The translations under genes and the position numbers were made by a program. This document shows, piece after piece, positions 1 through 64,000 of a stretch of 64,000 bases of DNA; the stretch's first letter is position 1; each line of letters opens with the position of its first letter. The stretch lies in assembly GCA_012838035.1 (NCBI GenBank), contig DUQB01000005.1, positions 28,510-92,509 on the forward strand, read 5' to 3'. This DNA is from Bacillota bacterium. GTDB lineage: Bacteria; Bacillota; Limnochordia; DTU080. Below the pieces are notes generated by a model. The model was not told where the DNA came from, searched no databases, and saw nothing but the letters and a program-made list of their open reading frames with translations.

Positions 1-309
1 TGTACGGGCCAATGGTGCTGTAATATGCAACCCGACGCGTTGACGTACCTCGCCGACAGGTATTTGCTGCAGTTCGACATGTTCGATTTGCACTTTCCCT
101 TTTACCTTGGCTCCCGGCACTTCATACAATAGCCCATTAATAGCCCACAAAAGAGCGGACTTGCCTGAATTGACCGGTCCGGTAATGGAAATGGCGCCGC
201 CGGAGGGAACCTGAAAAGAGATCTCTTTGAGCTGGTGCTTCCCTCCAATTTGCACGGACAAATCAGTAACTGAAAGGCTCAGTGCTTTTGGCGGTTCAGG
301 TAGTATCAT
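1..309 (-). CDS. ABC/ECF-type transporter ATP-binding protein; only the N-terminal part is in the window
   Basis: Reverse translation starts MILPEPPKALSLSVTDLSVQ... and contains the Walker A motif GPVNSGKS. The ATG is the complement of 307-309 and overlaps the stop of the upstream membrane-protein gene. The 3' end runs off the window. Confidence 0.6.
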   Translation of the reverse strand, partial: MILPEPPKALSLSVTDLSVQIGGKHQLKEISFQVPSGGAISITGPVNSGKSALLWAINGLLYEVPGAKVKGKVQIEHVELQQIPVGEVRQRVGLHITAPLART

Positions 310-1738
310 GAGAAAGAGCCTCCAGAGTAGCGGATAAAGGTATAGTAGACGGGATGGCGCATGGCCGGATCCGACTCATCTGCATGGCCGTGCCTTGCAG
401 TACGCCGGCCAATCCCCCCCAAAGGACGACATTTGTTGCTGTTTGCGTAGTGGTTATGCCCAGTAGTATACCGGCTACGGCGGCGGAACTGCACCAGATG
501 GCTGCCGCGGAGAGAATCTCTCTGGTACCTGGTCCGTGGGCATGCGCAGCCGTGAGAGACAACCCTAAGGAGCGCATAGCCGCCGCGGTTGCCATTTCCC
601 CGGGCACGAGCGTACGCTGAACGACTACGGCCTGCATGGCGCGCGCCGCGCTATACTGAATGACTACATAGATAAAAGCGCCTGATGCGTATAACATCCA
701 CCCGGCAAAAACGTTGTTCGGCCACAATAACGTGCCGGGCAAAGCAAACAGAATGGGTGATAGGACAGCCAAAGAGACGACGTTGTGGTGTAACCAGACG
801 AGATTCGCCCTTTTCCACAGCCAGATGCAACAGCCTACTGCAAGCACCAACAACGTCATACTCTGTAAGGTAACCGTCAGTCGGCTCGTCATAGGCGTAA
901 TGACGCCCATCAAACGATTTGCGTAGGCGGAGTCGATGATGGGCAATGCGCTTAATCCTAAGAACTCGACCGCGGCCAGAACGATCAAAACGACCAACGC
1001 GCCCTTGAGAATGTTCTGGGCGAGACGATTAAGCCGGGGTGGAATGTGCATGCCGGACGGCAACTCCGGCAACGCGCCGAATAAAGGTGGGTACGCCGGT
1101 ACACCCATGCTGTGCGTTAAACGATAAAGACTATAACGATAGAGGACCATGGCTGTTACAGTTAGTATAATCACTGTCGCTAAAGCGGGCAGCTTGTATA
1201 GTATCAGCATGACCGCCGCGCCGTCGGCCAGCAGGCGAGCCAGAAAAATGCCGAGCACATCCGTGAAATCCGTGCCGGTAGAACGGACAAACACCGCAGT
1301 AGTCCGACCGGAACGCAGTCCCAGGGAGCGGCAGGCCAGCAGCACAGGCCACCGTGGTTCTACAACTCGCAGCAATAGAATAATCCCTAATGGCAGATAG
1401 GATAACGCGATCACGACTCCCAACGCATATGGGCGCCAACCGTGATACGAGAGCGAAGCAATCGGGTTGTTGGGCAGTAGGAGGATAAAGGCCAAAGGCG
1501 CTGCCGCTGAAAGCGCAGTTGACCATTCTACCAAAGCGTATGCCGCCTTGGTGAATCGCGTGGGAAGGAGGAAGGCTATAGTTATGCCCAGAGAAACCGC
1601 CAGGATAAGTACGATGACGGCGGAACTAATCAGACCAACAAAAAAAGGCACAACCCCCACCACGTGACTCCTTTCGGGCATGATTAACCGCAGCTGCACG
1701 TAATCTCTATACGGCGCTGTTATCTCTAAGTATAGCAT
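296..1738 (-). CDS. Polytopic integral membrane protein, probably the transmembrane component of the downstream ATPase
   Basis: 480-aa ORF with more than 10 hydrophobic helices throughout. It is directly upstream of, and overlaps, an ABC ATPase gene. Which internal Met is the true start is uncertain. Confidence 0.5.
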   Translation of the reverse strand: MLYLEITAPYRDYVQLRLIMPERSHVVGVVPFFVGLISSAVIVLILAVSLGITIAFLLPTRFTKAAYALVEWSTALSAAAPLAFILLLPNNPIASLSYHGWRPYALGVVIALSYLPLGIILLLRVVEPRWPVLLACRSLGLRSGRTTAVFVRSTGTDFTDVLGIFLARLLADGAAVMLILYKLPALATVIILTVTAMVLYRYSLYRLTHSMGVPAYPPLFGALPELPSGMHIPPRLNRLAQNILKGALVVLIVLAAVEFLGLSALPIIDSAYANRLMGVITPMTSRLTVTLQSMTLLVLAVGCCIWLWKRANLVWLHHNVVSLAVLSPILFALPGTLLWPNNVFAGWMLYASGAFIYVVIQYSAARAMQAVVVQRTLVPGEMATAAAMRSLGLSLTAAHAHGPGTREILSAAAIWCSSAAVAGILLGITTTQTATNVVLWGGLAGVLQGTAMQMSRIRPCAIPSTIPLSATLEALSHDTT

Positions 1739-1949
1739 GCAGCCAAGCCTGACTGTAAATAGCTGCGTTAATAATATGTAAAGCTGCTTAATTTGCAGCT
1801 AAGAGTATTTCCGCATCCTTTGCGTGCTTTATCCCTGGCGACAGCGCTACGCTCCTGCTTCGGGCCGTGCGTGTCTCTTCCGCTATGAGCCGCACCTTGA
1901 ACGGCGTTCGCATAAATGAGAAACATGATAACCTGGCGGCAACGAACGG

Positions 1950-3386
1950 TTACTGCGGGTTGGCGGAGCTGATCTCCTGTTGCGGGGGTTCAGGTTCCGG
2001 CGCAAGTTCGAAAGGAGCGCCGGATGCGTCGTAGCCGTCTAGGCTGATAATGAAGCAACTACCTTTCCCCAAGGTGCTTTCGGCCCATACCTGTCCTCCG
2101 CTGGATTCAACGATGTGTTTCACAATAGACAAACCTAAACCTGTGCCGCCTAAGGCGCGTGAGCGGGCTTTATCCACGCGATAGAAACGTTCGAATAAGC
2201 GGTTTAAGTGTTGTGAAGGGATGCCCGGCCCGGTATCGCAAACCTTAATTTGCACGGTATTCCCTTCCGGCACCCGGTCCGCTTCGATCCATACTTTTCC
2301 GCCCGTCGGCGTGTACTTGACGGCATTATCCAGCAGGTTGATGATGGCTTGCCGCAACAGTTCGCCGTTCATTTTTACGAACAACCCTGGGCTGATCTGT
2401 TGAGAAATGGCGATCTCTTTTTCTTGGGCCAGCGGGGCAATCAATTCTAAGCACCGTTCAGCTGCTGCGGCGACCTCGATGAGTTCGACCTCAGGTTGCG
2501 CGTTGTCTTCTTCCAAATGCGATAGATCGAGCAAGTCGTTGACCAGATTGGTTAACCGCTCGGCTTCGTCATTTAACACCGTCAGGAAGTGCCGGCAGGT
2601 CTCATGATCGTCCATGGCGCCGTCAAGCAAGGTTTCCAGGTAACCTCTAATGGAGGTGATGGGGGTGCGTAACTCGTGCGATACGTTGGCGACAAACTCA
2701 GTGCGAATACGTTCCAGTTGTCTGAGCTCGGTAACGTCGTGTAATACGGCTACGGCTCCTGAACGTTTCCCACGCATATTGTGCACCGGGGCGATTTCTA
2801 CCTGGAAGTGCCGCGGCGGTACGTCGAAGGTTTCGAACTCCAAGGTGGTGGCTAAGCCGGTGGTCATGGTAGATTGCATGATGTACGCAAGCTGATGATG
2901 GCGAATGACCTCCAGAACGCTTCTGCCTACGACATCTTCTGCTTTGACCTGAAACAGACGTTCGGCAGCCGGATTGATGAGGGCGACACGGCCGGTTTTT
3001 CCCGTAGTGATGACTGCATCGCGCATACTGGTAAACACCGCGCCTAAGCGATCACGGTCGTGTTCCAGCTTGCCGAGCTCTTCGCGTATGCGGCTGACCA
3101 TTTCGTCCAGAGCGGTTGCCAACCGCGCCAACTCAACGCCGGGAGCCGTGGACAAGCCGGGCAGATTGCCTTCAGGCAATTGCTTAACGGCCTCTCGCAG
3201 ACGAATGAGGGAATTGATGATCGCCTTAGTGCGCCGGGCGATTTGCCAAATGAAGTAGCCTGTAAGTATGGCCGTCGGCAACGCCATTTCCCATAAACCA
3301 AGGGCTATCAGCACACCGGTGAGCAAGCCGGCGCCGGCTATTCCTATCGCCGTCGGTATCGCCGGTAGGAAGTTGGGTTCACGCAT
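1950..3386 (-). CDS. Sensor histidine kinase, PhoR-like (2 N-terminal TM helices, HAMP, PAS, HisKA, HATPase_c)
   Basis: H-box FVANVSHELRTPITSIRGYLETLLDGAM, N/G boxes DNAVKYTP...GGTGLGLSIVK, and two N-terminal TM helices. It overlaps the upstream response regulator gene by 8 nt. Confidence 0.8.
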   Translation of the reverse strand: MREPNFLPAIPTAIGIAGAGLLTGVLIALGLWEMALPTAILTGYFIWQIARRTKAIINSLIRLREAVKQLPEGNLPGLSTAPGVELARLATALDEMVSRIREELGKLEHDRDRLGAVFTSMRDAVITTGKTGRVALINPAAERLFQVKAEDVVGRSVLEVIRHHQLAYIMQSTMTTGLATTLEFETFDVPPRHFQVEIAPVHNMRGKRSGAVAVLHDVTELRQLERIRTEFVANVSHELRTPITSIRGYLETLLDGAMDDHETCRHFLTVLNDEAERLTNLVNDLLDLSHLEEDNAQPEVELIEVAAAAERCLELIAPLAQEKEIAISQQISPGLFVKMNGELLRQAIINLLDNAVKYTPTGGKVWIEADRVPEGNTVQIKVCDTGPGIPSQHLNRLFERFYRVDKARSRALGGTGLGLSIVKHIVESSGGQVWAESTLGKGSCFIISLDGYDASGAPFELAPEPEPPQQEISSANPQ

Positions 3387-4074
3387 CCTGTGTACTTTGC
3401 TCCTTAAATTTGTACCCTAAACCGTGCACTGTTTCAATATAGCGCGGGTTTGTGGGGTCGTCATTGATTTTCTGGCGTAGACGGCGAATATGCACATCAA
3501 GCGTGCGGGTGGCTCCCGCAAAAGCATAGCCCCATACTTTCTCGAGCAGGAAATCGCGCTCGAGCACTTTGCCCGGGCTTTCCGCCAGTATTTTGAGCAG
3601 ATCGAACTCTTTGGGCGTAAGGTCGACCTGAACGCCGGCTACTTTTACTTCATGGCGTTCCGTATCAATGACGAGATCGCCGGCGGCCAACAACTCTTCT
3701 TCCTGCCATGTAGGCGAACGGCGCAGTACGGCACGCACTCGGGCGAGCAGCTCACGCGGGCTAAAAGGTTTGACCACGTAGTCGTCGGCTCCGATGTCCA
3801 AACCTTTCACTCGATCGCGTTCTTCCGTTCTGGCGGTAAGCATAATGACCGGAACTGAGCTTTCCGCTCTGATCTGCCGACAAACCTCATAACCATCAGG
3901 ATCGGGTATCATCAGATCGAGTATCACTAGGTCCGGCTTTTCCGCCCTAAACACGGACAAAGCAGCGTTGCCGTCGGATGCGGTAAGAACGTCGTAGCCT
4001 TCTTTGCGCAAGTTAAAAGAGACTAACTCAAGAATTGCGGGTTCATCATCTACTACAAGCACTCGCTGCGCCAT
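3379..4074 (-). CDS. OmpR/PhoB-family response regulator (REC plus winged-helix domain)
   Basis: MAQRVLVVDDEPAILELV...DLVILDLMIPD...LTAR, with a C-terminal trans_reg_C region YIETVHGLGYKF. Cognate kinase gene follows it in the transcription direction, overlapping by 8 nt. Confidence 0.85.
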   Translation of the reverse strand: MAQRVLVVDDEPAILELVSFNLRKEGYDVLTASDGNAALSVFRAEKPDLVILDLMIPDPDGYEVCRQIRAESSVPVIMLTARTEERDRVKGLDIGADDYVVKPFSPRELLARVRAVLRRSPTWQEEELLAAGDLVIDTERHEVKVAGVQVDLTPKEFDLLKILAESPGKVLERDFLLEKVWGYAFAGATRTLDVHIRRLRQKINDDPTNPRYIETVHGLGYKFKEQSTQDA

Positions 4075-4278
4075 ATGAGCGCACCTCCTAATTAAACCCT
4101 ATAATGGTACTAAGTGATGGTACTTGCGAGGTGATAACGATCTTTGATATGGTTACTTCGCCGTCGGGTGCCTTTCATCCTACGAGGCGAACGTGTTAAA
4201 GCAAGATATTGTTGCGCCATAGGTCGAGAATAACCGAACACGGTGTAAATGACGGTGGTATGTGGGGGATTATAAGGT

Positions 4279-5640
4279 ATGCTTACGCATCCGGTCATAT
4301 TGTACGGTAAAAAAGAGAGTTCTGGGCCCTCGAAAAGGTTGCGCGTAGCCTTTACCACACTGGGATGCAAAGTCAACGTATATGATACGGAAATGGCGGC
4401 CGAGCAGTTTCGGCGGGCTGGGTATCAGGTAGTGGATTTCGACCAGCCGGCTGATGTGTACGTGATTAACACGTGCAGCGTTACGAATATGGGTGCCCGC
4501 AAGTCGCGGCAGATGATTCGGCGCGCCGTGAATTCGCACCCGGAGGCTGTGATTGTGGCCATGGGATGTTATAGCCAGTATGCCCCTGATGAAGTAGAAG
4601 CGATCGCAGGCGTTGATGTGTTGCTTGGCACCCAAGGCAGAAAACATATCGTAGAGTTGGTTGAGGCGGCCCGACAGAATAAACGCCGAGTGAATGCGGT
4701 GGGTACAATTATGGCGGAGCGGCAGTTCGAAGAGCTGGACGCGTTGCACTTTGAGGGACGGACGCGCGCGGTTTTGAAGGTACAGGACGGGTGCAACGAG
4801 TTTTGTTCGTACTGTCAAATTCCCTGGGCGCGCGGTCGCAATCGCAGTCGTCTGCCCGAACGAGTAATAGAACAGGTTCGAGGTTTGGTACGACAGGGTT
4901 TTCCCGAGATCGTACTCACCGGCGTGCACGTGGGTACCTATGGGGAGGATTTATCGCCAAAAACGTCATTGGCCGCATTGTTGCGGGAAGTGGCGCAGAT
5001 ACCCGGGGTGGAACGTCTCAGACTCTCGTCTATTGATCCGCATGAAGTGACCGACGAGTTGATTGAGGTCATGTCGGCCAACGCCAGTATCTGTCATCAC
5101 CTGCATATTCCGGCCCAATCCGGCGAGGACGGCGTTCTAGCGGCCATGCGGCGGCGTAATACCGTGCAGGAATACCGCAAGCTCGTTGCCCAACTCAGGC
5201 GTGAAATACCTGATATTGCCATCACCACGGATATCATCGCCGGCTTTCCGGGAGAAAGCGAGGAGAGCTTTCAGCAGACGCTCGCCTTTTGTCGAGAGAT
5301 GAAGTTCAACAAGATCCATGCATTTCCTTACTCTCGTAGGAAAGGTACCAAAGCGGATGCGATGCCCGGCCATCTGCCGCGGCAGGTAAAGCAGGAGCGG
5401 GCGCGTCGCCTGATCGCATTAAGCGATGAACTGGCCCTTGAACATCACCAGGCTTTGTTGGATCAGACAGTAACCGTATTGGTAGAACAACCCTCCGACT
5501 ATGCGTCGAAGTACGTGCAAGGGTTAACCGATACATATGTACGGGTACACCTGCCCGGTGACGGCCTGGAACCCGGAGATTTCGTGCAAGTCCGAATTGT
5601 GGCGGCCATGGTAGAGTCTGTTGTTGCCGTTATTTTATAG
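4279..5640 (+). CDS. mtaB: MiaB-like radical-SAM tRNA methylthiotransferase (MtaB/YqeV type), with a C-terminal TRAM domain
   Basis: N-terminal MTTase domain (VAFTTLGCKVNVYDTE), radical SAM CxxxCxxC (CNEFCSYCQIP) and a TRAM C-terminus. Its position next to hit and rpsU matches the B. subtilis yqeV neighbourhood. Confidence 0.75.
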   Translation: MLTHPVILYGKKESSGPSKRLRVAFTTLGCKVNVYDTEMAAEQFRRAGYQVVDFDQPADVYVINTCSVTNMGARKSRQMIRRAVNSHPEAVIVAMGCYSQYAPDEVEAIAGVDVLLGTQGRKHIVELVEAARQNKRRVNAVGTIMAERQFEELDALHFEGRTRAVLKVQDGCNEFCSYCQIPWARGRNRSRLPERVIEQVRGLVRQGFPEIVLTGVHVGTYGEDLSPKTSLAALLREVAQIPGVERLRLSSIDPHEVTDELIEVMSANASICHHLHIPAQSGEDGVLAAMRRRNTVQEYRKLVAQLRREIPDIAITTDIIAGFPGESEESFQQTLAFCREMKFNKIHAFPYSRRKGTKADAMPGHLPRQVKQERARRLIALSDELALEHHQALLDQTVTVLVEQPSDYASKYVQGLTDTYVRVHLPGDGLEPGDFVQVRIVAAMVESVVAVIL

Positions 5641-5765
5641 AAATTCGCTTTCTGTCCGTGATTTAGGAAGGAAGGCACACTTAGGCGTCGAATATATGCC
5701 GGTACCTTTGTTAGGTGGTCATAATAGGGAACCCCTATCATAGGATGTGAGGTGGGCGAATTTCT

Positions 5766-6113
5766 ATGGCGCAGGATTGTCTGTTTTGTAAAATAGCAGC
5801 GAAACAAATACCCAGTCAGGTCGTCTATGAGGATGAGCAAATCGTTGCCTTCCGCGATATTCAGCCACAGGCGCCTGTACATGTGGTCATTATTCCGCGA
5901 CGGCACATCGCCTCGCTTGAGGCTGCTGAAGATACGGACGTCGAACTGCTCGGTCGCATCGCGTACACGGCGAAGATAGTAGCTGAGCAGCTTGGTATAG
6001 CGACAACCGGTTACCGGGTTGTGAACAACTGCGGAACTCATGGGCAACAGACCATTCAGCATATTCACTTCCATCTGCTGGGCGGACGTCAGCTGAGTTG
6101 GCCTCCAGGTTGA
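5766..6113 (+). CDS. HIT-family (histidine triad) nucleotide hydrolase
   Basis: 115 aa with the HIT motif HIHFHLLGG near the C-terminus. Confidence 0.8.
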   Translation: MAQDCLFCKIAAKQIPSQVVYEDEQIVAFRDIQPQAPVHVVIIPRRHIASLEAAEDTDVELLGRIAYTAKIVAEQLGIATTGYRVVNNCGTHGQQTIQHIHFHLLGGRQLSWPPG

Positions 6114-6230
6114 TTATGATTGACCCATATGGGCTCATGGGTGTAAACTCATTGTGTTTACCAGTGCAACACGGTGCGGAAGACAGGTTGTTGCAAACGC
6201 AACACCTGGCGCGAAAGGAGGGATTTTACA

Positions 6231-6422
6231 GTGGCAGAGGTTCGAGTTGGCAAGAACGAATCCCTTGATCGCGCTCTGCGACGCTTTAAACAGAGTTGTC
6301 GTAGGTCCGGCGTGCTTGCTGACGCACGCAAGCATGAAGTCTATGAAAAACCTAGCGTAAGACGGAAGAAGAAGTCCGAGGCGGCACGGAAACGTGCTAA
6401 TCGGATTCGTAGATCCGTTTAA
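6231..6422 (+). CDS. rpsU: 30S ribosomal protein S21
   Basis: GTG start preceded by AAAGGAGGG. Sequence [23 protein letters not shown]...KRANRIRRS, with the typical basic C-terminal tail. Confidence 0.85.
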
Positions 6423-6436
6423 GAACCGAACACATC

Positions 6437-6467
6437 GGCCGCTCTTCGGAGCGGTCTTTCTTTTTTG
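6437..6467 (+). terminator. Rho-independent terminator downstream of rpsU
   Basis: GGCCGCTC-TTCG-GAGCGGTC hairpin followed by TTTCTTTTTTG. Confidence 0.75.
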
Positions 6468-6545
6468 TCGCCCACACGGTCAGGCGTTATGTCGCAGTAT
6501 GCGCCGGCATAGAGTAATGATGGATGTGCGCCTGAAGAGGTGGTC

Positions 6546-6833
6546 ATGATGGTCGTGCGCAGGACTTGGCACTCGCTGAAGGAGCAATTTGTACGATGTT
6601 TGGAGTTACCTCAGGATACGCTCTTGGATTTGCCCAAAGTTACGTTGATCGGTGCCAGACAACTGCAGGTCGAAAACCATCGCGGCGTGTTGGAGTACAA
6701 CACGCACAAGATTAGGATAAACACCACACAGGGCGAACTAGTGGTGGATGGAGCGCGTTTACGCATCACCGGCATCTTTTTACAGGAAATGGTCATTGAC
6801 GGCCGGATCAACAGCGTAGGTTTCATCAGGTAG
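6546..6833 (+). CDS. yqfC: Sporulation protein YqfC
   Basis: Roughly 95 aa, ...LELPQDTLLDLPKVTLIGARQLQVENHRGVLEYNTHKIRINT..., matching the YqfC family. It is directly upstream of yqfD. The ORF track starts at GTG 6540; ATG 6546 has better SD spacing. Confidence 0.8.
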   Translation: MMVVRRTWHSLKEQFVRCLELPQDTLLDLPKVTLIGARQLQVENHRGVLEYNTHKIRINTTQGELVVDGARLRITGIFLQEMVIDGRINSVGFIR

Positions 6834-6849
6834 AAGAAGGAGTGCGTCT

Positions 6850-8124
6850 TTGGCAGGGTGGTCGCGGAGCATATGCGGAACCGTAATCATTATGGTGCAA
6901 GGGCCGCGTCCCGAACGTTTTCTCAATAGCGCCGTCGAAGCGCGCTATGTATTGCGCCAGGTACGACGTGTCGCGCCGGACATATTGGTGGCCGCCATCC
7001 CTGCGCCGGCTTTTCGTAAGCTGCGCATTTTGGCGCGCAATGGCGGCTGGAAGATATCGGTGGTCCAGCGCTTCGGCTGGCCGTTTTTTCTGCGGAAATT
7101 GCTGCGGCGGCGCGGCTTCGTAGTCGGCGCGGTTCTCTGCTTGCTGGTAATCTACGCTCTTTCCGGGCATATTTGGTTCATTAGCGTTAGTGGCGCCGTG
7201 GTAGTGCCGCAGGAGCAGATCCTGGCGGTCGCACGCGAACATGGTTTGCGGATGGGCGTGCCAAAAAGCAAAGTGGCGCAAAAGTCTTTGGAAAGGCAAA
7301 TACTGTTGGCCATCGATCGTTTGGCTTGGGTTAATGTGGAAGTGAGCGGAACGCTCGCTACCATTCGTGTTGCCGAAAAGGAGATTCCGGAAGCGGCCCT
7401 GACTCAGCCGGGTGATGTTGTAGCTCGCTGCGACGGAGTCGTACAAGAGATAGTGACTCTGTACGGGATACCCGTAGTGGCTCCGGGTGAAGTCGTTACC
7501 GCAGGGCAGTTGCTCATCAGCGGGTTGCTGCCGGTTCAGGACAAGGCTTACCACGACAAGGCGGCAAAAGGAGAGCCGCCTTACATCCGTGCGCATGGCG
7601 TGGTCACCGCACGTGTTTGGCACGAAGCCGTTGCTGAGGCCGGATTGTTAGTGCGGCATGAAGTGCCGACGGGAAAATCAAGCAGACGTTTACACTGGCA
7701 ATGGGGGGCGCATCAGGGCGTTTGGGGAGCAGAGGCGGACTTTACTCATTACCGCGAGCGGACCGTTTCTTGGCAGCCCGGATGGGGGAGTTGGCGCTTA
7801 CCGCTGCGTATAATATGGGAAACTCGTCATGAAGTACAGGTAAACGCTGTGGAAGTGAATGCGGACGAAGCAACCGCAAATGCATTGAGCGCCGCTTGGG
7901 AACAGGTCCAAGCGCAGTTACCGCCAGGAGCGGTTGTTGATAAGCCGGCTCACATCCAAATGGAGACTGTGGAGGATAGTGCGGAAGCTTATGTGCGTGT
8001 CCATATCGTTGTGGAAGCCATTGAGGATATCCATCAATTTCAGCCCATAACGGAATCAGCCGCCTATATTGCTCAACCTACGGTGAGTCGGTCGTCCAGG
8101 TTGCAACCCATTCCAGGTCCTTAG
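6850..8124 (+). CDS. yqfD: Stage IV sporulation protein YqfD
   Basis: TTG start 7 nt after GAAGAAGGAG. N-terminus ...RPERFLNSAVEARYVLRQV, a central TM helix and a YqfD-type C-terminal domain. Conserved yqfC-yqfD pair. Confidence 0.8.
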   Translation: MAGWSRSICGTVIIMVQGPRPERFLNSAVEARYVLRQVRRVAPDILVAAIPAPAFRKLRILARNGGWKISVVQRFGWPFFLRKLLRRRGFVVGAVLCLLVIYALSGHIWFISVSGAVVVPQEQILAVAREHGLRMGVPKSKVAQKSLERQILLAIDRLAWVNVEVSGTLATIRVAEKEIPEAALTQPGDVVARCDGVVQEIVTLYGIPVVAPGEVVTAGQLLISGLLPVQDKAYHDKAAKGEPPYIRAHGVVTARVWHEAVAEAGLLVRHEVPTGKSSRRLHWQWGAHQGVWGAEADFTHYRERTVSWQPGWGSWRLPLRIIWETRHEVQVNAVEVNADEATANALSAAWEQVQAQLPPGAVVDKPAHIQMETVEDSAEAYVRVHIVVEAIEDIHQFQPITESAAYIAQPTVSRSSRLQPIPGP

Positions 8125-8211
8125 GAGACAGATGGCTATGCCTTACTGCTCGGATGGTGTAAAATGAGGCCAAGGCCGCATATCTGCCGTATTGACATAG
8201 GAGTCGGCCAT

Positions 8212-8239
8212 TTGATGCCGAACGGTCTTTCTGTAATAT
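8212..8239 (+). promoter_or_regulatory. Candidate sigma-A-type promoter upstream of phoH
   Basis: TTGATG - 16 nt - TAATAT, with TG immediately upstream of the -10. Confidence 0.4.
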
Positions 8240-8333
8240 CGGCCTGATGGAGCATTAACGCAAGTAATGGGCCGACGTCCGCTCCTCCTTTTGTGAGTAT
8301 AAGCGCATATCGGCCTCATATTAGCCTCTGAAA

Positions 8334-9320
8334 GTGAGGGACAGGCACCTGGTGCAGAGTCAGTTTACGGTTGATCAGAACGTCTCGTTGTTCGGCTTGT
8401 ACGGTCAGCGTGATGAAAACCTACATTTAATCGAAGACGAGTTGGGCGTGCGCATCGTTGCCCGCGGTAATGAGCTGGTGATCAGCGGTACTGCGGAAGC
8501 TGTGAAAAGAGCGGAAGGCGTATTACACGACCTGGAAGCCATATGCCGCAAAAAACAATATATTACTTCTCAGGAGGTACGCTCTGCGGTGCACCTGGCC
8601 GGCAACGGCAATACGAAGCTGGCGGCAGTGCAATCGGATGTGGTTGCCATGACCGCCCGGGGTAAACAGATTTTTGCCAAAACGTTGGGCCAAAAGCTGT
8701 ATGTGGACGCCATACGGCGCAATGGGATCGTATTCGGCATAGGTCCTGCCGGTACTGGTAAGACCTACTTGGCCATGGCCATGGCGGTAACCGCCCTGAA
8801 AAATAAGGAAGTGGCCAGACTGGTGCTTACTCGCCCAGCGGTTGAAGCAGGGGAAAAACTGGGTTTTCTGCCCGGTGATCTCCAAGATAAGGTTGATCCA
8901 TACTTGCGTCCGCTTTATGACGCACTCTATGACATAATGGGCGTGGAAGTGTTTCAAAGGCACGTGGAACGAGGCTTAATCGAGGTGGCGCCGTTGGCGT
9001 ATATGCGAGGCCGCACGCTCGACGACGCTTTTATCATCCTTGATGAAGCGCAAAATACCACGCCGGAACAGATGAAGATGTTCCTCACGCGCATGGGCTT
9101 TGGTTCCAAAATCGTGGTCACAGGCGATATTACGCAGGTGGACTTGCCGGAAGGCCAGTATTCCGGGTTAACCGAAGTCCAAAAGGTACTGGCGGACGTA
9201 CCGGGTATCGCCTTTGTGTATCTGGATGAAAAAGATGTGGTCAGGCACGAGCTGGTACAACGCATTATTATGGCTTATGAGAAATTTCACGCTCGTAGGG
9301 GGCACGAGCAGGATTCGTAA
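8334..9320 (+). CDS. phoH: PhoH-family ATPase (N-terminal KH-like domain plus P-loop NTPase)
   Basis: Walker A GPAGTGKTYLAMAMAV. Conserved position between yqfD and the 7TM-HD gene. The start may be GTG 8352 rather than 8334. Confidence 0.85.
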   Translation: MRDRHLVQSQFTVDQNVSLFGLYGQRDENLHLIEDELGVRIVARGNELVISGTAEAVKRAEGVLHDLEAICRKKQYITSQEVRSAVHLAGNGNTKLAAVQSDVVAMTARGKQIFAKTLGQKLYVDAIRRNGIVFGIGPAGTGKTYLAMAMAVTALKNKEVARLVLTRPAVEAGEKLGFLPGDLQDKVDPYLRPLYDALYDIMGVEVFQRHVERGLIEVAPLAYMRGRTLDDAFIILDEAQNTTPEQMKMFLTRMGFGSKIVVTGDITQVDLPEGQYSGLTEVQKVLADVPGIAFVYLDEKDVVRHELVQRIIMAYEKFHARRGHEQDS

Positions 9321-9340
9321 GCCGTTGCTTGGGGGGATGA

Positions 9341-11497
9341 TTGATGAGCCTACGGCGGTTACGGAAATCCACCGACGACAGGGGCATTAAACTGTTGCGG
9401 CAAATCGCCCGAAGTCCCTGGTTGGTCTGGGCAGTGATCTTTGTCGCGCTCAATGCGGTACTGCTCGTGAACAACACTCCCGAACCCATCGAAATGGAAG
9501 TCGGGCAGGTAGCCAAACGAGATGTTGAGGCGCCGCGCCGTGTCGTCAACCGTTATAGAACCGAGTTGCTGCGGGAAGAAGCCGGCAAGGCGGCCGTGCG
9601 CGATGCTGCGTTGTTGCCGTCCAACTACGAAATAAACCAAGCGGTAGCGGTAAAGGCGGAAGAGACGGTCGGCAGCATTTTCAGCGTGCTGCGGGGCAAA
9701 CCGATTACCCCCGAAGGCGCTGCGCCGCAGTTACGCACAGCCGGCGCCATACAATCGTATATTGAAGACCAACTGCAGACACAAGTCCCCCTGGATGCGA
9801 TTCGCGCGGCTATGGAGCTGGATGATGCCCGGTTGGCCGCTTTGGAAACCGACGGTAGGAAATTGGCCTCCGGATTTATGCTCACACAACGCATCGATGC
9901 CGATAATCGAGAGGCGATGCAAGAAACGTTACTCATGCAGATTGCGGACCTAGATCGACCGGCCGCCGACCTGACCGTGCTCAGCGGAGTAGTGGGCGCG
10001 GTTGTGCAGCCTAATTTGGTGTTGGATCCCCAAAAGGTGGGACGAGCGCGCGAACAGGCCATGCGCGCCATTGCGCCGATTTATATTGAACAAGGCCAGA
10101 TCATCATCCGCAAAGGCGATCTGGTGGAGCCTGAGCATGTGGAAATCCTGCGCGATTTGGGATTGTACGGCCAAAAGATGAACTACGCCATGGCCGTGGG
10201 TATCGTCATCATCGTAGCTTTATTATTGGTATTGCTTGTTTACTATGTAAAGCAGTATCATCCGGAGTCGGCGCGCAATCGCCGGCAGCAACTACTCCTT
10301 GGACTTACCATTGTGGTGGTGGCCGTTTTAGCAAAGTTAGCAGGCCTTTTGCATATTCCGGCTGCCGGCTACCTCATTCCAACCGCGCTTGCCGGAATAC
10401 TCATCTCGATCTTGCTGGACACCCGGTTGGCCGTAATAGCCGTGTTGCTGCTGACCGTCGTGGTCGCGATCGTCATGGGACAAGATACGCGCTATGTCGT
10501 GATTGCCTTGGCAGGCGGCCTGGCCGGCGTGTTCAGCGTGTCCAAAGTGAGTCAACGCAGCGATGTCACCAGAGCCGGTCTCATAGTCGGCTTTACCAAC
10601 TTTTTAGCCATGATCGCCTTCGGATTATTGCGTTCGGAGTGGTATATGCTCAGCTACGCCGTTTTAGGCGTCGTGAACGGCTTGGTGTCCGCCGTTTTGG
10701 CCATCGGTCTTTTACCTTACCTGGAGACGGCATTTGACATCACATCAGCCATTCGGCTGCTGGAACTCTCTAATCCGAATCATCCATTAATGCGCACCCT
10801 GTTGATGGAAGCGCCCGGCAGCTATCACCACAGCATGATTGTCGGTAACTTGGCGGAAGCGGCGGCGGAGGCCGTCGGCGCAGACGCCCTATTGGCACGC
10901 GTGCAGGCGCAATACCATGATATCGGCAAAACGCGTCGGCCGTATTTTTTCATTGAGAATCAGTATGGCGCAGATAACCCGCACGATCGGATCGCACCTT
11001 CGCTCTCAACGTTAATCATTACTTCGCATGTAAAAGACGGACTCGAATTGGCGCGGCAATACAAGTTGCCCAAAGTGGTTGTTGATGTGATTCCGCAACA
11101 CCACGGCACGGACATGGTGAAGTACTTCTATCATAAGGCGATGGAGTCTGCAAAAGAGGATGAAATCATCGACAAGAAAGACTTCAGCTATCCCGGACCG
11201 CCGCCGCAATCGAAAGAGACAGCCATCGTGATGCTGGCCGACAGCGTGGAAGCCGCTGTGCGTTCGCTGAAGGAGCCGACGCCCGGACGCATTGAAGGTG
11301 TTGTGCGCAAGCTCATTAAAGACCGATTGCATAGTGGCCAATTAGATGAGAGCGATCTTACTTTTAAAGACTTAGATAAGATCGCCGAAGCCTTTGTCCG
11401 GGTGTTGGCGGGCCTTTTCCATCACCGCATCGAGTATCCCGATATGACTAAAATCGGGGCGGAACCGAAGGCGGAGGCGGAGACGGGCGAGAAGTAG
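9341..11497 (+). CDS. 7TM receptor with intracellular HD/HDIG phosphohydrolase domain (YqfF-like)
   Basis: 718 aa: extracytoplasmic N-terminal domain, 7 TM helices, then an HD domain (HHSMIVGNLAEAAAE...HDIGK). Conserved neighbour of phoH and ybeY. Confidence 0.8.
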   Translation: MMSLRRLRKSTDDRGIKLLRQIARSPWLVWAVIFVALNAVLLVNNTPEPIEMEVGQVAKRDVEAPRRVVNRYRTELLREEAGKAAVRDAALLPSNYEINQAVAVKAEETVGSIFSVLRGKPITPEGAAPQLRTAGAIQSYIEDQLQTQVPLDAIRAAMELDDARLAALETDGRKLASGFMLTQRIDADNREAMQETLLMQIADLDRPAADLTVLSGVVGAVVQPNLVLDPQKVGRAREQAMRAIAPIYIEQGQIIIRKGDLVEPEHVEILRDLGLYGQKMNYAMAVGIVIIVALLLVLLVYYVKQYHPESARNRRQQLLLGLTIVVVAVLAKLAGLLHIPAAGYLIPTALAGILISILLDTRLAVIAVLLLTVVVAIVMGQDTRYVVIALAGGLAGVFSVSKVSQRSDVTRAGLIVGFTNFLAMIAFGLLRSEWYMLSYAVLGVVNGLVSAVLAIGLLPYLETAFDITSAIRLLELSNPNHPLMRTLLMEAPGSYHHSMIVGNLAEAAAEAVGADALLARVQAQYHDIGKTRRPYFFIENQYGADNPHDRIAPSLSTLIITSHVKDGLELARQYKLPKVVVDVIPQHHGTDMVKYFYHKAMESAKEDEIIDKKDFSYPGPPPQSKETAIVMLADSVEAAVRSLKEPTPGRIEGVVRKLIKDRLHSGQLDESDLTFKDLDKIAEAFVRVLAGLFHHRIEYPDMTKIGAEPKAEAETGEK

Positions 11498-11521
11498 GTA
11501 ATACGCATGGGGCGGTGCTTG

Positions 11522-12001
11522 ATGATGAGTATCGACATCGAAGTTGCTGTGGCTGGGGTTAAAGAGGAATACATTGTCGTTATAGAGCAAGCGATAGGCG
11601 CGGTGTTGGAGCGTTTTAACGCAGACGACGCCGAAGTCTCGGTCGTACTGTGTGACGATGCTGCCATCCATGCGCTCAATAAGGAGTGGCGCGGCGTAGA
11701 CGCCTCCACTGATGTGCCTTCTTTTCCTATGGAGGAAGGGATAGCCGACGAGCCGGGGCGGGAATTGGTTGAATATGAGCCTAGATTGTTGGGCGATATT
11801 GTGATCTCTTGGCCGCGCGCGCAAGCGCAGGCAGAGGAGTATGGTCACAGTGTGAAGCGGGAACTAGCCTTCTTGGCCGTCCACGGTTGCCTACACCTGT
11901 TGGGTTTCGATCACGAAGATGATGTTGAACAGGCCGAGATGCGGCGGCAGGAGGAGGATATACTAAGTACTCTGGGGTTAGCGAGGCATCACCTTGAGTA
12001 G
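11522..12001 (+). CDS. ybeY: rRNA maturation endoribonuclease YbeY
   Basis: Zinc-binding motif HGCLHLLGFDHEDD. N-terminus MMSIDIEV... aligns with B. subtilis YqfG. The ORF track extends the start to 11507. Confidence 0.85.
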   Translation: MMSIDIEVAVAGVKEEYIVVIEQAIGAVLERFNADDAEVSVVLCDDAAIHALNKEWRGVDASTDVPSFPMEEGIADEPGRELVEYEPRLLGDIVISWPRAQAQAEEYGHSVKRELAFLAVHGCLHLLGFDHEDDVEQAEMRRQEEDILSTLGLARHHLE

Positions 12002-12701
12002 GTTTAAGGCGCGCAACTTTCCCGAGAGCATGCACTACGCCATGCAGGGCGTCATCTATGCCATTCGCACACAACGCAACGTACGCCTGCACTTTACTTT
12101 TACCGTATTGGTCGTAATTCTGGCATGGCTTCTGCAAGTGAGCAACATGGAGTGGGCTATACTCAGTCTCACCATCGGATTGGTCATCTTGGCTGAAATG
12201 GCGAACACGGCGATCGAAACGGTTGTCGATTTGATTACGGATGAGTATCATCAATTGGCGGCCGTGGCGAAGAATGTGGCGGCCGGTACCGTGTTGGCCG
12301 CAGCTGCAGCGGCCGTGGCCGTAGGTTACTTTATTTTCTTTGATCGGTTAGCCAATCTACAGGTAGAAGCTCTGGCCTATACGTTGGACACTCCGCCGCA
12401 TATCACCGTGTTGGCCTTGGTGGTAGTCGTCTTCATAGTCATGATGGCAAAAGCCAGGAGTACGCCTATTCGTATTCAAGGAGGCATGCCCAGCGCACAC
12501 ACGGCCACAGCGGCTTCCATCGGCACATCCATCTTCTTTCTCGGTCATAATGGCGTGACCACCGTATTAGCGTTGCTGCTGGTCGCCTTGGTAGCTCAAA
12601 GTCGCGTGGAAGCGGGCATACATACGGTAGCTGAGGTTATTGTCGGCGGATTGTTGGGTGTCCTGATCACTGTGCTGACTTTTCAACTGATTATTAATTG
12701 A
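11994..12701 (+). CDS. dgkA: Diacylglycerol/undecaprenol kinase (DgkA) fused in frame to a PAP2-family lipid phosphatase domain
   Basis: The N-terminal ~120 aa are DgkA-like with 3 TM helices (IYAIRTQRNVRLH...EMANTAIETVVDL). The C-terminal ~110 aa carry PAP2 motifs PSAHTATAAS and SRVEAGIHT. It overlaps the ybeY end by 8 nt. Confidence 0.7.
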   Translation: MSRFKARNFPESMHYAMQGVIYAIRTQRNVRLHFTFTVLVVILAWLLQVSNMEWAILSLTIGLVILAEMANTAIETVVDLITDEYHQLAAVAKNVAAGTVLAAAAAAVAVGYFIFFDRLANLQVEALAYTLDTPPHITVLALVVVVFIVMMAKARSTPIRIQGGMPSAHTATAASIGTSIFFLGHNGVTTVLALLLVALVAQSRVEAGIHTVAEVIVGGLLGVLITVLTFQLIIN

Positions 12702-12741
12702 TTGCGCCTATGTTGCTTGGCGCTATGGAGAATGGATACAC

Positions 12742-13161
12742 ATGGAACAAGTTGAACGATTATTGGCGGAAGCCAAACGCGCTCGGGAAAACGCATATGC
12801 ACCCTACTCACGCTTTAAGGTGGGAGCAGCGCTATTGGGTAAAAGCGGACGCGTTTATCGCGGCTGCAATGTAGAAAACGCTTCCTATGGGGCGACGATT
12901 TGTGCCGAGCGGGCAGCGATAGTCCAGGCCGTATCGCAGGGAGAACGCGAGTTTGATGCTATCGCCGTAGTTGCCGATATGCCGGAACCGGTACCGCCCT
13001 GTGGCCTTTGTCGACAGGTGTTGGCCGAATTTAGTCCACAGATGCAGGTTATCATGGGTAACTTGGCCGGACAGGTTCGGATAACCAGCGTAGAGCAATT
13101 GTATCCGGGGGCCTTTACCCAAAGCGCATTGCTGGAGCCCGACGCGCAACAGCGTGGGTAA
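12742..13161 (+). CDS. cdd: Cytidine deaminase
   Basis: CMP/dCMP deaminase zinc motifs CAERAAI and PCGLCRQVLAEF, 139 aa. Confidence 0.85.
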   Translation: MEQVERLLAEAKRARENAYAPYSRFKVGAALLGKSGRVYRGCNVENASYGATICAERAAIVQAVSQGEREFDAIAVVADMPEPVPPCGLCRQVLAEFSPQMQVIMGNLAGQVRITSVEQLYPGAFTQSALLEPDAQQRG

Positions 13162-13188
13162 CGATTGAAGGATGGTGCCATAACACCA

Positions 13189-14088
13189 ATGAAACAAGAT
13201 TTCAGATCGGGTTTTGTCGCTATAGTAGGGCGTCCGAATGTGGGAAAGTCTACATTAGTGAATCATTTGGTTGGACACAAAATCGCGATCGTTTCAGATA
13301 AGCCGCAGACGACGCGCAACCGCATCCAGTGTGTTCTTACTCGCTCCGATGCGCAGGTGATCTTCCTCGATACTCCGGGAATACACAAACCGCGCCATAA
13401 ACTAGGCGAGTACATGGTGCAAGTGGCTCAAGAGGCGTTGGAGGGAGTCGATTGCATTCTATTCCTGGTAGACGGCGCAGCCGGAATAGGTTATGGCGAT
13501 CGCAAAATTGCCGAGCAATTGGCGAAGGTCGAAGCGCCGGTCATCTTGGTCGTCAATAAAGTTGATCGGATAACTCATGAACAGATATTGACCACATTGG
13601 CACCTACTCCGGATTTGGGTGATTTTCAGCATATTTTTCCCATCTCTGCAAAAACCGGCTACAATGTACCGGAGCTGCTTGATGTCGTCATCGGGCTGAT
13701 GCCTCCGGGACCAATGTATTTCCCTTCTGCAGAAATCAGTGATCATCCCGAACAGTTTGTTATGGCGGAGTTAATCAGGGAGCAAGCGTTAAGGTTCACA
13801 CGCGACGAAGTGCCGCATGCTCTCGCCGTCGTGGTCGATGCGGTGGAGCGCCGCGAGGACAAGGATTTGGTCGATGTACAGGCTACGATATATGTAGAGC
13901 GCGACTCCCAAAAAGGAATTATCATCGGCAAGCAAGGGAACATGCTTAAGGTGATCGGTTCTGAAGCGCGTCGAGAGATAGAAGCGCTTTTGGGTTCGCA
14001 GGTGTTTTTGCAATTGGCTGTAAAGGTGAATGAGAACTGGCGGAAAGAACCTAAGGTGCTGCGTCGGTTCGGTTACGTGAACGAGTAG
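13189..14088 (+). CDS. era: GTPase Era
   Basis: FRSGFVAIVGRPNVGKSTL (G1), DTPG (G3), NKVD (G4) and a KH domain C-terminus. ATG 13189 is preceded by GAAGGATGG; the ORF track extends it to 13165. Confidence 0.9.
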   Translation: MKQDFRSGFVAIVGRPNVGKSTLVNHLVGHKIAIVSDKPQTTRNRIQCVLTRSDAQVIFLDTPGIHKPRHKLGEYMVQVAQEALEGVDCILFLVDGAAGIGYGDRKIAEQLAKVEAPVILVVNKVDRITHEQILTTLAPTPDLGDFQHIFPISAKTGYNVPELLDVVIGLMPPGPMYFPSAEISDHPEQFVMAELIREQALRFTRDEVPHALAVVVDAVERREDKDLVDVQATIYVERDSQKGIIIGKQGNMLKVIGSEARREIEALLGSQVFLQLAVKVNENWRKEPKVLRRFGYVNE

Positions 14089-14109
14089 GTAGTAGGAAAG
14101 GGTTTATAA

Positions 14110-15144
14110 GTGCGCGTTGCAGATTTTGATTACGAACTACCACCTGAACTGATCGCTCAGGAACCGTTAGCACGACGTGACGCTTCTCGGTTGCTGGTAC
14201 TGGAGAAAAAAACCGGTGCTTTGCAGCATCGGACATTTGCTGAGCTGCCGCAGCTTTTGCGACCGGGCGACTGTCTGGTAGCCAACAACTCTCGCGTGAT
14301 TCCTGCGCGTCTGTTGGGACGCAAACCCAGCGGTGGCGCCGTTGAGCTTCTTTTGCTCCGCAAACTGAGCTTGACTCGCTGGGAAGCATTGGCGCGCCCG
14401 GCAAGAAGACTCAAGAAGGGCGCAACCATGCTATTCGGCCATGGCGAATTAGAAGGTACCGTCGTTGATGAGACGGCAACAGGTGGGCGTATCGTGGAGT
14501 TCTCGTGGACCGGAGCTTCCTTCGAGGCTGTACTCGACTATTTAGGGCAAATGCCCCTACCTCCTTATATTCACAAACAACTGGCCGATCCGGAACGCTA
14601 CCAAACCGTTTACAGCGCTGAGCCCGGTTCCGCCGCGGCTCCTACGGCAGGGTTGCATTTCACGTCTGAGTTGCTGCAACAGCTGCGACAGATGGGCGTC
14701 GCCATCACCTATGTCACCTTGCATGTGGGACTGGGTACTTTCCGTCCCGTGCAGGTCGATACCGTCGAAGAACATGTGATGCATAGCGAAAGCTACACCA
14801 TTGAACCGCAGGCGGTAGCCGCCGTTAAAGAGGCGCGAAAGCGAGGCGGACGCATCATTGCGGTAGGAACGACCGCAGCACGGTGTTTGGAAGCCCAAGC
14901 GCTCATCGGCGGACCGGCTGCCGACCTACAGCCCGGCAGCAGCGAGACCGATATCTTCATCTATCCGGGCTTCCGTTTTCAAGTCGTCGAAGGTCTGATC
15001 ACCAATTTCCATCTGCCCAAGTCGACGCTGCTTATGTTGGTAAGCGCTTTTGCCGGAAAAGAGCAGATCATGACGGCTTATAGGGAGGCTATCGCGCGGC
15101 GTTACCGCTTCTTCAGCTTTGGCGATGCGATGCTCATTATCTAA
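14110..15144 (+). CDS. queA: S-adenosylmethionine:tRNA ribosyltransferase-isomerase
   Basis: VRVADFDYELPPELIAQEPLARRDASRLLVL..., 344 aa, with a GTG start. Confidence 0.9.
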   Translation: MRVADFDYELPPELIAQEPLARRDASRLLVLEKKTGALQHRTFAELPQLLRPGDCLVANNSRVIPARLLGRKPSGGAVELLLLRKLSLTRWEALARPARRLKKGATMLFGHGELEGTVVDETATGGRIVEFSWTGASFEAVLDYLGQMPLPPYIHKQLADPERYQTVYSAEPGSAAAPTAGLHFTSELLQQLRQMGVAITYVTLHVGLGTFRPVQVDTVEEHVMHSESYTIEPQAVAAVKEARKRGGRIIAVGTTAARCLEAQALIGGPAADLQPGSSETDIFIYPGFRFQVVEGLITNFHLPKSTLLMLVSAFAGKEQIMTAYREAIARRYRFFSFGDAMLII

Positions 15145-15178
15145 TATCAGCCCAATGCCGCCGTACTGGTTTGAATTA

Positions 15179-15206
15179 TCCGCCCGCATCGCCGGGCGTT
15201 TTTTGT
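15179..15206 (+). terminator. Rho-independent terminator after queA
   Basis: CGCCCG-catcgc-CGGGCG hairpin followed by TTTTTTG. Confidence 0.7.
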
Positions 15207-15329
15207 TGCTGCAGCAGCGGAGCGCATGTGGATATTTCCCATACCTGCCGATTATAGGAGCCGGGGAAAATACACAGGGCTTCGCATCGCAGGTAACCAA
15301 CATTAAGCCGCAAAAGATAATGCGCGGAG

Positions 15330-16355
15330 GTGTTTTTCATGGGCGATGAGAAAATTAGGGTAGGCGTCATCGGCATCGGCGGACTGGCGCGCAGCGTGCA
15401 TTTGCCCGCATTGCGCGACTTGCAGGGCATAGAGTTGACGGCTGTCTGCGACAGAGTGGCGGAACGGGCGGAGTTTGCCGCTGCTGAGTACGGTTTTTCC
15501 CGCACCTACGCTCTACATGCGGAAATGTTGGCCAAAGAACGGTTGGACGCCGTTTTCGTATTAGTGGAACCGCACAACTTGTTCGAGGTGACGCGCGACT
15601 GCCTGGCCGCCGGTTTGGACGTGTTCATGGAAAAGCCGCCGGGTATTACGGCGTTTCAGGCTGATGCGTTGCGCATGGCGGCGGAGGCGGAGAGCAGAAT
15701 CCTACAGGTGGGCTTCAATCGGCGTTATATTCCCGTAGTTCTGCGGACGCTCGAGATTATGCAGGAGATTACACCTATTACGCAGGTGGAAGGATGCTTC
15801 TTTAAAAACGGGTCGGCACAGTTTTTCGGCGGCGCGGTGAGCTCGTTTGTAAGCGACTCCATCCATGCTGTCGATCTGATACGCTGGATTGCCGGCGGGA
15901 ACCCGGTAAAGGCGGCAATTGTGCAGAACCAGGTGGAGGATGTAGTGCCCAACGCCTGGAACGGAGTAATGGCCTTCGACAACGGCGTCACCGGCATCAT
16001 CAAAGCGAACTACAAGACCGGCGGGCGCATACACACGTTTGAGATCCATGGCCCGAAGGCCAGCGCATATATCAACCTGGGCTGCGGCGAGATAACCGCT
16101 CAGGCGGAAATCCTCATGCACAACGGTACTTCCATGTACTCGGCGGCATCCGGGGGCGCTACGTCACAAAATCGCCTGCTGCTCGATGGAAAAGAGCTGG
16201 TCGGAAGTGAAGCGTTTTATCGTTACTATGGGTTCTATCAGGAAGACGCGGCGTTTATAGAAAGCGTGCGCACCCGCAAACCGCCTATCGCGGATATTAG
16301 CGAAGGCGTTAAAAGTATTCGCTTGGTAGAAATGTTGTTGAACAGTGTCATTTAA
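15330..16355 (+). CDS. Gfo/Idh/MocA-family NAD(P)-dependent oxidoreductase
   Basis: N-terminal Rossmann motif IRVGVIGIGGLARSVHLPAL, 341 aa, with the typical family C-terminal alpha/beta domain. Confidence 0.75.
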   Translation: MFFMGDEKIRVGVIGIGGLARSVHLPALRDLQGIELTAVCDRVAERAEFAAAEYGFSRTYALHAEMLAKERLDAVFVLVEPHNLFEVTRDCLAAGLDVFMEKPPGITAFQADALRMAAEAESRILQVGFNRRYIPVVLRTLEIMQEITPITQVEGCFFKNGSAQFFGGAVSSFVSDSIHAVDLIRWIAGGNPVKAAIVQNQVEDVVPNAWNGVMAFDNGVTGIIKANYKTGGRIHTFEIHGPKASAYINLGCGEITAQAEILMHNGTSMYSAASGGATSQNRLLLDGKELVGSEAFYRYYGFYQEDAAFIESVRTRKPPIADISEGVKSIRLVEMLLNSVI

Positions 16356-16596
16356 GTCTTTGGTTCACTACCGTAAGAGATAACGGCACTGTTTTCTCAA
16401 ATAGGTTACCGGGGTAGCGATGTCGGCAAAAGTAATGGGCTAAACCGTGTGCATTTCCGATCTGCTTGTGATTTCCTCGCTTCTTTTAGCAAGGACAAAC
16501 GCAATCCGTTATGGAAGTCTATGAAAGAACAGCGATGTGTTACGATGCTGAACGGAACTGATCGATACCAACGTTTAACGACGGGGAGGTGTCTGC

Positions 16597-17490
16597 ATGA
16601 GATCGGTTCAGCATGTACGCAACTCGTTTCAAGCCGGCGCGCTCGACATAATGGGTTTGCGCATAGACACCATACTATATACTGAGTATCTGCCCACCTA
16701 TGTAGATAACGAACACTCCCATGAGACATGGCAGTTGTTCTACTTCCTCAATGGCACCGGCATTATCTCCATCAACGGCGTGGAAGAGACGGTTTCCGGC
16801 GGCCATGTAGCCATCGTGCGTCCGTTCGATCAGCACTTCTTTCGCAATCATGGCGACCGCGTGACCCTTTCATTAGAGATTAAATGGCACTTCAGCCACA
16901 CGTTGGACGAATTTCTCACTTCGCCCAAATGGAGCGGCATATTTCGTGACCGTTACGGCTTACGCACCTACGTCAACCAGGCCATCCAAGAATTAATGAG
17001 CCGGCGGCGCAATTGGGAGCCGATGCTACGGGCAGTCATCCTCAGCATGCTGGTTCAGGTGGATCGCGCTTTGTTGGCGGAGGTTAAGCGCATCGGCGAA
17101 AACGAGACGATCGATGCGACATATGGCTACCGACACACTATGGTGCAGAAGGCGATCAATTACGTTGTGGACCATCTACACGAAGCGCTCTCGGTGAAGG
17201 ACGTGGCGGCGTTTCTGTGCATTAGTCCGGGCTATTTGAGCGAGCTCTTCAAGAAGGAGACGGGACAGAGCTTTACCCCCTGGGTGATCGATCAAAAGAT
17301 GGCGCTCGCCCGGAAGGCATTGCTGGCCGACCCTGATAGACCTGTGGAAGATATAGCGCAGAGTATCGGATACTACGATGCACGCTACTTCAGTCGGTTG
17401 TTCAAAGTAAAAACCGGCGTCAGCCCAACCCAATTTCGCACCACTAACGTCAATCGAGACGCAATGCAAAGGAACGATCGCCTTACCTAG
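16597..17490 (+). CDS. AraC/XylS-family transcriptional regulator (N-terminal cupin-like sensor plus C-terminal HTH_AraC)
   Basis: The C-terminus carries the tandem HTH VKDVAAFLCISPGYLSELFKKETGQSFTPW...DIAQSIGYYDARYFSRLFKVKTGVSPTQFR. Confidence 0.8.
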   Translation: MRSVQHVRNSFQAGALDIMGLRIDTILYTEYLPTYVDNEHSHETWQLFYFLNGTGIISINGVEETVSGGHVAIVRPFDQHFFRNHGDRVTLSLEIKWHFSHTLDEFLTSPKWSGIFRDRYGLRTYVNQAIQELMSRRRNWEPMLRAVILSMLVQVDRALLAEVKRIGENETIDATYGYRHTMVQKAINYVVDHLHEALSVKDVAAFLCISPGYLSELFKKETGQSFTPWVIDQKMALARKALLADPDRPVEDIAQSIGYYDARYFSRLFKVKTGVSPTQFRTTNVNRDAMQRNDRLT

Positions 17491-17889
17491 CCGACTTTTA
17501 CGCCTAGCTGATAACTCCCCGGCACACCTTTTGCACGCATGGTAAAAAGAATTTTCCTAAGTTCTTGACGTTACCCCAGGTACACGATGAAAAGCCAGGC
17601 TATTGTGGACATTTCGCGGTTCTGGTCTGAACTGTGAACATGAAAAAATACACAGGACATGTTTAGCCTATGCCCTAAATCCTATCTGTACCATGGCGTC
17701 GACTTAGGTATATGTGTAGATACGATACGGTTACCCACTCTGAACCTTTTGAGTTTGCAAAACCACTGATGGTGGAGGGGAGGGAAGAGAATCCGACTCA
17801 CGAGTAATGGATATGAGGGTTGGTTTGGGGTATTTGCTTAGCTGGACCGGCAACGCGTTAGTCTAGGTGAGAATGAAAGGAGATGCGTT

Positions 17890-19209
17890 ATGAGAACGGT
17901 GAAATGGGCGCCTTGTTTGCTGCTGATCCTCATGATCATTCTGCCGGTAAGTCGGGTTTCGGCGGCTCCGATTGAACTGGTTTTTATGCACCGAAGCGCT
18001 ACGAAAGAAGCTGAATGGGCGCAAGAGATCGCCAGGCGTTTCAATGAGACGCATCCGGGTATTCATGTGACCACGTTGTCTGCGGACTCAGGTCCCGGCG
18101 GCGCCTGGTATATCGAGAAGCTCACCGTATTACGCGCCTCAGGCATGTCGCCGGATGTGTATTATGGCGCATCCGATAAAATGGGGTTCGTGCTGCAAGG
18201 TTGGACTCTGGATTTGACACCTTTCGTAACGAGAGATGCCGCCGAGTTGCGCATTGACACGTTCTTTCCCGGCGTTTGGAACTCATTTGCCTTGAACGGA
18301 CGAGTGTATGGAGTACCGTTGGCGGTTACGCCTCAGTTTATGTTCTACAACAAAGGCATGCTCGCCAATCACGGCTTAGCGCCTCTGCCGACGGATTGGG
18401 ATGTCCGATTCTGGACATGGGACGATTTTGTTGATTATGGTCGTAAACTTACACGCCAAGAGGGCGATGGCACGTATTCACAGGTGGCGTTATCGCGGGC
18501 CGGAGAGAATCAACTGCCTGATATTTGCTGGATTTTCGGTGGCGATTGGTTCTCTGAGGCAGCCTATGCACAAGGGAAAGCCGCCCAAGCCACCATGCTG
18601 CGGGCGGAGAATATCAACGCCTATAATGCGTTAATCGACTACTATGCCAAGTATGCTGCAGCCGGTCCGCCTAAGGGTATTGACCCCGGTATGGCTTTTG
18701 TGAATGAACGGGCCGCTATGGAATGGATCGGGGCCTGGCGCATCAACGGCTTCTTAAGCGCGCAGCTCAGTTGGGAGTGGGGTATAGGACCCATGCCCAT
18801 GGTGGCGACACGGGCTAACACCCGCTGGACAGACCCATTGTTTATCTCAGACGATACGAAGTGCCCCGAACAGGCGTGGGAGTTTGTTAAGTACGCAACC
18901 GGTTCGGAAGCGCAAGCTTTGTGGTCCGAAATTACCGGTATGATACCGGCACGCCGCACGGCCATGGACGCATATACGCAGAGTGTAATGGCGGCTACGG
19001 GTATGTCGGCGCCGGAGGTAACGGCTGCTATAGGTGGTGCGCTGGCACACTCCAGACGTGCGCTGGAGGAGTCTATTCCTGCAGCTCATAGGTTTATCGT
19101 AGACCACATGCAAGACTGGTTTGCGCCGATGATGGACGGTGAAGTTGCCGTAAGCTCCGCTTTAGAACAGATACAGAATCTGTTGAATAATTACTTGGCA
19201 GGTTTGTAG
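17890..19209 (+). CDS. Extracellular solute-binding protein of a carbohydrate ABC transporter (family 1 SBP); orphan, with no adjacent permease or ATPase
   Basis: Signal peptide MRTVKWAPCLLLILMIILPVSRVSAAP, 439 aa. The Trp/Tyr-rich SBP-family-1 fold pattern is present. RBS AAAGGAG. Confidence 0.65.
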   Translation: MRTVKWAPCLLLILMIILPVSRVSAAPIELVFMHRSATKEAEWAQEIARRFNETHPGIHVTTLSADSGPGGAWYIEKLTVLRASGMSPDVYYGASDKMGFVLQGWTLDLTPFVTRDAAELRIDTFFPGVWNSFALNGRVYGVPLAVTPQFMFYNKGMLANHGLAPLPTDWDVRFWTWDDFVDYGRKLTRQEGDGTYSQVALSRAGENQLPDICWIFGGDWFSEAAYAQGKAAQATMLRAENINAYNALIDYYAKYAAAGPPKGIDPGMAFVNERAAMEWIGAWRINGFLSAQLSWEWGIGPMPMVATRANTRWTDPLFISDDTKCPEQAWEFVKYATGSEAQALWSEITGMIPARRTAMDAYTQSVMAATGMSAPEVTAAIGGALAHSRRALEESIPAAHRFIVDHMQDWFAPMMDGEVAVSSALEQIQNLLNNYLAGL

Positions 19210-19311
19210 TCCGGCGCTTCGCTCGGTGACTTGCTCTTGGTCGACCGGTTAATATCTATGGCGAGTCACCGAGTCGGTTGCGCCGGCGCAGCTGCTGTGG
19301 GAAGTGAGGTG

Positions 19312-21723
19312 ATGGCTTTGTCCACCGGGTTCAGAGTGGTACTGATCTTAATGCTCGTCTGTTTATCGCTGCTTATCTCGCAGGCAGGATGGGCCGCCCA
19401 AGACCGTATCGGGCCCCAAGGTACAGATGGACTGACTTTTAGGCTAAAAGCCATATCCGGCATGCGGCTCGATCCGTTCCAGCCACCTGCTGCCGACACG
19501 CTTACGGACCAAATTGCTTTGTTTATGACCCCCGGTGAGTATGAGCCCGTCAGTTTCGGCGTTTTCGCGCAGAAAGACTTGCAGGATGTTCTACCGGTTG
19601 CAGGTGATTTAACGTCCGGTAATCAAGTCATTCCAGCTGCAAATATCGATATTAAACTGGTGAAACGCTGGTATCAGGCAGGTACGGCTTGGTTGGGACG
19701 CGATCAGGACAAAAGCAGAAGAGTATTAGTGCCCGAACTGCTGCTGAACGATCCTGCTTTGGTAAAGGTTGACTACGAGAACAAAGAGAACTACCTGGCA
19801 CTACATTTCGATACTGGCATCGAGTATGTTTGGATCAGCGATCCGACGGATTGCAGCGGCCGGATGCGTTTACTGCCCCATGAATGGCCCGTGCGGGACA
19901 GTGCCGCTTTGTTACCTGTGGATATCGCTTCCGGCAGCAACGAGCAGTATTGGGTGACCGTACACATACCGGAAACAGCTTTGCCGGGAGCCTATACCGG
20001 CTACATCACGTTCTACGACCATGAGGGTCGAGCCGGACAACTGCAACTGCAAGTTACGGTACTGCCGTTCACGTTGGCTCCGCCTGTTCATGAATCGAGC
20101 ATCTACTACCGCGGCGTGCTCGACACTTTCGGTATCGGTTCGATCTCTGCGGAACGCAAGACGGAACAACAATACAGAGCTGAGTTGGCGGACATGGTGG
20201 CGCACGGCGTTACCAATCCCATCGTCTATCAGCCGTTGGAAAGTTTGGCCTCTGTGTTGAAGATCCGCGCTGAATTCGGGCTAAACCAGCAGCCTTTATA
20301 CTACTTGGGAGTACGTACCTATGATCCGGAGTTTCGTATCGCAGCCGCGTTGGCGCTGGCTAAACAGTACGGCATTCCGGAGGTCTATTTCTACGCGATC
20401 GATGAAGCTGCTGGAGCTGAGTTAGCCAAGCAGCGCCCGGATTTCGAGCGGGTTCATGCAGCCGGTGGTAAGGTTTTTGCAGCTAGTTGGCAACCGGGGA
20501 GTTTTGAACTGGTGGGAGATATCCAGGATTTGTATATCAACCATGGACGTTTGTCCCTGACGGAAGCCCGGAAGTGGCACAATGCCGGCAAAAGGATATG
20601 GTCCTACGGCAATCCGCAGACACCCGCCGAGAATCCGGAGCTTTATCGGCGCAACTACGGATTGCTGTTATGGATAAACGAGCACGATGGGGCGGCGCCG
20701 TATGCTTACCAGGACGGTTTTGGCAACATCTGGAACGATTTCGACCACCTTGACTACCGCGATCACAACTTTACCTATCCGACTGTGGACGGCGTGATCA
20801 GTACCATCGCTTGGGAAGGTTATCGAGAGGCTGTGGACGATCTGCGCTACCTAAATACGCTGCTGCAGGCGATTACCGTAGCGAAAGCGGGTACGGACGT
20901 CGAATTGATGGCGACAGCTGAAGAAGCTGAAGCTTATTTGGCTGGGTTGACCGCGCAAGGTGATTTGGATGAGATACGCGGGCTTCTTAGCTATTACATC
21001 CTCAAGCTGCAGAAATCCGCTATCCCTGCAGGGTTGCCTACTCCTCTCAGGCAGACGGAAACACTGGAATGCATCACGCTGGACCCAGCTTTGGAGCAAG
21101 TGGTGCGCACGCTGTTGAAAAAAGAAAGCGGTCCCATTACACCGGCTGATGCGGCCCGGATTATCAGCATCGAAGCCAGAGACAAAGGTGTCAAGACGCT
21201 TGAAGGTTTGCAGTACTTCACTTCGCTGCGCGTATTGCGTTTAGACGCAAACGGCATCTCTGACCTCAGTCCGTTGGCACACTGCCAGGAACTGCGTGAA
21301 CTGTTCCTTACGGATAACCCGGGAGTGGAAGACATTACTCCCATCGCCGGACTTGAGAACCTATTCCGCTTGACCATACATCGTACGAGCATTGCCGACT
21401 TTATGGCTCTGGCAGGCCATCCGGCGCTGCAGAATATTGAGTACCACAACGCCTTAATCGAAGACATCGCATCATTACCGGATCTACCCAACTTGCGTGA
21501 ATTACATGCAGGTTGGAGTCGCTTGGCGGATATCACCGGAATTGGTCGGTTCCCTCGATTGACCAGGGTCTTTCTAGCAGGTAGTCGAGTGACGGATATT
21601 ACGCCGTTGCTCGACCTGCCGGTTTTGCAGACGGTGTGGCTGGATGCCGAGCAGCGGCGCCGGAATCCGGCCGTTGTGGAACGCTTGCGGGCTAAAGGCG
21701 TTTTCATTGACGAATCCTACTAA
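19312..21723 (+). CDS. Secreted multidomain protein: N-terminal beta-sandwich/glycoside-hydrolase-like region (DUF4091-type architecture) plus C-terminal leucine-rich repeats
   Basis: Signal peptide MALSTGFRVVLILMLVCLSLLISQAGWAAQ. From residue ~640 onward there are about 6 tandem 22-24-aa LRRs (LRVLRLDANGISDLSPLAHCQELRELFLTDNPGVEDITPIAGLENL...). The ORF track extends the start to 19231. Confidence 0.6.
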   Translation: MALSTGFRVVLILMLVCLSLLISQAGWAAQDRIGPQGTDGLTFRLKAISGMRLDPFQPPAADTLTDQIALFMTPGEYEPVSFGVFAQKDLQDVLPVAGDLTSGNQVIPAANIDIKLVKRWYQAGTAWLGRDQDKSRRVLVPELLLNDPALVKVDYENKENYLALHFDTGIEYVWISDPTDCSGRMRLLPHEWPVRDSAALLPVDIASGSNEQYWVTVHIPETALPGAYTGYITFYDHEGRAGQLQLQVTVLPFTLAPPVHESSIYYRGVLDTFGIGSISAERKTEQQYRAELADMVAHGVTNPIVYQPLESLASVLKIRAEFGLNQQPLYYLGVRTYDPEFRIAAALALAKQYGIPEVYFYAIDEAAGAELAKQRPDFERVHAAGGKVFAASWQPGSFELVGDIQDLYINHGRLSLTEARKWHNAGKRIWSYGNPQTPAENPELYRRNYGLLLWINEHDGAAPYAYQDGFGNIWNDFDHLDYRDHNFTYPTVDGVISTIAWEGYREAVDDLRYLNTLLQAITVAKAGTDVELMATAEEAEAYLAGLTAQGDLDEIRGLLSYYILKLQKSAIPAGLPTPLRQTETLECITLDPALEQVVRTLLKKESGPITPADAARIISIEARDKGVKTLEGLQYFTSLRVLRLDANGISDLSPLAHCQELRELFLTDNPGVEDITPIAGLENLFRLTIHRTSIADFMALAGHPALQNIEYHNALIEDIASLPDLPNLRELHAGWSRLADITGIGRFPRLTRVFLAGSRVTDITPLLDLPVLQTVWLDAEQRRRNPAVVERLRAKGVFIDESY

Positions 21724-21743
21724 TCCAATACGAGAGAGGTTAC

Positions 21744-24017
21744 ATGGTTTTGCATAACGACGATGGCAGCCGGACGCTGCCCGGGACGAGTTATTTATCC
21801 GGCACTGCCGATTACGGCAGACTACTGTTGGCGGGAATAAGCAGTTTGCTGGACAGACGGCTGGTCGAGGCTGATCGGAAAAGACGATGTCTTCTGACGC
21901 AATCCAAAAGCCCGACCGATATTCGCAACGCTGTGATAGAGCGTCGTCAAAAGCTGGCGCGATGCATTGGCGTAGTCGATACGCGATTGCCTATAGAGCA
22001 GCTGGAGGTTACGGCTCAGATTGGGGAGAGTCCGATTATAGCCGAAACGGCGCACTATAATGTGATGATGGTGCGCTGGCCCGTACTGCCGGGTGTTGAT
22101 GGCGAAGGTTTGCTCATAGAACCGCGGCAACCGCCGGTGGCCAATGTAATAGCATTGCCGGACGCCGACTGGTCCCCGGAGGTGATTGCCGGTATTATGC
22201 CGGATTTGCCAACGCCAAAGCAGTATGCACGTCGCTTGGCTGATAGTGGATGCCGGGTCGTGGTACCGACGCTGATCAATCGAGATTGTCGCTGGTCGGG
22301 CAATCCGGCGATTCGCATGACGAACCAGCCCCATCGAGAGTATATCTACCGCATGGCTTACCAGATGGGCCGGCACATCATTGGTTATGAAACGCAAAAA
22401 GTACTAGCGGTAGCGGAGCTGTTCAAAAAGCAGAGTCCGAGCCTACCGCTAATATTGTTCGGTTACGGCGAAGGCGGGTTACTGGTGCTGAGCGCTGCCG
22501 CATTGGATGAGAGAATTGATGCGGCAGGTGTCAGCGGCTACTTCGCTGATCAGACGGAAATATGGCAAGAGCCCATCTATCGGAATGTATGGCAGTTGCT
22601 GCAGGGTTGTTCGGATGCTGAACTGGCGGCTTGCGTTGCGCCGCGCCCCATACTCATTGAGAACGCGCCGGGACCGGTTGTCCTCGGGCCTCCTCCGGAG
22701 ACTGCGGACCGCAAAGGCGCAGCTCCGGGCGTGCTCCGCCCTATCAGCGAGAAGGACGCTCGCACGGAATTTGAGTTGGCCAGGTTGACATACAGCCATC
22801 TCGGCGTGTCCGATAACATTCATTTTGTGCAACCTCAACCTGATGAAGGCCCCGGCTGTGAGCGTGCGTTAGTCTGGTTATTGCAGGCATGTTCCGTCAA
22901 GCCGACGACGGACGGCTCACCCGATATCCAAGTGTTGTCCTACAGACAAGCGTGGGTGGAGGAGCGGCAGCGGCGTCAGTTTCAACAGCTTGTTCACTAC
23001 ACTCAAGAGCTTGCGCAGAACGCAGCGGTAAAGCGTATAGAGTTCTGGCAACAGACTGACGATACTTCACCTGAAGCATGGATACGCAGCACCCGGCACT
23101 ATCGACGCTACTTTCATGCAGAGGTCATCGGGGTCGCGCCGCCTTTGCCGCCGTTGAGAGAAGCCCGCAGCCGCTTAATCGAAACTACCATACAGTATCG
23201 GTTGTATGAGGTGGTACTTGACCTGTGGGATGAGGTACCGGCTTTTGCCTACCTATTAACGCCGGTAACGGCATCCGCGGGCAACCCGGCTCCCGTGGTT
23301 GTCTGTCAGCACGGACTGGCCGGCGATCCCGCCGCGTTGCTGCAAGCCGGAGCATACCGTCGGATGGCCGAGGTGTTGGCGACAAGGGGCTATATAGCTC
23401 TCGTTCCGCAGAACCCGGTGGTAGGTCCGGCCGGCGACTTCTTCCGGGTATTGCAGCGAAAGGCTAATCCTCTGGGGATGTCCATATTCTCGTTTGTCAT
23501 CGCCGTTCACCAGCGTTGGTTGACCTGGTTGGGGACGCAAACATACGCAGATAAAAACCGCATTGCTTTATACGGATTGTCCTATGGCGGTAAAACCGCA
23601 CTGCGCGTACCGGCCGTCTTGCCTGAGTACGCCCTGGCGATTTGTTCGGGCGACTTTATGGAGTGGATTGTCAAAACAGTCAGCACGGACTTCAGTACCA
23701 GCTACATGTTTACAGGCGAGTACGAGATACCGGAGTTCAACCTAGGGCACACGTTCAATCATGCCGAGATGGCTTACTTGATAGCACCGCGCCCGTTTAT
23801 GGTCGAAAGAGGTCATGCGGATCCTTGCGGGGAGGACGCTTGGGTGGAGCATGAGTATGTTAAAGTTAAACGGCTCTACGACAAACTAGGCATACCGCAG
23901 AATACGCACATGGAGTACTTTGCCGGCGGTCACCGCATTAACCTGCAGGGAACCATGGAGTTCATCGAAAAACACCTGGGGCCTACGGTACGACCTGTTG
24001 TTGATCACGATGCCTAG
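21744..24017 (+). CDS. Cytoplasmic protein with two tandem alpha/beta-hydrolase-fold domains (S9 peptidase / dienelactone-hydrolase / esterase-like)
   Basis: The second domain has the nucleophile elbow GLSYGG (GxSYGG of S9/DLH type). The first domain has GYGEGG at the equivalent position. No signal peptide. Confidence 0.5.
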   Translation: MVLHNDDGSRTLPGTSYLSGTADYGRLLLAGISSLLDRRLVEADRKRRCLLTQSKSPTDIRNAVIERRQKLARCIGVVDTRLPIEQLEVTAQIGESPIIAETAHYNVMMVRWPVLPGVDGEGLLIEPRQPPVANVIALPDADWSPEVIAGIMPDLPTPKQYARRLADSGCRVVVPTLINRDCRWSGNPAIRMTNQPHREYIYRMAYQMGRHIIGYETQKVLAVAELFKKQSPSLPLILFGYGEGGLLVLSAAALDERIDAAGVSGYFADQTEIWQEPIYRNVWQLLQGCSDAELAACVAPRPILIENAPGPVVLGPPPETADRKGAAPGVLRPISEKDARTEFELARLTYSHLGVSDNIHFVQPQPDEGPGCERALVWLLQACSVKPTTDGSPDIQVLSYRQAWVEERQRRQFQQLVHYTQELAQNAAVKRIEFWQQTDDTSPEAWIRSTRHYRRYFHAEVIGVAPPLPPLREARSRLIETTIQYRLYEVVLDLWDEVPAFAYLLTPVTASAGNPAPVVVCQHGLAGDPAALLQAGAYRRMAEVLATRGYIALVPQNPVVGPAGDFFRVLQRKANPLGMSIFSFVIAVHQRWLTWLGTQTYADKNRIALYGLSYGGKTALRVPAVLPEYALAICSGDFMEWIVKTVSTDFSTSYMFTGEYEIPEFNLGHTFNHAEMAYLIAPRPFMVERGHADPCGEDAWVEHEYVKVKRLYDKLGIPQNTHMEYFAGGHRINLQGTMEFIEKHLGPTVRPVVDHDA

Positions 24018-24098
24018 TTCCGCAGCGGTGGTTGTCAACGTGTCTGGGACAGGAGCTGCGACGTAGAAAACCAAGTGGCGGCAGTCTTACTAATTGCA

Positions 24099-24140
24099 GG
24101 CTGTTTCCGTTCACCATTCGGACGGCAACAGCCTGTTTTT
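24099..24140 (+). terminator. Rho-independent terminator closing the accessory cluster
   Basis: GGCTGTTTCCGT...ACGGCAACAGCC, 11 of 12 bp paired, followed by TGTTTTT. Confidence 0.65.
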
Positions 24141-24184
24141 CGCTTAGTGACAACCATCCCGATGAACACTTGTGCGCGTTGCGG

Positions 24185-24213
24185 TTGATTTATTATCTTA
24201 ACACGGCATAATA
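24185..24213 (+). promoter_or_regulatory. Candidate sigma-A-type promoter for tgt
   Basis: TTGATT - 17 nt - ATAATA immediately upstream of the tgt start region. Confidence 0.4.
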
Positions 24214-24214
24214 A

Positions 24215-25414
<1,200 letters not shown>

Positions 25415-25503
25415 GTCGCGCTGGTATAACCTCCCTACGGTTTCTGCTAGAATAAAAGAACAGTGGAGTACAACTCATATTTGCACATTAAGGAGACTAT
25501 GCA

Positions 25504-25803
25504 ATGGTATTATTACAGGCGGCGCCAAGCGTAGAAGCAGTACCCATGCAGTTAGGTATTTTACAATTCGTCCCGCTCCTCGTTATGCTGGTTGCGTTCT
25601 ATTTCTTCTTGATTCGTCCCCAACAACAGCAGCAGAAAAAGCGACAAGAAATGCTCAATAAGCTCGAACGCGGCGATAAAATCTTGACTATCGGCGGTTT
25701 GCAGGGTGAAATAGTCGCCATACGCGATGATGTTCTTACCGTGCGTTTGGCCGACAACGTGGAAGTGAAGCTGCATCGCAGCGGAGTCGGTCAGGTGCTC
25801 TAG
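25504..25803 (+). CDS. yajC: Preprotein translocase subunit YajC
   Basis: Single TM helix plus FFLIRPQQQQQKKRQEMLNKLERGDKILTIGGLQGEIVAI. The true start may be the internal Met at about 25543. Confidence 0.8.
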   Translation: MVLLQAAPSVEAVPMQLGILQFVPLLVMLVAFYFFLIRPQQQQQKKRQEMLNKLERGDKILTIGGLQGEIVAIRDDVLTVRLADNVEVKLHRSGVGQVL

Positions 25804-25839
25804 CCGCATGAGCGTTCCGGCGCACAGCTTAGTAGGTAG

Positions 25840-26334
25840 GTGAAGGCCGTGATGGACTTGGCGCGGATCATCTTACTTCTCGCGGCGCTGCTTGGTGTGG
25901 CAGGAACCTTTTTACCCGTACTGCCCGGAACGCCTCTGATTGCCGTAGCTGCTCTCATCTATGCCTGGTGGAGCGACTTCGCGGTATTAACTTGGCCGGA
26001 CATCGTCATTTTGGCTGTGTTAGCCGTTGTATCATACCTGGGCGATTTCATCTTCGGAGTCGCCGGAGCCCGTCGTTTCGGCGCAGGTCGCTACGGCATG
26101 ATGGGAGCGATGATCGGTCTGCTTCTAGGTATTCCGTGCTTCGGTCCCATCGGACTCCTGGTGGGCCCCATCGTGGGTGCCGCTATCGGCGAACTAATTT
26201 ACGGCAGGCATTGGCGAACCGCGCTGCAGGCAGGCATCGGTGCCGGCGTCGGTACTCTGGTCGCCACCATCTCTCATTTCGTTATCGCGTTGGTCATGTT
26301 CATCTACCTTTGTCTGCAGCTGTTCTCCGCTTAA
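25840..26334 (+). CDS. DUF456-family small integral membrane protein
   Basis: 4 TM helices with the LPVLPGTPLI motif and a Gly-rich segment. Confidence 0.6.
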   Translation: MKAVMDLARIILLLAALLGVAGTFLPVLPGTPLIAVAALIYAWWSDFAVLTWPDIVILAVLAVVSYLGDFIFGVAGARRFGAGRYGMMGAMIGLLLGIPCFGPIGLLVGPIVGAAIGELIYGRHWRTALQAGIGAGVGTLVATISHFVIALVMFIYLCLQLFSA

Positions 26335-26602
26335 TAGAGCAATGGAAGAGCCTAAGCGGCGGTTCTCACCGTCGAGCGGTTTTCGCAGCTGCAAATCCGG
26401 CTCAGCGGCTGCCCATCCGATCGGGTGTGCTGAACACGGCATTTTCGGCATACCCTCATCGCAGAGTGCTCATGCTGATACCCATCCCGCGAACAGGCGT
26501 CGGCGCGCTCTCCGCATGTCTATTTGCATGCTTTTTCGTATCTGTGTCGAGTATCGCTTTTGTCTATGAAGTGACCCATGGGTAGTGGAAGGATGATGTT
26601 TT

Positions 26603-29086
26603 GTGTCACGTGAAACCATTTGGCAGGTACGCCGGGCGGATCAAGCGGCCGTAGAATCTATTCGCCGGGAACTTGGCGTTTCGCGTATCACGGCTCAGGT
26701 CCTTGTCGCACGTGGCGCAATCAACTCCGCTATTGCGCGTCAACGTTATCAACTGAGTGAGGAAAGTCTGCACTCACCGTGGTTATTACCTGACATAAAG
26801 GCTGCCGTTAAACGTATTGCAGAGGCTATTGCCCGGCAGGAACTCATTACGGTTTACGGGGATTACGATGTAGACGGGCAGACGGCCACCGCGCTGCTCG
26901 TTACGGTGTTGCGCCGCTTGCAGGCCCGGGTCCGGTATTATATTCCCAGCCGGTTTGATGAGGGTTATGGCTTAAATGCCCAGGCCGTCACTGAGATAGC
27001 CCAATCGGGAAGTACTCTGCTGATCACCGTAGACTGTGGCACTACCGCCGTATCTGAAACGGCTTTGGCGCACTCTCTCGGCCTGGACTGTATCGTAACT
27101 GATCATCACGAACCAGCAGGGGAGCTTGCTCAGTCAGTGGCATTGGTCAATCCCAAGTTGGCGCACAGTACGTATCCTTGGCCGCACCTAGCAGGCGTAG
27201 GCGTGGCATATAAACTGGCAACGGCGCTCGTCGAGCATATGAACAAGCCGGTTCATTCAGCGGACCTTCTGGATTTGGTCGCGTTGGGCACCGTTGCGGA
27301 CGTCGTGCCTCTGCTCGATGAAAACCGCCGGCTGGTCGCTGCCGGTTTAGAGAAGATCAATGCAGCCCCCATTCCGGGGATAGCGGCGCTGGCTGCCGCC
27401 AGTCAATTGTCGCCCGGCAGCATCGAATCGTCGCACCTTGCTTTCCAAATGGCGCCGCGTCTTAATGCGGGAGGCCGCATTGCCCACGCCACTGCCGGAG
27501 TAGATATGTTGCTCGCCGTCTCCATGTCGGAAGCGCTGCCGATAGCGGCCAAATTGGATGCTGAAAATAGAACCCGACAAGCAATTGAGGAACAAATACT
27601 GGAGGAAGCCAAAGCGCTCGCCGATGCGCAGGCCGATGCTCCGCTGCACCTAGTGGCCGGCGAGAATTGGCATCCGGGGGTCATTGGTATTGTGGCCTCG
27701 CGGTTAGTGGAGCTGTATGGTCGCCCCACCTTCGTACTGTCATGCGCAGACGGCGTAGCTACGGCGTCTGGGAGGAGCATACAAGGGTTTCACATTACGC
27801 AGGTTTTGGAAAAGCACGCCGCTCTGTTGGAGCGCTTTGGCGGTCATGCGATGGCTGCCGGCTTCACCGTGCAGGTCGACCGCATAGAGGAGCTGCGTCA
27901 AGCGCTTGTAGCGGAAGCGGCGGCAACATTCTCCGACGGTGTACCTCCTGCGGTGGTAGATATTGATGCGGTTGTCGATTTAACCGAACTGGACACCAAA
28001 GTAATGGCAGAGCTAAACCGGTTGGGACCGTTTGGTTACGGTAACCCGGCGCCCGTTCTGTGCTGTTATGGCATTAAGCCTTTGCATATCAAAACGGTAG
28101 GTAAAGACAACGGCGTGCTCCGTTTAACTCTGCCTGTCGCACGGTCGCAAATTACGGCGGTAGGTTTCCGGTTGGGTCATTTGGCCGCGGAGCTTTCGGG
28201 TCCGCAAGACTTAGCATTTACGCTGACATTGAACGACTGGCGCGGCAAGCAACAATTGGAATTGCGTTTGCGCCATATCAAAAGGTCTGAGGCGTCGACG
28301 TCAAGAGAGGTCCATCAGGCTGCTCCCGAAGTCGCCGCTACACACGACGAAGCGGCTGTAAGCGGGGCCAAGCCTGTTCGGTGCGCGGTTGGCGATGTGA
28401 CATGCTGCTACAACCCGACATATCAGTATCATGGAAAAGAGTATATTGAGTCACTGTTGCAGCGCAATATCCACCCTTTGGTGTGGGAGGGGAGCGGCCT
28501 AACGCACCAGGGCATGCAAATCCCCGCCTCAACAGGTTACTCCGGTAAGCAACCGCCTGTTGATCCCGCGCAAAACTCGCCGGCTCCGGGCGTCGGTATG
28601 CAGGGAAATCCCTGGGCGTTGGTCTTAACTGCGGCTCCGGTGGGCGAGATGTGGAGGGCTGTCACTCAGCGCTTGCGGCAAATGTCGCGACCACACGAAG
28701 TACATGTCCTCTATCCGTTGGATGAGCGTGAGGCGGCAATAGCCCAAGTGGATGCGGACTGGCCGGATCGACCTGTTTTAGTCCAAGTTTTTATCGAGTT
28801 GCGGGACCGGAATAAGAACAAACATTCCATTTCTCCGGAGATCATCGCGCAACAACTAGGTTTGACGTTAGCAGGCGCTAATCGCGCTCTGGCCGTATTT
28901 GCCGAACTAGGTTTAGTCGATCCGGAAAAAGGTTGGACTCTACTCCCGCAACCGGCTCAGAAACTAGACTTGCATCAATCTGTCAGTTATAATCGTTATA
29001 TGGCTAAACGCTTGGCAGATACCCAAACGTTGAGTATCAAGGAACCCCAAGCGCTGTTCGCTAAAATACTACGTCTCTGGCGCTGA
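26603..29086 (+). CDS. recJ: Single-stranded-DNA-specific exonuclease RecJ
   Basis: DHH motif GDYDVDGQTATALL, a DHHA1 domain (GGHAMAAGF) and an OB-fold C-terminal region. GTG start after GGAAGGATG. Confidence 0.85.
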   Translation: MSRETIWQVRRADQAAVESIRRELGVSRITAQVLVARGAINSAIARQRYQLSEESLHSPWLLPDIKAAVKRIAEAIARQELITVYGDYDVDGQTATALLVTVLRRLQARVRYYIPSRFDEGYGLNAQAVTEIAQSGSTLLITVDCGTTAVSETALAHSLGLDCIVTDHHEPAGELAQSVALVNPKLAHSTYPWPHLAGVGVAYKLATALVEHMNKPVHSADLLDLVALGTVADVVPLLDENRRLVAAGLEKINAAPIPGIAALAAASQLSPGSIESSHLAFQMAPRLNAGGRIAHATAGVDMLLAVSMSEALPIAAKLDAENRTRQAIEEQILEEAKALADAQADAPLHLVAGENWHPGVIGIVASRLVELYGRPTFVLSCADGVATASGRSIQGFHITQVLEKHAALLERFGGHAMAAGFTVQVDRIEELRQALVAEAAATFSDGVPPAVVDIDAVVDLTELDTKVMAELNRLGPFGYGNPAPVLCCYGIKPLHIKTVGKDNGVLRLTLPVARSQITAVGFRLGHLAAELSGPQDLAFTLTLNDWRGKQQLELRLRHIKRSEASTSREVHQAAPEVAATHDEAAVSGAKPVRCAVGDVTCCYNPTYQYHGKEYIESLLQRNIHPLVWEGSGLTHQGMQIPASTGYSGKQPPVDPAQNSPAPGVGMQGNPWALVLTAAPVGEMWRAVTQRLRQMSRPHEVHVLYPLDEREAAIAQVDADWPDRPVLVQVFIELRDRNKNKHSISPEIIAQQLGLTLAGANRALAVFAELGLVDPEKGWTLLPQPAQKLDLHQSVSYNRYMAKRLADTQTLSIKEPQALFAKILRLWR

Positions 29087-29125
29087 AGTATGCGTACCTG
29101 CACATGGAATGGAGGCCAATTCATA

Positions 29126-29641
29126 GTGGACATTCGCAGTTTGATCAGGGAGATTCCGGATTACCCTCAACCAGGGGTAAGCTTTAAGGATATAACGACT
29201 GTGCTTAAGGATCCGCAGGCGCTGCAGTATGTCGTTCGTGAAATGGCTCGCCGTTTCCGCGATAAGGGTATCGACGTCATCGTCGGAGTGGAGTCACGCG
29301 GCTTTATTTTCGGCGCTCCTCTTGCGTACGAGCTGGGCTTGGGGCTTGTTCTGGTGCGTAAGCCCGGTAAGCTGCCGGCCGAGAAAATTCAAGTGGAGTA
29401 TGAGCTGGAATACGGCACAGATACTTTGGAGATACACAAGGATGCAATCCAACCTGGACAACGCGTGTTGATCGTTGATGACTTGTTGGCAACCGGAGGA
29501 ACCATATCCGCCGCCGCCAAGCTGGTAGAACAGTTAGGCGGAGAGGTGGTCGGTTATACCTTCCTCATCGAACTGGCCTATCTGGGCGGTCGCCGCAAGT
29601 TAGGCAATCAGGAGATAGCATCGCTTGTTATATATGACTGA
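29126..29641 (+). CDS. apt: Adenine phosphoribosyltransferase
   Basis: PRPP-binding motif VLIVDDLLATGGT. GTG start; the ORF track extends it to 29090. Its stop overlaps the relA start by 1 nt (TGATG). Confidence 0.85.
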   Translation: MDIRSLIREIPDYPQPGVSFKDITTVLKDPQALQYVVREMARRFRDKGIDVIVGVESRGFIFGAPLAYELGLGLVLVRKPGKLPAEKIQVEYELEYGTDTLEIHKDAIQPGQRVLIVDDLLATGGTISAAAKLVEQLGGEVVGYTFLIELAYLGGRRKLGNQEIASLVIYD

Positions 29642-31806
29642 TGCTGGAGCAGGTGGTAGCGGTGCCGGAGGTAGGGGTGCTGCTAAACAAAATTAAAGAT
29701 AGATTCTCATCTGCGGATTTGCAGATGATAGAACGAGCCTTCCAGTTTGCGCACCAAGCCCACCTGGGGCAAAAGCGCGATTCTGGCGAGGCTTTTTTAC
29801 AACACCCCTTTGAGGTCGCCTGCATGTTGGCGGACCTCGACCTTGACGCGGTCACAATTGCAGCCGGGCTGCTGCACGACGTGCTGGAAGATACTGAGAC
29901 GACGCAAGCTCAGTTGGAAAAGTTATTCGGTGCGGAAGTCACCCGTCTGGTCGACGGGGTCACCAAACTCACCCGTCTCCCCTTCAAGAGTAAAGAAGAG
30001 CAACAAATACAGAGCCTACGCAAAATGTTTCTGGCCATGGCCGACGACTTGCGCGTGATTTTGATCAAGCTGGTCGACCGCTTGCATAATATGCGCACGC
30101 TGAAGGCGCTACCACCGGAACGGCAAAAGAAAATCGCCCATGAAACTCTGGAAATCTACACGCCGTTGGCGCATCGTTTAGGCATGTGGTCTCTAAAATG
30201 GGAGATGGAGGATCTGGCGCTGCGGTTTTTGGAGCCGGAGCTGTACTATGAACTGGTGAACCGTATTGCCAAGAAGCGTAAGGAACGCGAAGGTGAAATT
30301 AACGAAGTCGTCTCAACCCTCAATGAGCAATTGGAAAAAACAGGTGTGGAAGTAGTGGAACTGCAAGGCAGACCGAAACACTTCTACAGCATTTATCAGA
30401 AGATGGAGCGAGGCAAGGATCTCTCGGAGATCTACGACCTTTTGGCAGTGCGTGTTATTACCAACTCCGTGAAAGACTGTTATGCCGTACTCGGTCTGGT
30501 ACACTCCCTTTGGAAGCCGATGCCCGGTCGGTTCAAAGATTATATAGCCATGCCCAAATCCAATTTGTATCAATCGTTGCACACAACGGTGATCGGACCG
30601 CGGGGCGAACCCTTTGAAATTCAGATCCGCACGGTAGAGATGCACCGTGTGGCGGAGCGGGGAATTGCCGCGCACTGGCTATACAAAGAGGGTCGTTCGG
30701 AAAAAGAGTTCGAGGATAAGGTCGCTTGGTTGCGACAACTTATAGAGTGGCTGCGGGAGATGAAAGATCCGCAGGACTTCATGGAGACGCTCAAGATTGA
30801 CCTTTTCGAAGACGAAGTGTTTGTTTTTACCCCTAAAGGTGATGTAAAAACACTGCCGGCAGGGTCTACGCCGGTGGATTTCGCGTTCGCCGTCCACACG
30901 GATATTGGCATGCGTTGTGTCGGCGCCAAGGTGAACGGACGTCTGGTCTCGCTGGATTATGAGTTGGTGACCGGAGATTTCGTGCAGATTCTCACCTCTA
31001 AAATAGTAGCGCCGCGGCAAGATTGGCTGAACTTCGTTAAAACATCTCGGGCTCGCAGTAAAATACGGGCGTACTTTAAGGAACAGCGGCGCGACGAAGC
31101 GATCGTGCGCGGTAAAGAGTTGCTTGAGAAGGAGTTCAAGCGGTTTGAACTGGACTCTAAAGAGTACTTACGCGGCGATAAGCCCCAGCCGGTTCTAAAA
31201 CGATACGGCTTTGTCAATCTCGATGACCTTTACGCCGGTGTGGGTTTCGGCATCGTGACCGCAACGCAAGTGCTTACACGTCTGCTGGGACGCAAAGAGT
31301 ACGAGGAGCGGCGGCGTGAACTGCGACAAGTGAAGCAGGTTCACCAACGCGCTCGACCGCAAAACGGTATTTTAGTGCGCGGCATGGAAAATCTGATGGT
31401 GCGTACATCGCGCTGCTGCAACCCGGTGCCTGGAGACCCCATTATTGGTTATATCACTCGCGGACGCGGCGTTTCCGTGCACCGTACCGATTGTCCCAAC
31501 GTCAAGGGGAATGACGAAACGGAACGTCGTATTGAGGTAAGCTGGAGCGATACCCCCGAAGGATCGTATCAGGTGGAAATCGAGGTTGAAGCGATTGATC
31601 GCATGAACCTGCTGACCAACATCATGAACACGGTTTCGGAGACTCGCACGAACATAGCCTCTGTGAATGCGCGCACGACCAAGAACAGAACGGCTAATGT
31701 CAGTCTGGTAGTCGATATTAAAGATGTGCCGCACATGGAAAGCGTGATGAATCGCATTCGCAAAGTGAACGGGGTACTAAGCGTGCATCGCGCGACGCCG
31801 ACCTAA
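29641..31806 (+). CDS. relA: Bifunctional (p)ppGpp synthetase/hydrolase RelA/SpoT (Rel)
   Basis: HD hydrolase (HPFEVACMLADLDLD...LLHDVLEDT), synthetase (YQSLHTTVIGPRGEPFEIQIRT), and TGS plus ACT C-terminal domains. 721 aa. Confidence 0.9.
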   Translation: MLEQVVAVPEVGVLLNKIKDRFSSADLQMIERAFQFAHQAHLGQKRDSGEAFLQHPFEVACMLADLDLDAVTIAAGLLHDVLEDTETTQAQLEKLFGAEVTRLVDGVTKLTRLPFKSKEEQQIQSLRKMFLAMADDLRVILIKLVDRLHNMRTLKALPPERQKKIAHETLEIYTPLAHRLGMWSLKWEMEDLALRFLEPELYYELVNRIAKKRKEREGEINEVVSTLNEQLEKTGVEVVELQGRPKHFYSIYQKMERGKDLSEIYDLLAVRVITNSVKDCYAVLGLVHSLWKPMPGRFKDYIAMPKSNLYQSLHTTVIGPRGEPFEIQIRTVEMHRVAERGIAAHWLYKEGRSEKEFEDKVAWLRQLIEWLREMKDPQDFMETLKIDLFEDEVFVFTPKGDVKTLPAGSTPVDFAFAVHTDIGMRCVGAKVNGRLVSLDYELVTGDFVQILTSKIVAPRQDWLNFVKTSRARSKIRAYFKEQRRDEAIVRGKELLEKEFKRFELDSKEYLRGDKPQPVLKRYGFVNLDDLYAGVGFGIVTATQVLTRLLGRKEYEERRRELRQVKQVHQRARPQNGILVRGMENLMVRTSRCCNPVPGDPIIGYITRGRGVSVHRTDCPNVKGNDETERRIEVSWSDTPEGSYQVEIEVEAIDRMNLLTNIMNTVSETRTNIASVNARTTKNRTANVSLVVDIKDVPHMESVMNRIRKVNGVLSVHRATPT

Positions 31807-31856
31807 AGTATTCTAAGCTTGAACGCACCGACGATTACAGGTACGCCCAGAGTCAG

Positions 31857-31881
31857 CCCTGCCGTAAGCCGGCGGGGTTTT
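31857..31881 (+). terminator. Probable rho-independent terminator after relA
   Basis: CCCTGCCG-taagc-CGGCGGGG with one wobble pair, followed by TTTT. Confidence 0.5.
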
Positions 31882-32087
31882 ATGATGCATAGAAGCGCAT
31901 GATGGTTTTTCTTACTTTTACCGTACTTTCGTCGTAATCGTGTCACTATGTCAATGTATGATGCAGCTAAGAGCGTATGCGTAGAACATGCGTCCTTCGG
32001 CGGCATTAGTTCGTGTTTACTTGTGTGCTTAGCGGCAGCTTTACTCTAAAATATATTTATCTGTTGTTTGGAGAGAGGTAGGGTTTC

Positions 32088-32567
32088 ATGCGCGTTTGTC
32101 TACAGAGAGTGACTCAAGCAAAAGTGTTGGTACGAGATGAGGATGGAAAAGAAGGTGACTGGCTAGTCGCCGACGAAATTAAGCATGGATTTGTTGCGCT
32201 TATTGGTGTTTCCGAAGGCGACACCGAGCAGGATGTCCGTGTCATGGCAGAGAAGGTTGGTACGTTACGCGTTTTTTCTGATTCCGCAGGCAAAATGAAT
32301 GCCTCCCTACTGGATGTAGAAGGCTCAATACTCGCCATTTCACAATTCACACTATATGCCGACTGTCGTAAGGGACGGCGGCCCAGTTTCACCGCGGCAG
32401 GTAACCCTGAGTCAGCTGAAAACCTATATCGGCAATTGATCGCTCAGTGGCGCGCCAAGGGTATTCCGGTGGGCGAAGGTCGGTTCGGGGCTCATATGCA
32501 GGTGGAATTGGTTAACGACGGGCCTGTAACCATACTGCTGGAAACACGGAAAGGCGCCATTGTGTAG
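32088..32567 (+). CDS. dtd: D-aminoacyl-tRNA deacylase
   Basis: MRVCLQRV...SQFTLYADCRKGRRPSF...NDGPVTILLE. The conserved SQFTL and NDGPVT motifs are present. 159 aa. Confidence 0.8.
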   Translation: MRVCLQRVTQAKVLVRDEDGKEGDWLVADEIKHGFVALIGVSEGDTEQDVRVMAEKVGTLRVFSDSAGKMNASLLDVEGSILAISQFTLYADCRKGRRPSFTAAGNPESAENLYRQLIAQWRAKGIPVGEGRFGAHMQVELVNDGPVTILLETRKGAIV

Positions 32568-33001
32568 AATCAGGGAAGTTGTACGCGTACCGTATGTGTC
32601 CCTAATGCCGATGCTGTTGGTAATCCTTCGCCTCGCGCAGGCTCGACATATCCGGCAAACAGCGTTTAACTGCGGACGAGTTGCTTGTAATGCGTGGTGG
32701 TGTCTCTAGTCAACGACCAATTGCTTTACGCGTACTCCAATGAGAATAAATGGAACCGGAAATAAGTAGGGAAAGCATAACCGCATTGCTGCCGGAGTCA
32801 GTATAGGGCTGTCGGAAAAGCTTTAGGCGGATTGGCGCAAACAAGGCGACGGCATGCTCACCGGCTGCGGCTTGTTGCTGGATAGGTGGTTTTGCATGTG
32901 GGCATTGTTACATAACAATTGAGGTCAATGCCATATCAGCGCGGCACGAATGTTACAGCGCCTGGCGAGGAAGGCTTTCCCAGCAATGACAGGCCTTTTC
33001 G

Positions 33002-33031
33002 TTGACATCGCTTCGTGCACTCTATTACAAT
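33002..33031 (+). promoter_or_regulatory. Sigma-A-type promoter for the PpiC-type isomerase gene
   Basis: TTGACA - 17/18 nt - TTACAAT, with a ~140-nt leader containing an AGTTGCT...AGCAACT hairpin. Confidence 0.55.
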
Positions 33032-33171
33032 GAGTTTGGCATTTCGAACCGGATGTTGAAAATTTCCAGATGAAGTTGCTACATCTTTGGTTCAAGAGCA
33101 ACTAGGTAACAAGGTGAACGGATGCGTGGTCCGTACGCCTATATATTTATATTGGAGGAGGCACCGCCCTC

Positions 33172-34626
33172 ATGATCTTTCAGAAGTTGCGCGGGAATAT
33201 GAAGATCGTTCTTTATGTAGTACTGGCTGCTTTCGTGATTAGTTTGCTGTACGTAGGTGGAGTACGGCTGTTTGATTCCGGCGGTAGGAGTAACGCTGTC
33301 GCGAAAGTCGCCGGTAAGGCGATCACTATTGAGGAGTTTAACAAGTCTTTTAACCAAAATTTAGCGTTCTACCAGCAGTATCAGGGCAGTGTCCCTCGCA
33401 GCGTGTATAACCAGTTACGATACGAAACACTGCAGCAGTTGATCAACCAGCAGCTGTTGTTGCAGCAGGTTAAAAAGGAGCGTATTAAGGTACCCAAGGC
33501 GGATGTCGACGCTGAACTTGAGACCATTAAAAGCGGCTTCCCCACCGAAGAAGATTATAGGGCGCAGTTGAGAATCAATAACATGACCGAGAAGCAGCTG
33601 CGAGAAATGATCAATGATAATCTGGCCGTTAATGCTCTGTTGGAAACGAAGTCGGCCTACGAGGTAACCGAAGAAGATGTCGTCAGAGCCTATGAGCAAG
33701 TAGAAGCCAGCCATATCCTCATTGAACCCGTAGGAGACGAGAGGAACTTCGAGTTGGCCAGAACGCTCGCCGAGAAGGTTTTAGCGGAAATTAAGGGCGG
33801 GAAAGACTTTGCTGAAGCGGCAAAGACATACTCTGCCGATCCTGGTTCCAAAGACAAAGGCGGCGAATTGGGTTACTTCACCAGAGACATGATGGTGAAA
33901 GAGTTCAGTGACGCCGCGTTTGCCCTACAGGTAGGCGAGATTAGCGAACCTGTCAAGAGCGATTATGGTTATCACATCATTAAAGTAACCGGCAAGAAGG
34001 AAGCCGCCGGCGAAGATTTTGAGAACCAGAAGGACACGCTCCGAACCACTTTACAGCAACAGAAGAGCGATCAGCAACTGCAAACTTGGTTTGAAGAAAT
34101 CCGCAGTAAAGCGAAAATTGAAATCTATGATCCGGTAATGCGGGCTATAGACTTCATGGCCGCTGGGTTGTATCCTCAAGCTGTTTCTCAGTACGAAGAA
34201 GCGGTTGAGGCCAATCCGTACGACCCTTATATCCGGCTGGAACTAGGGCAGTTGTACCAAGCTTTGGAAGACCCGGATCGTGCCTTGGCGGAATACAAGG
34301 CCGCCGCAGATCTCAACAGCAGCGACCCGGAGATCTATTTGATGCTCGGTTTGGCTTATATGGATCGTGAGATGAACGTAGAAGCGGCGGAGCAGTTCCG
34401 CAAGGCATCTAAACTTGACATGACCAACTTCCAGCTGCACCTGTCGCTGTTGCAGCTGTATACCCAGATGGGTCTGACCGAGGATGCCGCCAATGAGGAA
34501 GATATCCTCAACCAGATTCAGAAGGTATGGGAAGCGCAGCAGAAAGCAGCCCAAGCGCAAGCGGAAGCCCAAGCCGAGCTGCAGAAGAAGCTTGATGAAC
34601 AAAATCTAGCGCCAAGCGGCAACTAA
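33172..34626 (+). CDS. Membrane-anchored PpiC/parvulin-type peptidyl-prolyl isomerase (SurA/PrsA-like N-terminus, C-terminal TPR repeats and coiled coil)
   Basis: N-terminal TM helix. Parvulin core ASHILIEP...GGELGYFTRDMMVKEFSDAAFALQVGEISEPVKSDYGYHIIKV. TPR-like repeats (AVSQYEEAVEANPYD...) and a QAQAEAQAELQKKLDEQ tail. Confidence 0.7.
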   Translation: MIFQKLRGNMKIVLYVVLAAFVISLLYVGGVRLFDSGGRSNAVAKVAGKAITIEEFNKSFNQNLAFYQQYQGSVPRSVYNQLRYETLQQLINQQLLLQQVKKERIKVPKADVDAELETIKSGFPTEEDYRAQLRINNMTEKQLREMINDNLAVNALLETKSAYEVTEEDVVRAYEQVEASHILIEPVGDERNFELARTLAEKVLAEIKGGKDFAEAAKTYSADPGSKDKGGELGYFTRDMMVKEFSDAAFALQVGEISEPVKSDYGYHIIKVTGKKEAAGEDFENQKDTLRTTLQQQKSDQQLQTWFEEIRSKAKIEIYDPVMRAIDFMAAGLYPQAVSQYEEAVEANPYDPYIRLELGQLYQALEDPDRALAEYKAAADLNSSDPEIYLMLGLAYMDREMNVEAAEQFRKASKLDMTNFQLHLSLLQLYTQMGLTEDAANEEDILNQIQKVWEAQQKAAQAQAEAQAELQKKLDEQNLAPSGN

Positions 34627-34659
34627 ATCGGGTATAATAATAATATCGCGTTTGCGTCT

Positions 34660-34691
34660 CAGATGGCCCGCACACCAAAGCGGGCCATCTG
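34660..34691 (+). other. Perfect 10-bp stem-loop in the dtd-side gap upstream of hisS; terminator or leader hairpin
   Basis: GATGGCCCGC-acaccaaa-GCGGGCCATC with a weak U-tract. It lies downstream of a TATAATAATAAT tract. Confidence 0.35.
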
Positions 34692-34755
34692 TATAAGCCG
34701 ATACCAGGCTCATGCGAACGAAGGGCACTCTACATCACAGCCGGGAAGTGAAAGT

Positions 34756-36033
34756 ATGAAAATTAAAGCGCCTCGGGGAACGATTGACTTCCTCCCGGGG
34801 AGGATTGAGCTATGGCAGTATATACAAGAAGTGAGTCGCGAGGTCTTTAGCCGGTATGGCTATGCTGAAATCAATACGCCTATCTTCGAGTATACGGAGC
34901 TTTTCTTACGCGGCATCGGCGATACCACCGACGTTGTCAGTAAGCAGATGTATACTTTTACGGTGAAGGATGACAAGAGCTACACCTTACGACCTGAAGG
35001 TACGGCTTCCGTTGTGCGTTCGTATCTGGAGCACGGCTTGGGGGCCGCGCCGCAACCGGTAAAACTCTTTTACATAGGGCCTATCTTTCGTCACGAACGC
35101 CCCCAGAAAGGCCGGTATCGCCAATTCCATCAACTGGGCGCAGAGGCCATCGGCAGTCAGGATCCGGCCTTGGATGCGGAAATGATCGTCATGTCCATGG
35201 AGATTCTGCAAAAACTAGGTTTGGGCAACTTTCTCGTGAACATCAACAGCATTGGTTGTCCCGTGTGCCGTCCCACCTATCGCCAGGCTCTACGCGATCA
35301 TATCAGTCCGAGTTTGGCTAAAGTGTGTCCCACTTGTCAGGAACGCTTCGAAAAAAACCCCTTACGCATTCTGGACTGCAAAATTGCGGCATGCAAAGAG
35401 GTCGCGGACGGTGCGCCGAAGTCGATAGATTACCTGTGCCCGGAGTGCCAAACGCATTACGCGCAGGTTTGTGAGTACCTGGACGCGTTCAAAATCACTT
35501 ACCGGCAAAATGATCTGTTGGTAAGGGGACTCGATTACTATACCAAAACGGTATATGAAGTAGAAAGCCTCGATTTGGGCGCTCAGAGCGCGCTGTCGGG
35601 TGGTGGACGCTATGACGGTTTGGTTGCGGAACTGGGCGGTCCGGCTACGCCGGCTGTGGGTTTTGCCTCTGGTATGGAGCGCATTTTGCTTGTGCTGGAA
35701 GAACAGGGTATTAAATCGCCGCACTCCACCGCCGTGGATGTTTTTGTCATCTCCTTAGGCGACGCGGTGCGCACCCAGGCGTTGGTTATCACGCAGCAAC
35801 TGCGTCAAGCAGGATTAAAAGTAGAGACCGATTACTTAGGGCGCAGCATGAAGAGTCAAATGAAACAAGCCGACAGACTGGGCGCCAAGTATGTTCTCAT
35901 TTTAGGTGAGGATGAATTGGCTAAGGGCGTAGTGCAGGTGCGCGACATGCAAGACAGCGCCCAAACGGAAGTGCCCCTTTCCCAGGTGGTCGACCGGCTA
36001 AGCCAGAATGCTCAGCAGCCAGCAAAGGCGTAG
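34756..36033 (+). CDS. hisS: Histidine--tRNA ligase
   Basis: MKIKAPRGTIDFLPG..., class II motifs (FRHERPQKGRYRQFHQ, GGGRYDGL) and an anticodon-binding C-terminus. The ORF track's N-extension to 34663 was rejected. Confidence 0.9.
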   Translation: MKIKAPRGTIDFLPGRIELWQYIQEVSREVFSRYGYAEINTPIFEYTELFLRGIGDTTDVVSKQMYTFTVKDDKSYTLRPEGTASVVRSYLEHGLGAAPQPVKLFYIGPIFRHERPQKGRYRQFHQLGAEAIGSQDPALDAEMIVMSMEILQKLGLGNFLVNINSIGCPVCRPTYRQALRDHISPSLAKVCPTCQERFEKNPLRILDCKIAACKEVADGAPKSIDYLCPECQTHYAQVCEYLDAFKITYRQNDLLVRGLDYYTKTVYEVESLDLGAQSALSGGGRYDGLVAELGGPATPAVGFASGMERILLVLEEQGIKSPHSTAVDVFVISLGDAVRTQALVITQQLRQAGLKVETDYLGRSMKSQMKQADRLGAKYVLILGEDELAKGVVQVRDMQDSAQTEVPLSQVVDRLSQNAQQPAKA

Positions 36034-36189
36034 CCGCGCACTTCCCGTAACGCTTCTTCCCAATGCAAAACTGGTGAACGCATGAGGCCCGCCCTTGCGT
36101 CCGGATAGCCAAACTTATTATACTAAGCGCATGGCCCTTTTAGACATGCGCCGGGATCACCATATACTTTCTTAAGGAGGCTCTGATCA

Positions 36190-37986
36190 ATGGAGCAGAG
36201 CATGCGGAGCCACGCTTGTGGCGAGTTGCGACTAGAGCATGTAGGACAACGGGTGCAATTATCTGGTTGGGTAAATCGACGTCGTGATCACGGCGGACTC
36301 ATCTTCGTCGACCTGCGAGATCGCTGGGGCGTTGCTCAGGTGGTATTCAACCCTGAGGTCAGTATGGAGAGCTTTAAGGTGGCTGAGAGTCTGCGCAGTG
36401 AATATGTAATCACCGTAGAAGGTGAAGTGCGCCGTCGCCTACCGGGTATGGAAAACCCTAATTTGCTTACTGGTGAGGTTGAAGTTTACATCGACCGTAT
36501 CACCTTGCGCAACGAAGCCAAGACTCCGCCGTTTCAGCTTGATGATAGAGCCGACGAGGTTGACGAGATGCTCCGGTTGCGCTATCGCTACCTGGATTTG
36601 CGCAGGCAGAGCCTGCAAGAGACTCTGATATTACGCCACAAAGTTACCAAAGCCACACGCGACTACTTCGACAAACATAGCTTCTTAGAGATTGAGACGC
36701 CGATGTTGTCCAAGTCTACGCCGGAAGGTGCTCGCGACTATTTGGTCCCCAGTCGCGTACACCCAGGTGAGTTCTATGCTCTTCCTCAGTCGCCACAGAT
36801 TTATAAGCAGTTACTCATGGTCGGCGGATTAGAGCGTTACTTCCAGATCGTGCGTTGCTTCCGCGATGAAGATTTGCGTGCGGACAGGCAGCCTGAGTTC
36901 ACGCAAATTGACGTGGAGATGTCGTTTGTCGATGAGAACGACGTGATCACATTTATGGAAGGTCTTGTCGCCGATGTCTTCGCCAAGACGTTGGGTGTTG
37001 AGGTTACCGTGCCGATTCCGCGCATGAGCTATGCCGAGGCCATGAGCGCCTACGGCTCGGATAAACCCGACCTGCGCTTTGATTTGCCGTTGGTAGACAT
37101 CTCCGCTGTCGTCAAAGACTGCGGTTTTAAGGTGTTCACCGATGTTTTACGGCACGGCGGCCAAGTCAAGGCGATTAACGCCAAAGGTGCGGGTAAGTGG
37201 TCGCGACGGGAGATCGATCAACTTGTCGACGTAGTCACCCCTTATGGGGCTAAAGGTTTGGCTTGGATAGCTGTCGGCGAGGGGCTCGAGGTTCGCTCTG
37301 CTATAGCCAAGTTCCTGCAACCGGAGGAGATGGCGGCGCTATTGCAAACGATGCAGGCCGAACCGGACGATTTGATTTGTATTGTGGCGGATAAGCCGCA
37401 AATTGTCGCTGAATCGCTTGGGCGGCTCCGTTTGTATTTCGGAGACCGGCTAGGTCTCATTGACGACTCGCAGTTTAAGTTCGTCTGGGTGGTGGACTGG
37501 CCTTTGTTGGAGTATGATGAGGCGACCGGCAGATATTCGGCGGCGCATCATCCGTTTACGTCGCCGAAGGATGAGGACCTTGACTTATTAGAGACGGCGC
37601 CGGGTAAGGTGCGTGCCAAGGCATATGACTTAGTGCTTAACGGCGTGGAACTCGGCGGCGGCAGCATCCGTATCCACAACCGTTCCGTCCAGGAGCGCAT
37701 GTTTAGAGCCATAGGCCTCAGCGATGAGCAGGCTAGGGAGAAATTCGGATTCTTGTTAGAGGCGTTCGAGTACGGCACGCCGCCCCACGGAGGTATTGCC
37801 TTTGGCCTGGATCGTCTGATTATGCTGATGGCTAAACGCGATTCCATCCGCGACTGCATCGCCTTCCCCAAAACCCAAAACGCCGGCGATTTGATGATGC
37901 AGGCTCCAGGGCGGGTAGACGATGAACAATTACGGGAGTTACGCATTCGATTGGCGGCCGAAGCCAGAGTGGCCGGGCAATCTTAA
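36190..37986 (+). CDS. aspS: Aspartate--tRNA ligase
   Basis: [10 protein letters not shown]...[20 protein letters not shown], motif 2 [18 protein letters not shown], a GAD insertion and motif 3 [10 protein letters not shown]. 598 aa. Confidence 0.9.
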
Positions 37987-38020
37987 GCGATGGATGTTTA
38001 GTCGGATAAGATATGCAAAG

Positions 38021-38046
38021 GAGGCAGGAGCATGGGCTCCTGCCTC
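38021..38046. terminator. Shared, convergent terminator hairpin between aspS (+) and the holin-like gene (-)
   Basis: GAGGCAGGAGC-atgg-GCTCCTGCCTC, a perfect 11-bp stem. It is followed by TTGT on the + strand and by TCCTTTG on the - strand. Confidence 0.5.
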
Positions 38047-38056
38047 TTGTCGTGCG

Positions 38057-38335
38057 CTATTTCCTGAGGTACTTGCTGAGATCGTTGAGGACGCCGGCCC
38101 CGCGTGACAAAATGATCCCGGTAAGTGCATAATCAAGCTGGAGGTACGGCAGATCGATGCCGCACATGCCTAAAATGCCTGTGGCCGTGAGCGTACACAG
38201 CAAAGCGCCTATTACGCCGGCAACCAGAGTAGTGTACTTGTTCTTCTTGATAGAGGGAAAGAAGTTTTTGAAGAAGTTCGTGAGCACTTCAATGGTAAAC
38301 GCCAGAACCATCAAGTTGGTGAACGAGATCTCCAC
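38057..38335 (-). CDS. Small two-TM membrane protein resembling phage holins (phiLC3/Hol118-like); orphan, with no endolysin
   Basis: 92 aa, GTG start 5 nt after AAGGAGGTG. TM1 LMVLAFTIEVLTNFF, a basic loop SIKKNKY, then a Gly/Ala-rich TM2 LVAGVIGALLCTLTATGILG...LTGIILSRGAGVL and a charged C-terminus. The segment is locally AT-richer. Confidence 0.5.
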   Translation of the reverse strand: MEISFTNLMVLAFTIEVLTNFFKNFFPSIKKNKYTTLVAGVIGALLCTLTATGILGMCGIDLPYLQLDYALTGIILSRGAGVLNDLSKYLRK

Positions 38336-38481
38336 TTCCGCACCTCCTTATTTAAAGAAACGGCTTGCGCGTATGTACTCGCACTCAACAGCTATGCAAC
38401 ACAAATGCGGAGTAGAACTACATTAGGAGCGAGTAGAAATCAAGCCGTAGGTCAGATTACAGACTAGAAGGAGCCCTGACA

Positions 38482-39819
38482 TTGGATTTGTTCAGCAGCG
38501 CCGCACAAGCTGATGCGGAACGGCAAGCGCCTTTGGCTATGCGCATGCGACCGCGCAATTTCGCTGAGTATATCGGACAAGAGGAAATTGTAGGCCCCGG
38601 CAAGCTGCTGCGTCGCGCTATTGAGGCCGATCGCATCACGTCGTTGATCTTGTGGGGCCCTCCGGGTAGCGGCAAGACTACGCTGGCGCACATCATTGCT
38701 CAGCATACGCAGTCCCATTTTGAGCAGATCAACGCGGTTACTTCAGGCGTAGCGGATATCCGCCGGATTATCGAGGAAGCGCGCAAGCGGCGCGGCTATT
38801 ACGGCAAAAGAACCATTTTATTTATTGATGAAATCCACCGTTTTAACCGGAGTCAGCAGGATGCATTGCTGCCGGCGGTGGAAGAAGGTTTGCTGATTCT
38901 CGTGGGAGCTACCACGGAGAACCCGTTTTTTGAAGTGAACTCGCCGTTGCTTTCCCGCAGCCGCATATTCCAACTGCGCCGCCTACGTGCCGACGAAGTG
39001 ATTGCCATACTCCAACAGGCAATAAGCGATCCTGAACGCGGTTATGGCCGGCGTAGGCTGCAATTTCAACCAGGAGTGCTGGAGCATTGGGCAAACATTG
39101 CCGCCGGAGATGCCCGCACGGCGCTCAATGCCTTGGAGTTAGCCGTTGAGACCACGCAGCCGGCTGCCGACGGTACAATCGTCATTGACCTCCAAACGGC
39201 GGAGGATTCCATTCAGCAACGGGTATTGGCCTATGATAAAGCGGCCGATGAGCACTACGACACCATCAGCGCTTTTATTAAAAGCGTGCGCGGTTCCGAC
39301 CCGGATGCGGCTTTGTACTGGTTGGCGAAAATGATTCATGCCGGGGAGGATCCCAAGTTCATCATGCGCCGGTTATTGATTTTGGCCGCCGAAGATATCG
39401 GGTTAGGCGATCCCCAGGGATTGGTGGTAACCGCTGCCGGCGCACAGGCGCTGGAATGGTGCGGGCTGCCCGAAGCCCAGTATCATCTGGCTATGGTCAC
39501 CGTGTACTTGGCTACGGCCCCCAAAAGCAACTCCCTGTGCGCCTACTTCCAAGCGCTGGACGATATTAAGAAACAGGGACGCGCCGAAGTGCCTCAGCAC
39601 CTGCGAGACAGTAGTCGCGATGCCGCTCGCTTGGGTCACGGCCAGGGTTATCAGTATCCCCATGATGATCCGCAGCATTGGGTGCCGCAAGGTTATGGCC
39701 CGCCCGGCAGACCATTGCCGCATTACTACCAACCCGGTAACTTAGGTTATGAGGCGAAGGTGGCCGAATGGCTGGCGCAAATACGCAGTGGTCGAGCCCC
39801 CGGTTGGCAGCAGAGGTGA
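38482..39819 (+). CDS. rarA: Replication-associated recombination protein A (RarA/MgsA, AAA+ ATPase)
   Basis: Walker A LILWGPPGSGKTTLA, Walker B ILFIDEIHRFN, and a MgsA C-terminal domain. 445 aa. Confidence 0.85.
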   Translation: MDLFSSAAQADAERQAPLAMRMRPRNFAEYIGQEEIVGPGKLLRRAIEADRITSLILWGPPGSGKTTLAHIIAQHTQSHFEQINAVTSGVADIRRIIEEARKRRGYYGKRTILFIDEIHRFNRSQQDALLPAVEEGLLILVGATTENPFFEVNSPLLSRSRIFQLRRLRADEVIAILQQAISDPERGYGRRRLQFQPGVLEHWANIAAGDARTALNALELAVETTQPAADGTIVIDLQTAEDSIQQRVLAYDKAADEHYDTISAFIKSVRGSDPDAALYWLAKMIHAGEDPKFIMRRLLILAAEDIGLGDPQGLVVTAAGAQALEWCGLPEAQYHLAMVTVYLATAPKSNSLCAYFQALDDIKKQGRAEVPQHLRDSSRDAARLGHGQGYQYPHDDPQHWVPQGYGPPGRPLPHYYQPGNLGYEAKVAEWLAQIRSGRAPGWQQR

Positions 39820-39826
39820 GCGTGGA

Positions 39827-40978
39827 ATGACGGAGATGCAAGCGCAAGAGTCTGTTTACTTGGACCATGCGGCTACCACGCCGCTGCGGCCTCAAGCCCT
39901 GGAAGCCATGTTGCCTTATCTGAAGGAGCACTACGGCAATCCGTCGGCAGTCTATGCTCTTGGTAGGACCGTACGGGCTCAGCTTGACGCTTGTCGCGAT
40001 CGGATGGCGGCCATATTGCGCTGTCAGCCGGGGGAACTCTATTTCACCTCCGGGGGTACGGAAGCGATCAATTTGGCTTTGCATGGCTATGCCCGCGCCC
40101 ACCGCGACCAGGGCAGACATTTGTTGGTATCGGCGATTGAGCATCACGCCGTGTTGCACGCGGCGAAGGCGCTGGCCGACGAAGGCTTTGAGGTAGAAGA
40201 GATACCAGTGGATCGGTACGGGCGGGTGCATGTGGACGAAGTCGCCGGCAGGTTGCGCAAGGATACCCTGCTGGTAGCTGTTATGCACGCCAACAATGAG
40301 ATCGGGACCATACAGCCTATTGCGGAGTTGGGTAAGCTCTGTCAAGACCACCGGGTGGCCTTGCACGTCGATGCTGTACAAACAGCCGGACATCTCTCAC
40401 TGATGGATCTGGACCACGCTGCTTTCATCTCCATATCCGCGCACAAGTTTGGTGGGCCTAAAGGCGTAGGCGCTTTGGTCGCCCGGCGCGGTCGGCGTCT
40501 GCTGCCGATTTTATATGGTGGAGGACAAGAGCGTGAACTGCGTGCAGGAACAGAGAATGTGCCCTGTATTGTGGGGATGACCGTAGCCCTGGAGTCGGCC
40601 CACGCAGAGCTGGCAGGCGAGGAGTCGCGTTTAAGACGGTTGGCGCAAGATCTCCGGAACCGGTTGAGCCGGATACCCGGCACGGTATTCAACAGCCGGC
40701 CCGAGCTATGTTTACCGCACATCGTCAACGTCTGCTTCGAAGAAATAAGTGGCGAATCGCTGCTCTATCTACTGGATAGAGCGGGTATAGCGGCTGCTAG
40801 TGGTTCGGCTTGTTCAGCCGGCTCCACCTTGGTATCTCATGTGCTGTTGGCCATGGGCCTACCGCGCACTTTAGCCGCAGGCGCCTTACGTCTATCACTC
40901 GGTTATTCCTCTACTGAAGAAGACATTGCCAGACTCATGCCCGTTCTGCAAGCGTGCGTAGAGCGTTTACGGCGGTAA
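39827..40978 (+). CDS. Cysteine desulfurase (NifS/IscS family; class V aminotransferase)
   Basis: YLDHAATTP N-terminus, PLP-lysine region SISAHKFGGPKGVGAL, and the active-site Cys loop SGSACSAGS. It sits in the position of B. subtilis yrvO next to mnmA. The ORF track extends the start to 39749, overlapping rarA. Confidence 0.85.
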   Translation: MTEMQAQESVYLDHAATTPLRPQALEAMLPYLKEHYGNPSAVYALGRTVRAQLDACRDRMAAILRCQPGELYFTSGGTEAINLALHGYARAHRDQGRHLLVSAIEHHAVLHAAKALADEGFEVEEIPVDRYGRVHVDEVAGRLRKDTLLVAVMHANNEIGTIQPIAELGKLCQDHRVALHVDAVQTAGHLSLMDLDHAAFISISAHKFGGPKGVGALVARRGRRLLPILYGGGQERELRAGTENVPCIVGMTVALESAHAELAGEESRLRRLAQDLRNRLSRIPGTVFNSRPELCLPHIVNVCFEEISGESLLYLLDRAGIAAASGSACSAGSTLVSHVLLAMGLPRTLAAGALRLSLGYSSTEEDIARLMPVLQACVERLRR

Positions 40979-41047
40979 CAGCGGCGCATCCATGCTACAA
41001 TAGGTAAAAGCAGTCGTTACGTCGGTAAATTTTAAGGGGGTTCGGTC

Positions 41048-42127
41048 GTGACAGGGCGGCGAGTATTGGTAGCTATGAGCGGCGGCGTGGATAGCTCGGT
41101 GACCGCGGCTTTGCTTCAGGAGCAAGGCTATGAGGTAATTGGCGCTACCATGCAATTGTGGTCGGATTGTCTGCCTCATTCGGAGGCGGAAAGCGGCTGC
41201 TGTTCCATTTCCGCCGTGGAAGACGCCCGGCGGGTGGCTACTCGTTTGGGCATACCCTATTATGTTTTTAACATGGCCGACGCCTTTACCACCGCGGTGG
41301 TCGATCGCTTTGCCGATGCTTATCTCAACGGCTTGACGCCTAATCCCTGTTTGCTATGTAACCGCGATCTGAAATTCGGCCTGTTTTTGGATAAGGCTCG
41401 TGAACTAGACTGTGACTTTATTGCCACCGGGCACTATGCGCGGGTTTGGTTCGATGACGCGCGCAAGCGCTACTGCTTGGGCAAGGGGAAGGACACTGGG
41501 AAAGATCAGAGCTATGCGCTATACATGCTGACGCAAGAGCAGTTGGCGCATACGTTGCTGCCCCTCGGCGACTTGAACAAACAGGATACGCGGCGGATTG
41601 CCGCTCGCTACGGCTTGCAGGTGGCGCAAAAAAAGGAAAGCCAAGAGATCTGTTTTGTACCGAACAACAATTATCGGGAGTTTATGGAGCAGTATCGTCC
41701 TGGGAGCGCTAAACCCGGTCCCATCGTCAATTTAGAGGGAGATGTTTTGGGCACTCATACGGGTTTGGCCAATTATACGATCGGGCAGCGCAAAGGTCTA
41801 GGCATTGGCGGTGGTAAGCCGCACTTCGTGGTCCGCCTGGAGGTGGACCGGAATGCGGTCGTCGTCGGGGCGGCGGCAGATGTCTACCAGACATCGTGCC
41901 GAGCTGAGGATGTCAATTGGATTGCCGTACCTGATCTAGACGCCCCCCTACAGGTTGACGCCAAGATACGCTATCGGGTAGAACCGGCGCAGGCCGTAAT
42001 CAACCTTGAGGCGGACGGCCGCGTCGTCACGCGCTTCCTGAGGCCGCAGCGGGCTGTTACTCCCGGACAAGCGGTGGTTTGGTACCAGGATGATGTGGTC
42101 ATAGGTGGAGGCATCATAACTCGCTAA
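41048..42127 (+). CDS. mnmA: tRNA-specific 2-thiouridylase MnmA
   Basis: PP-loop VAMSGGVDSSV and the conserved Cys residues of MnmA. 359 aa. Confidence 0.9.
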   Translation: MTGRRVLVAMSGGVDSSVTAALLQEQGYEVIGATMQLWSDCLPHSEAESGCCSISAVEDARRVATRLGIPYYVFNMADAFTTAVVDRFADAYLNGLTPNPCLLCNRDLKFGLFLDKARELDCDFIATGHYARVWFDDARKRYCLGKGKDTGKDQSYALYMLTQEQLAHTLLPLGDLNKQDTRRIAARYGLQVAQKKESQEICFVPNNNYREFMEQYRPGSAKPGPIVNLEGDVLGTHTGLANYTIGQRKGLGIGGGKPHFVVRLEVDRNAVVVGAAADVYQTSCRAEDVNWIAVPDLDAPLQVDAKIRYRVEPAQAVINLEADGRVVTRFLRPQRAVTPGQAVVWYQDDVVIGGGIITR

Positions 42128-42150
42128 GGCATAGGAAGGAATGACACGTA

Positions 42151-43119
42151 TTGAGCAAGGGAAAGCGTTGGGACGTAGTCGCCTTTGGCGAAGCTATGCT
42201 TCGTTTTACGCCGCCTGGAGCGCAACGGTTAGAGCAAGCAGCTGAGTATCGTGTGTATGTGGGCGGCAGTGAGGCGAACGTGGCGGTAGGCATGGCGCGC
42301 CTAGGTCTGCAAACCGCATGGATCGGGAAGTTGCCTAAGAATCCCTTAGGTAGGCGCGTTGCTGCTGAGATCGCCGCGCAGGGAGTGGATGTGAGCCGGG
42401 TCGTGTGGACCGATACAGGCCGAGTGGGTACGTATTACGTGGAAGTGGCCGGTGCGCCTCGCGGCTCTCAGGTTGTATATGATCGACAAAACAGCGCGGC
42501 CTGCTCTTTTGCTCCGGAAGATCTCGATTGGAGCATCCTTAAGTCAGCCCGCCATTTACATATATCGGGAATAACGCCGGCTTTAAGCGCATCTTGCGCG
42601 GCTACCACACGGCGCATTCTGGAAAAGGCCAAGGAAATACCCGAATTGACCGTATCGTTTGATGTGAATTATCGCAGCAAACTGTGGACGCCGGAAGAGG
42701 CGCGTGCGACGCTGACGCCGCTTCTCAATGCGGATGTGGTCTTTTGCACCCTCGATGATGCCGAAACCGTTTTCGGTCAATACGGCAATCCGGAGGAGGT
42801 AGCCCGAAGACTGCGTGAACTATGGGGCGCCCAAATTGTAGTGCTGACGTTGGGCAGTGAAGGCGCCGTATTGGTGAGTCCGTCTTATACCGGCTACGGT
42901 AAGCCGCACAAGGTGGATCCGGTGGATCGTGTAGGAGCCGGCGATGCTTATGTAGCCGGATTCCTCTATGGTTATCTTCAGTTGACGCTGGAAACGGCTT
43001 TGCGTTACGGTAGCGCAATGGCCGCCTGGAAATACTCGGAACCTGGTGATTTTTGCTATGCATCGCGCAGCGATATCGAAGCGATAATATCGGAAGAGAA
43101 CAGGGATATTCGCAGGTAG
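42151..43119 (+). CDS. PfkB-family sugar kinase (2-dehydro-3-deoxygluconokinase / ribokinase-like)
   Basis: N-terminus VVAFGEAMLRF and C-terminal motif DRVGAGDAYVAGFLYG. 322 aa. Confidence 0.7.
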   Translation: MSKGKRWDVVAFGEAMLRFTPPGAQRLEQAAEYRVYVGGSEANVAVGMARLGLQTAWIGKLPKNPLGRRVAAEIAAQGVDVSRVVWTDTGRVGTYYVEVAGAPRGSQVVYDRQNSAACSFAPEDLDWSILKSARHLHISGITPALSASCAATTRRILEKAKEIPELTVSFDVNYRSKLWTPEEARATLTPLLNADVVFCTLDDAETVFGQYGNPEEVARRLRELWGAQIVVLTLGSEGAVLVSPSYTGYGKPHKVDPVDRVGAGDAYVAGFLYGYLQLTLETALRYGSAMAAWKYSEPGDFCYASRSDIEAIISEENRDIRR

Positions 43120-43333
43120 CGAAAGCTACGTCTCTCATCTTAAGATCTCGAAGATCCAAACCGCGTGCAGCGAGGTAGGCGAAGCGTGCGCCGTGCAGTA
43201 ATAGGTGCGGTTTACGTCACTGGTAAAACGCTGGAGCATGTGGCGCGGGTCTTTTGTTGTTGTACCAGTGCGCAGACTGTACCCCCGGCAGGGGTATACT
43301 AACGCTAAGTGCCGCAGAGTAAAGGAGAACCGA

Positions 43334-43846
43334 ATGATGCAGCGGGCCAGGCGCTTAATCGGTATGGACGTGAGGACCCCTGCAGGAAAACGCTTGGGGG
43401 AAGTGTGCGATGTACTTATCGATCACCCACTGCGAAGGGTTGTCGGCATCGTGGTAAATGCAGGTTCTTTAAGACGCAAGCCATGTTATGTCCGCCGCAA
43501 AGACATTGTGGCGATTGATGCGACGTACATTACGGTCAGAAGCGACCGCAGCTTGGAAACCAACCTCATCGGTGGTTATGGTTTAAGCAGCGCCGCTTCA
43601 CCTTTAGGTAAAGAGATAGAACGACAGGGAGTGGGGGATTTAGGCCATATAAGGGATGTTCTGGTGGACACGAAGCGTTTGACGATCTGGGGCTTTGAGA
43701 TATCCGACGGATTGGTGAGCGATGTACTAAACGGCGTTACCAAGGTGCCGCGGCGTGAAGTAAAGCGCCTGATGGGTCGCCTTCTCTGGGCGTCGCATCA
43801 CGATTCAGGCAGTGACTTGCACAACGGCTCGGATTCACATGAATGA
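43334..43846 (+). CDS. PRC-barrel domain protein (two PRC-like repeats)
   Basis: ATG 8 nt after AAAGGAG. RLIGMDVRTPAGKRLGEVCDVLID...VVGIVV, then a second repeat LGHIRDVLVDTKRLTIWGFEI. The ORF track extends the start to 43205. Confidence 0.55.
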   Translation: MMQRARRLIGMDVRTPAGKRLGEVCDVLIDHPLRRVVGIVVNAGSLRRKPCYVRRKDIVAIDATYITVRSDRSLETNLIGGYGLSSAASPLGKEIERQGVGDLGHIRDVLVDTKRLTIWGFEISDGLVSDVLNGVTKVPRREVKRLMGRLLWASHHDSGSDLHNGSDSHE

Positions 43847-43889
43847 TGATATAGATGGTAACCCTACATGAAGAGGGGGTGAGCCAAAT

Positions 43890-44138
43890 ATGAGCATGAT
43901 GCGCAGCCGGTGGCTGTGGGGCATCATTGGTATAGCCGGCGCTGCTTGGGCATATCGGTCGATGAAAGGTAATCAGCAGGCAAGGAAGGCAATGGCCGGG
44001 CGTAGTCGGCAGGCATGGCGCGGCGCGTCTCGTACTGGCCGGGCCATACGACCGAATGCGCTCAGAGCGGCTTCCAGGGCGGGACGAGCGGTGGTTGATA
44101 CCACCATGCGGACAGTCCGCGCCATCAATAGGATGTAG
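43890..44138 (+). CDS. Small membrane-anchored, highly basic protein of unknown function
   Basis: Strong RBS AGAGGGGGTG 9 nt upstream. N-terminal TM helix WLWGIIGIAGAAWAY, then an Arg/Ala-rich tail. 82 aa. Confidence 0.4.
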   Translation: MSMMRSRWLWGIIGIAGAAWAYRSMKGNQQARKAMAGRSRQAWRGASRTGRAIRPNALRAASRAGRAVVDTTMRTVRAINRM

Positions 44139-44151
44139 TGCGGTTCTGTCG

Positions 44152-45174
44152 ATGACGCGCCGTACTCGGGTTATTTTGCTAGTCATCGCCGCGAGCGTGG
44201 TGGTGGTGTTCCTGTACGCCGTACGTGCCGTGCTCACACCTTTTATCCTCGCGGCGATTGCCGCATACTTGGCCAACCCCCTGGTAATGCGCTTTGAGTC
44301 GCGCCAGATGCCTCGCAGCGTCGCCATTATTTCCACCTACATCATCTGCGGCATCTCGGCCGCCTTGATCATCTATCTGATTGTCCCCGTTTTGATCAGA
44401 GAGTTAAATGACGTATTAGTCTCCTTACCCCAGCAACTACAAGGTCTTAACCGCTATGCTCAGAGTGGGTTTCAGTGGTTACAACGTCTACCAATCCCGA
44501 TTCCTATCGGCGAGATGACCAGTGAAGCGATCGTCCGTGTACAGAACGTGATCACGACGCTCGCTGCCCGCAGTCTTGATCTCATCTTCGGCCTTTTTTC
44601 CAGCGCCGTCTACATGGTGCTCGTACCCTTTCTCGCCTACTATTTCCTACGAGATAAAGAGCTGATCAGCGAGGCGCTGTTGCGTGTTCTGCCCACCAGT
44701 CGCCGGCCGGAGGCGGTGGGTCTACTGTTGAGGTTAAATCGCGTGACCATGGCCTACATTCGCGGTCAGTTAATCATCTCGGCCGGTACGGGAGCGCTTG
44801 TGGCGCTGGGATTAACCTTGCTCGGCGTAAAGTATGCGGCTTTAGCCGGGTTGATCGCCGGCATATTTGATGTGGCGCCCTACTTCGGACCGGTAATCGG
44901 CGCCATACCTGCCGTGTTGCTGGGCCTGCTCAAGTCACCTTCTACAGCCTTATGGTGCGCGGTCTGGATCACGCTTGTGCAACAAATTGAGAGTATGTTT
45001 CTGCAACCGCGCGTGATGAGCGAGCAGGTAGGTTTACACCCGTTGACTGTCATATTTGCCGTCATGGCCGGTGGTCAACTGTTGGGAATATGGGGCATGC
45101 TGGTTGCGGTACCTTTGGTGGCAACCGGAAAAACGGTCGCCGCTTTTTTCCTGGATAAGCTGAGTAACGGCTGA
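44152..45174 (+). CDS. AI-2E family transporter (PerM/YtvI-like permease)
   Basis: About 8 TM helices and the family motif PYFGPVIGAIPAVLLGL. 340 aa from ATG 44152. The ORF track's extension to 44056 overlaps the previous gene. Confidence 0.7.
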   Translation: MTRRTRVILLVIAASVVVVFLYAVRAVLTPFILAAIAAYLANPLVMRFESRQMPRSVAIISTYIICGISAALIIYLIVPVLIRELNDVLVSLPQQLQGLNRYAQSGFQWLQRLPIPIPIGEMTSEAIVRVQNVITTLAARSLDLIFGLFSSAVYMVLVPFLAYYFLRDKELISEALLRVLPTSRRPEAVGLLLRLNRVTMAYIRGQLIISAGTGALVALGLTLLGVKYAALAGLIAGIFDVAPYFGPVIGAIPAVLLGLLKSPSTALWCAVWITLVQQIESMFLQPRVMSEQVGLHPLTVIFAVMAGGQLLGIWGMLVAVPLVATGKTVAAFFLDKLSNG

Positions 45175-45204
45175 ATACCTTCGATTTGAGTTGTCGGACT
45201 TGCG

Positions 45205-45233
45205 TTGACGCCGACTCGGGGCTCTTGTATGAT
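45205..45233 (+). promoter_or_regulatory. Sigma-A-type promoter for alaS
   Basis: TTGACG - 17 nt - TATGAT, about 95 nt upstream of the start. The leader is too short for a T-box. Confidence 0.55.
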
Positions 45234-45332
45234 AAGGCTTGTATGATATGGCATGTGTCAAAATTGGTACATGATGGATATATGTACTTGCCGTCGGTAG
45301 ACAGCAGCAGGAGGGACATCAACGTGCAGGCT

Positions 45333-47957
45333 ATGACAGTGGATCAACTGCGCGAAGCGTTTTTAAGCTTCTTTGAAAAACATCAACATCTCCGGGTAGC
45401 CGGCGCATCATTGGTACCCCATAACGACCCAACCCTACTGCTTACAGCAGCGGGAATGGTTCCTTTTAAGCCATACTTCCTCGGTCAGGAAGAGCCGCCG
45501 TGCAGGCGAATCACCTCGTGCCAGCGCTGCGTGCGTACGCCTGATATCGACAACGTAGGCATTACCGACCGGCATGCTACGTTCTTTGAGATGCTGGGGA
45601 ATTTCTCTTTTGGCGACTACTTTAAAAAAGAGGCCATCCCCTTCGCTTGGGAGTTCTGTGTGGATGTTCTCAAAATCGCGCCGGAACGTCTCTGGGTTAC
45701 CATCTACGAAGATGACGACGAAGCTTATGCTATATGGCGCGACAGCGTGGGCGTACCGGCCGAGAAGATCGGTCGCTTAGGCAAGGAAGACAACTGGTGG
45801 GGGCTGGGTATCGGCCCATGCGGTCCTTGTTCGGAAATCTATGTCGATCGAGGCCCGGAATTGGGCTGCGGTAAGCCCGATTGTCGCCCCGGCTGTGATT
45901 GCGAGCGCTTCATGGAGATATGGAACCTGGTGTTCAATCAGTACGATCAGGCGGAAGACGGTACGTTGAGTCCATTGGAACGAACAGGTATCGATACCGG
46001 TATGGGGCTGGAGCGCCTGGCAGCCATGTTGCAGGGCGTATCCAGTATTTTCGATACGGATGTCATGCGGCCGATCGTCACCTACATCGCCGAACAGGCC
46101 GGAGTGCAGTATCGCGTGAATCCCAAACATGACGTCAGCCTGCGGGTGATTTCCGATCACATGCGGAGCGTCACGTTCATGATCCATGACGGGATTTTAC
46201 CCGGCAATGAGGGGCGCGGTTATGTTTTGCGGCGTTTGCTGCGTAGAGCCGTACGCCATGCTCGCTTATTGGGTATTGAGCGCAGCTTCCTCAGCGGCGT
46301 CGTCGACGTCGTCGTGCGACAGATGCAGGCGGGCTATCCGGAACTGGTCTCCAGCTTGGAGTATATTAAGCGCATCGTAAACCTAGAGGAGCAGCGTTTT
46401 CACGAGACGCTGGATCAAGGTATGGAGATTCTGCAGCGCCTCATAGAAAGCGTGCAAGGTACCACCAAAGAGATAAAAGGTGACGACGCTTTCCGTCTGC
46501 ACGACACATTCGGGTTCCCGCTGGAGTTGACAATGGAGATCGCCGCCGATAAAGGGGTAACAGTGGATACCGACGGATTCAACGCGGCGATGGAGAAGCA
46601 ACGGGAACGCGCTAGAGCCGCTCGCGCGGAGCAAGGGTACTTAGGCGCGGATATGGGCGTATATAACGAGCTGGATCTGCCGGCCGGCGAGTTCCTTGGT
46701 TACGACACTTTAGAGGCCTCCGCCGAAATTGTGGGGCTGGTGCAAAACGAGGAACCGGTAGGACGCTTACAAGGTTCCGGTAAGGCAGACATCATTTTGG
46801 CTGCTACGCCGTTTTATCCGGAAGGCGGCGGCCAAGTGGCTGATAAAGGCGTCATCACAGGCGCTCAGGGGTCTTTCCATGTGGAGCGCGTGTTTAAGAC
46901 AGGCAAAGGCGTGATTGTACACAGCGGTGTCTTTACCGGCGATTTTGAGCTTCATGAAACAGTGAGCGCTAAAGTGCAGCCCGAGCATCGCATGCCGACA
47001 GCGCGCAATCATACGGCGACACATTTGTTGCATAAGTCATTGCATGAGGTTATAGGAGAACATGCCAATCAGGCTGGATCGTTGGTGAGTCCCGAGCGTC
47101 TGCGCTTCGACTTTAACCATTATGAAGCCATTAGCGTCGCAGACCTGGCTGAAATAGAGCGCCGCGTGAACGCCGCCATTCTGCGCAACATGCCTGTGAT
47201 CACCAAGGTCACTAGTTTTGACGCGGCGGTGAAAGCGGGAGCTATGGCCTTGTTTGACGAGAAGTACGGCGACAAAGTACGCATTGTCAGCGTAGGCGAC
47301 TACAGCATGGAGCTGTGCGGCGGTACTCATGTTAGAAGCAGTGGCGAGATCGGTCTCTTCCGCATTGTCAGTGAGGGTAGTATTGCGTCAGGCGTCCGTC
47401 GCATTGAGGCCGTAACCGGCGAAGGCGCTCTACAGTACATCGACGAATTATCGCAGACCTTGGAGTTCGCCGCGTCGCGCCTGCAGGTTACGCCGCGCGA
47501 TGTGCCGCAGCAGATCGATAAAGTGATGGGCCGAATGAAGCAGTTGGAGAAGGAGATCAACGAGCTTAAGGGCAAACTGGTCGGCTCTCAACTGGACGAT
47601 TTGCTTAATCAAGCTATCGATTGCGGCGGTATCAAGGTTTTGGCCGCCGTGATACCTAATGCGGACATGACGGCGCTATGCGAATTGGGCGATCGCCTGA
47701 AGGAGAGAATGGGGCCGAGCGCTTTAGCGTTGTCTTCCGGCTCGAACGGTAAAGTGCATTTGGTGATGATGGCCACCACCGAAGCCGTCGCCAAAGGTGT
47801 CCATGCCGGCGATCTGATCCGTAAAGTAGCGGAGCATGTTGACGGTAAGGGCGGTGGAATGCCGACTATGGCCAGGGCAGGTGGTAAGAATCCGGCTGGA
47901 CAAGAGAAAGCCATGGCCGCGGCGCTGGAGGCATTACGGGAAGTTTTGGGCGGTTAG
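45333..47957 (+). CDS. alaS: Alanine--tRNA ligase
   Basis: MTVDQLREAFLSFFEKHQH...DPTLLLTAAGMVPFKPYFLG, editing-domain HxxxH, and a C-terminal DHHA1. About 874 aa. An alternative GTG start at 45324 lies 8 nt after GGAGGG. The ORF track's start at 45186 was rejected. Confidence 0.9.
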   Translation: MTVDQLREAFLSFFEKHQHLRVAGASLVPHNDPTLLLTAAGMVPFKPYFLGQEEPPCRRITSCQRCVRTPDIDNVGITDRHATFFEMLGNFSFGDYFKKEAIPFAWEFCVDVLKIAPERLWVTIYEDDDEAYAIWRDSVGVPAEKIGRLGKEDNWWGLGIGPCGPCSEIYVDRGPELGCGKPDCRPGCDCERFMEIWNLVFNQYDQAEDGTLSPLERTGIDTGMGLERLAAMLQGVSSIFDTDVMRPIVTYIAEQAGVQYRVNPKHDVSLRVISDHMRSVTFMIHDGILPGNEGRGYVLRRLLRRAVRHARLLGIERSFLSGVVDVVVRQMQAGYPELVSSLEYIKRIVNLEEQRFHETLDQGMEILQRLIESVQGTTKEIKGDDAFRLHDTFGFPLELTMEIAADKGVTVDTDGFNAAMEKQRERARAARAEQGYLGADMGVYNELDLPAGEFLGYDTLEASAEIVGLVQNEEPVGRLQGSGKADIILAATPFYPEGGGQVADKGVITGAQGSFHVERVFKTGKGVIVHSGVFTGDFELHETVSAKVQPEHRMPTARNHTATHLLHKSLHEVIGEHANQAGSLVSPERLRFDFNHYEAISVADLAEIERRVNAAILRNMPVITKVTSFDAAVKAGAMALFDEKYGDKVRIVSVGDYSMELCGGTHVRSSGEIGLFRIVSEGSIASGVRRIEAVTGEGALQYIDELSQTLEFAASRLQVTPRDVPQQIDKVMGRMKQLEKEINELKGKLVGSQLDDLLNQAIDCGGIKVLAAVIPNADMTALCELGDRLKERMGPSALALSSGSNGKVHLVMMATTEAVAKGVHAGDLIRKVAEHVDGKGGGMPTMARAGGKNPAGQEKAMAAALEALREVLGG

Positions 47958-48085
47958 CCCGGCCGAGTTAACAGAGCGAGGGCGAAAATCAGTACGGTTG
48001 TTTCGTGCGTGTAAGAAGGAAACTCCTTTAAATACCCGAATATAGCCGTACTGTTTTTTAACCGCAGGTTGGGGAGGTGCGTCAG

Positions 48086-48355
48086 ATGTCTGAAATACCC
48101 GACCAGACCATGTTGTTCCATGTGGATCGCGATTTGTCTCAGGTTAAGGCCATTTTGCAGCATGTTTACGCCGCTTTGAAGGAGAAAGGCTACGATCCCA
48201 TAGGCCAGATGGTAGGATATTTACTATCTGGGGATCCGACATACATCACATCGCACCGCAATGCGCGCAGCTTGATGCGCACCGTTGAGCGCGATGAGGT
48301 TATCGAGGTGCTGGTGGAAGCGTATTTGCGGAGAATCGACCCTGAAGACAAATAA
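48086..48355 (+). CDS. ireB: IreB-family regulatory phosphoprotein (UPF0297/DUF965, YrzL-like)
   Basis: MSEIPDQTMLFHVD...VYAALKEKGYDPIGQMVGYLLSGDPTYITSHRNARSLMRTVERDEVIEVLVEAYL. RBS GGGGAGGTG. Confidence 0.75.
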   Translation: MSEIPDQTMLFHVDRDLSQVKAILQHVYAALKEKGYDPIGQMVGYLLSGDPTYITSHRNARSLMRTVERDEVIEVLVEAYLRRIDPEDK

Positions 48356-48525
48356 TCATTTACACGCAAATAAGGGCAGAAGGATAAGGCGCCGTCTACC
48401 TACCCGTCGCTGGTGACGTTCCATCGATGGCTTATGTCTTAGCTCCAACCACACTCCAAGAGTATTACAAGCTCATATATCTCAGTTTCACAGCAATCTA
48501 AGTAGACTACTAGGGAGCGCTGCAT

Positions 48526-49785
48526 ATGTTGCGTAAACCCGGGTCAAAACGGAGGACGCGGCGAGCCGATCAGGCCGGGGCGTCCTTTTTAACGCTGGAT
48601 ATCGGTACTGAATGGGCGAAAGCCGTGATCACCAATCAGGCGCAACGGCAAGTACTCAGCGCGGGATACGCCCGACAGCATTTAGGAGATATGGATGGGG
48701 GCGCTATTGCGAATATCGCCGGCGTGACCGAAACCGTTTCCAGAGCGCTGCGCGAGGCGGTCTCATTAGCCGATGCGGAGCCGCAACTCTGTTTAGCCGG
48801 CATTGCGGGCGAGTTGGTACAAGGCGTAGTCAGTTCAATCACGAGTGAACGCAAACGTCCCGACGTACCTTTGACGCTGCGCGAGATTTCTAGGTTAGCC
48901 TGGCATACCGTAGCCCAAGCGCATATGGCAGCAAAGGAAAAAACGGCACTGCAAAGTGGTATACGCAACCCGCACGTGGAGCTGGTCGATACGGCCTTAA
49001 TTGAAATCCGCATTGACGGCTACCGAGTGAGCAACCCGGTGGGTTTTCGCGGTAAGCACCTGGCCATATCGGTGTTTCATACCTTCTCGCCGCTGGTGCA
49101 TGTACGGGCTATAGAAAGCGTTGTGCGAAGCACAGGCTGTCAACTGCTGGGTATAGTGGCCGAACCTTTTGCCGTCGCTACCTGCGCTCTTCCGGCCGAA
49201 GCATATGAATTGGGCGCGGTTGTGGTAGATATCGGGGGCGGAAGTACGGATGTGGCCGTGCTGGAGAAGGGCGGCGTAGTGGGTACGAAAATGGTAGCCA
49301 TGGGGGGACGAGCTTTCACGCGTAGCCTGGCTGACGCTTTCTCACTGAGCCTTGATATCGCCGAAGAGCTTAAGATCGATTATGCAACGGGTAGTTTGGC
49401 AGCGGAACAGGCAGAGCAGGTGCGATCCGTCATCGATGCGGACATGAAAGTGTTTGTGGAGGCCTTGCGCCTTGCATTCTCCGATTTAAAAGGTGCCGGT
49501 ACGTTACCTACACATGTGTATTTTTGTGGAGGGGGCAGCGGTTTGCCTGGTATACTGGACTTACTGGACCATCCGCAGTGGCTTAAGCAGGGGTTTTTTA
49601 CCCGTACGCCGACAGTCGTTCGCTTGAGTCCGGGCGATGTGAAGAGTATTCAGGATCCCCAAGGCTTCCTACAAGGTTTTCGAGACGTAACGCCTAAAGC
49701 GCTGGCAACCCAAGGCGCACGTGTCCTGGCGGATCGATTTCAGGAAGGGACGCCATCCTTTACTGGTATCCGCAAAGGTGGTTAA
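48526..49785 (+). CDS. FtsA/actin-like (ASKHA superfamily) ATPase paralog
   Basis: Phosphate-1 LTLDIGTEWAKAVI, phosphate-2 VVVDIGGGSTDVAVL, adenosine motif VYFCGGGSGLPGI, and an FtsA-type inserted subdomain. No recognisable C-terminal amphipathic membrane helix. 419 aa. Confidence 0.65.
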   Translation: MLRKPGSKRRTRRADQAGASFLTLDIGTEWAKAVITNQAQRQVLSAGYARQHLGDMDGGAIANIAGVTETVSRALREAVSLADAEPQLCLAGIAGELVQGVVSSITSERKRPDVPLTLREISRLAWHTVAQAHMAAKEKTALQSGIRNPHVELVDTALIEIRIDGYRVSNPVGFRGKHLAISVFHTFSPLVHVRAIESVVRSTGCQLLGIVAEPFAVATCALPAEAYELGAVVVDIGGGSTDVAVLEKGGVVGTKMVAMGGRAFTRSLADAFSLSLDIAEELKIDYATGSLAAEQAEQVRSVIDADMKVFVEALRLAFSDLKGAGTLPTHVYFCGGGSGLPGILDLLDHPQWLKQGFFTRTPTVVRLSPGDVKSIQDPQGFLQGFRDVTPKALATQGARVLADRFQEGTPSFTGIRKGG

Positions 49786-49788
49786 TCC

Positions 49789-58318: not shown

Positions 58319-59020
58319 TTGACTTGGATTGCCGCCATCGGAGCGGTCTTGCTGCAGGGGCTGATGTTCCTTATCTCTTATGTGACGAACAATGTATTTC
58401 CCAACCCGCTCAAACCCGAAGAAGAAGCCATGTGTTTAGAAGCAATGGAGCAGGGAGATGAGAATGCCAGAGCTACGCTGATCGAACGCAACTTGCGCTT
58501 AGTTGCGCACATAGTGAAGAAATTTGACAATACCGGCGAGGATATCGACGACCTCATCTCCATTGGTACCATCGGCTTGATCAAGTCGATCAATACGTTT
58601 GATCGGCATAAACAGACTCGCCTGGCGACCTATGCCGCTCGTTGCATAGAGAATGAAATCTTGATGTATCTGCGATCCACTAAGAAGCAACGCAACGAAG
58701 TGATGTTGCACGAACCCATCGGATCGGACAAAGAAGGCAACGAAATAACCTTAATTGACGTATTAGCCAGCGATCATGATGTAGCCGAACGTGTGGAACA
58801 TAAGGTTGATCAGGAACAGATGTATGAACGCCTGCGACGCTTGACCAGAAGGGAAAAGCGTGTCTTAGAGTTGCGTTATGGGTTGGTGGACGGCGTACGC
58901 AAAACGCAACGGGAGGTGTCTCGCTATTTAGGTATCTCGCGTTCATACGTATCCCGGATTGAAAAACGCGCCATAAATAAGCTGCAGGAATCGCTGCTGC
59001 CCGACGGCACGCAAGGGTAG
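58319..59020 (+). CDS. sigK: RNA polymerase sporulation sigma factor sigma-K (pro-sigma-K), intact
   Basis: TTG start 6 nt after GAGGAGGTG. A pro-sequence (LTWIAAIGAVLLQGLMFLISYVTNNVFPNPL) is followed by region 2 (NLRLVAHIVKKFDNTGEDIDDLISIGTIGLIK) and region 4 (REVSRYLGISRSYVSRIEKRA), all closely matching B. subtilis SigK. The reading frame is continuous. Confidence 0.85.
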   Translation: MTWIAAIGAVLLQGLMFLISYVTNNVFPNPLKPEEEAMCLEAMEQGDENARATLIERNLRLVAHIVKKFDNTGEDIDDLISIGTIGLIKSINTFDRHKQTRLATYAARCIENEILMYLRSTKKQRNEVMLHEPIGSDKEGNEITLIDVLASDHDVAERVEHKVDQEQMYERLRRLTRREKRVLELRYGLVDGVRKTQREVSRYLGISRSYVSRIEKRAINKLQESLLPDGTQG

Positions 59021-59176
59021 GTTCCTTTATATACGGACGCATGCCTATGAAAGCCGACCGTAAAAACAGTCGGCTTTCTGTGCTATAATTAGCATTGTTT
59101 ATGTTGCGGAGCGGATATGAGGTTTAGCAGCCCGCTTTTCTTCGGGTGTCCGGCTGAATTTTTGGGAGGGAGCGCA

Positions 59177-59725
59177 TTGCTGAAGGTGTTCTGCCCGAAT
59201 GAAATGACGGGTTCTCTATTGGATATCGATCTGAATGCTCTTGCGGCACAAGGCATCAAAGCATTGATCATTGATTTAGACAACACCTTGATGGGCTGGG
59301 ATGCCGAGCAGATAACCTCCCAGATTAAAAAGTGGGTGCAGATGGTTAAAGCCAAGGGCTTTAGGATATGTATTGCCTCTAACGGTCTGAGCAATCGGGT
59401 AAAAAGAATTGCGGCAGAACTCGACGTTCCGGCCGTTCCCAAAGCGATCAAGCCGCGCAAGCGCCCCTTTAGGCTGGCGCTGCGTTTGTTAAATACTCGC
59501 TCCGATCAGACGGCGGTTATCGGGGATCAGGTGTTCACGGATATCCTGGGTGGGAATCGCATGAATTGCTATACTATACTTATCAACCCCATCAGCCGCA
59601 AGGAACTGCGTTCCACACGGTTTATGCGCCGGGTTGAACGCCGGATACTGCGTCGCTTACATAAAAAAGGTTTGGTACAAGACAAAAGCTATAGGCAAAG
59701 GCTGGGTATTTATAAACGTGATTAA
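59177..59725 (+). CDS. yqeG: YqeG-family HAD-superfamily (subfamily IIIA) phosphatase
   Basis: TTG start after GGGAGGGAG. LIIDLDNTL (DxD motif), ...IASNG..., VIGDQVFTDILGG. Conserved yqeG-yqeH pair. The ORF track extends the start to 59117. Confidence 0.8.
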   Translation: MLKVFCPNEMTGSLLDIDLNALAAQGIKALIIDLDNTLMGWDAEQITSQIKKWVQMVKAKGFRICIASNGLSNRVKRIAAELDVPAVPKAIKPRKRPFRLALRLLNTRSDQTAVIGDQVFTDILGGNRMNCYTILINPISRKELRSTRFMRRVERRILRRLHKKGLVQDKSYRQRLGIYKRD

Positions 59726-59819
59726 TCTGTACCTGCATAGTCCTTATCCATTGGGTTGTCCCATAGCTACGCGAGTCATGGGGATTCGGGCAGGTGTTCA
59801 CATGAGGAGGAACTGAGGA

Positions 59820-62033
59820 ATGCGGGAGCGCTTTTGTAATATCTGTGGCAATAAACTGCAAAGCGCGCATCCTGGTGCAATAGGATACGTCCCTAATCGG
59901 GTTCTGTTGGGAACCAGCAGCTCGGTCTGCCAAAGGTGTCATCGCGCCCGCATAGCCTCCGTGCCGGCCGGCAGGAATCAGGAAGTTGCATCCGGAGGTG
60001 TCAGGCGAGTGCTTGAAAAAGCCGACCTGTCTTTACTCGTGATAGATATTACCGATTTTGAGGGGACTTTCAGTAAACGTCTTCTGCGACATTGCGGCCG
60101 TAAGCTGATGCTTGTGGTTAATAAAATCGATCTTCTACCTGGGCGTATATCGCGCAGCAACATATTGGCGTGGGTGACTCGGCGTTTAGCAGATGCGCAT
60201 GTAGATACTCAGGGCGTGTTCCCGGTCAGTATGCAGAAAGGCAGCGGTGTTACGACGTTATGGGATGCGGTAATAAAAGAACTCAATGGACAAGGCGTGG
60301 TCACGGTCGTAGGCGTGGAAGGCGTGGGCAAAACCGCCTTAGTGAACAGTTGGTTGGAGTATAACAAGGCGCAAGCGGCTAAGAAGAAAAAAACGCGTCG
60401 CAAGAGTATGCGCGGCACGAGCGACGATAAGGCGGATACTACTGTTACCTTGGCGCAAGCAGACGGAAGTGTCGCAAAGGAACCGGAACGTTCGCCGTCT
60501 CAGGAACACGGCATTGAGCGAGAAGTCCTGCGTGAAGATCAACCGGGTATGGCAAAAGAAATCCCCTCAAAGAGCGAGTCGGAGCCTATCATCATTATTG
60601 AACAGCCTGCCCTGTTTGATCTTATACCCAGCCGGAAACCGGATGTTGTCGTTAGCGATGACGCAGTGCCGGAATCGATGCCGTTGTCGCCGACCGAGCA
60701 ACGGCAGGAGGACCGACCACAAACGACGGTGAAGCCTCAGGAGGGGAAAACAGCCCCTATGCCGATTGATGATATTGCTGACTCAGATGCTGCAGACAGC
60801 TCCGGTGTTAAGGCAGTCAGTCCGAGACCGAAAAAGCGCAGGCGCTCCTATGCTACGCGGCGGCGGGCGAAAAAACCTGCTGTTCATGCTCAAGCGCCCG
60901 ATAAAACCGCTGCCGACGCAGCTACCACTGAGGGGGAAACAGCGGCTTCGGCATCAACAGCAGGAGCGGAACCTGTTCCGGTTCCCACGCCTCCGTTCTC
61001 CAAGCCGGACGCGTTGTCACAGCAAGCGGAGAATGCAACGCCGGAGCCTAAACCCAAAGTTAAGTCTAAACGCTCCCGCCGCCGCAAAGCAAAGAAACCA
61101 GGTGAAAAAACAGGCGCCCAGCCACCGGGGATTGATCATATAAAGAGCGACGCTGCAAAGGCGGCGCCGCATCCGAATAAGACTAAAAAGGGGAAGACGC
61201 CCAAGCAGGCCGAACGGAGCGCGAAAACCTCCCGAGTCGGCACGGAACCCGTTGCCGAGGTTATCGCTACGCAAAGTGAGTCGGCGGAGGTCAAGGCCAA
61301 AAGCAGTCGGCGCAGGTCGCGAAGGCGCCGTACGGTCAAACCGGTTCCGACGAAATCCCCGGTGGTGTCTACAGCTGTTGCCAGTGAAGTAAAACAGCTG
61401 AAAGCGGAACATGAGCCCGCAACTTCAGCACAAACCGCCGTACAGGTCCAGACCAAGGCGGATGGAAAACCGGCTGCCGCAATAGGTAAAGCGCCGGCCA
61501 AGCCGGCCGTCGAGCCAAAGCCGGAGACGCTGGAGATTAAGGTTATCGACACTTTGAGCGTACCAGCCCGAGGGCGCATGCGCGATTCACTATGCGCGCA
61601 GTGTACTATGGATTTCAGCATACAAAAACCTTTACGGAGCAGAGTGATCCGTTTAAAGGCGGGACAAGGCGCGGTGTTCGCCGGCCTGGTCGCCATTGCG
61701 GTATTGGAGATAGCCGATGAGGATGATGCGGCTTCACTGTTGATCTATATGCCGCCCGCCATTACCGTGCAGCGAGTTCCCGGTACGGCCATAGACGAAT
61801 TCCTCCAAGGAGAAAACCGACCTTGGCGCATGGATGTATGCGCCGGCTGCATGGAACACCTGCTGCAAGGTGGTTGGGAAGAGACCGAGATGAGCGTAGA
61901 TGCGCTGCACGACCTGGCGCTGCACGGTATGGGCTGGCTGACGGTGCGCAAAAGTACGGTCACCATGCGCGTGTTGGTTCCAGTCGGGATGTTGGCCTCC
62001 ATGCGCCCTCGCTTGCTCGGCGTAAAAGCGTAA
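59820..62033 (+). CDS. yqeH: Ribosome-biogenesis GTPase YqeH homolog (circularly permuted GTPase) carrying a ~390-aa basic disordered insertion
   Basis: N-terminal Zn-ribbon CNICGNKL...CQRCHR, G4 LVVNKIDLL and G1 GVEGVGKTALVN. A low-complexity K/R/P/A/S/T/E-rich segment spans residues ~183-568 (nt ~60366-61523). The YqeH C-terminal domain follows (IYMPPAITVQRV, HGMGWLTVRK), with DTLS at the G3 (DxxG) position. Confidence 0.75.
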   Translation: MRERFCNICGNKLQSAHPGAIGYVPNRVLLGTSSSVCQRCHRARIASVPAGRNQEVASGGVRRVLEKADLSLLVIDITDFEGTFSKRLLRHCGRKLMLVVNKIDLLPGRISRSNILAWVTRRLADAHVDTQGVFPVSMQKGSGVTTLWDAVIKELNGQGVVTVVGVEGVGKTALVNSWLEYNKAQAAKKKKTRRKSMRGTSDDKADTTVTLAQADGSVAKEPERSPSQEHGIEREVLREDQPGMAKEIPSKSESEPIIIIEQPALFDLIPSRKPDVVVSDDAVPESMPLSPTEQRQEDRPQTTVKPQEGKTAPMPIDDIADSDAADSSGVKAVSPRPKKRRRSYATRRRAKKPAVHAQAPDKTAADAATTEGETAASASTAGAEPVPVPTPPFSKPDALSQQAENATPEPKPKVKSKRSRRRKAKKPGEKTGAQPPGIDHIKSDAAKAAPHPNKTKKGKTPKQAERSAKTSRVGTEPVAEVIATQSESAEVKAKSSRRRSRRRRTVKPVPTKSPVVSTAVASEVKQLKAEHEPATSAQTAVQVQTKADGKPAAAIGKAPAKPAVEPKPETLEIKVIDTLSVPARGRMRDSLCAQCTMDFSIQKPLRSRVIRLKAGQGAVFAGLVAIAVLEIADEDDAASLLIYMPPAITVQRVPGTAIDEFLQGENRPWRMDVCAGCMEHLLQGGWEETEMSVDALHDLALHGMGWLTVRKSTVTMRVLVPVGMLASMRPRLLGVKA

Positions 62034-62189
62034 TCGATACGTTTAAATGACACGAATCCGTCCCTGATGCGCCGCGATAGCAATCTATGGTTGAGCGCCG
62101 CCCCACGGATGATATACACTAGGGCAAATAGAGCGGTAACGATCGTCGGCTGCAAGCCGTTGTCGTTGCGAACCTCAGGAGGTTAGGTT

Positions 62190-63356
62190 ATGCTGAGATA
62201 TTTGACTGCGGGAGAATCGCACGGGCCGGCCCTAGTGTCTATTTTGGAAGGTATGCCGGCAGGATTGGCATTAAGCGCAGACGACATAAACGTGCAACTG
62301 GCCAGAAGGCAACTTGGTTATGGTCGCGGACGACGCATGGAGATAGAATCCGATCGAGTCATGTTCCGTTCGGGAGTGAGACACGGCGTAACACTAGGTA
62401 GTCCGATTGCGCTGGAGATCACCAATCTGGATTGGCGGCAGTGGGAAGTGCGCATGGATCCGACCCCTAACCCGGATTACAAGCCCAACCCGGTGACTAA
62501 ACCGCGACCGGGCCACGCCGATTTGCCCGGCGCGTTGAAATATGGCCACCGGGATGTACGTAATGTGCTGGAGCGGGCCAGTGCGCGGGAAACAGCCAGT
62601 CGCGTGTGCGTCGGGGCTGTAGCCCGTCGCTTATTGGCGGAGTTCGACATACACGTCTATAGCCATGTGCTAAGCATAGGCGGCGTGCACGCCCGGCGCG
62701 TCAATCTGCCGCCGGCGCAGTTACACGAGTTGGCCGAGAGCAACGACGTCCGCTGCACCGACACAGGCGTCGTGGATGCCATCCATCAGGCCATCGACGC
62801 CGCCAAGGCGAATGGAGACACATTGGGCGGCGTGTTTGAAGTGCTGGTGACGGGAGTGCCGCCGGGACTAGGGAGTCATGTACAGTGGGATCGCAAGCTG
62901 GACGGACGTCTGGCGCAGGCCTTGATGAGTATGCAGGCCATTAAAGGCGTAGAGATCGGGATGGGTTTCGCCGTGGCGGAGACGCCTGGTTCGCAGGTTC
63001 ATGATCCCATTGCCTACGATGCGGCGTCGGCTTTCGGTTTTATTCATACAAGCAACAACGCCGGCGGTATTGAGGGCGGCATGTCCAACGGCGAAACGAT
63101 CGTCATACGCGTAGCCAAAAAGCCGATCTCCACCTTGTATAAGCCCTTGGCCAGCGTGGATCTGGAGACCAAACAGTCTTTTGCCGCCAGCATAGAACGT
63201 TCCGACACCTGCGCTGTACCAGCGGCATCCGTGATTGGCGAAAACATCGTCGCTTTTACCATTGCCCAAGCCTTTTTGGAGAAGTACGGCGGCGATTCCA
63301 TTGCGGAAATCCGCCGCAACTACATAGGTTATCTGACTGAGATTAGAGAGAGATAG
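62190..63356 (+). CDS. aroC: Chorismate synthase
   Basis: MLRYLTAGESHGPALVSILEGMPAGL...GRGRRMEIE...RPGHAD. 388 aa. Confidence 0.9.
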   Translation: MLRYLTAGESHGPALVSILEGMPAGLALSADDINVQLARRQLGYGRGRRMEIESDRVMFRSGVRHGVTLGSPIALEITNLDWRQWEVRMDPTPNPDYKPNPVTKPRPGHADLPGALKYGHRDVRNVLERASARETASRVCVGAVARRLLAEFDIHVYSHVLSIGGVHARRVNLPPAQLHELAESNDVRCTDTGVVDAIHQAIDAAKANGDTLGGVFEVLVTGVPPGLGSHVQWDRKLDGRLAQALMSMQAIKGVEIGMGFAVAETPGSQVHDPIAYDAASAFGFIHTSNNAGGIEGGMSNGETIVIRVAKKPISTLYKPLASVDLETKQSFAASIERSDTCAVPAASVIGENIVAFTIAQAFLEKYGGDSIAEIRRNYIGYLTEIRER

Positions 63357-63357
63357 C

Positions 63358-64000
63358 ATGATGTCCGGACCACGTAACTTAGTACTGGTAGGGTTTATGG
63401 GCAGCGGCAAGACCACTGTGGGCAAAACTCTGAGTGAAACGCTTGCTCTTCCCTTTGCCGATAGCGATGCGATTATCGCACAGCGTGCCGGTATGAGCAT
63501 CCCGGAGATATTTGCTCTAAAAGGCGAAGCATTCTTTCGCTCTCTGGAAGCGGCAGTGGTGCAAGAACTGGCGCAGGGTTCCGGCTGGGTTATCGCTACC
63601 GGTGGCGGAGCCGTTGGTAACCCGGCATCGCTACAGGCGCTGTTGACGGGCAACTATGCGGTATGGCTACACGCTCCTTTGGCGTGTCTTGTAGAAAGAG
63701 CGACTGCGGAAGGCAAGCGACCTCTATTGGCGGGTGGGCAAGCTTTGCAACGGGCAGAAAGCTTGCTTATGCAACGGTCGCCTCTATATGCGCAGGCACA
63801 TCTGGTCGTGCGTGCCGATCAGGATGTAAAGCGGATTTGTCGAGTGATTGCATCAGCTTGGCAAAGGGCTAAAGAAACGGAGCGGAAAATGGAACGAGTG
63901 CGTGTCGGTTTAGGCCGACATAGTTACGATATCACGATCGGTTCCGGACTCTTGGAGCAACTACCGCAAATGCTCAATATGAAACCCGGGCGTACGCTTG
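63358..64000 (+). CDS. Shikimate kinase fused in frame to 3-dehydroquinate synthase (AroK-AroB); partial, continues beyond the window
   Basis: ATG 1 nt after the aroC stop. LVLVGFMGSGKTTVGK (Walker A) through ...WQRAKETERK, then directly MERVRVGLGRHSYDITIGSGLLEQLP (AroB N-terminus). No stop codon between them in this frame. Confidence 0.75.
   Translation, partial: MMSGPRNLVLVGFMGSGKTTVGKTLSETLALPFADSDAIIAQRAGMSIPEIFALKGEAFFRSLEAAVVQELAQGSGWVIATGGGAVGNPASLQALLTGNYAVWLHAPLACLVERATAEGKRPLLAGGQALQRAESLLMQRSPLYAQAHLVVRADQDVKRICRVIASAWQRAKETERKMERVRVGLGRHSYDITIGSGLLEQLPQMLNMKPGRTL

Follow-up and report, generated by a model that had tools for sequence, protein, structure and literature searches.

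YqeH is a circularly permuted GTPase of 30S ribosomal subunit assembly whose departure from the nascent 30S subunit is assumed to be powered by its GTPase cycle. Its role in assembling the 30S subunit of Bacillus subtilis is reported as important or essential (PMC2848588, PMC2741578). Hydrolysis by the B. subtilis enzyme requires K+, the K-loop (GTTLD) and Asn-169, whose replacement in N169L and N169Q abolishes activity (PMC2848588); the K+ ion sits at the arginine-finger position, and the K-loop sterically bars such a finger (Anand et al., PMC2848588). The eukaryotic YqeH homologues NOA1, Mtg3 and BPG2 indicate that the family tolerates insertions near switch I. In vertebrate NOA1, G2 and G3 are about 100 aa apart, and in the uncharacterised proteins P0126–P0130, which score among eukaryotic NOA1-type matches, a low-complexity stretch of 80–90 aa separates G1 from G2. 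In a mitochondrial small-subunit intermediate, a helical insertion of NOA1 occludes the GTP site and its N-terminal extension blocks docking of h44 (PMC9892005). The insertions of these homologues are acidic, Ser-rich or helical and supplement intact GxxNxGKS, PGTT and DTPG motifs instead of replacing them.

Other circularly permuted ribosome-assembly GTPases, Nug1/nucleostemin, Nog2 and Lsg1, appear as secondary sequence or fold matches of the protein described here. Nug1 and nucleostemin possess basic RNA-binding or nucleolar-targeting regions. In contrast to the arrangement reported below, the basic regions of this group are terminal extensions that leave switch I in place, and Nug1 is reported to keep K+-dependent GTPase activity (PMC4770245). 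A further point of comparison is provided by the pseudoGTPases, such as degenerate septins and AAGAB, in which the G-domain fold is kept while the catalytic motifs have degenerated, a concept in use for organisms ranging from bacteria to humans (PMC12490416, PMC10731463). Class i members, of the AAGAB type, no longer bind nucleotide either; in the Limnochordia clade considered here, by contrast, the binding motifs do not vary. Searches of the literature brought up neither a pseudo-YqeH nor a replacement of switch I by an intrinsically disordered region.

The window analysed is a 64-kb stretch of DNA from an uncultured Limnochordia bacterium; all features named below lie on its forward (+) strand. 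A complete ORF for a derived YqeH orthologue occupies positions 59820–62033 (737 aa and a stop codon, in an uninterrupted frame, as an earlier note on this DNA had reported) and is preceded by a Shine-Dalgarno-like GAGGAGG (59804–59810), read off the sequence 9 nt 5' of the ATG. The conserved upstream partner is yqeG (59117–59725), encoding a HAD-IIIA phosphatase (TIGR01668, 138 bits versus a cut-off of 89), and the conserved downstream neighbour is the chorismate synthase gene aroC (62190–63356). The ORF thus lies directly 3' of yqeG, where yqeH is expected and where it is found for bacterial YqeH of the B. subtilis/Geobacillus type. In sister lineages a canonical yqeH of 380–400 aa occupies the identical yqeG/aroC slot; by position, the 737-aa ORF is therefore the orthologue of YqeH, the 30S-assembly GTPase. 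No canonical yqeH copy was seen at the yqeG/aroC locus in the 64-kb window, which also encodes a fully canonical Era. The insert-bearing forms have the gene order ruvX-DUF1292-mltG-sigK-yqeG-[yqeH]-aroC-aroKB-aroQ-pepP-efp in common, and at least the sigK-yqeG-yqeH core of this order is also present in the canonical-type relatives P0014 and P0012. An Rfam search of the window gave no match. Scans of the GTDB representative genomes with a YqeH pattern, and with AroC and its flanks, found no close relative of the source organism; the best AroC matches there, at 54–59% identity, were of Paenibacillus and Gemmatimonadota type, with no yqeH in their flanks.

The best NCBIfam match of the 737-aa protein is TIGR03597 (YqeH, E=6e-38), although its score of 130.8 bits misses the equivalog cut-off of 297.4 bits. 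The canonical-type relative P0014 likewise remains below the cut-off (215 bits vs 297), so the entire subfamily, insert-bearing protein and canonical-type relatives alike, is divergent as judged by profile scores. The PDB entries for YqeH, 3ec1 and 3h2y, were matched both by sequence and by predicted fold: the AlphaFold2 model superimposes on the full YqeH chain of the crystal structures with a TM score of 0.78–0.79, and its best fold matches are YqeH, NOA1 and RbgA. In the prediction the G-domain fold is kept, with pLDDT of about 90 or higher at residues 61–200 and about 89 at strand beta3. As in bacterial YqeH, the protein begins with a zinc finger CxxC...CxxC (C6, C9, C37 and C40; 59835–59939) that aligns with the family cysteines and is kept in the canonical relatives, and the circularly permuted order G4-G5-G1-G3 is preserved, with G2 missing. 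G4 is NKID (residues 101–104; 60120–60131), the G5 region is SMQKG (residues 137–141; 60228–60242), and the G1/P-loop is GVEGVGKT (residues 165–172; 60312–60335), which fits GxxxxGK[ST]. Strand beta3 and the degenerate G3 form the segment EIKVIDTLS (61533–61559; strand at 572–577), in which DTLS at residues 577–580 replaces DTPG. The YqeH C-terminal domain follows (61560–62030); HMMER retrieves YqeH C-domains for this part of the protein, and the domain appears to be present on the strength of the predicted fold, even though its match to PF21516 (17.8 bits) falls short of the curated cut-off of 27.7. It carries an additional CxxC...CxxC (C592/C595 and C674/C677) that bacterial YqeH lacks. This extra motif is common to the Limnochordia-type subfamily.

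The elements needed for hydrolysis differ from those of bacterial YqeH in several respects. The P-loop Asn of the family (GxxNxGKS), a K+ ligand, is replaced by Gly168 here and by Gly or Arg across the clade. The switch I K-loop with its G2 (P)GTT(LD) is absent, residues 186–568 standing in its place, and alignment shows that PGTT and strand beta2 are missing across the clade; T570 is not kept even in P0002, the closest orthologue. The canonical DxxG of G3 is also absent, P0002 having the same DTLS. The P-loop Asn, PGTT and G3 each show 90% or higher conservation within the family and are near-universal among the approximately 38 metagenome loci listed. For the equivalent of the catalytic Asp-57, two PDB templates gave differing alignments. 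By these alignments the protein is missing its P-loop Asn, its K-loop/G2 and its G3 Gly, and the mutagenesis of B. subtilis YqeH leads us to infer that hydrolysis has been lost with them. The residues G165, G170, K171, N101, K102, D104 and S137 are invariant among 13 subfamily sequences at about 35% identity. This invariance of GxxxxGK[ST], NKxD and the G5 Ser suggests that nucleotide binding is retained, although a structural constraint, and not binding, could be what conserves the P-loop and NKxD, and a catalytic element could come from the ribosome or from the insert.

The segment that stands in place of switch I, the K-loop/G2 and beta2 (residues 186–568, 383 aa; 60375–61523) is polybasic and disordered. 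It separates G1 from G3 by 412 residues, as opposed to about 50 in bacterial YqeH and 48–52 in most of the approximately 38 canonical YqeH metagenome loci among the matches listed, which were mostly canonical YqeH and served as background for motif spacing; the insertions of the eukaryotic homologues reach at most about one quarter of its size. With a net charge of +25, a pI of 10.0, 14% hydrophobic and 84% disorder-promoting residues, it is a block-polyampholyte of H1-like composition, and AlphaFold2 assigns a pLDDT below 50 to nearly all of residues 209–568, compared with about 90 for both flanking domains. Basic cluster 1, KKKKTRRKSMR (residues 188–198; 60381–60413), is predicted to extend helix alpha1 and is found in all five clade members. 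An acidic patch followed by basic cluster 2, PMPIDD...KAVSPRPKKRRRSYATRRRAKKP (60756–60878), keeps its order in P0002, P0062 and P0016; the basic run PKKRRRSYATRRRAKKP falls within residues 313–353 of this region. Cluster 3, KPKVKSKRSRRRKAKKP (residues 411–427; 61050–61100), is kept in the same three proteins, and cluster 4, KAKSSRRRSRRRRTVKP (residues 492–508; 61293–61343), is common to P0002 only. A hydrophobic island, PIIIIEQPALFDL (60585–60623), is likewise kept only in P0002. The idea that it is an LYDTPG-like remnant of beta2/G3 was dismissed: DTLS stands as far from the C-terminal domain as a canonical G3 does, the motif is missing in P0062 and P0016, and AlphaFold2 leaves it disordered.

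The insert alone gave no Pfam or PDB match, and no other ORF of at least 100 aa in the 64-kb window contains a basic cluster or low-hydrophobicity stretch of this kind. Tandem Repeats Finder detected no tandem repeats in the window ORF, so the insert is not a recent tandem expansion; its relatives carry in-frame repeats of 15 and 30 nt and vary in copy number. RNA binding by the insert is suggested by its composition. Several readings of the earlier note were borne out by these results: the intact NKID, the poly-basic clusters behind G1, the DTLS at G3, the disorder of the block and the return of the conserved C-terminal domain beyond it. Its description of an intact G1 holds for the GxxxxGK[ST] pattern only, as the P-loop is not fully canonical, and what it called an insertion at switch I does consist of some 380 basic disordered residues after G1 but amounts to a replacement of switch I/K-loop/G2 and beta2.

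Three syntenic orthologues of 769, 671 and 386 aa, increasingly distant, contain the basic motifs in identical order, which is thereby kept across four lineages down to a relative at 34% identity; the motif [ML]xIxD..D...KAV..(K/R)RRR is order-conserved in the same manner. The five derived forms are monophyletic (NJ bootstrap 98.7%), and by these comparisons the insert-bearing form is lineage-wide in a Limnochordia clade and of single origin. Relative to P0002, dN is 0.13 in the N domain, 0.21 in the C domain and 0.56 in the insert, with dS saturated; the zinc finger and C-terminal domain are under purifying selection (omega ~0.12–0.13). Islands of conservation in the insert coincide with the basic clusters, the acidic patch and cluster 2 showing 61% identity vs 26–40% in the spacers. 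The zinc finger is absent from P0016 and from a split form, found in a sister population, in which the gene is cut in two exactly at the switch I/insert point and only a short basic tail remains. Programmed -1 frameshifting of the dnaX type at cgA AAA AAG was considered for the split gene and rejected; the C-terminal half lies in the +1 frame and a -1 slip meets a stop. G3 reads DTLS in the window protein and P0002, DAPG in P0062, DTPD in P0016 and KVAS in the split form. Because P0062 still has DAPG, switch I was lost before the G3 glycine.

The explanation we favour, with somewhat better than an even chance of being right, is that of a nucleotide-binding, hydrolysis-impaired YqeH orthologue whose polybasic linker tethers it to rRNA. 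A single ancestor of the clade would have given up what K+-dependent hydrolysis requires, namely the P-loop Asn, strand beta2 and the K-loop/switch I including the G2 threonine, and the lost switch would have been replaced by a disordered linker with three ordered Arg/Lys-rich motifs. The spacers between these motifs may later have grown from about 85 aa to 310–410 aa, partly by in-frame slippage, with G3 eroding afterwards to reach DTLS in the 737-aa protein. The protein keeps the core of its G domain, the intact Lys and Thr of the P-loop, NKxD, the zinc finger and the RNA-binding C-terminal domain. Guanine nucleotide is most likely still bound and hydrolysed poorly or not at all, and the protein could serve the nascent 30S subunit as an rRNA chaperone or placeholder that depends little on hydrolysis, held there by electrostatic, multivalent attachment of the polycationic linker to rRNA. 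The suggestion in the earlier note of a basic tail joined to a degenerated GTPase centre thus agrees in outline, the degeneration extending beyond DTLS to the P-loop Asn, K-loop/G2 and beta2.

The same note had left open an artefact of sequencing or assembly, such as a chimeric join or a frameshift. The unusual length and low complexity of the ORF would fit such an origin, as would contig L002, whose flanks differ on both sides, but L002 includes the whole ORF, and the same 2,214-nt ORF was recovered from four independent samples and two assembly pipelines, one synonymous SNP apart. Moreover, divergent orthologues have the identical architecture, those from 54% identity outward keeping the frame, the order of basic motifs and DTLS, and the probability of an artefact is practically nil. 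Decay towards a pseudogene, dispensable given Era/RsgA-like 30S factors and with an insert of neutral slippage junk, would be consistent with the stepwise erosion of G3 (DAPG to DTPD/DTLS to KVAS), the loss of the zinc finger in P0016 and the split form, the splitting of the gene in one population, the fast evolution of the insert (dN 0.56), and the slippage repeats and copy-number variation of relatives. Such decay is nevertheless very unlikely: some 380–410 codons remain open in four lineages though dS is saturated, the folded domains evolve at omega ~0.12, ordered basic motifs persist as far as the 34%-identity relative, the Shine-Dalgarno is strong, and GxxxxGK[ST] and NKxD are invariant.

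Two other explanations accept a functional protein. Neofunctionalisation away from ribosome assembly, with the G domain as a mere scaffold for a nucleoid/DNA-binding, polyanion-binding or condensate-forming protein, might account for the H1-like block-polyampholyte and the lost catalytic motifs, and two reports associate the YqeH homologues NOA1/C4orf14 and BPG2 with organelle nucleoids (PMC3401442, PMC11260468). It seems unlikely, as the yqeG-yqeH position is kept and no canonical copy was seen at the locus, the YqeH RNA-interaction modules (zinc finger and C-terminal domain) are constrained at the omega given above, and rRNA-binding assembly factors typically have basic tails. Alternatively, the GTPase might still be active with a rebuilt centre, in which an arginine replaces K+ as an arginine finger and hydrolysis is RNA-gated, the arginine coming in cis from the acidic-basic motif of the insert or in trans from a ribosomal component. 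G-alpha proteins carry an inserted helical domain at the same alpha1/switch I position, and their catalytic Arg belongs to the linker/switch I stretch that immediately follows this domain. This parallel favours a rebuilt centre, as do the retention of the P-loop, NKxD and the G3 Asp (4/5 members), the order-conserved acidic-basic motif in four lineages, and the opening of the finger site that removal of the K-loop would bring, given that the K-loop bars an Arg finger (PMC2848588). Nevertheless, the G2 threonine for Mg2+/gamma-phosphate is missing, with T570 unconserved even in P0002, the G3 glycine is gone in three of five forms, in the AlphaFold2 model the insert (pLDDT <50) nowhere docks onto the G domain, and the split form bears just its short basic tail, so that this alternative has only a small chance. 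Its specific version, in which catalysis is re-engineered around a cis arginine finger from the acidic-basic motif that is positioned or released only when the linker engages rRNA, is distinctly unlikely; if true, bacteria would have an RNA-gated counterpart of the G-alpha insertion at the equivalent position, and the split form would rebuild a G domain from two polypeptides.

At the orthologous locus this natural lineage has dispensed with all of switch I and with the K+ ligand, and it has kept the nucleotide-binding motifs and RNA-binding domains. It therefore offers a ready natural test case of whether YqeH function requires GTP hydrolysis, or nucleotide binding or simple occupancy, and the disordered polycationic linker would be an example of how a switch might be substituted. 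For annotation, current curated cut-offs overlook the entire Limnochordia-type subfamily; such proteins are best called YqeH-like, with a flag for probable catalytic impairment, and should not be listed as 'Ni2+-binding GTPase', 'hypothetical protein' or frameshifted.

The ORF at 59820..62033 (+) in the window runs for 737 codons without interruption and is preceded, 9 nt 5' of its start, by the Shine-Dalgarno sequence GAGGAGG. Its product, the window protein (P0001), contains zinc-finger cysteines C6/C9/C37/C40, G4 motif NKID (residues 101–104), G5 motif SMQKG (137–141), P-loop GVEGVGKT (165–172), four poly-basic clusters (188–198, 337–353, 411–427 and 492–508) and, at the G3 position, DTLS (577–580). 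The NKID, basic clusters, DTLS and 737-aa open frame quoted in the earlier note were all found in the sequence, but its description of G1 and G4 as intact holds only in part: NKID and GxxxxGKT are kept, whereas the P-loop Asn is replaced by Gly. The insert, residues 186–568 (383 aa), has a pI of 10, a net charge of +25 and only 14% hydrophobic residues. No comparable basic cluster or low-hydrophobicity stretch was found in the other ORFs of at least 100 aa in the 64-kb window, so the insert does not reflect a genome-wide compositional habit. The coding strand of the insert shows a strong A-over-T skew of up to +0.48 at 60900–61500, and the long minus-strand or off-frame ORFs over it (for example, 61136..61696, minus, 186 aa) are by-products of this skew, not genes.

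The top NCBIfam model for the window protein is TIGR03597 (YqeH; E=6e-38), although its 130.8 bits fall short of the 297.4-bit cut-off. The alignment to this model takes in residues 6–185 and a weak C-terminal stretch. Pfam gives weak GTPase matches and a sub-threshold YqeH-like_C match at 639–730. Among solved structures, YqeH 3ec1 and 3h2y are nearest by sequence, with NOA1 next. An AlphaFold2 model, built from a 42-sequence alignment in which few sequences bear the insert, has pLDDT of mostly 82–97 over residues 1–200 (lower at ~41–60) and ~90 over 570–737, with helix α1 running on through the first basic cluster (171–198) and a confident strand at 572–577. Foldseek places this model on 3h2y/3ec1 with a target-normalised TM of 0.78–0.79, with NOA1 from mitochondrial small-subunit intermediates ranking next and other circularly permuted GTPases (cpGTPases) after it; the window protein is thus predicted to have the YqeH fold minus β2 and switch I. 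The disorder that had been proposed for the basic block is also predicted by the model, with pLDDT below 50 across nearly all of residues 209–568.

An extra CxxC...CxxC pair, C592/C595 and C674/C677 (window 61593–61604 and 61839–61850), occurs in the region following G3 and in the C-terminal domain. This feature is invariant in 13/13 YqeH sequences of the Limnochordia/Syntrophothermus type, absent from the aligned red-alga-type (Galdieria-like) homologue and from the Bacillus/Staphylococcus-type consensus, and probably represents a second zinc site. In their sources, P0001 and its homologues P0002 and P0016 go by conflicting names: 'Ni2+-binding GTPase involved in maturation of urease and hydrogenase', 'hypothetical protein' and 'ribosome biogenesis GTPase A'. 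No NCBI accession was found for the exact 737-aa sequence; the flanking genes have HHT25744/HHT25746 and MGI6541805/MGI6541807.

The exact 737-aa protein is encoded on seven contigs. Four copies were compared, two from Logan (SRR31066337 and SRR13001968) and two from JGI (3300061517 and 3300002898), representing four independent samples and two pipelines; each matches the window apart from, at most, a single synonymous SNP at nt 771. P0002 (769 aa, JGI 3300064362), a syntenic orthologue with 54% overall identity, has the same open frame and retains the PIxIIEQPxLFDL island, KVIDTLSVPARGR and each of the four basic clusters. These observations refute the sequencing or assembly artefact that the earlier note had offered as an alternative. 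Nei-Gojobori estimates against P0002 give dN 0.13 and omega ~0.12 for the N domain, dN 0.21 and omega ~0.13 for the C domain, and dN 0.56 for the insert, where dS is saturated and no overall omega can be computed; identity inside the insert is 55–67% at the basic clusters and 26–40% in the spacers. The window yqeH is a real gene under selection.

One contig, L002 (JGI 3300061517), agrees with the window only over 58809..62082. On the left, the agreement ends within sigK (58292..59020), of which a 125-aa sigma fragment remains, preceded by unrelated genes (one for a solute-binding protein and a gyrA C-terminus); beyond the right end, too, the sequences diverge. Possible explanations are chimerism of the contig, a rearrangement, or an element interrupting sigK in the manner of the B. 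subtilis skin element.

When residues 570–737 were used as query in an exhaustive HMMER search of 1.84 billion representatives, only 58 relatives were recovered, including more long forms and the nearest normal-length proteins. The gene order ruvX-DUF1292-mltG-sigK-yqeG-[yqeH]-aroC-aroKB-aroQ-pepP-efp-spoIIIA is kept in the window, where NCBIfam confirms sigK, yqeG and aroC, and at the loci of P0002, P0062 (671 aa), P0016 (386 aa) and a split form. The sigK-yqeG-yqeH core, at least, is common also to the canonical-type P0012 and P0014 (381–400 aa), and the P0014 locus has the whole downstream run as well. This conserved order identifies the window gene as the positional orthologue of canonical yqeH; it is not an extra paralogue at this locus.

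In the multiple alignment, canonical-type relatives have GATNVGKS, PGTT and D[TA]PG. The P-loop Asn, PGTT and DTPG are each at least 90% conserved in the wider family, and they are near-universal in ~38 unrelated metagenome loci among the matches listed, in which G1-to-G2 spacing is ~30 residues and G1-to-G3 spacing is 48–52 in most, as opposed to 412 in the window protein. The five derived forms all lack the P-loop Asn, PGTT/K-loop and strand β2, and all keep GxxxxGK[ST], NKxD and the G5 Ser, which show no variation across the 13 aligned sequences. The window protein (insert 378–383 aa by alignment) and P0002 (410 aa) both have GVEGVGKT, DTLS and the zinc finger; P0062 (310 aa) has GVEGVGKT, DAPG and the zinc finger; P0016 (~85 aa) has GATGVGKT and DTPD but no zinc finger; and the split form (164 + 167 aa, with a 24-aa basic tail) has GADRVGKS and KVAS, likewise with no zinc finger. 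Their monophyly, in a thinly sampled clade, has 98.7% neighbour-joining bootstrap support (284 ungapped columns), which implies a single origin. The architecture recurs in related Limnochordia orthologues, the lineage check called for earlier. Because P0062 still has DAPG, switch I was lost earlier than the G3 glycine. When the DxxG glycine is replaced, as in Ras G60A, the switch II transition coupled to the gamma-phosphate is blocked. The Era GTPase of the window (13165..14088, +; 390.6 bits against a cut-off of 237) provides an internal control: its GRPNVGKS, PQTT, DTPG and NKVD are all canonical, so the erosion of motifs is specific to YqeH.

Alignment of the inserts of the window protein, P0002, P0062 and P0016 revealed three elements in a common order: KKKxxRRK(S/T), which continues helix α1 and also occurs in the split form as its C-terminal tail; a hydrophobic-acidic patch, [ML]xIxD..D, followed by KAV...(K/R)RRR...RR(K/R); and SKR(S/N)..RRR..KK. 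The fourth cluster and the PIIIIEQPALFDL island are confined to the window protein and P0002. The insert is a polycationic linker, disordered by prediction, in which these motifs and their order are conserved; it has no similarity in Pfam or PDB. Spacers differ widely in length, those of the relatives hold in-frame tandem repeats of 15 nt and 30 nt, and P0005 differs from P0062 by one EQTPV unit, so slippage explains at least part of the expansion; no tandem repeat was detected in the window ORF.

The yqeH orthologue of a sister Limnochordia population is cut exactly at the insertion point (contigs L035–L037, 4514..5008 + 5001..5504; L041). The 164-aa N half lacks the zinc finger, has the GADRVGKS P-loop and ends in the basic tail AKPKKRVRRRSKAKRRKKAVAQGV; the 167-aa C half has a GTG start in the +1 frame, an 8-nt overlap with the stop, and KVAS at G3. 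The split recurs on ~30 contigs, apparently from one population, as L041 and L036 are ~98.6% identical in nucleotide sequence. A -1 slip at the cgA AAA AAG heptamer just upstream would not fuse the frames. The split form is either a two-piece protein or a recent disruption.

Insertions near switch I are also seen in eukaryotic homologues (P0126–P0130, P0136–P0144). P0126–P0130 carry an acidic/Ser-rich stretch of 80–90 aa between G1 and G2 (G1-to-G2, 108–121 aa), vertebrate NOA1 has ~100 aa between G2 and G3, and the Galdieria-like P0004 has ~30 aa around switch I. In contrast to the window protein, which lacks the Asn, PGTT and DTPG, these homologues keep GxxNxGKS, PGTT and DTPG, except that the Galdieria sulphuraria record P0003 is missing the PGTT-to-DTPG segment. 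Such independent insertions with intact catalytic motifs mark the region as an insertion hot spot in the family. Canonical-type relatives of normal length (P0011, P0014 and P0017; L081–L082) with intact G motifs have short Arg/Lys-rich C-terminal tails, such as GPKRAARRVRRRPRLK, a pattern suggesting that this lineage tended to extend YqeH with basic RNA-binding tails before, or independent of, the loss of switch I. Neither a YqeH with switch I replaced by a disordered region nor a pseudo-GTPase YqeH was found in the literature searched; the pseudoGTPase concept is established (PMC12490416, PMC10731463).

In B. subtilis YqeH, GTP hydrolysis depends on K+, which is bound by P-loop Asn-169 together with the K-loop of switch I (S193, F195; GTTLD, 197–201); activity is lost in the N169L and N169Q mutants, and D57I likewise eliminates catalysis (PMC2848588). 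Where that enzyme has Asn-169 the window protein carries Gly, and its K-loop is wholly absent; two PDB alignments disagree on its Asp-57 equivalent. Three sequence elements needed for K+-driven hydrolysis are lost in the window protein, and the nucleotide-binding motifs are kept. The degenerate GTPase centre proposed in the earlier note stands as far as the DTLS, Asn and K-loop losses go; as to activity, we infer that guanine nucleotide would still be bound and turned over poorly or not at all. A rival to poor turnover is that the active site has been rebuilt around an Arg finger contributed by either the insert or the ribosome. Decay of yqeH is another rival for the motif losses, to be weighed alongside the selection on the window gene, and the polycationic linker could instead reflect neofunctionalisation towards nucleoid or polyanion binding.

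In the ribosomal reading that we prefer, the window protein would act as a chaperone or placeholder on the nascent 30S subunit, to which the linker would provide multivalent electrostatic attachment through rRNA. A model for such placeholder behaviour comes by analogy from cryo-EM work on NOA1, whose globular domains block h44 docking and sequester h27, whose extension fills the h44 site, and in which the empty GTP site is occluded by a helical insertion close to switch I (PMC9892005).
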